A DNA stretch of 43,751 nt, taken from NCBI GenBank assembly GCA_018715925.1, contig DVKQ01000030.1, forward strand, positions 1 through 43,751, read 5' to 3'. The stretch comes from Candidatus Onthousia faecipullorum (GTDB lineage Bacteria; Bacillota_I; Bacilli_A; RF39; UBA660). A program made the translations under genes and the position numbers. The notes beneath the pieces are model-generated. The model was not told where the DNA came from, searched no databases, and saw nothing but the letters and a program-made list of their open reading frames with translations. Position 1 is the stretch's first letter; every line of letters begins with the position of its first letter. Positions 1 through 43,751 of the stretch are shown one piece after another.

Positions 1-341
1 AAATTTTCTATTATTTCCATTTCAAAATATCTCAAAGAAAGAATTTGTCCTAAACTATATTTTCCAGCAATTTTTCTATTTGGAATAGGTAAATTTTCAT
101 CTCTATATTTTTTTAGCCATTCTCTTTGAAATAATAAGGAATCATGTTCAGTTACTTTCTTGCTTTTAGGCTCTAAATCTTCTTCTAAATATTTTTCTTC
201 TATTATTTCACCGATACTTCTATCGTCTTCTTTTTTAGATATTAAAACAAAACTATTGCCTTCTTCTATTGCTTTGTTTATCCATAATTGATTAAATAAA
301 ATTGAATTTTTCTTAGTAATTTTTTCGTTCATTTCTATCAT
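1..341 (-). CDS. hypothetical protein, partial (runs off the window)
   Basis: Manual translation: ATG at 341, just after the mnmE stop, stays open to position 1 (MIEMNEKITKKNSILFNQLWINKAIEEG...). It does not resemble the MnmG N-terminus. Confidence 0.7.
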   Translation of the reverse strand, partial: MIEMNEKITKKNSILFNQLWINKAIEEGNSFVLISKKEDDRSIGEIIEEKYLEEDLEPKSKKVTEHDSLLFQREWLKKYRDENLPIPNRKIAGKYSLGQILSLRYFEMEIIEN

Positions 342-348
342 TTCTTTC

Positions 349-1704
349 TTATTTTCCTACACAGAAGTTTGCAAATAACTCATCTAATAGTTCATCACTA
401 TAACTTTCTCCTGTAATAGAACCTAGTATATCAAATACTTCTTTTAAGTCTATTTCTATTATATCAACAGGCTCATCACTTTCTAAACTAACTTTAGCTT
501 GTCCTAAACTATTAAGTGCTTTCTTAGCTAAGCTTAATTGTCTTTCATTAGCAAGATAAGTATAATCGTCTTCTTTTATTTCTGATAGTTTAAACATACT
601 CTTTATCTCTTCTTTTAATGGTTCTATTCCATCTAGGGCATTAGTATTAGTACTTACAATATGTTTAAAGTCTAATTTATTTTTATCAATTTTCTTAGGT
701 AAATCATTCTTATTTAAAACTATAATAGGATTCTTATCTTTTACTTTATCTAAAATAAACTTATCATTATCATTTAACTCTTCATTTGAGTTTAGTACTA
801 CTATAATAAGGTTAGCTTTGTTTATTAAAGATAAACTCTTCTCTACTCCTATTTTTTCTGCTAAATTATCTGTATCTCTTATACCTGCTGTATCTATTAA
901 AGATAATTCTATACCATCAAAGATAATACTTCCTTCTACAATATCTCTTGTTGTTCCTTCAATATCTGTGACAATAGCTTTATCTTCTTTTAGAAATCTA
1001 TTTAATATACTACTCTTTCCTACATTAGGTCTACCTATAATAATAGTCTTAATACCATTTTTGATAATTTGTCTTTCTTCTGACTTCTTTACTAAACTTT
1101 GTAAATCTTTTTCTAAATCAGTTATTACTTCTTTTAATTCTTTCTTAGTAACTTCTTCTATATCATAGTACTCAGGATAATCTATATTAACTTCAATGTT
1201 TGCTATGACATGTTTTAATTTATCTCTAAAACTATTGATATATTTCTTTAAAGAACCTTCTAGAGATGATAATGCTAGCTTTCTACTATTATCAGTCTTA
1301 CTATCTATTAAGTCCATTACAGCTTCAGCTTCTGTTAAATCTATTCTGCCATTAAGAAAGGCTCTTTTAGTAAATTCTCCTCTTTCTGCTTTCCTTGCTC
1401 CTTTTTCTATTAAAAGTTCAAAAATACTAAGAGTTGTAGCGATTCCTCCATGACAATTTATTTCTACTATATCTTCCCTTGTAAAGGTTTTAGGAGCTTT
1501 CATTACTGTTACTAAAACTTCATCTATATCTTCTTTACCATTATTAATAAAGCCATAATTTATAGTATGAGAATCTACTTTAGTTAAATCTTTTCCTCTA
1601 AAGACTTTATTTACTAAAGGTATAGAATCTTTGCCACTTACTCTTACTATGGATATAGCCCCTACTCCTAATTTTGTTGAAATCGCTACTATTGTATCAG
1701 ACAT
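349..1704 (-). CDS. mnmE: tRNA modification GTPase MnmE/TrmE
   Basis: DTIVAIST start, GRPNVGKSS, GTTRD, DTAG, NKND and C-terminal FCVGK. Confidence 0.98.
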   Translation of the reverse strand: MSDTIVAISTKLGVGAISIVRVSGKDSIPLVNKVFRGKDLTKVDSHTINYGFINNGKEDIDEVLVTVMKAPKTFTREDIVEINCHGGIATTLSIFELLIEKGARKAERGEFTKRAFLNGRIDLTEAEAVMDLIDSKTDNSRKLALSSLEGSLKKYINSFRDKLKHVIANIEVNIDYPEYYDIEEVTKKELKEVITDLEKDLQSLVKKSEERQIIKNGIKTIIIGRPNVGKSSILNRFLKEDKAIVTDIEGTTRDIVEGSIIFDGIELSLIDTAGIRDTDNLAEKIGVEKSLSLINKANLIIVVLNSNEELNDNDKFILDKVKDKNPIIVLNKNDLPKKIDKNKLDFKHIVSTNTNALDGIEPLKEEIKSMFKLSEIKEDDYTYLANERQLSLAKKALNSLGQAKVSLESDEPVDIIEIDLKEVFDILGSITGESYSDELLDELFANFCVGK

Positions 1705-2428
1705 TTTTCTTTGCTCCTATTCTTTTTACTTTATCTTGTTCTTTAGATATACCTAAAGCTTTATGGGCCTCAGTTCCAAAGAAAGCTTCTTTTTCTCTTT
1801 CTGTTAAGTTATCTTTTTTATATAAATATTCTAAATTTATAGATGGTATTTCTCTTATATTTTTTATATCATAATTACAAGGATTTTCATATACTTTATA
1901 AGTTAATATTTCATCTACAACTTTATCATCTTCATAATGAATTTGATTTTGTAAACATTCTCTTACAACATCTATATAATTATTTATCTCTCCAATAGTA
2001 AGTATTGAAGATAGTCCATTTCTTTCTTTTAATTCTATTAGATGTTTTAAAACTTTTTTTGGAGAATAGTATATCTTGTATTTTTTTTCTTTATTATAAA
2101 TAATACCATCTATAGAAGTTAAATTATCTAAGTTTATTAAATCTTCTTCATACTCGCTTAATGCATTTATACTTTCTACATACTGTTTTACTTCTATATA
2201 AGTATTAATTAAATTATCTATTTTATCTTTAATTTCTATTTTTTTTAATCCTCCATAGATTTGATTTATTTTTAAGTTTTCTCTTTTCTTCTCTAAAATA
2301 ATATAACTTTGAACTTTAGGATATTTCTTTAAGTCACTTAAATTTGTTTTTATTTTATCTATTTCAGTTGTTAATAGTATTTTTAAAAATTCTAAATCAT
2401 TTACATTTTCTGTTACTATTTCTTGCAT
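1697..2428 (-). CDS. hypothetical protein
   Basis: 243-aa ORF with a strong RBS (AAGGAAGGTG), overlapping the mnmE start; no family recognised. Confidence 0.75.
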   Translation of the reverse strand: MQEIVTENVNDLEFLKILLTTEIDKIKTNLSDLKKYPKVQSYIILEKKRENLKINQIYGGLKKIEIKDKIDNLINTYIEVKQYVESINALSEYEEDLINLDNLTSIDGIIYNKEKKYKIYYSPKKVLKHLIELKERNGLSSILTIGEINNYIDVVRECLQNQIHYEDDKVVDEILTYKVYENPCNYDIKNIREIPSINLEYLYKKDNLTEREKEAFFGTEAHKALGISKEQDKVKRIGAKKNV

Positions 2429-2537
2429 ATAACACCTTCCTTTCCTTTTTCAATCTTATTATTATATAGATATTTTGTGATACTGTAAAGGTAAACAAGG
2501 AAAGTTTTTTAAATTAGTCACTTTTTTACAAAAAAAC

Positions 2538-3146
2538 CTAATCACGAGGTTTTATAACAACACAGCGATTAGGTTCTTCTCCTACACTTTCAGTATAAAC
2601 ATACTTATTATTATTTAAAATATTATGAACTAGTCTTCTTTGATATGAGTTCATAGAGTCCATTTTTACTTCTACCTTTGTTTCTTTTACTTCTCTTGCT
2701 AACTTCTTGGCAAGTCGCTCTATTCTTCTATCATTTTTTTCTTTATAATTACTAACATCTATCAAAAAACGATAGTTTGTATTTATTTCTTTTGTAAGAA
2801 TAGCATTTACTACAGTTGTTAAAGCTTTTAAGTTCTTACCATCTTTTCCTATTAGTAAAGCATCATTAGTAGAATATAGACGGTATGTTGGAGTATCATT
2901 ATTAACTGTTATTTCTAAATCTATTTCAAAGCCCATATCTTTTAAAAGAGATTTTATTATTTTTTTTAGATACTCTTTTACTTCTCTTTTTTCTATTACT
3001 TCTATCTCTACTTTTTTAGATAGAAGTGTTTTCTTTTCTTCTTTTGTAGTTATTATTAAGTTTTCTTCTAATTCTTGTAACTCTATCTTAGCTTTATTAA
3101 CAGCTTCTTCATACGTTTTTCCAGTAAATTCATGTTTATTTACCAT
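2538..3146 (-). CDS. jag: RNA-binding protein Jag/EloR/KhpB
   Basis: Jag-N (FTGKTYEEAV), KH (LLIGKDGKNL) and R3H (RRLVH...ESVGEEPNRCVVI) segments; synteny with yidC. Confidence 0.96.
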   Translation of the reverse strand: MVNKHEFTGKTYEEAVNKAKIELQELEENLIITTKEEKKTLLSKKVEIEVIEKREVKEYLKKIIKSLLKDMGFEIDLEITVNNDTPTYRLYSTNDALLIGKDGKNLKALTTVVNAILTKEINTNYRFLIDVSNYKEKNDRRIERLAKKLAREVKETKVEVKMDSMNSYQRRLVHNILNNNKYVYTESVGEEPNRCVVIKPRD

Positions 3147-4065
3147 GTTTTTCCATCCCCCTTTGTACTACAATATTTTGAACTATAGCGAAGATATTAC
3201 CTACTGACCAATATATTCCTAAAGCGGATGGCATAAAGAATGCTGTTATAATAATGATTGCACTCATCATAATAGGCATCATCTTCATAGATGGATCACT
3301 TGCTTGGTTACTAGTTGTTTTAAACATAAAGATTGTTGAACCACCAATTATTATTAGAAGGATTATATACATATAGAATGTTTCTGTTCCAAACCCTACT
3401 AATGGAGTTGTTCCTAATTGTATTCCTAAAAAGTTTTCTTCAAATATTGCTGGTACCCTATTTATTGCTTCTAAGAATGCTAATAATAGAGGTAGTTGAA
3501 TAAATGATATTAAACAACTTGTTAATGGATTAAAATTATATTTTTTATAAACCATCATCATTTCTTGATTTTGTCTTAACATAGAATCTTGATCGGTTTT
3601 ACCTTCATATTTCTTTTGGATTCTTGCTAGTTCTGGAGAAGCTTTTTTCATCATTTCACTTTGAACAGCCATTTTTCTTGTAAATGGGAATAGTATTAAT
3701 CTTATTATAATAGTTATTATTATTATGCTAAGTGCAAAACTTCCTATATATTTACCTAAAGTTAAGATTATAAATGCTAATGGTTTAACAAATATTCCTG
3801 TCCATAGTCCATCATATTCTGTCGAACCTGGTGTAAATTCTGAACATTTTGGTAAGTCTTTTAGTTTAACACCATTTTCTTCATATAACTTTCTTGTTTG
3901 TTTATTTTCTGGTTGACATAATATATTTTCTGTTAATGATTGACCTGTTTCTGGATTTTGTACTGCTTTATTATCTTTATCTACTAAAGTTGTGGTACAT
4001 CCTGTTGCTAGAAATAATAACATTACTATAATGATAATTTTTGATTTTATTTTTCTTTTCTTCAT
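3136..4065 (-). CDS. yidC: membrane protein insertase YidC/SpoIIIJ
   Basis: Lipobox LATGC, TIIIRLILFP, IQLPLL and LGIYW motifs; synteny. Confidence 0.96.
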   Translation of the reverse strand: MKKRKIKSKIIIIVMLLFLATGCTTTLVDKDNKAVQNPETGQSLTENILCQPENKQTRKLYEENGVKLKDLPKCSEFTPGSTEYDGLWTGIFVKPLAFIILTLGKYIGSFALSIIIITIIIRLILFPFTRKMAVQSEMMKKASPELARIQKKYEGKTDQDSMLRQNQEMMMVYKKYNFNPLTSCLISFIQLPLLLAFLEAINRVPAIFEENFLGIQLGTTPLVGFGTETFYMYIILLIIIGGSTIFMFKTTSNQASDPSMKMMPIMMSAIIIITAFFMPSALGIYWSVGNIFAIVQNIVVQRGMEKHGK

Positions 4066-4075
4066 ATAATGCTCC

Positions 4076-4402
4076 TTACTTAATTTTATCTAATAAATAT
4101 TGTAAGCTGCTAGATAGTTCTTGATAAGATAGTTTTAGACAGCTGTTTCTTATAATTATAATACAATTATAGTTTTTTTCATAGGTTTTGTTATAGATTC
4201 TTATAATTGCTCTAATCTTTCTTTTTAGGTTATTTCTAATATGAGCCTTCCCTACTTTCTTTGGAACTGTTATTCCATACATAGTAGGAGAATCTTTCTT
4301 TTCTTTATAAAAAATAACAAAGTTATAGTTTTTGATTTTTTTACCTGTTTCTATTACTTCATCAAAGATTCTACTTTCTTTTACTATATACTTCTTGTTC
4401 AT
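4076..4402 (-). CDS. rnpA: ribonuclease P protein component
   Basis: GITVPKKVGKAHIRNNLKRKIR (RNR-like motif); lies after rpmH. Confidence 0.95.
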   Translation of the reverse strand: MNKKYIVKESRIFDEVIETGKKIKNYNFVIFYKEKKDSPTMYGITVPKKVGKAHIRNNLKRKIRAIIRIYNKTYEKNYNCIIIIRNSCLKLSYQELSSSLQYLLDKIK

Positions 4403-4419
4403 ATAATCACCTTAAAGTT

Positions 4420-4442
4420 AAAAAAACACTGCAAAAACAGTG
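4420..4442 (-). terminator. intrinsic terminator after rpmH
   Basis: Minus strand CACTG-loop-CAGTG followed by a T run. Confidence 0.6.
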
Positions 4443-4446
4443 AATT

Positions 4447-4575
4447 TTATTTTACTAATTCTTTACGTCCCTTCTTACGACGAGCATTTAAAATATTACC
4501 AGCACTTGCTTTACGAGCGAAGAATCCATGTTTCTTTGCTCTTCTTCTTTGGTTTGGTTGATATGTTCTTTTCAT
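4447..4575 (-). CDS. rpmH: 50S ribosomal protein L34 (42 aa)
   Basis: [21 protein letters not shown]...; GGAGGTG RBS places the start at 4575. Confidence 0.97.
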
Positions 4576-4605
4576 TATAACACCTCCAGACTTGAAATCT
4601 ACATT

Positions 4606-4635
4606 ATTATAATAGGTAGTGATTATCTTTGTCAA
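4606..4635 (-). promoter_or_regulatory. sigma-A promoter of the rpmH operon
   Basis: TTGACA-18 bp-TATAAT on the minus strand. Confidence 0.7.
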
Positions 4636-4888
4636 GAAATTATTTTAACGACTTCTCCCTTTTCTTTTTTCATTCTCTTTTGTATCATCACTATTATATT
4701 AAAGATAATTCCCTGAAATAAATCATCATTTTCTCCTAATGACTTTAAAGGGGCAACATATGTTAATTTAATGCCCAGTTCTTAAAGTTTGGATTACATA
4801 CTTTTCTCTATTTCTTCTAATGTAAATTTACCTAAATTATGACATATAACTATCACTGCTCTTTAAATTTTATCATATTTTTTTTACT

Positions 4889-5063
4889 TTTTCCACTATT
4901 TCCACATGGTGTGGAAAAGAAATATTAACTTGTGAATTTAAAATTTGTGGAAAATGTGGAAAACTCTATTTTTTGTTGATATTTGTCGATTTGAACTGTG
5001 GAGAAATTTGTCGAAAAATTGTGGAAAACTAAAAATTTGAAAATTCCTATTCCTTTTTCCACA
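4889..5063. promoter_or_regulatory. oriC upstream DnaA-box cluster
   Basis: TGTGGAAAA at 4910, 4946, 4955 and 5020; TTTTCCACA at 5055; near-matches at 4889, 4898, 4997 and 5009; gene orientation switches here. Confidence 0.92.
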
Positions 5064-5115
5064 AATTTAGAGTATTATAATGGTAATTTAGGAAATTCAG
5101 GTGGGAGGTGATAGG

Positions 5116-6489
5116 GTGAATGTCGAAATTCTATGGCAAAATGTTCTGAAAGAGATAAAAGATGAACTTTCATCCTTAGCTTTCGACACTTGGTTTAGTG
5201 ATGTTAAACTTATTAGTTTAGATAATGGGGTCGCGACTATTGAAGTTCCTATGTCTATTCATAAAAAGCATTTGTCTGATAACTATTTTGAACTTATAAA
5301 AATGTCTTTAAATAAAGTTACGGGAACTAATTTTGAGTTAGAGTTTTTACTGCCAGATGAGATAGATAATAAAAAGATAGAAAAAGAGAAGGAAGAAGAA
5401 AAGGTAAGAGAGGAGGGAGTTCCCAAATCTTTTAAAAACCAATCTAATTTAAATCCTAAATATAATTTTGATAACTTTATAGTAGGTAATAGTAATAAGT
5501 TTGCACAAGCAGCGGCTTTATCTGTTGCTGAAAATCCTGGTAAAATGTATAACCCCTTGTTTATATATGGAAATAGTGGATTAGGTAAGACACATTTAAT
5601 GCATGCAATAGGAAATTATATTGTGGAAAATTCTAATAGAAGAGTTCTTTATGTTACAAGTGATCAGTTTAGAGATGATTTTGTTGGTATTAATAAAAAA
5701 GACGAGAAGGGGACTAACTTCAGTTATATAGACTTCTTTAAAAATAAATATAGAAATATAGATGTCTTAATAATTGATGATATTCAATTTCTTGGAGGAG
5801 CGACACAAACTCAACAGGAGTTTTTCCACACCTTTACTAATCTTTATAATGACTCAAAACAGATAATTATATCTTCAGATAGGTCTCCTAATGACTTAAA
5901 ACTCTTAGAAGAGCGACTTAGAACAAGGTTTTGTTGGGGCCTTACTGTTAATATTTATCCACCTGATTTTGAACTTAGGAAAGAAATTCTTCGTAAGAAA
6001 ATAATAGCAGGTAACTTTGAAGCAGAGATTCCAGAAGATGTTATTGAATACATTGCTTCTAATATGGGAAGTGATGTAAGACAGTTAGAAGGCTCTATCA
6101 CTAGACTTGTTGCTTATTCAACTATTATGGGAGGGGCGAGTATTGATATAAATCTTGCTATTGAAGCTTTGAAAGACTTTATTAGTAAAGGACTTAGCGA
6201 AAAGAATGATATTACTAGGATTCAAAAGATAGTGGCAGAGTATTTTCAGATATCTGTTGAAGATATAAGAAGTAAGAAAAGAAGTAGTAATATTGCTTTC
6301 CCAAGGCAGATTGCAATGTATTTGTGTAGAAAACTTACTAGTGAATCTTTTCCTAAGATAGGGACAGAGTTTGGAGGAAAGGATCACTCTACAGTTATGC
6401 ACTCCGTTGAGAAAATAGAACAAGAGATTAAAAATAATAGTGATTTAGCAGGGATTATTAAAAAATTAGAAGATGATTTGAAACCATGA
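5116..6489 (+). CDS. dnaA: chromosomal replication initiator DnaA
   Basis: YNPLFIYGNSGLGKTHL, IDDIQF, GGKDHSTVMH; GTG start at 5116 after GGAGGTG. Confidence 0.99.
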   Translation: MNVEILWQNVLKEIKDELSSLAFDTWFSDVKLISLDNGVATIEVPMSIHKKHLSDNYFELIKMSLNKVTGTNFELEFLLPDEIDNKKIEKEKEEEKVREEGVPKSFKNQSNLNPKYNFDNFIVGNSNKFAQAAALSVAENPGKMYNPLFIYGNSGLGKTHLMHAIGNYIVENSNRRVLYVTSDQFRDDFVGINKKDEKGTNFSYIDFFKNKYRNIDVLIIDDIQFLGGATQTQQEFFHTFTNLYNDSKQIIISSDRSPNDLKLLEERLRTRFCWGLTVNIYPPDFELRKEILRKKIIAGNFEAEIPEDVIEYIASNMGSDVRQLEGSITRLVAYSTIMGGASIDINLAIEALKDFISKGLSEKNDITRIQKIVAEYFQISVEDIRSKKRSSNIAFPRQIAMYLCRKLTSESFPKIGTEFGGKDHSTVMHSVEKIEQEIKNNSDLAGIIKKLEDDLKP

Positions 6490-6491
6490 GT

Positions 6492-6615
6492 TGTTGAAAA
6501 GTTTTTGTTTTAAACTTTTTATCCACAAGCATTGTTTTAAAAATTTATGGTATAATATATAGGAAAATTGTAGTTTTCCACATTTTCCACTCTATAAATA
6601 AAAATATATATTAAG
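6492..6615. promoter_or_regulatory. oriC downstream part (dnaA-dnaN): DnaA boxes and an AT-rich unwinding element
   Basis: TTATCCACA at 6519; tandem TTTTCCACA/TTTTCCACT at 6574-6591 followed by an almost pure A/T tract, as in the Bacillus incC arrangement. Confidence 0.85.
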
Positions 6616-6631
6616 AAAGAAGGAATAAATA

Positions 6632-7759
6632 ATGAAATTTACAATAAAAAAAGATGTGTTAATGGAAGCGATTAATAAAGTAAGTAAAGCGATATCAAGT
6701 AGAAATGTTATTCCTGTTTTAGCAGGTATTAAATTTGAACTTACTAGTAAAAAATTAGTTTTAACAGCAAGTGATAATGATATTACTATTCAAACTCACA
6801 TTGATTGTGATAATGAAGAGATTATTAAAGTAAAAGAAGAAGGTAGTATTATTATTCAAGGAAAGTATATTTCTGATATAGTTAGAAAATTACCAGATGA
6901 GTATATAAATATAGAAGTTGTTGATGAACTTAAGATTCTTATTTATACAGAAAATAGTGAGTTTAATTTAAATGGTATTAGCGAGAGTGAATATCCTAAT
7001 ATAGATTTAGGAGAGAGTAAAAGTCATATAGAGCTTTTACCTAGTGTACTTAAAGAAATAGTTAATCAAACTGCTTTTGCAACTTCTATAGATGAGAATA
7101 AAGCAATATTAAATGGTATTAACTTTAATATAACAGGAGATATGTTAGAGTGTAATGCAACTGATTCTTATAGATTGGCTAGAAAAGTTATAAAATTAGA
7201 TAAGGTAAGTAAAGAAAATCAAAATATTGTAATTCCTAGTCGTAATTTAGTAGAATTTACAAGAATTATTGATGATAGTGATGAGATGATAGAAATTCAT
7301 ATCTTTAATAATAAGATTTTATTTAAATATCAAAACCTTTTATTTCAATCACGATTAATTAATGGAACATATCCTAATACATCTAATCTTTTACCAAAAG
7401 ATTATTTAGTTAAATTACACTTTAATATTAATCAATTTTATGATGTTGTTGATAGAGTTAGTATTTTAACTAGTGATAAAGATAAAAATACAGTTACACT
7501 TGAAACTGATGGTAATAATTTAATTATGAAGTCATCTAGTGCTGAGATTGGTAGAGTAGAAGAGAAGATGACTATTACTAAAGATCAGGATATTGATGTT
7601 AAAGTGTCTTTTAGTTCTAAATATATGATGGATGCTTTAAAATCATTTAATACAGAGACAGTAGAGTTGCATTTTGTGGGTGAAATTAAACCAATTTTAT
7701 TAAAAAGTGAAGAGGATGAGAGTCTAACTCAGTTAGTTTTACCTATTAGAACATACTAA
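6632..7759 (+). CDS. dnaN: DNA polymerase III beta clamp
   Basis: ATDSYRL, SRLINGTYP, C-terminal LVLPIRTY. Confidence 0.99.
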   Translation: MKFTIKKDVLMEAINKVSKAISSRNVIPVLAGIKFELTSKKLVLTASDNDITIQTHIDCDNEEIIKVKEEGSIIIQGKYISDIVRKLPDEYINIEVVDELKILIYTENSEFNLNGISESEYPNIDLGESKSHIELLPSVLKEIVNQTAFATSIDENKAILNGINFNITGDMLECNATDSYRLARKVIKLDKVSKENQNIVIPSRNLVEFTRIIDDSDEMIEIHIFNNKILFKYQNLLFQSRLINGTYPNTSNLLPKDYLVKLHFNINQFYDVVDRVSILTSDKDKNTVTLETDGNNLIMKSSSAEIGRVEEKMTITKDQDIDVKVSFSSKYMMDALKSFNTETVELHFVGEIKPILLKSEEDESLTQLVLPIRTY

Positions 7760-7784
7760 ATTTTGAAAATTTAGGTAAAAAATT

Positions 7785-7806
7785 AAGGAAATTTTCCTTT
7801 TTTTTT
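7785..7806 (+). terminator. terminator after dnaN
   Basis: AAGGAA-ATT-TTCCTT plus a T run. Confidence 0.5.
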
Positions 7807-7896
7807 GCTTTTTTGACAAAAAAATACTATTTTCGACAATATAATATAGTAGACTGATAGCAAAGCAAGAAATTGCTTTTTGAAGGGGGAATTTTT

Positions 7897-8355
7897 ATGA
7901 AAGATTATGAAATTAATGATGAAACTCTTGCTATTATGCCTGGGGGAGATTTATGGGATTCAGTTGTAGTTGAAGATACTTGTAATTATGAGGTTAAGAT
8001 GAAACCTTTAGAAATTGTTGATTATAGTTGTAGATATTTTGGAAGTTCTTATGAAGGAAGAAAAATAGGAGCAGGGGAGATATTAAATAGTGGTTATAAA
8101 TTGCCTGTTATGGTAGAAGATACTAAGAATTTAATTTTTTTTCCTACTACTAGTCCAATAGATGATGATTGTAGCTGGATTTCTTTAAAAAATATTAAAA
8201 ATTATAATAAACTTACTAGTACTAAAACAGAAGTTGAATTTAAAAATGGTAAGGTACTTACAGTAGATATTTCCTATAATTCATTTAATAATCAGGTAAT
8301 GAGAGCGAGTAGATTAGAATCTATTATAAGAAGTCGAAAAGAAAAAGCAAAATAA
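7897..8355 (+). CDS. comK: ComK-family competence transcription factor
   Basis: YEINDETLAIMP, SCRYFGSSYEGR, KLP and FFPTTSP...CSWI match ComK family hallmarks; start corrected to ATG 7897. Confidence 0.88.
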   Translation: MKDYEINDETLAIMPGGDLWDSVVVEDTCNYEVKMKPLEIVDYSCRYFGSSYEGRKIGAGEILNSGYKLPVMVEDTKNLIFFPTTSPIDDDCSWISLKNIKNYNKLTSTKTEVEFKNGKVLTVDISYNSFNNQVMRASRLESIIRSRKEKAK

Positions 8356-8366
8356 TTGCTTTTTTT
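8342..8366 (+). terminator. terminator overlapping the comK stop
   Basis: AAAAAGCAA-AATAA-TTGCTTTTTTT. Confidence 0.55.
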
Positions 8367-8463
8367 CTGTTTATTTAGGGGTAAATATGATATAATATTC
8401 TTGCGTGTATAGGAGTACTAAAATAGGGTGTAGGTGATTATATGGTCGTTATTTTGAGCAATT

Positions 8464-9579
8464 ATGATAATTAGGTCCTTAAAAGTTACGAATTTTCGTA
8501 ATTATGATAAATTTAATATAACTTTAGGTAGTAAAATGAATATTTTTATTGGAGATAATGCTAGTGGTAAAACTAATATTTTAGAATCTATTGCAATACT
8601 TGGACTTACTAAATCCTTTAGAAATGGACTTGATAGCGATGTTATTAAGTTTGGTAAGAAGAAAGCTTTAATAGAAGGTAGAGTTTTAAATAATAAGCAA
8701 ATTAGAGATTTGAAGATAGAGTTTTTAGAGAAAGAAAAAGATATCTTTGTTAACAATAAAAAAATAACAAAGTATGCTTCATATATTTCTAATTTAAATA
8801 TTGTTATTTTTACTCCTAATGATTTAGATATTATAAAAGGATCACCTAGTATTAGAAGAAATTTACTTAATATGACGTTGTCACAAATTTCTTATTCTTA
8901 TTTAGTTACTTATAATGAATATAATAAAATTTTAAAGACACGTAATGAATATCTTAAAATATTATTTACTAATGGGATAGCTGATAAGACTTATTTAGAT
9001 GTTTTAACAGATAAGTTAGTAGAGAAAGCTGTTTTTATTTATCAAGAAAGATATAAGTATTTATCTTTAATTAATAGTTATATTAGTGATATTTATAATA
9101 ATATTACTGAAGATAAAAGAATATTAGAAATAGAATATAGTCCTAATATATCTATTAATTCTTATGAAGAGAAGGATTTAAGAGAGGTTTTATTTAGTAC
9201 TTATAATAAGAATTATAGAAGAGAGTTAAGTAGTGGTATGACGCTATTTGGGCCTCATAGAGACGATTTTTACTTTATTATGGATAATAATATAGATATG
9301 AAGATTTATGCGTCAGAAGGACAACAGAAATGTGCTGTACTAGCTTATAAACTTGCTTCTATTCCAATATTTAAAGAAAATAATGGTAGTAGTCCGGTAC
9401 TTCTTTTAGATGATATTTTTAGTGAACTTGATTTAAATAAGAGAAATAAGCTTTTAAAATATGTTAGTAAAGATATTCAGAGTATTATTACAACTACTGA
9501 TTTAAAGAATATTTCAAAAAAAACTTTAAATGATGCAGTTATTTTTAAAGTTAATGATGGAAAGATTGAGAGGAGTTAA
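8464..9579 (+). CDS. recF: DNA replication and repair protein RecF
   Basis: [37 protein letters not shown]. Confidence 0.98.
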
Positions 9580-9581
9580 GT

Positions 9582-11504
9582 ATGGAAGAAAAAGTAGAAA
9601 ATAATTATGATTCTTCAGCGATACAGGTACTTGAAGGATTAGAAGCAGTTAGAAAAAGACCTGGTATGTATATTGGTTCTACTAGTTCTAGGGGACTTCA
9701 TCATTTAGTGTGGGAGATTGTTGATAATGCTATAGATGAGGCATTAGCAGGATATTGTACACATATTGAAGTTACGATTAATAAAGATAATAGTATTACA
9801 GTAAAAGATGATGGTAGGGGTATTCCTGTTGATATTCATCCTAAAACTGGTAAGAGTACAGTAGAAACTGTTTATACTGTACTTCATGCCGGAGGTAAGT
9901 TCGGTGGTGGAGGATATAAAGTATCAGGAGGATTACATGGTGTAGGTGCTAGTGTAGTTAATGCTTTATCAGATTGGTTAGAAGTTAAAGTTTATCGTGG
10001 TGGAAAAGTCTATTATCAAAGATATCAAACAGGTGGTAAGCCTGTTGAACCCTTAAAGGTTATAGAAGAGTGTAATGCTGATAGAACTGGTACTACAGTT
10101 ACTTTTAAGCCAGATGATCAAATATTTACTGAAACAACAGTTTATGACTATGATATTTTGAAAACAAGACTTCGTGAGTTAGCATTTTTAAATAGAGGAC
10201 TTCGTATTACTCTATACGATGATAGGGAAGATCCTAAGAAAGATAGTTTTCATTATGAAGGTGGTATTCGTGAATACGTAGAGATGCTTAATAAGAATAA
10301 AAATCCTATACATCCTACAATTATTGATATAACTGGTGTAATGCAAGATATTTCTTTGGAAGTTGCTTTGCAATATAATGAATCATATAATGCAGCGATA
10401 TATTCTTTTGTTAATAATATTACAACACCAGAAGGTGGAACTCATGAAGATGGTGTAAGAAGAGCCTTAACAAGAATTTTAAATAAGTATGCACAAAATA
10501 ATAATTTATTAAAAGATAAAGATGATTCTTTAACAGGTGATGATGTAAAAGAAGGCATTACAATGATAATATCAATAAAACATCCTAATCCACAGTTTGA
10601 AGGACAAACTAAGACAAAGCTTGGTAATAGTGAAATTAGAGGAATAGCTGATAAGATTTTTTCAGAACATTTTGAAAGATTTTTATTAGAACATCCTGAT
10701 GAAGCGAAGATAATTATTGAAAAGTGTATAACTGCATCACGTGCTAGAGTTGCGGCTAAGAAGGCTAGAGAGTTAACTCGTCGTAAGGGTGACCTAGATA
10801 TGACTAATGTTTGGGGTAAACTTAACGATTGTAAGAGTAAAGATGCCTCAGAATGTGAAATATTCTTAGTCGAAGGAGATTCTGCAGGTGGTTCTGCTAT
10901 TAAAGGAAGAAATAGTATGACACAAGCGATTTTACCATTACGAGGTAAGATTTTAAATGTAGAGAAAGCAAGACTTGATAGAGCTTTATCTAATGAAGAA
11001 ATTAGAACTATTATTACGGCTTTTGGGACAGGAATAGGTGAAGAATTTGATATTTCTAAGCTACGTTATAATAAAATCATTATAATGACCGATGCTGATG
11101 TTGATGGTTCACATATTAGAGTTTTACTTTTAACGTTATTTTATCGTTTCTTTAGACCTATTGTAGAAGAAGGTCATGTCTATGCAGCACAACCTCCACT
11201 ATTTAGAATTACTCATGGTAAAACACGTAAATATGTTCTAGATGAGGCGGAACGTGATGAATATTTGGCAACGCTTGCTTCTAATACAAAATATGAAATA
11301 ACTCGTATGAAAGGGTTAGGAGAAATGGATGCAGAGGAGTTAAATGAAACAACTATGGATATTACTAAACGTGTTTTAAGACAGATTACAATTGAAGATG
11401 CAGTTGCAGCGGATGAAGTATTCTCAGAGCTTATGGGTGAAGAAGTAGCTCCAAGACGTGAGTTTATTGAAACAAATGCGACTTATGCGACAATAGATGT
11501 TTAG
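9582..11504 (+). CDS. gyrB: DNA gyrase subunit B
   Basis: [35 protein letters not shown]. Confidence 0.99.
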
Positions 11505-11514
11505 GAGGTAAATT

Positions 11515-13959
11515 ATGGATAGATTAGAACAAAATAATATAGTAAAGGAAGTAAAAGATTCTTTTCTTGATTACTCAATGAGTGTTATTACTTCAAGAGC
11601 GATACCTGATTTAAGAGATGGTTTAAAACCTGTTCATCGTCGTATTTTATATTCAATGTTTGAGTCTGGTTATACTCCTGATAAACCTCATAAGAAGTGT
11701 GCTAAAACAGTTGGAGAGGTTATGGGTAATTATCATCCACATGGTGATAGTTCAATTTATGAAGCGATGGTTAGAATGGCTCAAGATTTCTCTTATCGGT
11801 ATATGTTAATTGATGGCCACGGCAACTTTGGTAATATTGAAGGATATGGGGCTGCAGCGATGCGTTATACTGAGGCTAGACTTTCAAAGATTTCTCTTGA
11901 ACTCTTAAGAAATATTAATAAAAATACAGTTGACTTTATGTCTAATTTTGATGAATCTTCTAAAGAACCTGTAGTTTTACCATCAAGATTTCCTAATATT
12001 TTAGTTAATGGTACTACTGGTATCGCAGTAGGTATGGCAACCAATATACCTCCTCATAACTTAAAAGAGGTTATAGATGGTTGTGTTGCATACATAGATA
12101 ATCCTGATATTGATGTTGATGGCCTAATGCAATATATTAAAGGACCTGATTTTCCAACAGGTGCGATAATTCTTGGAAATAGCGGTATTAAAAAGGCTTA
12201 TGAGACAGGTAGAGGAACTATTACTATTAGAAGTAAGGCTCAGATAGAAGAAAAAAATGGTAGACAATATATTATTATTGATGAAGTTCCTTATGGTGTT
12301 AATACATCGGAATTAAAAAATAAGGTTGCAGAACTTGTTCATAATAAGACAATTGAAGGTATATCTGATTATCATTCTGATTTAAAAGATGGTATTAAGA
12401 TAACTATTACACTAAAGAAAGATGCCAATGCTCAAGTTGTTTTAAATAAACTATATAAGCATACACAGTTTCAAACAAGTTATGGAATAATTTTCTTAAT
12501 GTTAGACCAGGGTGTACCTAAAACATTGGGATTAAAAGATATAATTGCAAAATATATTGATTTCCAAAGGGAAGTTATTATTAGAAGAACTAAATTTGAT
12601 CTAGATAATGCAGAAAAACGTGTTCATATATTAGAAGGTTTAAAAATAGCATTAGATCATATTGATGAAGTAATTAAGTTAATTAGAGGATCTAAGTCTG
12701 ACGATGAGGCAAGAAATGGTTTAATGAATAAATTTGGCTTAAGTGAAATTCAAGCGAATGCTATTTTAGAGATGAGACTTAGAAGATTAACTGGATTAGA
12801 AAGAGAGAAAATAGAAAACGAACTTAAGGATTTACTTGAGTTAATTGCAAATTTGAAAGATATTTTAAGTAGTGATGCTAAGATTCTTAATGTTATTAAA
12901 ACAGAACTTTTAGAAATTAAAGATAAATATGGTGATGATAGAAGAACTAATATTGATATGACAGCGATTGAATATATTGAGGATGAATCTTTAATTCCTG
13001 TTGAGGATGTAATTGTAACTTTAACAAATAAAGGTTATATTAAAAGATTGAGAGCGGATACTTATAAGAGTCAAAATCGTGGCGGTGTTGGAATAAAAGG
13101 TATGGCCACAAATGAAGAAGACTTTGTTAAACATTTAATTTCAATGAAAACACACGATTATATCTTATTCTTCTCTAATAAAGGTAGAGTATATAGGCTT
13201 AAAGGATATGAGATTCCAGAGTTTAGTCGTCAGTCTAAAGGGTTACCTGTGGTTAATTTGTTATCATTAGAAAACAGTGAAAATATTAGTTCGATAGTAT
13301 GCTTGGACCCTTCTGTGGAAAACTATAAATATTTACTTTTTGTTACCAGAAATGGTCTTGTAAAACGTACTGAAATAAGTGAATTTGACAATATTAGAAA
13401 GAGTGGAAAGATTGCCATTGTTCTTAAAGATAACGATGAGTTAATAGCTGTGGATAAAACTACAGGAGAAAATGAAGTCATAATTGGTGCAAGTAATGGA
13501 AGAATGGTAAGATTTGTGGAAAATGAAATACGTTCTATGGGGCGTGGTACTTCTGGAGTTAAAGGAATTGAACTTGATGGAAGTGTTGTTGTAGGTGCCA
13601 ATGTTGTTGCTGATAATCAAGAAGTTTTAATTGTTACTGAGAATGGGTATGGTAAGAAAACAAGTATTAATGAATATCGATTAACTCATAGAGGCAGTAA
13701 AGGTGTTAAGGCTTTAAATATGACAGATAAAAATGGTTCTATGATATCTCTTAATTGTGTTGGTACTGATGAAGGTGATAAGAAAGATGTGATGATTATT
13801 ACAGATAGTGGTGTTGTTATGCGAATGCCAATGGAACAGATATCTACTTTGAAGAGAGCAACACAAGGAGTTAGATTGATTCATTTAAAAGATGATCAAA
13901 AGGTAGCAACAGTTACAGTTGTGGATAAAGATGAAGAAGAAATTATTACTGAAGAATAA
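11515..13959 (+). CDS. gyrA: DNA gyrase subunit A
   Basis: YHPHGD, AAMRYTE and GyrA box QNRGGVG. Confidence 0.99.
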
Positions 13960-13973
13960 TTTCTTCTTTTTTT
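13933..13973 (+). terminator. terminator overlapping the gyrA stop
   Basis: AGAAGAAATTATT...AATAATTTCTTCT inverted repeat followed by a T run. Confidence 0.65.
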
Positions 13974-13996
13974 AATTATATTGTAATAGTACTTAA

Positions 13997-14390
13997 TGTT
14001 TCACGTGAAACATATGAAGAAAGTATTCAATTTTATATAGAGAAGTACTGAAATTATTTCCCGGGAAATAATTTGTAAAGAAATATTATCTATTTAACCT
14101 TATATATTGTAATAGTACTTAATGTTTCACGTGAAACATATAGAGAAAGTATTTGATTTTATATAAAGAAGTACTGAAATTATTTCCCGGGAAATAATTT
14201 GTAAAGAAATAGTATTAATTTGAATATATATATTTTAACATTATCTAATGTTTCACGTGAAACATATGAAGAAAGTATTTGATTATATATAGAGAAATAC
14301 GAAAATTATTTCCCGGGAAATAATTTGTAAAGAAATATTATCTATTTAACCTTATATATTGTAATAGTACTTAATGTTTCACGTGAAACA
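13997..14390. promoter_or_regulatory. four parS sites (ParB/Spo0J binding)
   Basis: Perfect TGTTTCACGTGAAACA at 13997-14012, 14123-14138, 14249-14264 and 14375-14390. Confidence 0.95.
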
Positions 14391-14448
14391 TATGAAGAAA
14401 GTATTTGATTTTATATAAAGAAGTACTGAAATTATTTCCCGGGAAATA
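14055..14448. promoter_or_regulatory. four Noc-binding sites (NBS)
   Basis: Perfect TATTTCCCGGGAAATA at 14055-14070, 14181-14196, 14307-14322 and 14433-14448, each inside the 24-bp palindrome AAATTATTTCCCGGGAAATAATTT; matches the B. subtilis NBS consensus. Confidence 0.88.
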
Positions 14449-14487
14449 ATTTGTAAAGAAATAGTTTGTTAAATGTAAATAAAAATC

Positions 14488-14516
14488 TTGAATTTACCTT
14501 CTTTTTTTTGTATACT
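14488..14516 (+). promoter_or_regulatory. sigma-A promoter of the SRP RNA
   Basis: TTGAAT-17 bp-TATACT. Confidence 0.8.
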
Positions 14517-14521
14517 GTTAT

Positions 14522-14594
14522 CGTGCAATAAATTAGTTTGGAATCAGGTCAGGATGGAAACATAGCAGCCTTAACAAATCTAATTTATGTGCAC
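14522..14594 (+). ncRNA. ffs: small bacterial SRP (4.5S-type) RNA
   Basis: Single hairpin GTGCA/ATAAATTAG...CTAATTTAT/TGCAC enclosing the helix-8 motif TCAGG-ATG-GAAA-CAT-AGCAG; T run after it; next to tadA/dnaX like B. subtilis scr. Confidence 0.93.
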
Positions 14595-14621
14595 TTTTTT
14601 TATACAATAATGGAGGTTTCT

Positions 14622-15080
14622 ATGAATGATTATAAATATATGTTATTGGCTTTAGAACAAGCAAAAAAAGCTTATGATGAAGGTGAAGTTCCAGTTGGTG
14701 CTGTAATAGTGAAAGATGATAATGTAATTGCTAAGACACATAATACTAAGGAAAAAAATAAATGTTCGTTAGAACATGCTGAACTTTCTGCTATTAAGTT
14801 AGCTTGTGGAAAACTAAATAATTGGAGACTGATTGGAACTACTATCTATGTTACTCTTGAGCCTTGTCCAATGTGTGCCAGTGCTATTAAACAAAGTAGA
14901 ATAAATAGAGTTGTTTATTTGCTAGACAATAATGATATTAATAATTCAAAAATTGTTAATGAAATTTTCAGTTTACATGATGCAAATGCATCTGTGGAAA
15001 AAATGAAACTTGATATTTCTAAATTTAGTGAAAAAGATATTGATATTATTAGTGATTTTTTTAGAAAAAAAAGATATTAA
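14622..15080 (+). CDS. tadA: tRNA adenosine(34) deaminase
   Basis: GEVPVGAV, HAE, TLEPCPMC; start at 14622 after GGAGG. Confidence 0.93.
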   Translation: MNDYKYMLLALEQAKKAYDEGEVPVGAVIVKDDNVIAKTHNTKEKNKCSLEHAELSAIKLACGKLNNWRLIGTTIYVTLEPCPMCASAIKQSRINRVVYLLDNNDINNSKIVNEIFSLHDANASVEKMKLDISKFSEKDIDIISDFFRKKRY

Positions 15081-15148
15081 ACATATGTTTTATATGTTCT
15101 TTTTTTCTTTTGTTTGTTATACTATTTGTGTTTAGTGAGGTGAGGTAT

Positions 15149-16837
15149 ATGTATCAAGCTTTGTATCGTAAATATAGGCCTACTGTTTTTGATGATGTAG
15201 TAGGACAAAATATTGTAGTTAATACTTTGAAAAATGCTATTAATTATAACCATATTAATCATGCTTATTTATTTTCTGGTCCTAGAGGAACAGGTAAAAC
15301 TACTATTGCTAAAATTTTTGCACGATCAGTTAATTGTTTAGAACCTGTTAATGGTGTAGCCTGTGGAAAATGTAAAAACTGTTTATATTCATTTTCAAAA
15401 GAATGTATGGATATTATTGAAATAGATGCTGCTTCTAATAATGGTGTAGATGAAATAAGGGAACTTCGTAGTAAAGTTGGTATTTTACCAAGTGAGCTTA
15501 AATATAAAGTTTATATTATAGATGAAGTACATATGTTATCTATTGGTGCTTTTAATGCTTTATTAAAAACTATTGAGGAACCACCAGAACATGTAATCTT
15601 TATTTTGGCAACTACAGATCCAGAGAAAATACCTGCTACTATTATATCTAGGTGTCAGTGGTATTCTTTTAAGAAGATTAGTAATGATGATATTGTTAAA
15701 AGACTTATAGAAATAGTTAATGATGAGAATATTAAAGTTGATGAGAAGGTTCTTGAAAAAATCGCACAAGCTTCTGATGGTGGACTTCGTGATGCGATTG
15801 GACTTCTTGATAAATTAAGAGCTTACTGTACTGATGAAATTACTTTGGATGACTTTTATGAGATAAATGGAGAAGTTAATGAAGAAGAGTTAAAGAAACT
15901 AGAAAAATTAATATTTTCTTTTGAGGTAAGTGAAGTTCTTTCCTTTGTTGAAAAACATTATAGGGATGGGAAAAATTTAGTTCAAGTTGTTAAACAATTA
16001 ATGTTACTTATTAAAGATGAGTTATTTAATCATTATATAAATAATGACGAGCTTATTTTCGAAGAGTCTGAACTTGTTAATTTCTTAAATCTTTTGAATG
16101 AACATTTGGTTGAGTTGAAGAAAGCAGATGATGTTAAGTTATCTATTGAAATCTTTTTGTTACATTATATGAATGAACATAAAAATCCTAAAACTGTACC
16201 AAATGAAGATGCTTATTCTCAAACTAAAACAACTGAGGAAGTATATATAAGACCTAAGAGGGGAGAAAAAACTATTTCCACAGAGACAGTGGATAAACAA
16301 AATAAGATAAAAAGTTTATCAACAGAAGTTGTGCAAAAAAATAATGAACAAATAAAAAAATATGAAGAGTTAATGTTAATAAGAAGTAAAAATACAATGA
16401 TAGAAGCAGTGAAAGATGAATTAAATAAAGAAACAAATAATTTTGATAAACTTAATGATTATACTTTTGATTCTAATAATGGATATCTTGCTTGTGAACT
16501 TTTAGATGGTAAGGTAAGGGCATCTAGTCTTAAAAATATTATTATTAGTTATGATTATGAAGGAATGGTAGATAAGCTTAGTAATCATTTTAATAAGTTA
16601 AATGACTTTTATAATGAAAAAACAGGATCATCTAAGAGAATTGCTTTTATTACTACTACAAAATGGAATGAGTTGAAACAAGAATACATTAATCTACATA
16701 AGCAAGGAAAACAATTTGAATATCAAGAAGAACCTATATTGAATAGTTTGGAAGAAGATGTTAAAATAAATAATGAATCTGATGATTTAATAAATCAAAC
16801 TATTGAGATGTTTGGAGATTTAGTAGAAGTTGAATAG
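15149..16837 (+). CDS. dnaX: DNA polymerase III gamma/tau
   Basis: LYRKYRP, GPRGTGKT, DAASNNGVD, IIDEVHML, SRC. Confidence 0.98.
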   Translation: MYQALYRKYRPTVFDDVVGQNIVVNTLKNAINYNHINHAYLFSGPRGTGKTTIAKIFARSVNCLEPVNGVACGKCKNCLYSFSKECMDIIEIDAASNNGVDEIRELRSKVGILPSELKYKVYIIDEVHMLSIGAFNALLKTIEEPPEHVIFILATTDPEKIPATIISRCQWYSFKKISNDDIVKRLIEIVNDENIKVDEKVLEKIAQASDGGLRDAIGLLDKLRAYCTDEITLDDFYEINGEVNEEELKKLEKLIFSFEVSEVLSFVEKHYRDGKNLVQVVKQLMLLIKDELFNHYINNDELIFEESELVNFLNLLNEHLVELKKADDVKLSIEIFLLHYMNEHKNPKTVPNEDAYSQTKTTEEVYIRPKRGEKTISTETVDKQNKIKSLSTEVVQKNNEQIKKYEELMLIRSKNTMIEAVKDELNKETNNFDKLNDYTFDSNNGYLACELLDGKVRASSLKNIIISYDYEGMVDKLSNHFNKLNDFYNEKTGSSKRIAFITTTKWNELKQEYINLHKQGKQFEYQEEPILNSLEEDVKINNESDDLINQTIEMFGDLVEVE

Positions 16838-16851
16838 AAAGAAGGGATAAT

Positions 16852-17148
16852 ATGAATATACAAGCAATGATGAAACAAGCTCAAAAATTACAAAGTGATA
16901 TGATGAAAGTTAAAGATGAAATCGATAAGATGGAGTTTTCTAGTACTAATGGACTAGTAACAGTTAAAATCAATGGTAAGAAAGAAGTATTAGAAGTAAA
17001 AATAGAAAACGATTCTGATTTTTCTAGTGATGATTTAGAAATGCTTCAAGATATGATTGTAATTGCAACTAACGATGCTATGAAACAAGTAGATAAAATA
17101 ACAGAAGAGAAGATGGGACGTTTTAGTTCTATACCTGGGTTATTTTAA
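16852..17148 (+). CDS. ybaB: YbaB/EbfC nucleoid-associated protein
   Basis: MMKQAQKLQ...DLEMLQDMIVIA; between dnaX and recR. Confidence 0.95.
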   Translation: MNIQAMMKQAQKLQSDMMKVKDEIDKMEFSSTNGLVTVKINGKKEVLEVKIENDSDFSSDDLEMLQDMIVIATNDAMKQVDKITEEKMGRFSSIPGLF

Positions 17149-17744
17149 TGTATCCTGACAGTTTAAAGAATTTAATAGAGAGTTTTGAAAACTTTCCAGG
17201 AATTGGGGAAAAGACAGCAGAGCGGATGGCTTTTTCTGTTCTTTCTTTTGATGAAGATAAGTTTGAATTATTACAAGAAAATTTAGAAGAAGTTAAAAAC
17301 AATATTCGTCCTTGTAAGATTTGTAATACTCTTACTGATAAAGATAAATGTACAATTTGTGAATCTGATTTAAGAGAGAAAGGGACTATTTTAGTAGTTG
17401 AAGATTCTAAGATAGTATTTCTATTTGAAAAGTTAGGTACTTATAAAGGATTATATCATGTTATTAATGGGCTTATTTCTCCACTTGATGATATTAATCC
17501 TGAAGATATTGGACTTGATAAGTTATTAGATAGAGTAAAAAATGAAAATATTAAAGAAGTAATACTTGCTTTGAAACCTAGTGTAGAAGGAGAGATAACC
17601 TCTTTATATATTAAAAAAATATTAGAAGGAATGAATATTGTTGTTACTAGACTTGCTAGTGGTGTTCCAATAGGTGCTGATATGGAATACATTGATACTC
17701 TTACTTTGGAAAGAGCTTTAGAAGATAGAAAAGAACTTTCATAA
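17148..17744 (+). CDS. recR: recombination mediator RecR
   Basis: PGIGEKTA, C4 zinc finger, TRLASGVPIG. Confidence 0.98.
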   Translation: MYPDSLKNLIESFENFPGIGEKTAERMAFSVLSFDEDKFELLQENLEEVKNNIRPCKICNTLTDKDKCTICESDLREKGTILVVEDSKIVFLFEKLGTYKGLYHVINGLISPLDDINPEDIGLDKLLDRVKNENIKEVILALKPSVEGEITSLYIKKILEGMNIVVTRLASGVPIGADMEYIDTLTLERALEDRKELS

Positions 17745-17767
17745 TATTAAATATTTTTTCATATGCT
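17739..17767 (+). promoter_or_regulatory. sigma-E-type promoter of bofA
   Basis: TCATAAT-14 bp-CATATGCT fits the B. subtilis sigma-E consensus; bofA is sigma-E controlled there. Confidence 0.65.
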
Positions 17768-17783
17768 TTATTAGGTGAAGACT

Positions 17784-17981
17784 ATGAAGCAAGTTATGAA
17801 GAAAGTATGGCGTGTTTTACAGAAAATAATAATTAGTACATTTATACTATATGGTTATAATCTAATTGCAACTAGATTTAACTTAGTTATTCCTATTAAT
17901 GTTTTTACAGTAGGATCTGTTAGTATACTTGGTTTTCCAATGCTTTTTGTTTTAGTTTTATTAAAAGTATTAATGTTTTAA
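17784..17981 (+). CDS. bofA: pro-sigmaK processing inhibitor BofA family
   Basis: IPINVFT...ILGFP in a small hydrophobic protein after recR. Confidence 0.85.
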   Translation: MKQVMKKVWRVLQKIIISTFILYGYNLIATRFNLVIPINVFTVGSVSILGFPMLFVLVLLKVLMF

Positions 17982-17996
17982 GAGGTGGATGTAGTA

Positions 17997-18824
17997 ATGG
18001 ATTTAGAAGTGAAGTCTTTACAACCTATGTTTTATAATCAGATAATGAAAGCTCTTGATAAGGGCTTTTTGTCGCATGCTTATTTAATAGAAACTAATAA
18101 TAATAGTTTAGATATTGTAAAAAAATATATTCTTTTTTTAGTAGAGAGAATATATGAAGATTCTTATAAAAATCATGATGTTACTATTTCTAAAGATAAG
18201 TTATTTCATTTGATAGAGAATAATGAATTTCCTGATTATATAGAAGTTAATCCTGTTAATAATCAAATAAAGAAAGAGCAGTTACTTTTTATTAGAAATG
18301 AGTTTTCTAGTAAATCCTTATATAATACAAGAAAAGTATATGTTGTGTTTGAATGTGATAAGATGAATGTTAGTGCTTCTAATACAATACTTAAGTTTCT
18401 TGAAGAACCAAGTGATGATGTAGTGGCTATTTTTGTTACTAGTAATCAGTATAATGTTTTAGATACTATTAGGTCTAGATGTCAGATTATGAGGCTTCAA
18501 TATGAAGAAAGTAATGAGAATAGCTTTTCTGATAAAATTCTTTCTTTTATAGATGATATAAATAAAAGAAAAAGTGATGATTTGTTACTTAAATTTAACT
18601 ATTATAGTAGTAATTTCTTTAAAGATAAGAGTTCATCTACTGACTTTATTAGAGATGTATTAAAATATTATAAGAGCTTATTAAATAAAGAAGATAATGC
18701 TATTAATTTAGAAGAAGTAATTAGTATTGTTTCTATATTAGATGAAAAGTTGAAGAAGTTGAAGTATAATGTTAATATGAAGTTGTGGATTGATGATTTA
18801 TTACTTTCTTTGATGGAGGTGTAG
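17997..18824 (+). CDS. holB: DNA polymerase III delta' subunit (divergent)
   Basis: SHAYL, SNTILKFLEEP, TIRSRC; upstream of yaaT. Confidence 0.88.
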   Translation: MDLEVKSLQPMFYNQIMKALDKGFLSHAYLIETNNNSLDIVKKYILFLVERIYEDSYKNHDVTISKDKLFHLIENNEFPDYIEVNPVNNQIKKEQLLFIRNEFSSKSLYNTRKVYVVFECDKMNVSASNTILKFLEEPSDDVVAIFVTSNQYNVLDTIRSRCQIMRLQYEESNENSFSDKILSFIDDINKRKSDDLLLKFNYYSSNFFKDKSSSTDFIRDVLKYYKSLLNKEDNAINLEEVISIVSILDEKLKKLKYNVNMKLWIDDLLLSLMEV

Positions 18825-18825
18825 G

Positions 18826-19605
18826 ATGAAGTTATTAAAGATTTCTTATATAGATGAGTTATTTAATGATTATGATTATGTAAAATATCCAGAGAATACT
18901 TTTTTTAAAGTAGGATGGGAGATTATTGTTAAGAATGATGATTTGTTAAAGATTGCATCTATAGTAAGTATGGAAGATAAAGATGATATTGATGTTACTA
19001 CTAGTTTTGTTAGAGTTGCTACTAAAAGAGATAGGGAACAACATAATAAAAATAAGAAAGATAGTATAGAGGCTTTAACTCTTGCTCAAGAGAAATCTTT
19101 AGAGCTTGATTTAGATATGCATTTTATTTCTTCTTTTTATACTTTTGATAGAAAACAATTGTTTCTATGTTATACGGCAGATGCTAGGGTTGATTTTAGG
19201 GAACTTGCTAAAGTATTAGCACAAAGATATAAGACAAGAATAGAGCTTAGACAAATTGGAGTTAGAGATAGAGCGAAGAAAGTAGGGGGACTTGGTCCTT
19301 GTGGTTTATTTTTATGTTGTAGTACTTTTTTAACAGATTTTGTTAGTGTTTCTATTAATATGGCTAAGAATCAGTTTTTAGCTTTAAATCCTACGAAGAT
19401 AAATGGAAGTTGTGGTAGACTTTTATGTTGTTTAAACTATGAAGATGAAGTTTATACTGAATTAAAGAAAGGGTTACCTAGTATTGGAAGTTTAGTTGAG
19501 ACAAATGACGGGTTAGGTAAAGTTACAGAAGTTGATGTTTTTAAGAGAACATATAAGGCAGAATTTAAAGATAAAGGAGTACTTGAGTTTAGTGTTAATG
19601 AATAA
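18826..19605 (+). CDS. yaaT: PSP1-domain protein YaaT/RicT
   Basis: RVDFREL, RIELRQIGVRD, GPCG..LCC, CGRLLCCL. Confidence 0.95.
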   Translation: MKLLKISYIDELFNDYDYVKYPENTFFKVGWEIIVKNDDLLKIASIVSMEDKDDIDVTTSFVRVATKRDREQHNKNKKDSIEALTLAQEKSLELDLDMHFISSFYTFDRKQLFLCYTADARVDFRELAKVLAQRYKTRIELRQIGVRDRAKKVGGLGPCGLFLCCSTFLTDFVSVSINMAKNQFLALNPTKINGSCGRLLCCLNYEDEVYTELKKGLPSIGSLVETNDGLGKVTEVDVFKRTYKAEFKDKGVLEFSVNE

Positions 19606-20302
19606 AAAAATGGAATTTTCCCATAATGGTAAGAACTTGATATTATATTATGATGATAACTACTTTAAGATTACTACTGATAATCTTGCACTTGCTAACT
19701 TTATAAAGATTAAAAGTAAAGATAAGTTATTGGTAGAGTTTGGCAGTGGACTATTATCTATTCCTTTACTTCTATCTGCTAGAACTGATATAAAAATGGT
19801 AGGTATAGAAAAAGATAATAATGCTTCTAGACTTTCAGAAATATCTATAAAAGATAATCATTTAGAAGATAAGATTAAAGTTATTAATGATGATATAAAA
19901 AATATAAATAAATACTTTGCAATTAATTCTATTGATATTATAGTTTGTAACCCTCCGTATTTTCTTGTAGATAATGAATCTACTACTAGTGATAAAGAAT
20001 ATTTAAAGATGGCTAGACATGAAGGTGATATGACTATTAGTGATGTAGCACGTCTATCAAAAATTTATTTAAGAGATAGGGGAAGTTTATTTTTAGTAAG
20101 TCGTGCTGATAGATTATTTGAAATTAGAGATGTTTTAATTAAAAATAATTTGGCTGTTAAGGAAATGCAGTTTATTTATCATGATTTAGAGAAATGTGGT
20201 AAACTTGTTTTAATAGAGGCTAGGAAAAGTGGTAAAGAACATGGATTAAAGGTGTTAAAACCTATTATTTTAGAAAAAGAAAGTAGTGATGATAATGGAT
20301 AA
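19598..20302 (+). CDS. yabB: tRNA1(Val) A37 N6-methyltransferase family (YabB)
   Basis: EFGSG, CNPPYF, ARHE; synteny. Confidence 0.85.
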   Translation: MNKKMEFSHNGKNLILYYDDNYFKITTDNLALANFIKIKSKDKLLVEFGSGLLSIPLLLSARTDIKMVGIEKDNNASRLSEISIKDNHLEDKIKVINDDIKNINKYFAINSIDIIVCNPPYFLVDNESTTSDKEYLKMARHEGDMTISDVARLSKIYLRDRGSLFLVSRADRLFEIRDVLIKNNLAVKEMQFIYHDLEKCGKLVLIEARKSGKEHGLKVLKPIILEKESSDDNG

Positions 20303-21119
20303 ACCTAGTTTATATTTAATACCTACACCTATTGGTAATTTAGATGATATTACTATTAGAGGTTTAAAGACTTTAGAACTTGTTGATGTTATACTTTGCG
20401 AAGATACTAGGGAAACTTCTAAGTTACTTAGTAAATACAATATAAAAAACAAGTTAGTAAGTTGTCATGAATTTAATGAAGAGAAGATGAAAGATAAGGT
20501 ATTAGATTATTTAAATACTGGTTTAAATGTAGGATTAGTTACTGATCAGGGGACTCCTTTAATTAGTGATCCAGGTTATAGAATAGCCCTCTATATCTCA
20601 TCACATAATTATAATATAGTGAGTTTGCCTGGGGCGACTGCGTTTGTTCCAGCTTTAACTATATCTGCTTTAGCTCCGTCTCCTTTTACCTTTTATGGAT
20701 TTCTTAATGCAAAGAAAAATAAACAGATTAAAGAGTTAGAGTCTTTAAGAAATCATCCATATACATTAATATTTTATGAAGCACCTCATAGACTAATAGA
20801 TACATTAAATAATATTAAAGAAGTGTTTGGTGATAGAAAGATTTGTGTAGTTAGAGAAATATCTAAAAAGTATGAACAAGCGATAAGAGGTAAAATTAGT
20901 GAAGTATTAGAGACTGATTTTCCTATTAAAGGAGAATTTGTTATTGTGGTAGAAGGTGCTACTTTAGAATTTGATTTTAATAGTATGAGTATTGTAGAAC
21001 ACGTTGATTTTTATATAAAAGATGGTAATACTAAAAATGAAGCGATTAAGTTAGTGGCAAAAGAAAGAGGTATTCCTAAGTCTGTTGTCTATAAAGAATA
21101 TCTTGATAAGAATAAATAA
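20286..21119 (+). CDS. rsmI: 16S rRNA C1402 2'-O-methyltransferase
   Basis: PTPIGNL, CEDTR, GTPLISDPG, FYEAPHR; exact start uncertain. Confidence 0.97.
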   Translation: MMIMDKPSLYLIPTPIGNLDDITIRGLKTLELVDVILCEDTRETSKLLSKYNIKNKLVSCHEFNEEKMKDKVLDYLNTGLNVGLVTDQGTPLISDPGYRIALYISSHNYNIVSLPGATAFVPALTISALAPSPFTFYGFLNAKKNKQIKELESLRNHPYTLIFYEAPHRLIDTLNNIKEVFGDRKICVVREISKKYEQAIRGKISEVLETDFPIKGEFVIVVEGATLEFDFNSMSIVEHVDFYIKDGNTKNEAIKLVAKERGIPKSVVYKEYLDKNK

Positions 21120-21143
21120 ATAATTTGGAGAAGAGGTAAGGTT

Positions 21144-21707
21144 ATGAAATTAGTTGTTGGTCTTGGTAATAAAGGTAGAGAATATGAGAATACTAGACAT
21201 AATATGGGATTTATGTTAGTAGATAGATATTTACAGTATAAAAATATTACAGATAAGTTTAAAGATAAATTTAATGCTATCTATATAGAAACTACTATTA
21301 ATAATGAGAAAGTAATCTTTATTAAACCAATGACTTATATGAATAATTCTGGTATTGCTGTTAGAGCCTTTGTTGACTTTTATAAACTAAATAGTGAAGA
21401 TATTTTAGTTATCAGTGATGATCTTGATTTAGATTTGGGTAAGTTTAGATTAAGAAGGAATGGAAGTAGTGGAGGACATAATGGTTTAAAGAGTATTATT
21501 TCTCATCTTGGAACTGATAACTTTAAAAGACTTAGAATAGGTATTTCTAATGATAAAGATGATGTTATTAATTATGTCTTATCTAAGTTTAGTAAGAAAG
21601 AATTAAGTGAGATTGATACAATGTTTGATACCTTAGTTAATGTTTTAGATGATTATTTTGTAATGGATTTTACCTCTTTGATGAGTAAATATAATAGAAA
21701 GGGGTAA
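21144..21707 (+). CDS. pth: peptidyl-tRNA hydrolase
   Basis: GLGN, TRHN, TYMNNSG, GGHNGLKS. Confidence 0.98.
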   Translation: MKLVVGLGNKGREYENTRHNMGFMLVDRYLQYKNITDKFKDKFNAIYIETTINNEKVIFIKPMTYMNNSGIAVRAFVDFYKLNSEDILVISDDLDLDLGKFRLRRNGSSGGHNGLKSIISHLGTDNFKRLRIGISNDKDDVINYVLSKFSKKELSEIDTMFDTLVNVLDDYFVMDFTSLMSKYNRKG

Positions 21708-21709
21708 TT

Positions 21710-24700
21710 ATGAAAGTATTTGATAACTTCTTTGAGAAAATTTATGATAAAGATATCGCTCTTACAGGGATGACTGAAGAGCTTTTTGCCGTTTATGTAA
21801 ATAAGCTTTATGATAGTAATAATAATATTTTAATAGTTACTTCTAATCTAGTAGAATCTAATAGTTTATATAGAGTCATTAGTAATTATGTAGATAATGT
21901 ATATTTGTTTCCAATGGATGACTTTTTAACTAGTGAAGCGATGGCTATTAGTCCTGATTTAATGGTTACTAGACTTGAGACATTAAAAGAAGTAAGTAGT
22001 GGTAAGCCTTCGATAGTTATTACTAACTTAATGGGATATTTAAGATATTTACCATTAAAAAAAGAATATTTAAAGAGTGCTTTATCTTTAAAAGTAAATG
22101 ATGAGATTAGTCCTAAAGAATTAGTTGAAAAACTTACTAATATAGGATATGAGAGAACTACTTTAGTTACTAAGACAGGTGAAATTGGTGTTAGAGGGTT
22201 TGTTATAGATATTTTTCCATTAGGTGAATCTAATCCTATAAGATTAGAGTTTTTTGGTGATACAATAGATTCTATTAGATACTTTGATGGTAAAACTCAG
22301 AAGTCTTTGAGTGAAATAAATAGTGTAGATATATATCCTTATACAGAAATATTTTCTAATGATACCTTTATAGATGAAGAAAAGAGAAACACTAAATATT
22401 TAAGTGAATATGGAGATGTAACTAATATTGGTGGTTATTTAGATAATCATATTACTATTTATAAAGATAAGAGTTCAATGTTAATTAATTATAAACAGAT
22501 ATGTACTGATATGTTAGAGTATAGGGAAGAGAAAGACATAGACTTTAAAGGTAGTTATATGTTTGACTTTGATGATATCTATGAAAACAATGCTCTACAT
22601 TATTTAACTGTAGATAATTTAGATAAGTCTTTAAAGGTTATTAATTTTAATAGTAAGGAACTACCTTTATTTAATGATGATATAGAAGGTATTACTAAAT
22701 ATATTAGAGAAAAGTTATATGCTAATTATACTGTTATTGTTTGTTTAAAAGATTATCAGTTACATAGTTTTAGAAGTAAGATATCTTTACCTGTAATGGA
22801 TACGACTATGGAGGAAATTTATCCTAATAAGCTTAACTTAGTTTCATTTGGATTAGATAGTGGTTTTCAATATAAAAATTATATCTTTTTAACGGGTAGA
22901 GAGTTATTTAAAAATAATGAAAAGGTTAAGAGGTATAAGACTAAGTTTAAATATAATACAAAAATAACTGATTTAAATAAATTAGAGATAGGAGACTATG
23001 TTGTTCATCAAGTTCATGGTATTGGTATTTATAATGGGTTAAAGACTTTAGAACAACAAGGTATACTTAAAGATTATATAGAAGTATTGTATCAGGGTAA
23101 TGATAAGCTTTATATTCCTGTTGAGAAGATTGATATGCTTTATAAATATACTGGTAAAGAGGGAGTTCGTCCTACTATTTATAAACTTGGTGGTAAAGAG
23201 TGGGAGAAAGTAAAAACACGTGTTAAAAGTAAAGTCCAAGATATGGCTAATGATTTGTTAAGAGTACAAGCGGAAAGAGAAAGACAAAAGGGTTTTGCTT
23301 TTTCTCATGATAATGTACTACAAAAAGAGTTTGAGGATGCTTTTCCTTATGTAGCAACAAATGATCAGTTACTTGCTACTAAACAGATAAAAGAAGATAT
23401 GGAAAAAGTTTCTCCTATGGATAGATTATTAGTAGGGGATGTTGGTTTTGGTAAGACAGAAGTTGCTTTTAGGGCAGCCTTTAAAGCGATTATGGATAAT
23501 AAGCAAGTATTGCTTTTATGTCCGACAACGATTCTTTCTAGTCAACATTATAAGAATGCTCTTGAGAGATTTAAAGATTTTCCTGTTAATATTGGTCTTT
23601 TAAATAGATTTACTAGTACAAGAGAACGTAATAGAATATTAGAAGAGTTAAGAGAAGGAACAATAGATTTTGTTATTGGTACTCATAGAATACTTAGTGA
23701 TGATATTAGACCAAAAGATTTGGGATTATTAATTATTGATGAGGAGCAGAGATTTGGAGTTAAACATAAAGAAAAGTTAAAACAATATAAGAGTACTGTT
23801 GATGTTTTAACTTTAACGGCTACACCTATTCCAAGAACTTTACAAATGTCTATTGCAGGTATTAGGAGTTTGTCTTTAATAGAGACTCCACCACGTGATA
23901 GATATCCTATTCAGACTTATGTTATTGGCTATAATAAACAACTTGTTAAAGAAGCGATTATGAAAGAGATGTCTCGTGATGGACAAGTATTTCTATTATT
24001 TAATAATGTAGAAAATATAGAACAGGAAGTAATGGAGATAGAGAATCTTGTCCCTAGTGCTAGAGTTATTTATGCTCATGGTAGGATGGATAAGACAAAG
24101 ATTGAAGATGTTATGCAACAATTTATTGATCACGAAGCGGATGTTTTAGTGTGTACGACCATAATAGAAACTGGTATAGATATTCCTAATGTTAATACAT
24201 TAATTATTTTAGATGCTGATAGATTTGGTCTTGCTCAGTTATATCAGATTAGAGGTAGAGTTGGTCGTAGTAATAAAATAGCTTACTGTTACTTAATGTA
24301 TCAAGAGCATAAAGTATTAACTGAGACTGCTGAAAAGCGTTTAAAAGTTATTAAAGAATTTACTGAATTAGGTAGTGGTTTTTCTATTGCAACTCGTGAT
24401 TTATCTATTAGAGGAGCAGGAGATATTTTAGGAAGTAAACAAGCTGGTTTTATTGATAGTGTTGGTATTGACCTTTATTTAAAGATGCTTAATGAAGAAG
24501 TTGAACGTCTTAAAGGTAATGTTGTGGAAGAAGATAGTGAAGAAGAGTCTAATAAAACATTACTTAATGTATCTACTCATATTAGTGATGACTATGTAAC
24601 TGATGATGATCTTAAGATTATGATTCATAGAATGATTAATGAAATAGATAGTAAAGAGAAACTTGAAGAAGTTAGAAGTGATTTAGAGGATAGATTCGGT

Positions 24701-24994
24701 AAACTAAGTGAAGATATTATTATTTATATGTATGAAGAGTGGTTTGAGAAACTTGTTAAACAAGTGGGAGTTACTAAAGTTAGTGAGACTAAAAATACTA
24801 TTGAACTTTACTTTAATAGAGAATCTACTAGTAAGTTAAATACAGAAGATTTATTTATGAATGCTTATCAGATTACACCTATGTTTAGATTTAAGAGTAG
24901 AGAAAGTGATTTAACTATTATTTTAGATATTGTTAAATTAGAGAAGCATCCTATTTATTATTTAGTCGCCTTGTTATCTAGTATGGTAGGCTAA
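21710..24994 (+). CDS. mfd: transcription-repair coupling factor
   Basis: GDVGFGKTE, DEEQRFG, TATPIPRT, QIRGRVGR. Confidence 0.99.
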   Translation: MKVFDNFFEKIYDKDIALTGMTEELFAVYVNKLYDSNNNILIVTSNLVESNSLYRVISNYVDNVYLFPMDDFLTSEAMAISPDLMVTRLETLKEVSSGKPSIVITNLMGYLRYLPLKKEYLKSALSLKVNDEISPKELVEKLTNIGYERTTLVTKTGEIGVRGFVIDIFPLGESNPIRLEFFGDTIDSIRYFDGKTQKSLSEINSVDIYPYTEIFSNDTFIDEEKRNTKYLSEYGDVTNIGGYLDNHITIYKDKSSMLINYKQICTDMLEYREEKDIDFKGSYMFDFDDIYENNALHYLTVDNLDKSLKVINFNSKELPLFNDDIEGITKYIREKLYANYTVIVCLKDYQLHSFRSKISLPVMDTTMEEIYPNKLNLVSFGLDSGFQYKNYIFLTGRELFKNNEKVKRYKTKFKYNTKITDLNKLEIGDYVVHQVHGIGIYNGLKTLEQQGILKDYIEVLYQGNDKLYIPVEKIDMLYKYTGKEGVRPTIYKLGGKEWEKVKTRVKSKVQDMANDLLRVQAERERQKGFAFSHDNVLQKEFEDAFPYVATNDQLLATKQIKEDMEKVSPMDRLLVGDVGFGKTEVAFRAAFKAIMDNKQVLLLCPTTILSSQHYKNALERFKDFPVNIGLLNRFTSTRERNRILEELREGTIDFVIGTHRILSDDIRPKDLGLLIIDEEQRFGVKHKEKLKQYKSTVDVLTLTATPIPRTLQMSIAGIRSLSLIETPPRDRYPIQTYVIGYNKQLVKEAIMKEMSRDGQVFLLFNNVENIEQEVMEIENLVPSARVIYAHGRMDKTKIEDVMQQFIDHEADVLVCTTIIETGIDIPNVNTLIILDADRFGLAQLYQIRGRVGRSNKIAYCYLMYQEHKVLTETAEKRLKVIKEFTELGSGFSIATRDLSIRGAGDILGSKQAGFIDSVGIDLYLKMLNEEVERLKGNVVEEDSEEESNKTLLNVSTHISDDYVTDDDLKIMIHRMINEIDSKEKLEEVRSDLEDRFGKLSEDIIIYMYEEWFEKLVKQVGVTKVSETKNTIELYFNRESTSKLNTEDLFMNAYQITPMFRFKSRESDLTIILDIVKLEKHPIYYLVALLSSMVG

Positions 24995-25058
24995 GTTTTC
25001 CTTTATAAAAAGAAGAGAATAGTGTATAATATATGGCAAATGAAGGAAGAGAGATTTT

Positions 25059-25530
25059 GTGAGAGAAAATACATTTGATGTTCCAGCTTATAAGTTTTTT
25101 GCTTGGAAGATAAATGACGGGAAAAAATATCATTCATATGATGAATATAACTATTCAATTTCTAATACTAATAACCGTATTATATTTTTTCCTTTTGAAA
25201 ATATAGATGGAAGAGGTTCAGTCTTTGTTATCTACATCTGAGATAGTCATTGCTGGGAGTTTATATTGTTACTTCAATTATGGTGAAGGTAGAGACTCTT
25301 ATAATTTTGATAAGGCAAACTGGTTTTATTTTGATCCTAATTATCTTAAAGAACATAGAGATGAAACTATTGATAAATTATTAGAAGAATGTATGGAAAG
25401 AGATTATATGTCAAAAGATGAATACACTAAAAGAATGTATAGATGTTTTTTTGAAAGATATCAAGATGGTAGTTATGAAAAAACTAAAGAAAGAGTTAAG
25501 AGATTAGAAATGCAAAGTAATAATAAATAA
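25059..25530 (+). pseudogene. hypothetical gene split into two overlapping frames
   Basis: 25059-25241 overlaps 25207-25530 in the +1 frame; the second ORF lacks an RBS. Confidence 0.5.
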
Positions 25531-25623
25531 TAATATTCTAAGAGTGGAGCTTAGGCTCTTTTTTCTTTTGTCTCTTGACTAAAACCTTTTATCTTCTTAT
25601 ACTTATTAGTAGAATTGGAGGCT

Positions 25624-26262
25624 ATGATGGTAGTGGTTAAAGAGGATATTTTAAAACAACATAAACAAATATTAATGACAGCAGGGGTTGAACTTGCTAC
25701 TAATAATACTAATTCTTTAATAGAAGATGATATTATTAATGGAGTTATAGAAGTACCACTTGAAGCGATGGATACAGTTAAACAAAGAGTTCTTAATATT
25801 GCTAAACATAACAATTTAATTTTAAATAGTGATAAATTTAATGAAGTTTTAATTGGTTATAAAGATGAATTAAAGAAGCAATTTAGAAATATTTTTAAGA
25901 AAAGAATAAAATTAATAGAAGATAATTATTCTAAGTTTGATGATGATAAACCAATGGACTTAGTTAAAAATTTAAAGAAAGAGTTAGTTAAATTTAATAA
26001 AGAAGTGAAAAAAGAAGAGAAACAAGTTCTTACTAGTCTTGTTAAAGAGAAACTTGTAAGTAATTTAGATTTAATAGTTAAAGATGATAATACTACTTTT
26101 AAGAAAGATGCTACTAAGTTTTTACAAACAACCTATGTTAAACAAATATTAGAGACTGTTGATATGAAAATATTGGTTAAAGATACGATACTTCTTAATA
26201 GTCTTAAAGAACAGATAGAGAGGTTTGTTTTTACTAAAGAAAATTCTCATTTATTTGATTAG
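25624..26262 (+). CDS. hypothetical protein (lysine-rich, likely helical)
   Basis: Long ORF with a GGAGG RBS; no family recognised. Confidence 0.8.
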   Translation: MMVVVKEDILKQHKQILMTAGVELATNNTNSLIEDDIINGVIEVPLEAMDTVKQRVLNIAKHNNLILNSDKFNEVLIGYKDELKKQFRNIFKKRIKLIEDNYSKFDDDKPMDLVKNLKKELVKFNKEVKKEEKQVLTSLVKEKLVSNLDLIVKDDNTTFKKDATKFLQTTYVKQILETVDMKILVKDTILLNSLKEQIERFVFTKENSHLFD

Positions 26263-26414
26263 ATGAGTATTTTTTTTGTATCTTTTGTTAACTGGAAATA
26301 ATTACCAGAGAAAAAAAGTCCTTCTTACGTATATAATATCAATAGATAGCATAATTTTGATGGTATAAAATGGGCTGATATTGGAATAATACTACTGAAA
26401 AGGAAGGAGAGCTT

Positions 26415-26954
26415 ATGAAGACAACAGGTGTAGTTAGAAGAGTTGATGACTTGGGAAGAATTGTAATTCCTAAAGATATTAGAAAATCTCTTAGAATTAG
26501 AGATGGTGAAAGTTTAGAATTTTTTGTAGATAAAGAAACTATAAGCTTAAAGAAGTTTTCTACTAGTGATTTTTTAAGTGATATTGCACAGTCATTACTT
26601 GATACTATTTATATGACTATTAGTAAGAATATCTTTGTTACAGATAGAGATAAGTTTGTAGCAGGTACTGGTAAGTATAAGAAAGAGTTTTGTGGTTGTA
26701 ATATCTCTACTAAATTAGAAGAGTGTTTATTTGAAACAGAGAGTCTAGTTAAAGGAACTTGCTCAGTGGAAGAAATAGTAGATAGTAAAAAATCAAGTGA
26801 AGAGTATAAGTATATTATTAGCCCTATACTATCAGATGGGGAAACTATTGGACTTGCTTTAATGCTTAATGAAGATGGTAAGACTTTTACTGAAGAAGAT
26901 GAACATATAATACAAATAATTGCTAATTTCTTATCAAAATATCTTGAAGATTAA
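26415..26954 (+). CDS. spoVT: stage V sporulation protein T (AbrB domain plus GAF-like domain)
   Basis: TGVVRRVDDLGRIVIPK followed by VTDRD and SPILSDGETIG; 179 aa. Confidence 0.92.
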   Translation: MKTTGVVRRVDDLGRIVIPKDIRKSLRIRDGESLEFFVDKETISLKKFSTSDFLSDIAQSLLDTIYMTISKNIFVTDRDKFVAGTGKYKKEFCGCNISTKLEECLFETESLVKGTCSVEEIVDSKKSSEEYKYIISPILSDGETIGLALMLNEDGKTFTEEDEHIIQIIANFLSKYLED

Positions 26955-26972
26955 TTTTTCTTGTGATAGAAT
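26944..26972 (+). promoter_or_regulatory. sigma-A promoter of the metG leader
   Basis: TTGAAG-17 bp-TAGAAT with an extended TG. Confidence 0.65.
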
Positions 26973-26979
26973 ATCGTTA

Positions 26980-27213
26980 TTAAAAGTTGTGATGAAGAGT
27001 CTTATAAATTCTAGTTATAGAGAGTTCTTGGATGGTGGAAAAGAAACGAATGATTATATAAGATATGGCTTCTGAACTTTCATATTGATATGTAAGTATG
27101 AACGTGCTAAGTGTTAATTAGAATAAGTGTACAAGATTTATTGTGAAGAAAGGTGGTACCACGGGTTAGCTCGTCCTTTCGTTATAATAAATCTTTTTAT
27201 TTTTGAGGAGGAG
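26980..27213 (+). promoter_or_regulatory. T-box riboswitch (Met specifier)
   Basis: TGATGAAG/CTTCTGAA K-turn, AGAGA, GGTGGAA, ATG specifier at 27065-27067, T-box AAGGTGGTACCACG...CGTCCTT. Confidence 0.93.
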
Positions 27214-27219
27214 ATATTA

Positions 27220-28758
27220 ATGGAGAAATATTATATTACAACTGCTATAAGTTACACATCAGGAAAGCCACATATTGGTAATACATATGAAGTAGTACTT
27301 GCTGATGCTATTGCAAGGTATAAAAGAAGTAAAGGTTATGATGTTTATTTTCAAACTGGTACTGATGAACATGGATTAAAAATAGAGACAAAAGCTCATG
27401 ATGCGGGAGTAGAACCTCAAGAATTTGTTGATTCTATTGCAACTGAGATTAAAAGAATTTGGGATTTAATGGATACTAGTTATGATAAGTTTGTTAGAAC
27501 TACTGATAAACATCATGAAGAAGTTGTTCAAAAAATATTTAATAAATTATATGAACAGGGGGATATTTATAAAGGTGAGTATGAAGGATGGTACTGTACT
27601 CCTTGTGAATCTTTCTTTACTGATAGTCAATTAGTAGATGGTAAATGTCCTGATTGTGGAAGAGATGTTCAAAAACAAAAAGAAGAAGCTTATTTCTTTA
27701 GAATGAGTAAATACCAAGATAGATTGTTAAAATATATCGAAGAGCATGATGATTTTATAGAACCAGAATCTCGTAAGAATGAGATGATAAATAATTTCTT
27801 AAAACCTGATTTACAAGATTTATGTGTTACTAGGACTACTTTTAAATGGAGTATTCCTGTTACATTTGATCCTAAACATGTTATTTATGTATGGATTGAT
27901 GCTTTAACAAATTATATAACTTTTATTGGGTATGATCCTCTAGGCAGTAGTGAGTTGTTTAAAAAACTTTGGCCAGCTGACTTACATTTAATTGGAAAGG
28001 ATATACTCCGTTTTCATACTATTTACTGGCCTATAATATTAATGGCTTTAGATTTGCCTTTGCCTAAAAAAATATTTGGTCATCCTTGGCTACTTACTGA
28101 TAATGATAAGATGAGTAAAAGTAAAGGCAATGTTATATATGCCGATGATTTAGTAGAGTTATTTGGTGTTGATGCAGTTAGATATTATTTACTTAAAGAG
28201 ATTCCTTATGCTAATGATGGTAATTTAACTTATGAATTACTTATTGATGTAATTAATAGTGATCTTGCTAATACTTTAGGTAATTTAGTACAGCGTACTA
28301 TTAGTATGGCTAATAAGTATTTTGATGGTGTCGTTACTAATAAAAAAGTATATGAAGACTTAGATAGTGAATTTATTGATAAAATTAATAGTTTAAGTAG
28401 TAATATTGATAAATCAATGGATAAGTTAGCAGTATCTGATGCTATTAATTCAATTTTAGAAGTATTAAGAGCTAGTAACAAGTATATTGACGAAACTACT
28501 CCATGGATACTTGCTAAAGATGATGCTAGTAAAGATAGATTAGAGACTGTTTTATATAATTTACTTGAATCTATTAGAGTATGTTCTATTAATATATCTT
28601 TTGCAATACCTTCTACATCTAAAGAAATTTTTAGACAAATTAATAATAATAGTGAAGAAAATAGTTATCTAAAAGATAATAAATATGAAGTAGGAACTCC
28701 TAGTGTATTATTTCAAAGAATAGATAAAGATAAGTTCTTAAATGAGCATGATTTGTAA
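27220..28758 (+). CDS. metG: methionine--tRNA ligase (short form, no C-terminal tRNA-binding domain)
   Basis: HIGN, GTDEHG, CTPC...CPDC, KMSKS; start at 27220 after GAGGAGG. Confidence 0.98.
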   Translation: MEKYYITTAISYTSGKPHIGNTYEVVLADAIARYKRSKGYDVYFQTGTDEHGLKIETKAHDAGVEPQEFVDSIATEIKRIWDLMDTSYDKFVRTTDKHHEEVVQKIFNKLYEQGDIYKGEYEGWYCTPCESFFTDSQLVDGKCPDCGRDVQKQKEEAYFFRMSKYQDRLLKYIEEHDDFIEPESRKNEMINNFLKPDLQDLCVTRTTFKWSIPVTFDPKHVIYVWIDALTNYITFIGYDPLGSSELFKKLWPADLHLIGKDILRFHTIYWPIILMALDLPLPKKIFGHPWLLTDNDKMSKSKGNVIYADDLVELFGVDAVRYYLLKEIPYANDGNLTYELLIDVINSDLANTLGNLVQRTISMANKYFDGVVTNKKVYEDLDSEFIDKINSLSSNIDKSMDKLAVSDAINSILEVLRASNKYIDETTPWILAKDDASKDRLETVLYNLLESIRVCSINISFAIPSTSKEIFRQINNNSEENSYLKDNKYEVGTPSVLFQRIDKDKFLNEHDL

Positions 28759-28784
28759 AATTTTTGTGTAAACTAAAAAATAAT

Positions 28785-28815
28785 TAGGGTGATTTTGTAA
28801 ATTATCCTATTTTTT
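28785..28815 (+). terminator. terminator after metG
   Basis: TAGGGTGATTT-TGT-AAATTATCCTA-TTTTTT. Confidence 0.7.
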
Positions 28816-28883
28816 ATGTTATAGTTGAAGGGTAGTGGCCGTAGTAACAAGTAGTATTTGAAGTCGTAAGAAAGGAAAGAGTT

Positions 28884-29063
28884 ATGACTAAGAAACGAAA
28901 GTTAGAAATTGAAGTAGTGGCAGTTGGAGTTCTTTATGGAGTTTTAGTTGTAATGGTTATTATAGGGCATAATATATTAGATATCGGTTATTTAGTTGTA
29001 TTAACTTTTTATTTAATAAGATTGTTTTTATGTCGAAGAAAAAAGAATAAGTCTTGTAAATAG
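28884..29063 (+). CDS. small membrane protein (59 aa), not in the ORF track
   Basis: AAAGGA RBS; MTKKRKLEIEVVAVGVLYGVLVVMVIIGHNILDIGYLVVLTFYLIRLFLCRRKKNKSCK has two hydrophobic stretches and basic ends. Confidence 0.65.
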   Translation: MTKKRKLEIEVVAVGVLYGVLVVMVIIGHNILDIGYLVVLTFYLIRLFLCRRKKNKSCK

Positions 29064-29122
29064 TAAAATACTGTTTAGAAGATTCTTTTTTTGATATAAT
29101 GTTTTTAGGAAGTGATAATTTT

Positions 29123-29878
29123 ATGTTTATAGATACACATTGTCATTTAAGTAGGGAAGACTATGATGATATAGATAAAGTTATAAAAGAAGATATAGAA
29201 GCAGGTGTTGATAAAATAGTTGTATCAGGTTGTAGTAGAGAAAGTATAGATGAAGTAATGAAGTTAAGAGATAAGTATGATATAGTTTATGTTACGATAG
29301 GATATCATCCAGAATATGCAGATAATGTAAGAGAAAAAGATTTAGATTATTTAAAGAGATTATTAAGTGAGAAAAAAGTTGTTGGTATTGGTGAGATAGG
29401 GCTTGACTATCATTATACTAAAGAAAATAGAGATAAGCAGATATGGTTATTTGAAGAACAATTAAAAATTGCTGAAGAGTTTAATTTACCTGTTGTAATA
29501 CATTCTAGAGATGCAACACAGGATACTATTAATACTTTAAAAAAATATAGAGTAAAGGGAATAATTCATTGTTTTAGTGGAAGTTTAGAGACTGCTAAAA
29601 TGTATATATCTATGGGATTTTTATTAGGTATAGGGGGAGTTGTTACATTTAAAAACTCTAAATTAAAAGATGTTGTTAAAGAGATTTCTTTAGAGTTTAT
29701 TGTACTTGAGACTGATAGTCCGTATCTTGCACCAGTTCCTTATAGAGGTAAAGTTAATTCTTCTAAGTATTTAGAATATATTGCTAAGTTTATTTCTGAT
29801 ATTAAAAATATAAGTGTTAGTGAATTAGCAGAAATTACCAGTAAAAATGCTTCATGTTTATTTGACTTTAACAAGTAA
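29123..29878 (+). CDS. tatD: TatD-family deoxyribonuclease
   Basis: DTHCH, GEIGLDY, HSR, HCFSG, ETDSPYL. Confidence 0.97.
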   Translation: MFIDTHCHLSREDYDDIDKVIKEDIEAGVDKIVVSGCSRESIDEVMKLRDKYDIVYVTIGYHPEYADNVREKDLDYLKRLLSEKKVVGIGEIGLDYHYTKENRDKQIWLFEEQLKIAEEFNLPVVIHSRDATQDTINTLKKYRVKGIIHCFSGSLETAKMYISMGFLLGIGGVVTFKNSKLKDVVKEISLEFIVLETDSPYLAPVPYRGKVNSSKYLEYIAKFISDIKNISVSELAEITSKNASCLFDFNK

Positions 29879-29918
29879 CAATGCTAGTATTATCTTAAGT
29901 AGAAAATGAGGTAAAAAG

Positions 29919-30506
29919 ATGGGTAGAAAGTTTTTAAGATATTTTAGTTTTGTGATTATTGTTTTTGCTTTAACTTTTGTTATATTATCAGGAAATAATA
30001 AGACTGTTGTAATGACATCTAATACAAATAGTGTAAAGAGTTTACAAGCTGTACATATTGTTAATAAATATAATTCTATTAAAGAGATGGAGAAAGCTAA
30101 AGAGCCCACTTTGTATGATAATTTTTATGATGCAATTAGTGTTGCTAGTAGTAGTCCTGTTGCTTTTATGGGAACTCTTACTGCATATGGACCAGATTGT
30201 CCAGGTTGTACTGGTAATAGTGCTTGTCCTCCTCGTCAGAATTTTAAAAATGGTAATATCTATTTTGAAGATCAAGTTTATGGTACTGTTAGAGTCGTTG
30301 CTGCTGATAGATCTATTCCATGTGGTAGTATTGTTAGAATAAGTGGTATAAATATATATAGTGAACCTATTCTTGCTGTTGTTATGGATAGAGGTGGAGC
30401 GGTTACTGGTAATCATATGGATTTACTATTTACAAGTCAAACTAATTTGGAAGGATTTGCCACTAGTCATAATATAAAATTTGAAATTATAAGATATGGA
30501 TGGTAG
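29919..30506 (+). CDS. membrane-anchored 3D-domain protein (cell wall lytic; at the yabE position)
   Basis: TAY, VAAD.SIP.GS, DRGGAVTGNHMDL; N-terminal transmembrane segment. Confidence 0.88.
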   Translation: MGRKFLRYFSFVIIVFALTFVILSGNNKTVVMTSNTNSVKSLQAVHIVNKYNSIKEMEKAKEPTLYDNFYDAISVASSSPVAFMGTLTAYGPDCPGCTGNSACPPRQNFKNGNIYFEDQVYGTVRVVAADRSIPCGSIVRISGINIYSEPILAVVMDRGGAVTGNHMDLLFTSQTNLEGFATSHNIKFEIIRYGW

Positions 30507-30542
30507 TAAAGTGTCTAATCTTTTGACACTTTACTATTTTTT
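30504..30542 (+). terminator. terminator after the 3D-domain gene
   Basis: AGTAAAGTGTC...GACACTTTACT followed by ATTTTTT. Confidence 0.8.
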
Positions 30543-30611
30543 AAAAAAAAATATTGCTTTTAGAAGTAAAGCTATGCTATAGTTATATTGTAGAAGGAGG
30601 TTAGATACAAA

Positions 30612-31232
30612 ATGAAAGATAATAATTCTAAACAAGTATTATTATCAGTGTTAGGAGTAGCTATTTTAGTTGTAGCAGTTGTAGGTGTTTCATTTGCAGC
30701 ATTTACATTTAGTCAAACAGGACAAAAAGTAAATACTATTAGTACTGGTACTATTACTATGTCATATAGTGAACCAGAAAATGGTATTACCTTGACTAAT
30801 GCAATGCCAATGCAAGATTCTACTGGTATGGACTTAGATGGTGCTAATGAAACTTTTGATTTTAGTGTAGGTGCAACTATTAGTGGTTCAGGTGAAACTA
30901 CAATTAACTATGCTATTACTGCTGTAACTACTGAAGGTTCTACTTTAACTGATGAATATGTTAAAGTATACTTAACTAATATGAATAGTAATGCAGATAC
31001 TGCTATTACTGGTTATACCACACCAAAAACAGTTAGTTCATTAAGCAAAACTTCAAGCGATGCTTCTGGTGCTCAAGATGGACAATATATTCTACATAGC
31101 GGAACATTTGATGCAACTACTACTGATTCATATCGTTTAAGAATGTGGGTTGCTGATAATTATGCAGTTACTGGTTCAAAAGAAACTTATACATTAAGAG
31201 TTAATGTATATGGTCAAGCAGCTGCTCAATAG
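30612..31232 (+). CDS. SipW-class secreted protein, paralog 1 (TasA/camelysin-like)
   Basis: Signal ending GVSFA-AF followed by NTISTGTI; C-terminal YRLRMWV; strong RBS; sipW nearby. Confidence 0.8.
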   Translation: MKDNNSKQVLLSVLGVAILVVAVVGVSFAAFTFSQTGQKVNTISTGTITMSYSEPENGITLTNAMPMQDSTGMDLDGANETFDFSVGATISGSGETTINYAITAVTTEGSTLTDEYVKVYLTNMNSNADTAITGYTTPKTVSSLSKTSSDASGAQDGQYILHSGTFDATTTDSYRLRMWVADNYAVTGSKETYTLRVNVYGQAAAQ

Positions 31233-31248
31233 AAGTAGTGAATATCTT

Positions 31249-31282
31249 GAAAAGTGTCTAATCTCTGACACTTTTTCTTTTT
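31249..31282 (+). terminator. terminator after paralog 1
   Basis: GAAAAGTGTC...GACACTTTT followed by T runs. Confidence 0.8.
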
Positions 31283-31350
31283 GTACAATTTTATTTGCTT
31301 GAACTCCCCTTTATATGTTATATTATATATATAATATTGGAGGCTTAAAT

Positions 31351-31959
31351 ATGGAGAAAAATGATTCAAAAGAAATTTTATTTTCTATACTTGGTATATT
31401 TATTTTAGTTATTTTGGTTATTGGTATTTCATTTGCAGCATTTTCTTTTAGTCAAACAGGAGAGAAAACAAATACTATTACTACTGGTACTATTAGTATG
31501 ACTTATAGTGAACAAGATAATGGTATTAATTTAGTAAATGCCTTACCTATAACTGATGAACAAGGAAAAGTTTTGTCTGGTACTAATAATGTTTTTGATT
31601 TTACAGTTACTAGTACTATTAATGGTAATAATTCTGTTACTGTTAGTTATGCTATTACAGCTGTTTCATCTAATAGTACTGTTGATGATTCTGCTATAAA
31701 AATATATTTAACTAATATGGATGATAATGCAGACAGTGAAATTTTAGCACCTACTAAAATTTCTAGTTTAACTACTACAACTGGTAATGAAGCTTATAAA
31801 GCACCTAGTGGAGAATTTATTCTTTCAAGTGGTACTATGAATAGTTCTAGTTCTCATAAATATCGTTTGAGAATGTGGGTTGCTGATGATTATACAGATG
31901 CAACTGGTGGTAGTTATGCTTTAAAAGTAAATGTTTATGGAGCGGCGGCTGCTTTGTAA
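31351..31959 (+). CDS. SipW-class secreted protein, paralog 2
   Basis: GISFA-AF...NTITTGTI; YRLRMWV. Confidence 0.8.
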   Translation: MEKNDSKEILFSILGIFILVILVIGISFAAFSFSQTGEKTNTITTGTISMTYSEQDNGINLVNALPITDEQGKVLSGTNNVFDFTVTSTINGNNSVTVSYAITAVSSNSTVDDSAIKIYLTNMDDNADSEILAPTKISSLTTTTGNEAYKAPSGEFILSSGTMNSSSSHKYRLRMWVADDYTDATGGSYALKVNVYGAAAAL

Positions 31960-31989
31960 TATTTATATTTTTAGAAAGAGAGGAAGATT

Positions 31990-32595
31990 ATGAGTGATAA
32001 TAAAAATGATTCTAAATCAAAAGTATTGATAATTACAGCTATAATTGTTCTAATAATTGCGGTTATTGGTGTAAGTTACGCGGCTATATTTTATTCTAAG
32101 ATAGGTGATGAAGTTAATAATGTATCTACTGGTACAATTGTAATGAGTTATACAGAAAATACTAATGGTATATATTTAACTAATGCTTCACCTATGACTG
32201 ATGAAGTTGGTAGAACTTTAACTGATGAAAATTTATATTTTGATTTTACTGTTAATGCTACTATGAGTGGAAATGCTAATGTTGATTATGTAATCTCAGC
32301 TTCTAAAGATAGTTATAGTACTTTAGAAGATAGTGCTGTTAAAGTTTATTTAACTAGTCTTAATGGTACTAATGAGACTACTGTTCTTGCTCCAACTAAA
32401 GTATCTTCATTAAGAACTACTAATGATATTTTTTATGTTCCTGATAATCAATATGTTATTTTAGAAAGTAATTTTATAAAGTCTGAAAGCCGTAACTATA
32501 GATTAAGAATGTGGGTATCAGATGATTATGTTCTTCCTAGTATTAGTCAAACATATATGATGAGAGTAAATGTTTATGCAAATATGTCAGTTTAG
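31990..32595 (+). CDS. SipW-class secreted protein, paralog 3
   Basis: GVSYA-AI...NNVSTGTI; YRLRMWV. Confidence 0.8.
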   Translation: MSDNKNDSKSKVLIITAIIVLIIAVIGVSYAAIFYSKIGDEVNNVSTGTIVMSYTENTNGIYLTNASPMTDEVGRTLTDENLYFDFTVNATMSGNANVDYVISASKDSYSTLEDSAVKVYLTSLNGTNETTVLAPTKVSSLRTTNDIFYVPDNQYVILESNFIKSESRNYRLRMWVSDDYVLPSISQTYMMRVNVYANMSV

Positions 32596-32672
32596 GTGTA
32601 GTTATCTACACTTTTTCTTTACCTAAAAAAATTAGTGTGGTACAATTATCTTATGATAGAGGGTGTAGAATA

Positions 32673-33305
32673 ATGGATAATCAAAATTATAATGATGATA
32701 TTATGAAAAAAGAGTCTAATAATAAAGTATTTGTTGTTATTATTTGTCTTTTAATATTTATATTTATGGTAATAGGTGTTTCTATGGCTACTGTTACCTA
32801 TACTAGAGAAAAAGATAGTGTTAATACTATTAGTACTGGTAATGTCTCTTTAAATTATACTGAAAATACTAATGGTATTGATATTACTAATGCTTTTCCT
32901 ATGGCAGATGATGTTGGTAGAACTTTAACTGATGAGAATCAATATTTTGATTTTTCTATTAATGCTTCTATAAGTGGTAATGTAGTTGCTAACTATGAAA
33001 TTGCTGCAGAGAAAGTTGAAAGTTCTACACTCAGTAATAATGAAGTTAAGTTATATTTAGAAAAAGAAGTTAATAATTTATATGAAGAAGTTATGGCTCC
33101 TAAAAACTTTACTCCTCTTAGTGAAAGTACAGATTTAGGTACTATGGCTGGTACTATGCTATTAGATAGTGGTTCTGTTAATAAAACTTCAACAATTAAT
33201 TATCGGTTAAGAATGTGGGTAGATGCTAATGCTATTGTTGGAGAATTAGAAAAAAGCTTTGGAGTTAGGGTATCTGTGAAAGCTAAAATAGATTTAGATA
33301 AGTAA
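32673..33305 (+). CDS. SipW-class secreted protein, paralog 4
   Basis: GVSMA-TV...NTISTGNV; YRLRMWV. Confidence 0.78.
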   Translation: MDNQNYNDDIMKKESNNKVFVVIICLLIFIFMVIGVSMATVTYTREKDSVNTISTGNVSLNYTENTNGIDITNAFPMADDVGRTLTDENQYFDFSINASISGNVVANYEIAAEKVESSTLSNNEVKLYLEKEVNNLYEEVMAPKNFTPLSESTDLGTMAGTMLLDSGSVNKTSTINYRLRMWVDANAIVGELEKSFGVRVSVKAKIDLDK

Positions 33306-33362
33306 ATCTTAGTTTAGTTTTTTTGTGTTTATATTAGAGAATATTAAGTGGGTGATAACTTG

Positions 33363-34070
33363 ATGAAAAGAAATTATAAAGAGTGGTTATTGACAGCAAG
33401 AAAAGTATTTCATTTTATTGCAACAGTTTTAATGTATTCTATATGTTTAATAATGGTTATTGTATTCTTAGTTTTTGTTATTAACTTTATAGATAAACAG
33501 TATAATTTAAAATCTGGACAAAATAAAAAGAATCTTTTCTCAGCTTATACTATAGTTAGTCCTTCGATGGTTCCTGCTATAAATGTTTTAGATGTTGTAG
33601 TTACTGTTAGAGTTGATGGTCCTGAGGATTTAGAAAAAGGTGATATTATAACATTTGATTCTACTGATTATAGATATTCTGGAGTAACTGTTACACACAG
33701 AATTTTGGATATAGATAAGACTAGTAGTGGAGAGTATTTATATACTACAAAAGGAGATAATAATAATACTCAAGATTCATCGAGAATTAATTTTGATGCT
33801 ATATATGGTAAAGTATTATTTGTAATTCCAAAGATAGGTTATATTCAATATTATCTTAGTTCTATTCTAGGTTGGGTTGCTATTATTATAGTTCCTGCAG
33901 TTATGATTATAGGTTATGATATATATAAATTAATTAAGACAATTAGATCTTCTGATAAGGATTCTTCTGATAAAAAGAAAAAAATAGATAATAAGAAAAA
34001 AGATAAGGATAAGGATAATAATAAAAATAAAAACAAATTATTAAAAAAAGAAGGAAGGTTTAAGAAATGA
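33363..34070 (+). CDS. sipW: ER-type signal peptidase I (SipW, S26B)
   Basis: VSPSMVP, GDII, VTHRI, TKGDNN (Ser/His type); N- and C-terminal transmembrane segments. Confidence 0.92.
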   Translation: MKRNYKEWLLTARKVFHFIATVLMYSICLIMVIVFLVFVINFIDKQYNLKSGQNKKNLFSAYTIVSPSMVPAINVLDVVVTVRVDGPEDLEKGDIITFDSTDYRYSGVTVTHRILDIDKTSSGEYLYTTKGDNNNTQDSSRINFDAIYGKVLFVIPKIGYIQYYLSSILGWVAIIIVPAVMIIGYDIYKLIKTIRSSDKDSSDKKKKIDNKKKDKDKDNNKNKNKLLKKEGRFKK

Positions 34071-34609
34071 AAAAAGTAGTTATGTTGTTTTTAGCAGGAA
34101 TTGCCTTATTTGCATTTATATTTGCGACTTCAATGTTATGGTATAGATTCTTTTATAATAATGATACTTCTACTAGTAGTAATGTTAGTAATGTTACCAT
34201 ACAACTTGATGATGAAAATAATGTTATAGATGAAAATGGTCTTATACCTTTAGATGATGATACTGCTAGAACTTTGACTCCTTATGAATTTAGGATTGAA
34301 AATACTAGTGATAGTGATTATACTTACAATGTTTTATTGGAAGATAGTATTATCAGTGATGATGCTACTTATTCAAGTAAAGAATTACTTTCTAGAAGTC
34401 AATTAAGATATCAATTAACTTTAAATGGAAAGATAATTAAAACAGGTAATTTAAACGACATTGAAAATAATATTTTAGATACAAGAGTTATTTCTGCTTC
34501 ACAAACTAATAATTATCAGTTACGTATTTATTTAGCTGAATCAACTTTTGATACTAATTGGCAAAATAAATATTATCATTTTAATGTTAAGGTACAAACG
34601 GAGGAATAG
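34067..34609 (+). CDS. distant member of the same secreted family
   Basis: N-terminal hydrophobic segment; PLDD, YEFRI, LRYQL, YQLRIY and FNVKV align in order with the paralog motifs. Confidence 0.65.
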   Translation: MKKVVMLFLAGIALFAFIFATSMLWYRFFYNNDTSTSSNVSNVTIQLDDENNVIDENGLIPLDDDTARTLTPYEFRIENTSDSDYTYNVLLEDSIISDDATYSSKELLSRSQLRYQLTLNGKIIKTGNLNDIENNILDTRVISASQTNNYQLRIYLAESTFDTNWQNKYYHFNVKVQTEE

Positions 34610-34611
34610 TT

Positions 34612-35301
34612 ATGAAAAAATTATTATTAGAATATGCTAATACATTTGCTTATACAATTACAGGACTTGTTTTTGGATGTGCTTTCTTCTTACTTTTTAT
34701 TAATTTCTATCATATGCAAGAGTTGAGTGAAACTGTTGATGTTAGTCAATATAATGATAATAATAAAGCAAGTATTGAAAGTAAAGTTCAAACTATTAAA
34801 GATAATATAGGTGTTTATAGTCAATCTACTTATAGAGGAAATCTTAGTATTTATGGACTTAATAATGTACAGGCAAGATTACAAAATTGTATTGATATAA
34901 TTGAAAGTGAAGAGATGATGAAATATCTTGAACTTGATGAAATAGGTATTAATGATAGTTATAATTTTGTAGTTGATTATAAAAACAATATTCTTAATGA
35001 CTGTTTAGTTATGCAAGTTGTTTCTATGCTTAATACTGATACGGTACAGTCTTTAACTAATTATAATGTCATTTCTCCATTAGTTGAGAGTAATGTTAAT
35101 AGCTTGTTAGATTCTGTTTCTTATGTTCAAAATAATATAGAAAATTCTGATCATTATTATTTTACTACTGATTCTAATAAAAATAACTTTTTTGATCTTG
35201 TAGAGGATAGTTATTCTACTACAATGAATAGTTATCAAAATACTTTAGATTTACTTGTTCAAATATCATATTGGTATAGAAGTATAGTGCTAGGAGGTTA
35301 G
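34612..35301 (+). CDS. hypothetical single-pass membrane protein
   Basis: N-terminal transmembrane segment, two Cys in the outer domain; tightly coupled to the sipW operon. Confidence 0.75.
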   Translation: MKKLLLEYANTFAYTITGLVFGCAFFLLFINFYHMQELSETVDVSQYNDNNKASIESKVQTIKDNIGVYSQSTYRGNLSIYGLNNVQARLQNCIDIIESEEMMKYLELDEIGINDSYNFVVDYKNNILNDCLVMQVVSMLNTDTVQSLTNYNVISPLVESNVNSLLDSVSYVQNNIENSDHYYFTTDSNKNNFFDLVEDSYSTTMNSYQNTLDLLVQISYWYRSIVLGG

Positions 35302-35304
35302 ACT

Positions 35305-35787
35305 ATGAAAAGAATATTTAATGGATTGTTTTATGGACTTAAGTTTCTTCTTTTAATAGCAGCTTTTTCTTTATCTTTATTTATATTTCTTAGGATGAAT
35401 ATGAGATTAGATAAAAGTTTTGTTTCTGTTTTACCACAGTTTATTCCTTTTGTAATTTTATTGATTTTATTTATAGTTAATATGTTATTTAAACAAGAAG
35501 GTGTTACTAAATGTTTATTCTATAACCTAACATGTAGTTTGGTACTTACTACTATAGTTCTTGTGTCATTAAGAGCGATTATGGATACTAATATGGTTTT
35601 AAATGGTAAATATGGTTATGGAATAGATTTTAACTTCTTTGATAACTTTCTTGCTTATATAGATATGATGGTATATGGATTAATTATATCTAATATCTTA
35701 TTTATGTTTAAGGAAAAAGATAATATTAAAGATGAGAAAATCGAAAGTGATAAAAGTAATAAGTCTAAGAGATTTAAAAAAGCTTAG
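35305..35787 (+). CDS. hypothetical four-TM membrane protein
   Basis: Four hydrophobic segments; AGGAGG RBS. Confidence 0.75.
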   Translation: MKRIFNGLFYGLKFLLLIAAFSLSLFIFLRMNMRLDKSFVSVLPQFIPFVILLILFIVNMLFKQEGVTKCLFYNLTCSLVLTTIVLVSLRAIMDTNMVLNGKYGYGIDFNFFDNFLAYIDMMVYGLIISNILFMFKEKDNIKDEKIESDKSNKSKRFKKA

Positions 35788-35831
35788 GCTTTTTCTTTAC
35801 AAAAATTTAAAGTATTAATATAATTTTTAGT

Positions 35832-36653
35832 ATGAAAGAAAGTGATATGATGAATGATTTTAAATTCAAGAAGAAGTATGGTCAAAATTTTTTGCAGAAT
35901 AAAGCGATTATTAATAAAATAGCACAAGTTGCTGATATTAAGAATAATTCATTAATTATAGAAGTGGGACCTGGTAGTGGTAATTTAACTGTTCAGTTAG
36001 CAATTTTGTATAAAGATAGTAATATTTTGGCTTATGAAATTGATACTAGTTTAAAGAATAGTCTTTTAGATAGACTTAAAGATTATAATAATGTTAAAGT
36101 ATTGTTTTCAGATTTTCTTAAAGTAGATATTGTTAGTGATGTAAGTGAGTATGATTATAATGGTCTTTATTTTGTTAGTAATGTTCCTTATTATATAACG
36201 ACACCAATACTTTTTAAATTAATCTTTAGTAATTTATCTTTTGAAAAAATAGTAATGATGGTTCAAAAAGAAGTTGGAGATAGATTTTGTAGTAAAGTAA
36301 ATACTAAAGACTATGGGGCACTTACGGTTATACTTAATTACTTCTTTAATGTGAGAAAAGAGTTTGTTGTTGATAGAAATCAATTTTATCCTAGGCCAAA
36401 TGTTGATAGTGTTGTGGTATCTTTTAGCAGAAAAGAAATATTAGAGAGATTAGATGATAAAGACTTTTTTATGAAGCTTGTTCATGATAGTTTTCAGTTT
36501 AGAAGAAAGACTTTAAGAAATAATTTAAAAAAATATAATTTAGAATTAGTAGAGTCTATTCTAAATAAATATGGTTATGACCTTAGTGTTAGAGCGGAAG
36601 CTTTAGATTATAAGATATTTGTTGATATTGCTAATACTTTATCAGATTCATAA
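35832..36653 (+). CDS. rsmA: 16S rRNA dimethyltransferase RsmA/KsgA
   Basis: GQNFL, EVGPGSG, NVPYYITTP; start may be a few codons later. Confidence 0.98.
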   Translation: MKESDMMNDFKFKKKYGQNFLQNKAIINKIAQVADIKNNSLIIEVGPGSGNLTVQLAILYKDSNILAYEIDTSLKNSLLDRLKDYNNVKVLFSDFLKVDIVSDVSEYDYNGLYFVSNVPYYITTPILFKLIFSNLSFEKIVMMVQKEVGDRFCSKVNTKDYGALTVILNYFFNVRKEFVVDRNQFYPRPNVDSVVVSFSRKEILERLDDKDFFMKLVHDSFQFRRKTLRNNLKKYNLELVESILNKYGYDLSVRAEALDYKIFVDIANTLSDS

Positions 36654-36691
36654 TTATTTCCATTAAACATATAATTTAATGGGTGAATTTT

Positions 36692-37471
36692 ATGTTTAAG
36701 ATTGGAGATGTTGTTACTAGAAATTCCTATAATAACGATATAATATTTACTATTATTAATATTAAAGACGATATAGCTTATTTAAAAGGAATAGATGTTA
36801 GGCTTTATGCTGATAGTGACTTGGATGATTTAGAGATTGCTTCTTTTGATTATGATAATAATAAAGATAGAAATGATGCTTTAAAGATTAAAGATATGTT
36901 AAATTTAGATAGAAGTGAATATTTTTATTTACCTGGGAAGATTTTACATATTGATGGAGATAATGATTATTTAAAAAGATGTATAGACTTTTATAAAGAT
37001 ATGCATTTAGAAGCTTATGGAGTTAATTTGGAGGAAGATGATTTTTCTAAAGAGATTATCCCTTGTTTAGAGAAGTATAAGCCTGATATTTTAGTTATTA
37101 CAGGACATGATTCTTTTAAGAAAAATAAAGATAAGAGTAATTTAGATAATTATCAAAACTCAACTAACTTTGTTAAGGCGACGATGAAAGCTAGAGAATA
37201 TGAAAGAGGTCAAGATAAACTTATTATAATTGCAGGGGCATGTCAGTCTTTTTATGAAGATTTAATTAAAGCAGGAGCTAACTTTGCTTCTAGTCCTAAG
37301 AGAATTAATATTCATGCCCTTGATCCTGCTATTATTGCAAGTACTGTTGCTCTATCTCCTAAGAATAAAGAGATTGATTTAATAAATCTTTTATCTAAGA
37401 CACATTATGGTAGTGATGGTATGGGTGGTATTATTACTAATGGTGTTATGTATGTGGGGTATCCTAGATGA
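36692..37471 (+). CDS. yabG: sporulation peptidase YabG
   Basis: PGKILHIDGD, VITGHD, AGACQS, GANFASSP. Confidence 0.96.
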   Translation: MFKIGDVVTRNSYNNDIIFTIINIKDDIAYLKGIDVRLYADSDLDDLEIASFDYDNNKDRNDALKIKDMLNLDRSEYFYLPGKILHIDGDNDYLKRCIDFYKDMHLEAYGVNLEEDDFSKEIIPCLEKYKPDILVITGHDSFKKNKDKSNLDNYQNSTNFVKATMKAREYERGQDKLIIIAGACQSFYEDLIKAGANFASSPKRINIHALDPAIIASTVALSPKNKEIDLINLLSKTHYGSDGMGGIITNGVMYVGYPR

Positions 37472-37680
37472 ACGTAGATAAAGTAAGAAGTGAGATTAAA
37501 TCTAAAGAAGGTAAGATTCTTCATTTTAAGTTTAATGGTAGTAGAAATCAAATAGTGGAATTTGAAGGAGAGATAATAGAGACATATCAAGCGATATTTG
37601 TTGTTAAACTAACGGACAATAATATTAAGTCTTTTTCTTATAGTGATTTAATTACTTCTAGTTTAGAGATATTTAAGTAA
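37468..37680 (+). CDS. veg: Veg family protein
   Basis: NGSR, GEIIETY, SFSYSDL; follows yabG. Confidence 0.92.
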   Translation: MNVDKVRSEIKSKEGKILHFKFNGSRNQIVEFEGEIIETYQAIFVVKLTDNNIKSFSYSDLITSSLEIFK

Positions 37681-37769
37681 ATAATTTGACAACTTTTAAA
37701 AATAGTATTGCAAAAGTTAGTTAACTGGTATAAAATTTAGTTATAAGACTTAGTATTAGGAGGTTACAT

Positions 37770-38048
37770 ATGAAAATTACATCTGTAAATGTACGTAAAA
37801 TTGAAAAAGAAGGAAGTCGCATGAAAGGTATTGCATCTGTTTTAATTGATGATTCTTTTGCAGTTCATGATATTAGAATCATTGAAGGTGATAATGGACT
37901 TTTCATTGCTATGCCTAGTAGAAAGACTCAAGCTGGAGGATATCGTGATATTGCACATCCAATTAATCCAGAAGTTAGAGCGATGTTTCAAGATAAAATT
38001 ATTGAAGCATACAATAACATTAAAGATGAAGATTCTAAAGAAGATTAG
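37770..38048 (+). CDS. spoVG: septation regulator SpoVG
   Basis: [22 protein letters not shown]. Confidence 0.97.
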
Positions 38049-38092
38049 TTCTTCTTTTTTTGTTTTTAGCATATCATTTATTAGGTGATGAT

Positions 38093-38392
38093 ATGGAAAA
38101 TAGGGAAGCAATTATTAATAATTATAATCATAGTATTACGATTACAGAAAGAAAGAATTTACTTATAACTGGTGTTAAAAAAATAGAAAACTTTGATAGT
38201 GAAGAATTTTTACTTGAGACAGTTATGGGATATTTGGCTGTTAAAGGAGAAGATTTAGAACTTGTTAAATTAGATACATTAGCAGGTAATGTTTCTATTA
38301 AAGGCTTAGTGAAGGGATTTTCTTATATGGATGATAATAGCGGTAAGAAAGAAAAAGAAGGGGCTAGTGTCTTTAATAGATTGTTTAGATGA
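38093..38392 (+). CDS. yabP: sporulation protein YabP
   Basis: ITGVKKIENFD, LETVMG, FNRLFR. Confidence 0.93.
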   Translation: MENREAIINNYNHSITITERKNLLITGVKKIENFDSEEFLLETVMGYLAVKGEDLELVKLDTLAGNVSIKGLVKGFSYMDDNSGKKEKEGASVFNRLFR

Positions 38393-38724
38393 TGAGTTTA
38401 ACAGAACAAGTAATAGCTTTAATCTTTTCTTTTATATATGGAGGAGTTTTGTCAGTCTTATATAACTTTAATTATAATTTGCTTTTTTATAAAAATATAG
38501 TTGTTAAGATTATATTTAATATTTTATTTGTTTTAGATTTAGTACTTCTTTATTTCCTTGTTATGAGGAGAATAAATAATGCTATTATTCATCCATATTT
38601 CTATATATTTATTATACTTGGCTTTTTTTCGGCTTTTGATATTACTAAGAGATTTAGAAAAATATTAAAGATGCCTCCTTTAAAGAAAAAGCCTAAAAAA
38701 GGTGACCAAAAGTGTAAAAAGTGA
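38389..38724 (+). CDS. yabQ: spore cortex protein YabQ (short)
   Basis: MSLTEQ start, hydrophobic, between yabP and divIC. Confidence 0.75.
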   Translation: MMSLTEQVIALIFSFIYGGVLSVLYNFNYNLLFYKNIVVKIIFNILFVLDLVLLYFLVMRRINNAIIHPYFYIFIILGFFSAFDITKRFRKILKMPPLKKKPKKGDQKCKK

Positions 38725-38763
38725 CTAGTTAATATTGAACTAGTTTTTTTATGAGTCTATAAT
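38724..38763 (+). promoter_or_regulatory. terminator after yabQ overlapping a sigma-A promoter for divIC
   Basis: ACTAGTT...AACTAGT plus a T run; TTGAAC-17 bp-TATAAT. Confidence 0.6.
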
Positions 38764-38791
38764 ATATGTTAGGAAAGTGGGTGAAAATTTA

Positions 38792-39100
38792 ATGGCTAAG
38801 AAGAGAAAAAAGAAAAAATTAGGACCTATTTTATTACTTTGTGTTTCTTTTGCTGTTATAATTTTTACTACATTTACAATTTTTAGATATTGGACTATGA
38901 TATATAGTAAATATCAAGAAAAAGGTGAGTTACAAAAAGAACTTGCTTCCTTAAAAGATAAAGAGGAAGAGTTAGAGTCTGATGTTAATAAGTTACAAGA
39001 CTCTGATTATATTGCAAGATATGCAAGAGAAAAGTATTATTATTCTAAAGATGGAGAGTTAATCTTAAAAATACCTGATGATGAAGAAGAAAGTGAGTAG
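38792..39100 (+). CDS. divIC: septum formation initiator DivIC/FtsB
   Basis: Basic N-terminus, transmembrane segment, coiled coil, DYIARYAREKY...GE. Confidence 0.93.
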   Translation: MAKKRKKKKLGPILLLCVSFAVIIFTTFTIFRYWTMIYSKYQEKGELQKELASLKDKEEELESDVNKLQDSDYIARYAREKYYYSKDGELILKIPDDEEESE

Positions 39101-39106
39101 TCAGTA

Positions 39107-40423
39107 ATGAATATTGAGAGTTTATATAATGATATTAAAGTTAAAGATGGGGACTTTTTAGTCTTTGCGTGTAGCTTTGGACCTGATTCTATGGCTTTGT
39201 TTAAGACTCTTTTAGAGTATAGAAAGAAACATGAGGTTGTTTTAGTTTGTGCTCATGTTAATCATGATAAAAGACGGGAAAGTGCTAAAGAGAAGGAAGA
39301 TTTAGAGGAGTTATGTAAAAATAATAATGTAATTTTTGAGTATATGAAAATTGAAAACTATGGGGATGATAACTTTCATAATGAAGCGAGAAATATTAGA
39401 TATCAGTTCTTTGATGAAGTTGTTAAAAAATATAATGCTAAATACTTATTAACTGCTCATCATGGTGATGACTTGATGGAAACAATTCTTATGAGAATTG
39501 CTAGAGGTTCTACTTTAAAAGGATATAGTGGCTTTAGAAAGTTAGTTTTAATGGATGGGTACTACATTTATCGTCCTTTTATAGGTTTTACTAAGAATGA
39601 ATTGTTAGATTATTGTCATAAGAATGGAGTTCCTTATGCAGTTGATAAAAGTAACTTTAGTGATGTTTATACAAGGAATAGATATCGTAAGGAGGTATTA
39701 CCTTTCTTAAAAAGAGAAGATAAAGATATTCATAAGAAGTATTTAAAGTTTAGTAATGTATTAAGTGAAGCGGATCTATTTATAGAAGAGGAAGCTAGTA
39801 AGGCAATTAGTAAAGTTATTAAAAATAATATACTTTATATAGATAGATACTTAGAGATTAATAAATTTTTAAAGAGAATTATTTTAGAGAGATTTATATC
39901 AAACTTTTATCAGGATGATTTAGTTTTAATTAATGATAGACACTTAGATTTAATAGAAAGTCTTATAAATAGTAAAAAAAGCAACTCTAAAGTTAATCTT
40001 CCTAATGATGTAGAAGTAGTAAAGAGTTATAATACTTTATCTATTAGGAGAAATCCATCTTTACTTAGTAGTTATGAAATAGAGATTGATAAGGATGTAA
40101 TGCTTCCTAATGGACATAAATTAGAATTATTAGATTCTGTTAAAGGAAATAGTAATAATATAATTAAACTATCTAGTAAGGAAGTAACTTTGCCTTTAGT
40201 TGTTAGGACTAGAAAGCTTGGAGATGTTATGTCTATTAAAGGCGGAGGACATAAGAAAATAAAAGATATCTTTATAGATAGTAAGATACCTACTTCAGAT
40301 AGAGATTTATGGCCTATAGTAGTTGATAGCCGTGGACATATAGTTTTTGTTCCTGGTTTAAAAAAATCTAAATTTGATAAGACTAATAATGAATTTTATG
40401 ATATAATACTGAGATATGAGTAG
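39107..40423 (+). CDS. tilS: tRNA(Ile)-lysidine synthase
   Basis: SFGPDS PP-loop, HVNH, TAHH, YTRNRYR; upstream of ftsH. Confidence 0.96.
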   Translation: MNIESLYNDIKVKDGDFLVFACSFGPDSMALFKTLLEYRKKHEVVLVCAHVNHDKRRESAKEKEDLEELCKNNNVIFEYMKIENYGDDNFHNEARNIRYQFFDEVVKKYNAKYLLTAHHGDDLMETILMRIARGSTLKGYSGFRKLVLMDGYYIYRPFIGFTKNELLDYCHKNGVPYAVDKSNFSDVYTRNRYRKEVLPFLKREDKDIHKKYLKFSNVLSEADLFIEEEASKAISKVIKNNILYIDRYLEINKFLKRIILERFISNFYQDDLVLINDRHLDLIESLINSKKSNSKVNLPNDVEVVKSYNTLSIRRNPSLLSSYEIEIDKDVMLPNGHKLELLDSVKGNSNNIIKLSSKEVTLPLVVRTRKLGDVMSIKGGGHKKIKDIFIDSKIPTSDRDLWPIVVDSRGHIVFVPGLKKSKFDKTNNEFYDIILRYE

Positions 40424-40441
40424 AAAAAGGAGAGATTTTTC

Positions 40442-42409
40442 ATGAATGTAAATAAAAAAGTAGTTAAAAAAGGTTTACTTCCATATGTCTTTTTACTTTT
40501 AGTAATGCTTGGAGTTATTTACTTTGTTAGTGTTGCTAATCAAAAAGTTAATGTTTTGACTTATGATGAGTTTATGTCTAGTCTTAATGATAAGGAAGTT
40601 AAAGAAATTACAGTAACACCTAGGGAAAGAGCACAGATTTATGAGATTACTGGTACAATGGATGATTATAGCGAGAATGAGAGTTTCTTTGTTAGAGTTC
40701 CTTTATCTGATCAAGTAATGAAAAAGCTAGTAGAAGCGAGTGATACAGATGACTTTGAATTTAATAGTACTGCTGATCCAGAGTCTAGTACACTTCTACT
40801 TGTTTTAGTTAATGTTTTACCTATTGCTTTACTTGCTTTTATTTGTTTTTGGTTTTTAACTAAACAAATGGGTGGTGGTAAAAATTCACTTGATTTTGGT
40901 AAGAGTAAAGCTAAGTTAAGTAGTGATAAGAATAAAGTTACTTTTAAAGATGTAGCAGGTCTTAATGAAGAGAAAGAAGAAGTTAAAGAGCTAATAGACT
41001 TTTTAAAGAATCCTAAGAAGTTCCAAAAGTTAGGAGCAAGGATTCCTAAGGGGGTACTTTTATATGGTCCTCCAGGAACTGGTAAAACATTACTTGCCCG
41101 TGCAGTAGCAGGTGAAGCGAATGTTCCTTTCTATTATATTAGTGGTTCTGACTTTGTTGAGTTATTCGTAGGTGTTGGTGCAAGTCGTGTTCGTGATATG
41201 TTCCAACAAGCGAAAAGAACTGCTCCTTGTCTTATCTTTATAGATGAGATAGATGCTGTAGGTAGACAAAGAGGTACTGGTATTGGTGGTGGACATGATG
41301 AGAGAGAACAAACATTAAACCAATTACTTACTGAGATGGATGGATTTGGTGAAAATGAAGGTATCATTATTATCGCTGCTACTAATAGACCTGATGTTTT
41401 AGACCCTGCTTTACTTCGTCCAGGACGTTTTGATAGACAAGTTACAGTTAATTTACCTGATGTAAAGGGACGTGAAGAAATTCTTAAAGTTCATGCAAGA
41501 AATAAAGTATTAGCACCTTCTGTTAATATTCCTGCTCTTGCTAAGAGAACTCCAGGATATTCTGGTGCTGACCTTGAAAACTTACTTAATGAGGCAGCAC
41601 TTCTAGCCGTTAGACGTAATAAAGATGCTATTACTATGAGTGAGATTGATGAAGCAAGTGATAGAGTCTTAATGGGACCTGCTAAGACTAGTGCTAAAAG
41701 AAGTGAAGCAGACCGTAAGTTAGTTGCATATCATGAGTCTGGTCATGCTGTTGTTGGTATTAAATTAAAAGGTGCTAATGATGTTCAAAAGGTTACTATT
41801 ATTCCACGTGGTTCTGCTGGTGGATATAATATGATGATTCCTAGTGAAGAGAAGATTTGTCGTACTAAAACAGATTTACTTGAAGAAATTACAGGTTTAC
41901 TTGCAGGACGTGTTAGTGAAGAGATTGTCTTTGGAGAAGTAACAACAGGTGCTCAAAATGACTTTGAGAAGGCAACTAAGATAGCTAGAGCTATGGTTAC
42001 TGAATATGGTATGAGTGATTTAGGACCTATGCAATTAGAAGAAAGAGAAGGTAGTGCTTTCTTAGGAAGAGATTATGCTAAGACTCGTAACTTCTCTAAC
42101 GAAGTAGCTCATGAAATAGATCAAGAAATGAGAAAGATTATTGATAAATGTTATGATGAAGCTACTAAGATTATTAAAGAAAATAGAGATTTACTTGATT
42201 TACTTGCTAAGACATTATTAGAGTATGAGACATTAACTAAAGAACAAATTGATTATTTAGTTGAACATGGGGAAATGCCTCCAGAAGAAGAGGAGACTAA
42301 CTATGAAAATATGAGTTTAACTAAGTTAAAAGAGCTTGCTAGAGAAAAGGGAGTTAAAGGATACTCTAAGATGAATAAAGCTGAATTAATAAAAGAACTT
42401 GAAAAATAG
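40442..42409 (+). CDS. ftsH: ATP-dependent zinc metalloprotease FtsH with a C-terminal Rho-N-like module
   Basis: Two transmembrane segments, [25 protein letters not shown]. Confidence 0.99.
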
Positions 42410-42472
42410 TTCTTTTTTCTGTATTATAAAATCAGTTATTCACAAAGCCAGTGGAAAAAGATGGAGGAAGTT

Positions 42473-42914
42473 ATGAAAGCTAGGAAAGCAGTGGAAAAAG
42501 AAATAGGAGAATTTAGAAAATTTATTAGTAGAGGTGCTGTTTTAGATATGGCTATTGGTGTTATTAAATTAAGCAGAGCCTTTTTCTAAAATAGTTAGTA
42601 GTTTAGTAGATGATATATTTATGCCTTTACTTGGTGTTATATTAGGTGGACTTGACTTTAGTGGGTTATCTATTAAGATAGGTGATGCTTCTATTATGTA
42701 TGGTTCTTTTATACAGAGTATTGTAGACTTTTTAATCATTGCTATTTGTATCTTTGTAATGGTTAAGATAGTTACTAATATTAGAGATAGAGCAGATAAG
42801 AAGTTAGGAATAGAGCATAAAAAAGAAGAGAAGAAAAGGGATGAACAAGTGGTATTACTTGAAGAAATTAGAGATTTGTTAAAAGATGATAAAAAAGTTG
42901 GAGGGAATAGATAA
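42473..42914 (+). pseudogene. mscL: large-conductance mechanosensitive channel, frameshifted
   Basis: ATG 42473 gives EFRKFISRGAVLDMAIGVI then TAA at 42587; the +1 frame continues FSKIVSSLVDDIFMP...LLEEIRDLL. Confidence 0.88.
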
Positions 42915-43597
42915 TGGAATTATATGAATTTAGTGAAGATAGAAAGAAAATATTAGTTTATGAATTTAAAGCAATAAAAGAAGAAGTAAAAAAATATAAA
43001 GAAGAACATTTAAGAAGAAGGTTTTATGATTTAGAAACTGTTAATAAAGAATTAATTGACTGTTTGTTAAATGGTGAGGCTATAGATGAGTGGAGACTAA
43101 GAAGTAAAAATAAAGATTTACATGCTAATTTAATAACTAGTAGTAGTGAAACTGAATATCAAAAAGTAGTTAGAGATAGTCTATTAAGAAAATATTATAA
43201 TAGTGAATGTTTAGGTTGTAATATAACGCAAGTATACAAAGTTAATGATAAATTAGACGAATTTAGTTCATATGCTTTGTTACCACTTGATGATAATTAT
43301 GAAAGTGTTTATTTTCATACTGATGACATTACTTGGTATAGATTTCCTAATTTATTAGTTTTACATAATAAAGGTTTAGTAGGTTTGCATTTGTTAGAAC
43401 AAGGTAATTATAAAGAGATTATTTTAGATAATATACTTAGTAGAGAAACACCGTTTAATCTTTTTGATTTGACATTTAAAAAAGATTATAACTTTTCTAT
43501 GGGTTTTTTGGATTTACCTGTTATGAAGAAAACAAAGGAAAATATAGAGTGTAGTTCAAAAGTATTAACATTATATCGTAATAGTATTAAAAAATAA
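42914..43597 (+). CDS. hypothetical protein
   Basis: 227-aa ORF coupled to the mscL stop, GGAGGG RBS; no family recognised. Confidence 0.75.
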   Translation: MELYEFSEDRKKILVYEFKAIKEEVKKYKEEHLRRRFYDLETVNKELIDCLLNGEAIDEWRLRSKNKDLHANLITSSSETEYQKVVRDSLLRKYYNSECLGCNITQVYKVNDKLDEFSSYALLPLDDNYESVYFHTDDITWYRFPNLLVLHNKGLVGLHLLEQGNYKEIILDNILSRETPFNLFDLTFKKDYNFSMGFLDLPVMKKTKENIECSSKVLTLYRNSIKK

Positions 43598-43751
43598 AAG
43601 TATCTAATTTGTGAAAAAAATGACTAAATTAAATTGAAAGTTCCCGTTATTTGGAAAATATAAAATTAAGAGAGAAAGTTCCCATGAAATAAGGGTTCTT
43701 TTTTCATAAAACTTGCATTTTTACAAGAAAGTGGTATTATATATCTACCTA

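Follow-up and report, generated by a model that had tools for sequence, protein, structure and literature searches.

An array of alternating parS and Noc-type palindromes near the replication origin of Candidatus Onthousia faecipullorum: a candidate composite centromere for two ParB-family clamps

As the textbook case of a duplicated ParB, Noc has come to recognise a different DNA site and to do a different job; all that is known about it so far was learnt in B. subtilis, S. aureus and Geobacillus. The locus described here raises the question of what Noc-binding sites (NBSs) are for when they alternate with parS, the site of the segregation protein ParB/Spo0J, a few kilobases from the origin of replication, which proteins would read the two sites, and whether a Noc-type protein with such sites could act in nucleoid occlusion at all. 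We analysed a stretch of 43,751 nucleotides from Candidatus Onthousia faecipullorum (contig DVKQ01000030.1, hereafter the window), together with the whole assembly (1,412,486 bp in 101 contigs, 94% complete) and genomes of relatives.

The array and its surroundings near oriC

The array is placed between gyrA and the gene for the small SRP RNA. The features referred to in the text are listed by position in the window, with the strand for those features that have one.

4910..5063, DnaA-box cluster upstream of dnaA, left part of oriC (DnaA boxes and GC-skew switch)
5101-6489, dnaA (profile match)
6519..6582, DnaA boxes between dnaA and dnaN, right part of oriC (DnaA-box scan)
11515..13959, forward strand, gyrA, left border of the array-bearing intergenic region (NCBIfam NF004043, 1158 bits)
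13977..14463, tandem array, 3.9 units of 126 bp with one parS and one NBS per unit (Tandem Repeats Finder and sequence)
13997..14012, parS 1, perfect TGTTTCACGTGAAACA, core of an 18-bp palindrome (site scan)
14055..14070, NBS 1, perfect TATTTCCCGGGAAATA, core of a 24-bp palindrome (site scan)
14123..14138, parS 2, perfect (site scan)
14181..14196, NBS 2, perfect (site scan)
14249..14264, parS 3, perfect; its left-hand spacer is the most diverged among the four units (site scan)
14307..14322, NBS 3, perfect (site scan)
14375..14390, parS 4, perfect (site scan)
14433..14448, NBS 4, perfect (site scan)
14488..14516, forward strand, promoter-like site TTGAAT-17 nt-TATACT directly upstream of the SRP RNA gene (consensus match only)
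14519..14600, forward strand, small SRP RNA gene (ffs), right border of the array (Rfam RF00169, 53.4 bits, gathering score 40)
14622..15080, forward strand, ORF for a TadA-like deaminase (TadA model 106.5 bits, under the cut-off of 150)
15110-16837, dnaX, after the TadA-like ORF (486.9 bits)

Both palindromes are present in four copies with 0 mismatches each. The parS copies start at 13997, 14123, 14249 and 14375, with 0.00 copies expected by chance (100 shuffles) and no fifth copy in the window at up to two mismatches, and the NBS copies start at 14055, 14181, 14307 and 14433, with a chance expectation of 0.02 and none of 100 shuffles of the window reaching four. The two site types alternate strictly, at start-to-start distances of 58 and 68 bp which make up a period of 126 bp, and Tandem Repeats Finder delimits the repeat to 13977-14463 with 88% matches and 0% indels. 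Site scans, repeat finding and shuffles therefore bear out the initial annotation, which had described eight perfect, alternating sites at these distances. Its assignment of the palindromes to parS and NBS also stands, as the two 16-mers coincide exactly with the cores of the oligonucleotides that Jalal et al. 2021 (PMC8429893) used for parS and NBS. Each site, in every one of the four units, sits within a longer perfect palindrome, of 18 bp for parS (13996-14013 for parS 1) and of 24 bp for NBS (14051-14074 for NBS 1).

Only two positions in each half-site distinguish parS from NBS (Jalal 2020), and the alignment of the 20-nt flanks of parS with those of NBS was beaten by only 16 of 2000 shuffles. 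Because the sequence is AT-rich, this likeness is suggestive only of a homology between the parS and NBS half-units. The unit number of four is as assembled: Logan short-read contigs from four public runs, belonging to four studies, break inside the array and none spans the repeat, and depth sums over these contigs do not equate to copy numbers. Some of them cross junctions of both kinds, from parS to NBS and from NBS to parS, with 0 differences.

Since the DnaA-box clusters and a switch in the sign of the GC skew at ~4-5 kb in the window locate oriC, the array can be placed ~7.4-9 kb from the origin, in agreement with the ~7.5 kb first estimated. The genome-wide map of sites which the initial annotation had called for gave no further parS or NBS outside the array at up to two mismatches in the 1,412,486-bp assembly; all four occurrences of TCCCGGGA in the genome, and all four of TTCACGTGAA, are inside it. 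That the NBSs of the array are the only ones of the genome is the main point which the initial annotation had missed. It means that the scattered-site logic of nucleoid occlusion in B. subtilis cannot apply here, and suggests that Noc acts at the origin and not genome-wide.

Two ParB-family proteins with distinct specificity residues

The genome has exactly two ParB_N genes, one for a Noc-type protein (P0001) and one for Spo0J (P0002). They lie on contig C78 in the order rsmG, Noc-type, ParA-type, Spo0J, and this contig appears to adjoin the left end of the window, contigs C3 and C78 sharing a 9-bp overlap which continues an open frame. Both genes thus apparently lie to the left of the window, where they had been predicted.

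P0002 has its best match in Spo0J 6sdk (214.9 bits), with R173 and G201. Its N-terminus carries KRRALGKGLEELF, of the ParA-interaction type (LGKGL), its DNA-binding domain carries GKSRSH...SMGHAR, and ParB_C matches with 24.6 bits. Among the Spo0J proteins of four array-bearing genomes R173 is kept in all four and G201 in three, the fourth having S. The protein encoded between the two ParB genes, of 262 aa, belongs to the ParA/MinD superfamily, with no equivalog model attaining its cut-off, and SMC is present (947.5 bits). What characterises a ParABS system is therefore all found: parS near oriC, a parS-type ParB, an adjacent ParA-type ATPase and SMC.

P0001 matches best to Noc 7nfu, with 214.3 bits against 166.5 for Spo0J. 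It has the Pfam domains ParB_N (120.2 bits) and HTH_ParB (115.2 bits) and the CTP motifs GERR and ENLQR, which recur among the representatives of its subfamily in 150/150 (GERR) and 148/150 (EN[LVI]QR). Against the Noc model TIGR04285 it scores 293.7 bits over positions 1-195, short of the cut-off of 315; the match is split because of the linker inserted into the protein, the C-terminal 61 residues alone giving 21.4 bits at model positions 205-255 and the final 51 residues fitting the end of the model with E = 1.4e-4. A quick maximum-likelihood tree of 66 rows gathers all 54 Q-type proteins into one clade (SH-aLRT 99) and the long-linker Noc-type group into a clade of 29 rows (SH-aLRT 100), placing P0001, as judged from its sequence, in the Noc clade and apart from Spo0J/ParB. 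The branching order among the Noc subclades, and hence loss or gain of the membrane-targeting helix discussed below, has no resolution in this tree.

At the positions that decide DNA specificity P0001 carries Q173, K179, A184 and R201. According to Jalal 2020, the set for NBS is Q173, K179, K184 and R201, in which Q173 reads A1, R201 reads C6 and one lysine at either 179 or 184 is enough; by that account the residues of P0001 should be sufficient for NBS binding. Position 184 has N rather than K also in Staphylococcus-like and other members of the class with full-length Noc matches, and among the subfamily representatives Q173 is found in 150/150 and R201 in 149/150. The inspection of specificity residues proposed by the initial annotation has thus assigned R173/G201 to Spo0J and Q173, K179 and R201 to the Noc-type protein.

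The second inspection it had proposed, that of the N-terminal amphipathic membrane-targeting helix of Noc, went the other way. This helix (~10 residues plus a spacer) is absent from P0001, as judged from the ORF start and the alignment to 7nfu. The protein begins with MDNKENEVVYL, residue 5 pairs with residue 25 of 7nfu_A, and the start is ~20 residues downstream of Noc chain starts; no in-frame start lies further upstream and no longer frame is possible, because ORFs were listed from the first ATG, GTG or TTG after a stop. At most 11 residues precede the first strand in 145/150 cluster representatives, and the canonical-length Noc of class members begins with MFNIFSR, MNIFS or MGLFDFLG. The initial annotation had seen in the array a platform which co-loads ParB and Noc and possibly tethers the origin to the membrane. 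The first part remains the natural reading, as both genes were found and their specificity residues match the two sites; tethering through an N-terminal helix fails, because of the downstream start of P0001.

Between its DNA-binding and C-terminal domains P0001 has a linker of ~215 residues predicted to be disordered. In the AlphaFold model pLDDT is above 90 at residues 1-212 and 95 at 431-475, and 41-56 between these, except for a short helix at 278-284. Two linker motifs recur in related proteins, M1 in 36/147 (0.1 expected from shuffled linkers) and M2 in 32/147 (0.25 expected). When P0001 215-430 was modelled together with the ParA-type protein (two copies) and ATP (two molecules), the complex scored 0.01 against a mark of 0.32, a value which carries no weight for or against binding. 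A homologue search gave only close relatives (87-100% identical), and diversity was therefore taken from a separate set; genome G043 (CP091739.1) was left out since its ParB genes were apparently truncated in the ORF parse.

Mixed clusters in relatives

The search for the same pairing in other genomes, which had also been advised, gave at least 120 stretches with exact parS-NBS pairs, from other uncultured Bacilli. Among the 120 loci listed, gyrA flanks 95 and dnaX flanks 93, and the gyrA-dnaX position is kept down to ~55-60% GyrA identity. In the same 120 loci, 312/479 parS and 326/389 NBS have 0 mismatches, and the palindromes are conserved between spacers with ~0.3 bits per position. Only 30 of these 120 listed loci have an alternating run of at least four sites. 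The modal periods of relatives are 75, 76, 83, 84, 109, 117, 125-127 and 187 bp, and other relatives have irregular clusters. The exact 126-bp phasing to which the initial annotation had drawn attention is hence a property of this array and not a conserved one. At 10.5 bp per helical turn, a period of 126 bp makes 12 turns, and distances of 58 and 68 bp would set the two site types on opposite faces of the helix. We do not take helical phasing to be functional, because modal periods differ among relatives. Strict alternation is probably a by-product of the tandem amplification of a unit which already held both sites; what selection retains is probably the proximity of the two site types and their presence in multiple copies.

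The long-read circular chromosomes OZ006970.1 and OZ006981.1 share the parS/NBS organisation, and in long-read circular relatives the unit numbers are 6 and 10-13; many other related arrays stop at contig ends. In three chromosome-level genomes all parS and NBS (at most one mismatch) fall within ~1 kb, plus one NBS 6.7 kb off. Across 401 genomes of the order, perfect NBS cores number 1-10 per genome in 323 and are lacking in 78. Tight perfect parS-NBS pairs were counted in 55 of the 401 at gaps of 26-56 nt and in 49 at gaps of 0-30 nt, with a union, merged by hand, of 88, and are not universal in the order. Four relatives have lone NBSs up to ~10-13 kb from oriC and on both sides of it, and there the rule for the sites is 'origin zone' and not 'inside the parS cluster'. 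Five complete genomes of the class, two of which encode a full-length MTS-bearing Noc, have 0-1 NBS and 0-3 parS each at up to one mismatch, a count which cannot show the published scatter of sites, so that the contrast with canonical Noc genomes rests on papers.

A probable composite centromere and the readings that compete with it

We favour, as the probable explanation, that the array is a composite centromere for the two CTP clamps which the genome encodes, the Noc-type protein being most likely an origin-specific adaptor that works via its linker. Dimers of Spo0J/ParB would load at the four parS and dimers of the Noc-clade paralogue at the four NBSs; CTP binding would close both clamps around the DNA and they would slide outward, and from this closing and sliding would follow a mixed coat of both clamps over ~10-20 kb around oriC. 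We infer this course, from loading to the mixed coat, from what ParB and Noc are known to do, all mechanistic steps being transferred from proteins of B. subtilis, G. thermoleovorans or Caulobacter. Through the short motifs conserved in its linker, the Noc-type protein would bring one or more partners to the partition complex, which is the weakest step of the proposal. Genome-wide nucleoid occlusion should be beyond this protein, because it lacks the membrane helix and finds its sites only at the centromere; the linker may hide an element that binds the membrane or inhibits FtsZ.

It is a tentative extension, doubtful as it stands, that throughout this order of small-genome gut Bacilli Noc is no nucleoid-occlusion factor but a second obligatory centromere clamp, perhaps close to the ancestral state, and that the helix and the dispersal of sites arose later in Bacillales and gave rise to nucleoid occlusion there. 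A ParB gene and a parS-bearing repeat unit would then have been duplicated and have diverged together to give a centromere of two proteins and two sites, an idea based on the alike flanks of the half-units and on the two differing positions per half-site.

Two alternatives appear to us unlikely to a similar degree. According to one, the array serves a nucleoid occlusion or a membrane tether restricted to the origin, by a non-canonical element such as the short amphipathic linker helix at 278-284 or by a partner such as DivIVA. P0001 is by its sequence a member of the Noc clade, and its hydrophobic moment peaks on a conserved linker motif (277-288) which the AlphaFold model renders as a helix. 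MinD was not found in the 94%-complete assembly, in which the sole match is the ParA-type protein, below cut-off, and FtsZ and two DivIVA-domain proteins are encoded, so that some other control of the division site would be needed. Against this, Noc depends on its 10-residue N-terminus for membrane attachment and fails to bind liposomes when that is removed (Jalal 2021), whereas P0001 and 145/150 relatives have no N-terminal extension. Moreover, M1 is acidic, polar overall and limited to the minority of linkers given above, and sites within ~0.5 kb could not shield a whole nucleoid.

The other alternative, of about the same low standing, is that the cluster, instead of serving segregation alone, is part of an origin-control region in which a Noc-type clamp near oriC regulates DnaA or origin firing. 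Noc of S. aureus restrains initiation, and dnaA mutations suppress noc defects, according to Pang 2017. NBSs lie on both sides of oriC in the relatives G217, G156 and G091, where they are found after mnmE, in the gyrA-dnaX cluster and near or beyond dnaX, and DnaA boxes (at most one mismatch) occur in 33/455 parS-NBS gaps from 16/122 loci, against a shuffled mean of 4.8 and maximum of 9. The array in the window, however, has no DnaA box at up to one mismatch, and such boxes occur in a minority of lineages only. Control of initiation would be compatible with the composite centromere if the partner of the linker were DnaA or a regulator of DnaA.

DNA-bound proteins block sliding ParB clamps, and the two clamps could antagonise each other, each blocking or competing with the other, so that ParB loading, sliding or SMC recruitment would be limited, or vice versa, and the size of the partition complex tuned. 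SMC is present, and sites 58 and 68 bp apart here, and 27-28 bp in other genera, are so close that a bound dimer would obstruct a clamp released next door. A spacing which varies with the lineage, from 18 bp to over 100 bp, nevertheless speaks against a precise steric device, the distinct specificity residues of the two proteins give no sign of competition, and the occupancy of nucleation sites by CTP-bound Noc clamps is transient in the published model (Jalal 2021), which leaves this reading quite improbable. A single ParB-family protein of dual specificity, raised as an option by the initial annotation, could draw on the small difference between the two sites, but this option fails since two dedicated paralogues with separate residue sets exist, and it retains very little probability: the Noc-type subfamily is nearly invariant at 173 and 201, Spo0J keeps R173 in 4/4 genomes, and true dual-specificity intermediates went unused on the mutational paths described in Jalal 2020. 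That the array was created in assembly, or is a functionless tandem repeat of a neutral or selfish kind, we regard as next to negligible, for all that a 101-contig assembly, short-read contigs which break in the repeat and related arrays which often reach contig ends might suggest, given the same organisation in OZ006970.1, OZ006981.1 and contigs of the four public runs, palindromes kept between unconserved spacers across the 120 loci listed, and a conserved gyrA-dnaX position.

A composite centromere of this kind would matter beyond the present genome. Here a large, uncultured and common gut lineage has kept the DNA-reading residues of Noc and the exact NBS, with sites nowhere but at the origin, for the most part interspersed with parS, and with a long disordered linker, bearing conserved motifs, in place of the membrane helix. 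This makes it testable whether one loading zone can serve two CTP clamps and with what effect on the partition complex, what role Noc-type proteins had before, or have without, nucleoid occlusion, and how organisms that have neither MinD nor a membrane-binding Noc couple segregation, replication and division. As a compact, natural cassette for two-colour loading, the array could moreover be used in vitro or in B. subtilis. If the ancestral reading were true, the array would preserve, in living cells, an intermediate stage of a textbook neofunctionalisation, and the disordered linker would be a new module for recruitment to the origin.

The supposition of the initial annotation that no interleaved array had been described accords with a literature search, made in listings and selected passages, which found neither a published interleaved parS/NBS array nor a helix-less, long-linker Noc. 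Compared with the Noc-NBS system of B. subtilis and S. aureus, the 16-bp NBS is identical, and the clade, Q173/K179/R201, the CTP motifs, the Noc-type C-terminal domain and the order rsmG, noc, parA-type, spo0J are the same. The differences are the missing N-terminal helix and the disordered linker of ~215 residues, whereas every Noc homologue examined by Adams 2015 was predicted to carry a membrane-targeting helix, and the four sites in one 0.5-kb array beside parS, whereas published NBSs are widespread except near the terminus, with 41 ChIP loci in S. aureus (Pang 2017 and Jalal 2020).

With ParABS centromeres near oriC the locus shares perfect parS less than ~9 kb from oriC, a Spo0J with LGKGL, R173 and G201, a ParA-type ATPase and SMC. 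Here, in contrast, each parS is paired with the predicted site of a second ParB-family protein, and the parS are all contained, as a tandem repeat, in one intergenic region. We know of no chromosomal centromere in which the sites of two paralogous clamps have been described as interleaved. In sporulating B. subtilis, RacA is a second, non-ParB protein which uses many origin-proximal ram sites, alongside Spo0J-parS, to tie the origin region to another structure in the cell, and the likeness lies in a second site-specific protein with multiple origin-proximal sites beside Spo0J-parS. RacA, however, is not a CTP clamp of the ParB family, and its sites spread over a large origin-proximal region and are not interleaved with parS. 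KorB-type or 'orphan' ParB-CTPases use clamping for tasks besides segregation (PMC12704722), and like them the Noc-type protein has a ParB-fold clamp without a ParA-binding motif, in the canonical layout of N-terminal, helix-turn-helix and C-terminal domains. The orphan proteins have their own distinct sites and loci, whereas the sites described here are embedded in the centromere of the host.

An interleaved parS/NBS array between gyrA and the SRP RNA gene

The array is a tandem repeat at positions 13977-14463 of the window, with a period of 126 bp, 3.9 copies as assembled, 88% matches and no indels. Each unit carries one perfect parS, the ParB/Spo0J site (TGTTTCACGTGAAACA; starts 13997, 14123, 14249 and 14375), and one perfect Noc-binding site, or NBS (TATTTCCCGGGAAATA; starts 14055, 14181, 14307 and 14433), with site starts 58 and 68 bp apart, which is the alternation of four perfect copies each that the initial annotation had described. 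The sites lie within longer perfect palindromes in all four units (18 bp for parS, 24 bp for NBS). Each 16-mer is identical to the core of the corresponding oligonucleotide (parS or NBS) in Jalal et al. 2021 (PMC8429893), and the differences between the two fall at the pair of half-site positions reported by Jalal et al. 2020 (PMC7383237). The two halves of one unit (13977-14103) resemble diverged copies of a single unit of about 60 bp, sharing the layout TATA, AGTACT, palindrome, AAGAAA.TAT; the similarity of the parS and NBS flanks was equalled in only 16 of 2000 shuffles.

Shuffling gives an expectation of 0.00 parS and 0.02 NBS matches in the window, where no further site was found beyond the array at up to two mismatches. 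The same held when both sites were mapped across the whole assembly (1,412,486 bp, 101 contigs, 94.28% complete), as the initial annotation had proposed: no parS or NBS lies outside the array at up to two mismatches, TCCCGGGA and TTCACGTGAA occur four times apiece, always inside it, and CCCGGG occurs just eight times. The array sites are real, unique in this genome and under selection.

Features around the array (window coordinates)
4910-5063, DnaA-box cluster
6519-6582, DnaA-box cluster
11515-13959, gyrA, left border of the spacer filled by the array
14488-14516, promoter-like site
14519-14600, small SRP RNA gene (Rfam), right border of the spacer

Upstream in the window are dnaA, dnaN, recF and gyrB; 3' of the SRP RNA gene come a TadA-like ORF and then dnaX. 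The longest TadA-like ORF has a TTG start at 14538 and overlaps the SRP RNA gene (region 14538-14621); the likely start is the ATG at 14622, preceded by GGAGG. No terminator-like site was found by the array. Because of the DnaA-box clusters and a switch in GC skew, oriC is placed some 7.4-9 kb left of the array, in agreement with the earlier estimate of about 7.5 kb. A T-box leader at 26980-27181 on the plus strand (Rfam RF00230, 102.7 bits) bears no relation to the array. Most public runs containing the stretch carry the label chicken gut metagenome (19 rows, 11 studies, one possibly the source study).

Mixed clusters and the NBS zone in related genomes

Of 24 other genomes in the genus, 10 have exact parS-NBS pairs with 30-60 nt between 14-mer cores; among 16 genomes from other families of the class, none does. 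The search of further genomes suggested in the initial annotation found exact pairs in at least 120 stretches of the species-representative collection; almost all the matches listed are MAGs whose titles read uncultured Bacilli, Erysipelotrichaceae, Mycoplasma, Tenericutes, Mollicutes or Clostridium. The flanking genes are gyrA at 95 and dnaX at 93 of the 120 loci listed, an arrangement kept, among these matches, down to about 55-60% GyrA identity. Alternating runs of at least four sites were seen at 30 of the 120 listed loci and of at least six at 16, the remaining loci being irregular mixed clusters. The 126-bp period, exact in the window, does not extend to the relatives, where the modal period varies between 75 and 187 bp. 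Across 479 parS-like and 389 NBS-like sites among the matches listed, conservation extends to the immediate flanks (A-parS-T and AAAT-NBS-ATTT), and in the same set the spacers reach only about 0.3 bits per position.

An assembly artefact was rejected, as mixed clusters are present in three chromosome-level genomes: 6 parS and 6 NBS in 700 bp, with one more NBS 6.7 kb away, in G041 (OZ006970.1, long-read circular); 10 parS and 13 NBS in 1 kb in G042 (OZ006981.1, long-read circular); and 3 parS and 1 NBS in 0.9 kb in G043 (CP091739.1). None of the three has further sites at up to one mismatch.

The order was sampled with 401 genomes, nearly all from one family, of which 323 hold a perfect 14-bp NBS core (1-10 each). 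Perfect parS-NBS pairs were found in 55 of the 401 at gaps of 26-56 nt and in 49 at 0-30 nt, the two tables, merged by hand, giving 88. Two complete or near-complete genomes of the class that encode a full-length, helix-bearing Noc, G467 and G509, have no NBS or parS within one mismatch of the 16-mer consensus, and the near-perfect sites of this small-genome order are therefore unusually consensus-like.

We mapped the origin region of four relatives: G217 (stretches L176 and L177), G156 (L178 and L179), G091 (L180 and L181) and G357 (L182 and L183). All their parS sites lie within the gyrA-dnaX spacer. In G217, G156 and G091, NBSs lie 27-28 bp from parS sites, and in G357 the closest NBS is separated from the parS cluster by about 400 bp. 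Lone NBSs occur elsewhere around oriC in all four; in G217, G156 and G091, for instance, they follow mnmE and lie near or beyond dnaX. The NBS zone thus spans about 21 kb, centred on oriC and bracketing it. Across genera, lone perfect NBSs recur right after mnmE, near the dnaX start and about 5 kb past recR. Several genera have a DnaA box (TGTGGATAA or the variant TGTGGAAAA) placed exactly within the 11-14-nt parS-NBS gap, making a three-site unit; TGTGGAAAA also predominates in the window's oriC.

Stretches with a DnaA box between parS and NBS (genome, contig, positions)
G156, C5, 33740-33781 and 33995-34036
G217, C4, 25037-25077 and 25648-25688
G260, C32, 179997-180855
G274, C2, 14877-16143

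Two ParB paralogues, one without the Noc membrane helix

Exactly two ParB_N genes are present in the assembly, and contig C78 carries both. The gene order there is a 5'-open ORF (presumably mnmG), rsmG, P0001 (the Noc-type paralogue, 480 aa), a ParA-type ATPase (262 aa), P0002 (Spo0J, 298 aa) and a membrane-protein ORF. The first bases of C78 overlap the window's left end by 9 bp, and an open frame runs on across the junction, which puts the probable start of the noc-type gene some 2.6 kb to the left of window position 1. Both genes thus probably lie to the left of the window, where they had been expected. With adjacency taken from this overlap, the noc-type gene is probably about 16.6 kb from the array, on the opposite side of oriC; in two closed relatives gene and array are 17-19 kb apart. 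A small ORF without assigned function (window 3-341, minus strand), between mnmE and the presumed mnmG, leaves the window's left end and seems to continue for 12 codons in C78 past the overlap.

The best match of P0002 is B. subtilis Spo0J (6sdk, 214.9 bits), and it has an LGKGL-type N-terminus. P0001 matches Noc (7nfu) at 214.3 bits versus 166.5 for Spo0J, has complete GERR and ENLQR boxes, and its C-terminal 51 residues align, at E = 1.4e-4, with the C-terminus of the Noc model. At the specificity positions, which the initial annotation had singled out, P0002 has R173 and G201 (parS-type) and P0001 has Q173, K179, A184 and R201 (NBS-type). According to Jalal et al. 2020 (PMC7383237), Q173 recognises adenine 1 and R201 cytosine 6, and a single lysine, at 179 or 184, is enough. 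Judged by sequence, two nearby-encoded paralogues therefore carry residues matching the two site types. Both paralogues are encoded in array-bearing G041, G042, G044 and G045, and likewise in all 7 genomes sampled from the family. A tree of 66 rows places all 54 Q-type proteins in a single clade separate from Spo0J (SH-aLRT 99) and the long-linker proteins in a clade of 29 (support 100), with no firm branching order among Noc subclades. A 95%-identical protein is named 'ParB/RepB/Spo0J family partition protein [Candidatus Onthousia excrementipullorum]' by one source.

The N-terminal amphipathic helix of Noc, also flagged for inspection, is absent from P0001: the ORF starts about 20 residues short of Geobacillus Noc (residue 5 pairs with residue 25 of that chain), there is no N-terminal extension and an earlier start is impossible. 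According to Jalal 2021 (PMC8429893), the membrane determinant is the first 10 residues, without which Noc does not bind liposomes; Adams 2015 states that the helix was predicted in every Noc homologue examined there. In P0001 the DNA-binding and C-terminal domains are joined by a linker some 215 residues long and enriched in N, E, P and S. AlphaFold gives pLDDT >90 for residues 1-212, 95 for 431-475 and 41-56 for the linker, a short helix at 278-284 excepted.

Noc-type gene with linker motifs
C78, L001:1480-2922 (outside the window)

Among the best 150 50%-identity cluster representatives of this subfamily (221-982 residues, median 480), Q173 is found in 150, K179 and R201 in 149 each and K184 in none, and 145 have at most 11 residues ahead of the first strand. 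Two linker motifs recur, M1 (type VDINKIKExxxDI) in 36 of 147 proteins versus 0.1 expected from shuffled linkers, and M2 (type KF[IVL]PxF[DE]) in 32 versus 0.25. M1 of P0001 (DINAIKDNARDI, residues 277-288) coincides with the modelled helix. This is a Noc-type protein without the known membrane determinant and with conserved motifs in its linker. The P0001 linker further holds a degenerate M2 (PKFIDYDVP), an LLAG and an FKFF motif; linkers of relatives have repeated [DN]SLF[GSA] motifs.

Noc-type proteins of other class families were also compared (L165-L168 and L170, families f5, f11 and f23; L169, f24). In short forms (251-260 aa; Q, K, x, R) the ParB N-terminal domain comes first, without any helix-like segment ahead of it, so helix-less Noc-type proteins extend beyond this order. 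One family has a 675-aa protein with a MALFNRK-type N-terminus and a long insertion.

Possible roles at the origin and relation to Noc

Given the known biochemistry of ParB and Noc, Spo0J at parS and the Noc-type protein at NBS would both load as CTP clamps and spread across the origin region, which would yield a mixed nucleoprotein complex there. More tentatively, the Noc-type protein might be an adaptor bringing a partner to the origin. The genome encodes FtsZ, SMC and two DivIVA-domain proteins; no MinD was found in the 94% complete assembly, the sole match to the MinD model being the ParA-type partition ATPase, below cut-off.

Occlusion restricted to the origin, or tethering, through an element other than the canonical helix seems unlikely to us. 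Replication control by the Noc-type clamp seems equally unlikely. It gains some weight from the precedent of S. aureus Noc and from the DnaA boxes of some genera, which (at up to one mismatch) lie in 33 of 455 parS-NBS gaps, at 16 of 122 loci, versus a shuffled mean of 4.8; the window's array, however, has none at that threshold, between parS and NBS or elsewhere. Mutual roadblocking of the two clamps we consider very improbable.

In the literature covered by our searches we found no description of interleaved parS/NBS arrays, in keeping with the initial annotation, and none of Noc proteins that lack the helix and have a long linker. P0001 belongs to the Noc clade on four counts: its phylogeny, its specificity residues, its C-terminal domain and its synteny. 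Unlike the Noc of nucleoid occlusion, it has no membrane helix, its NBSs are not scattered, and its score falls narrowly short of the cut-off of the curated Noc model. Because it has the features of the clade and lacks these three that define Noc, we file P0001 as a Noc-clade paralogue, one that probably works unlike Noc.
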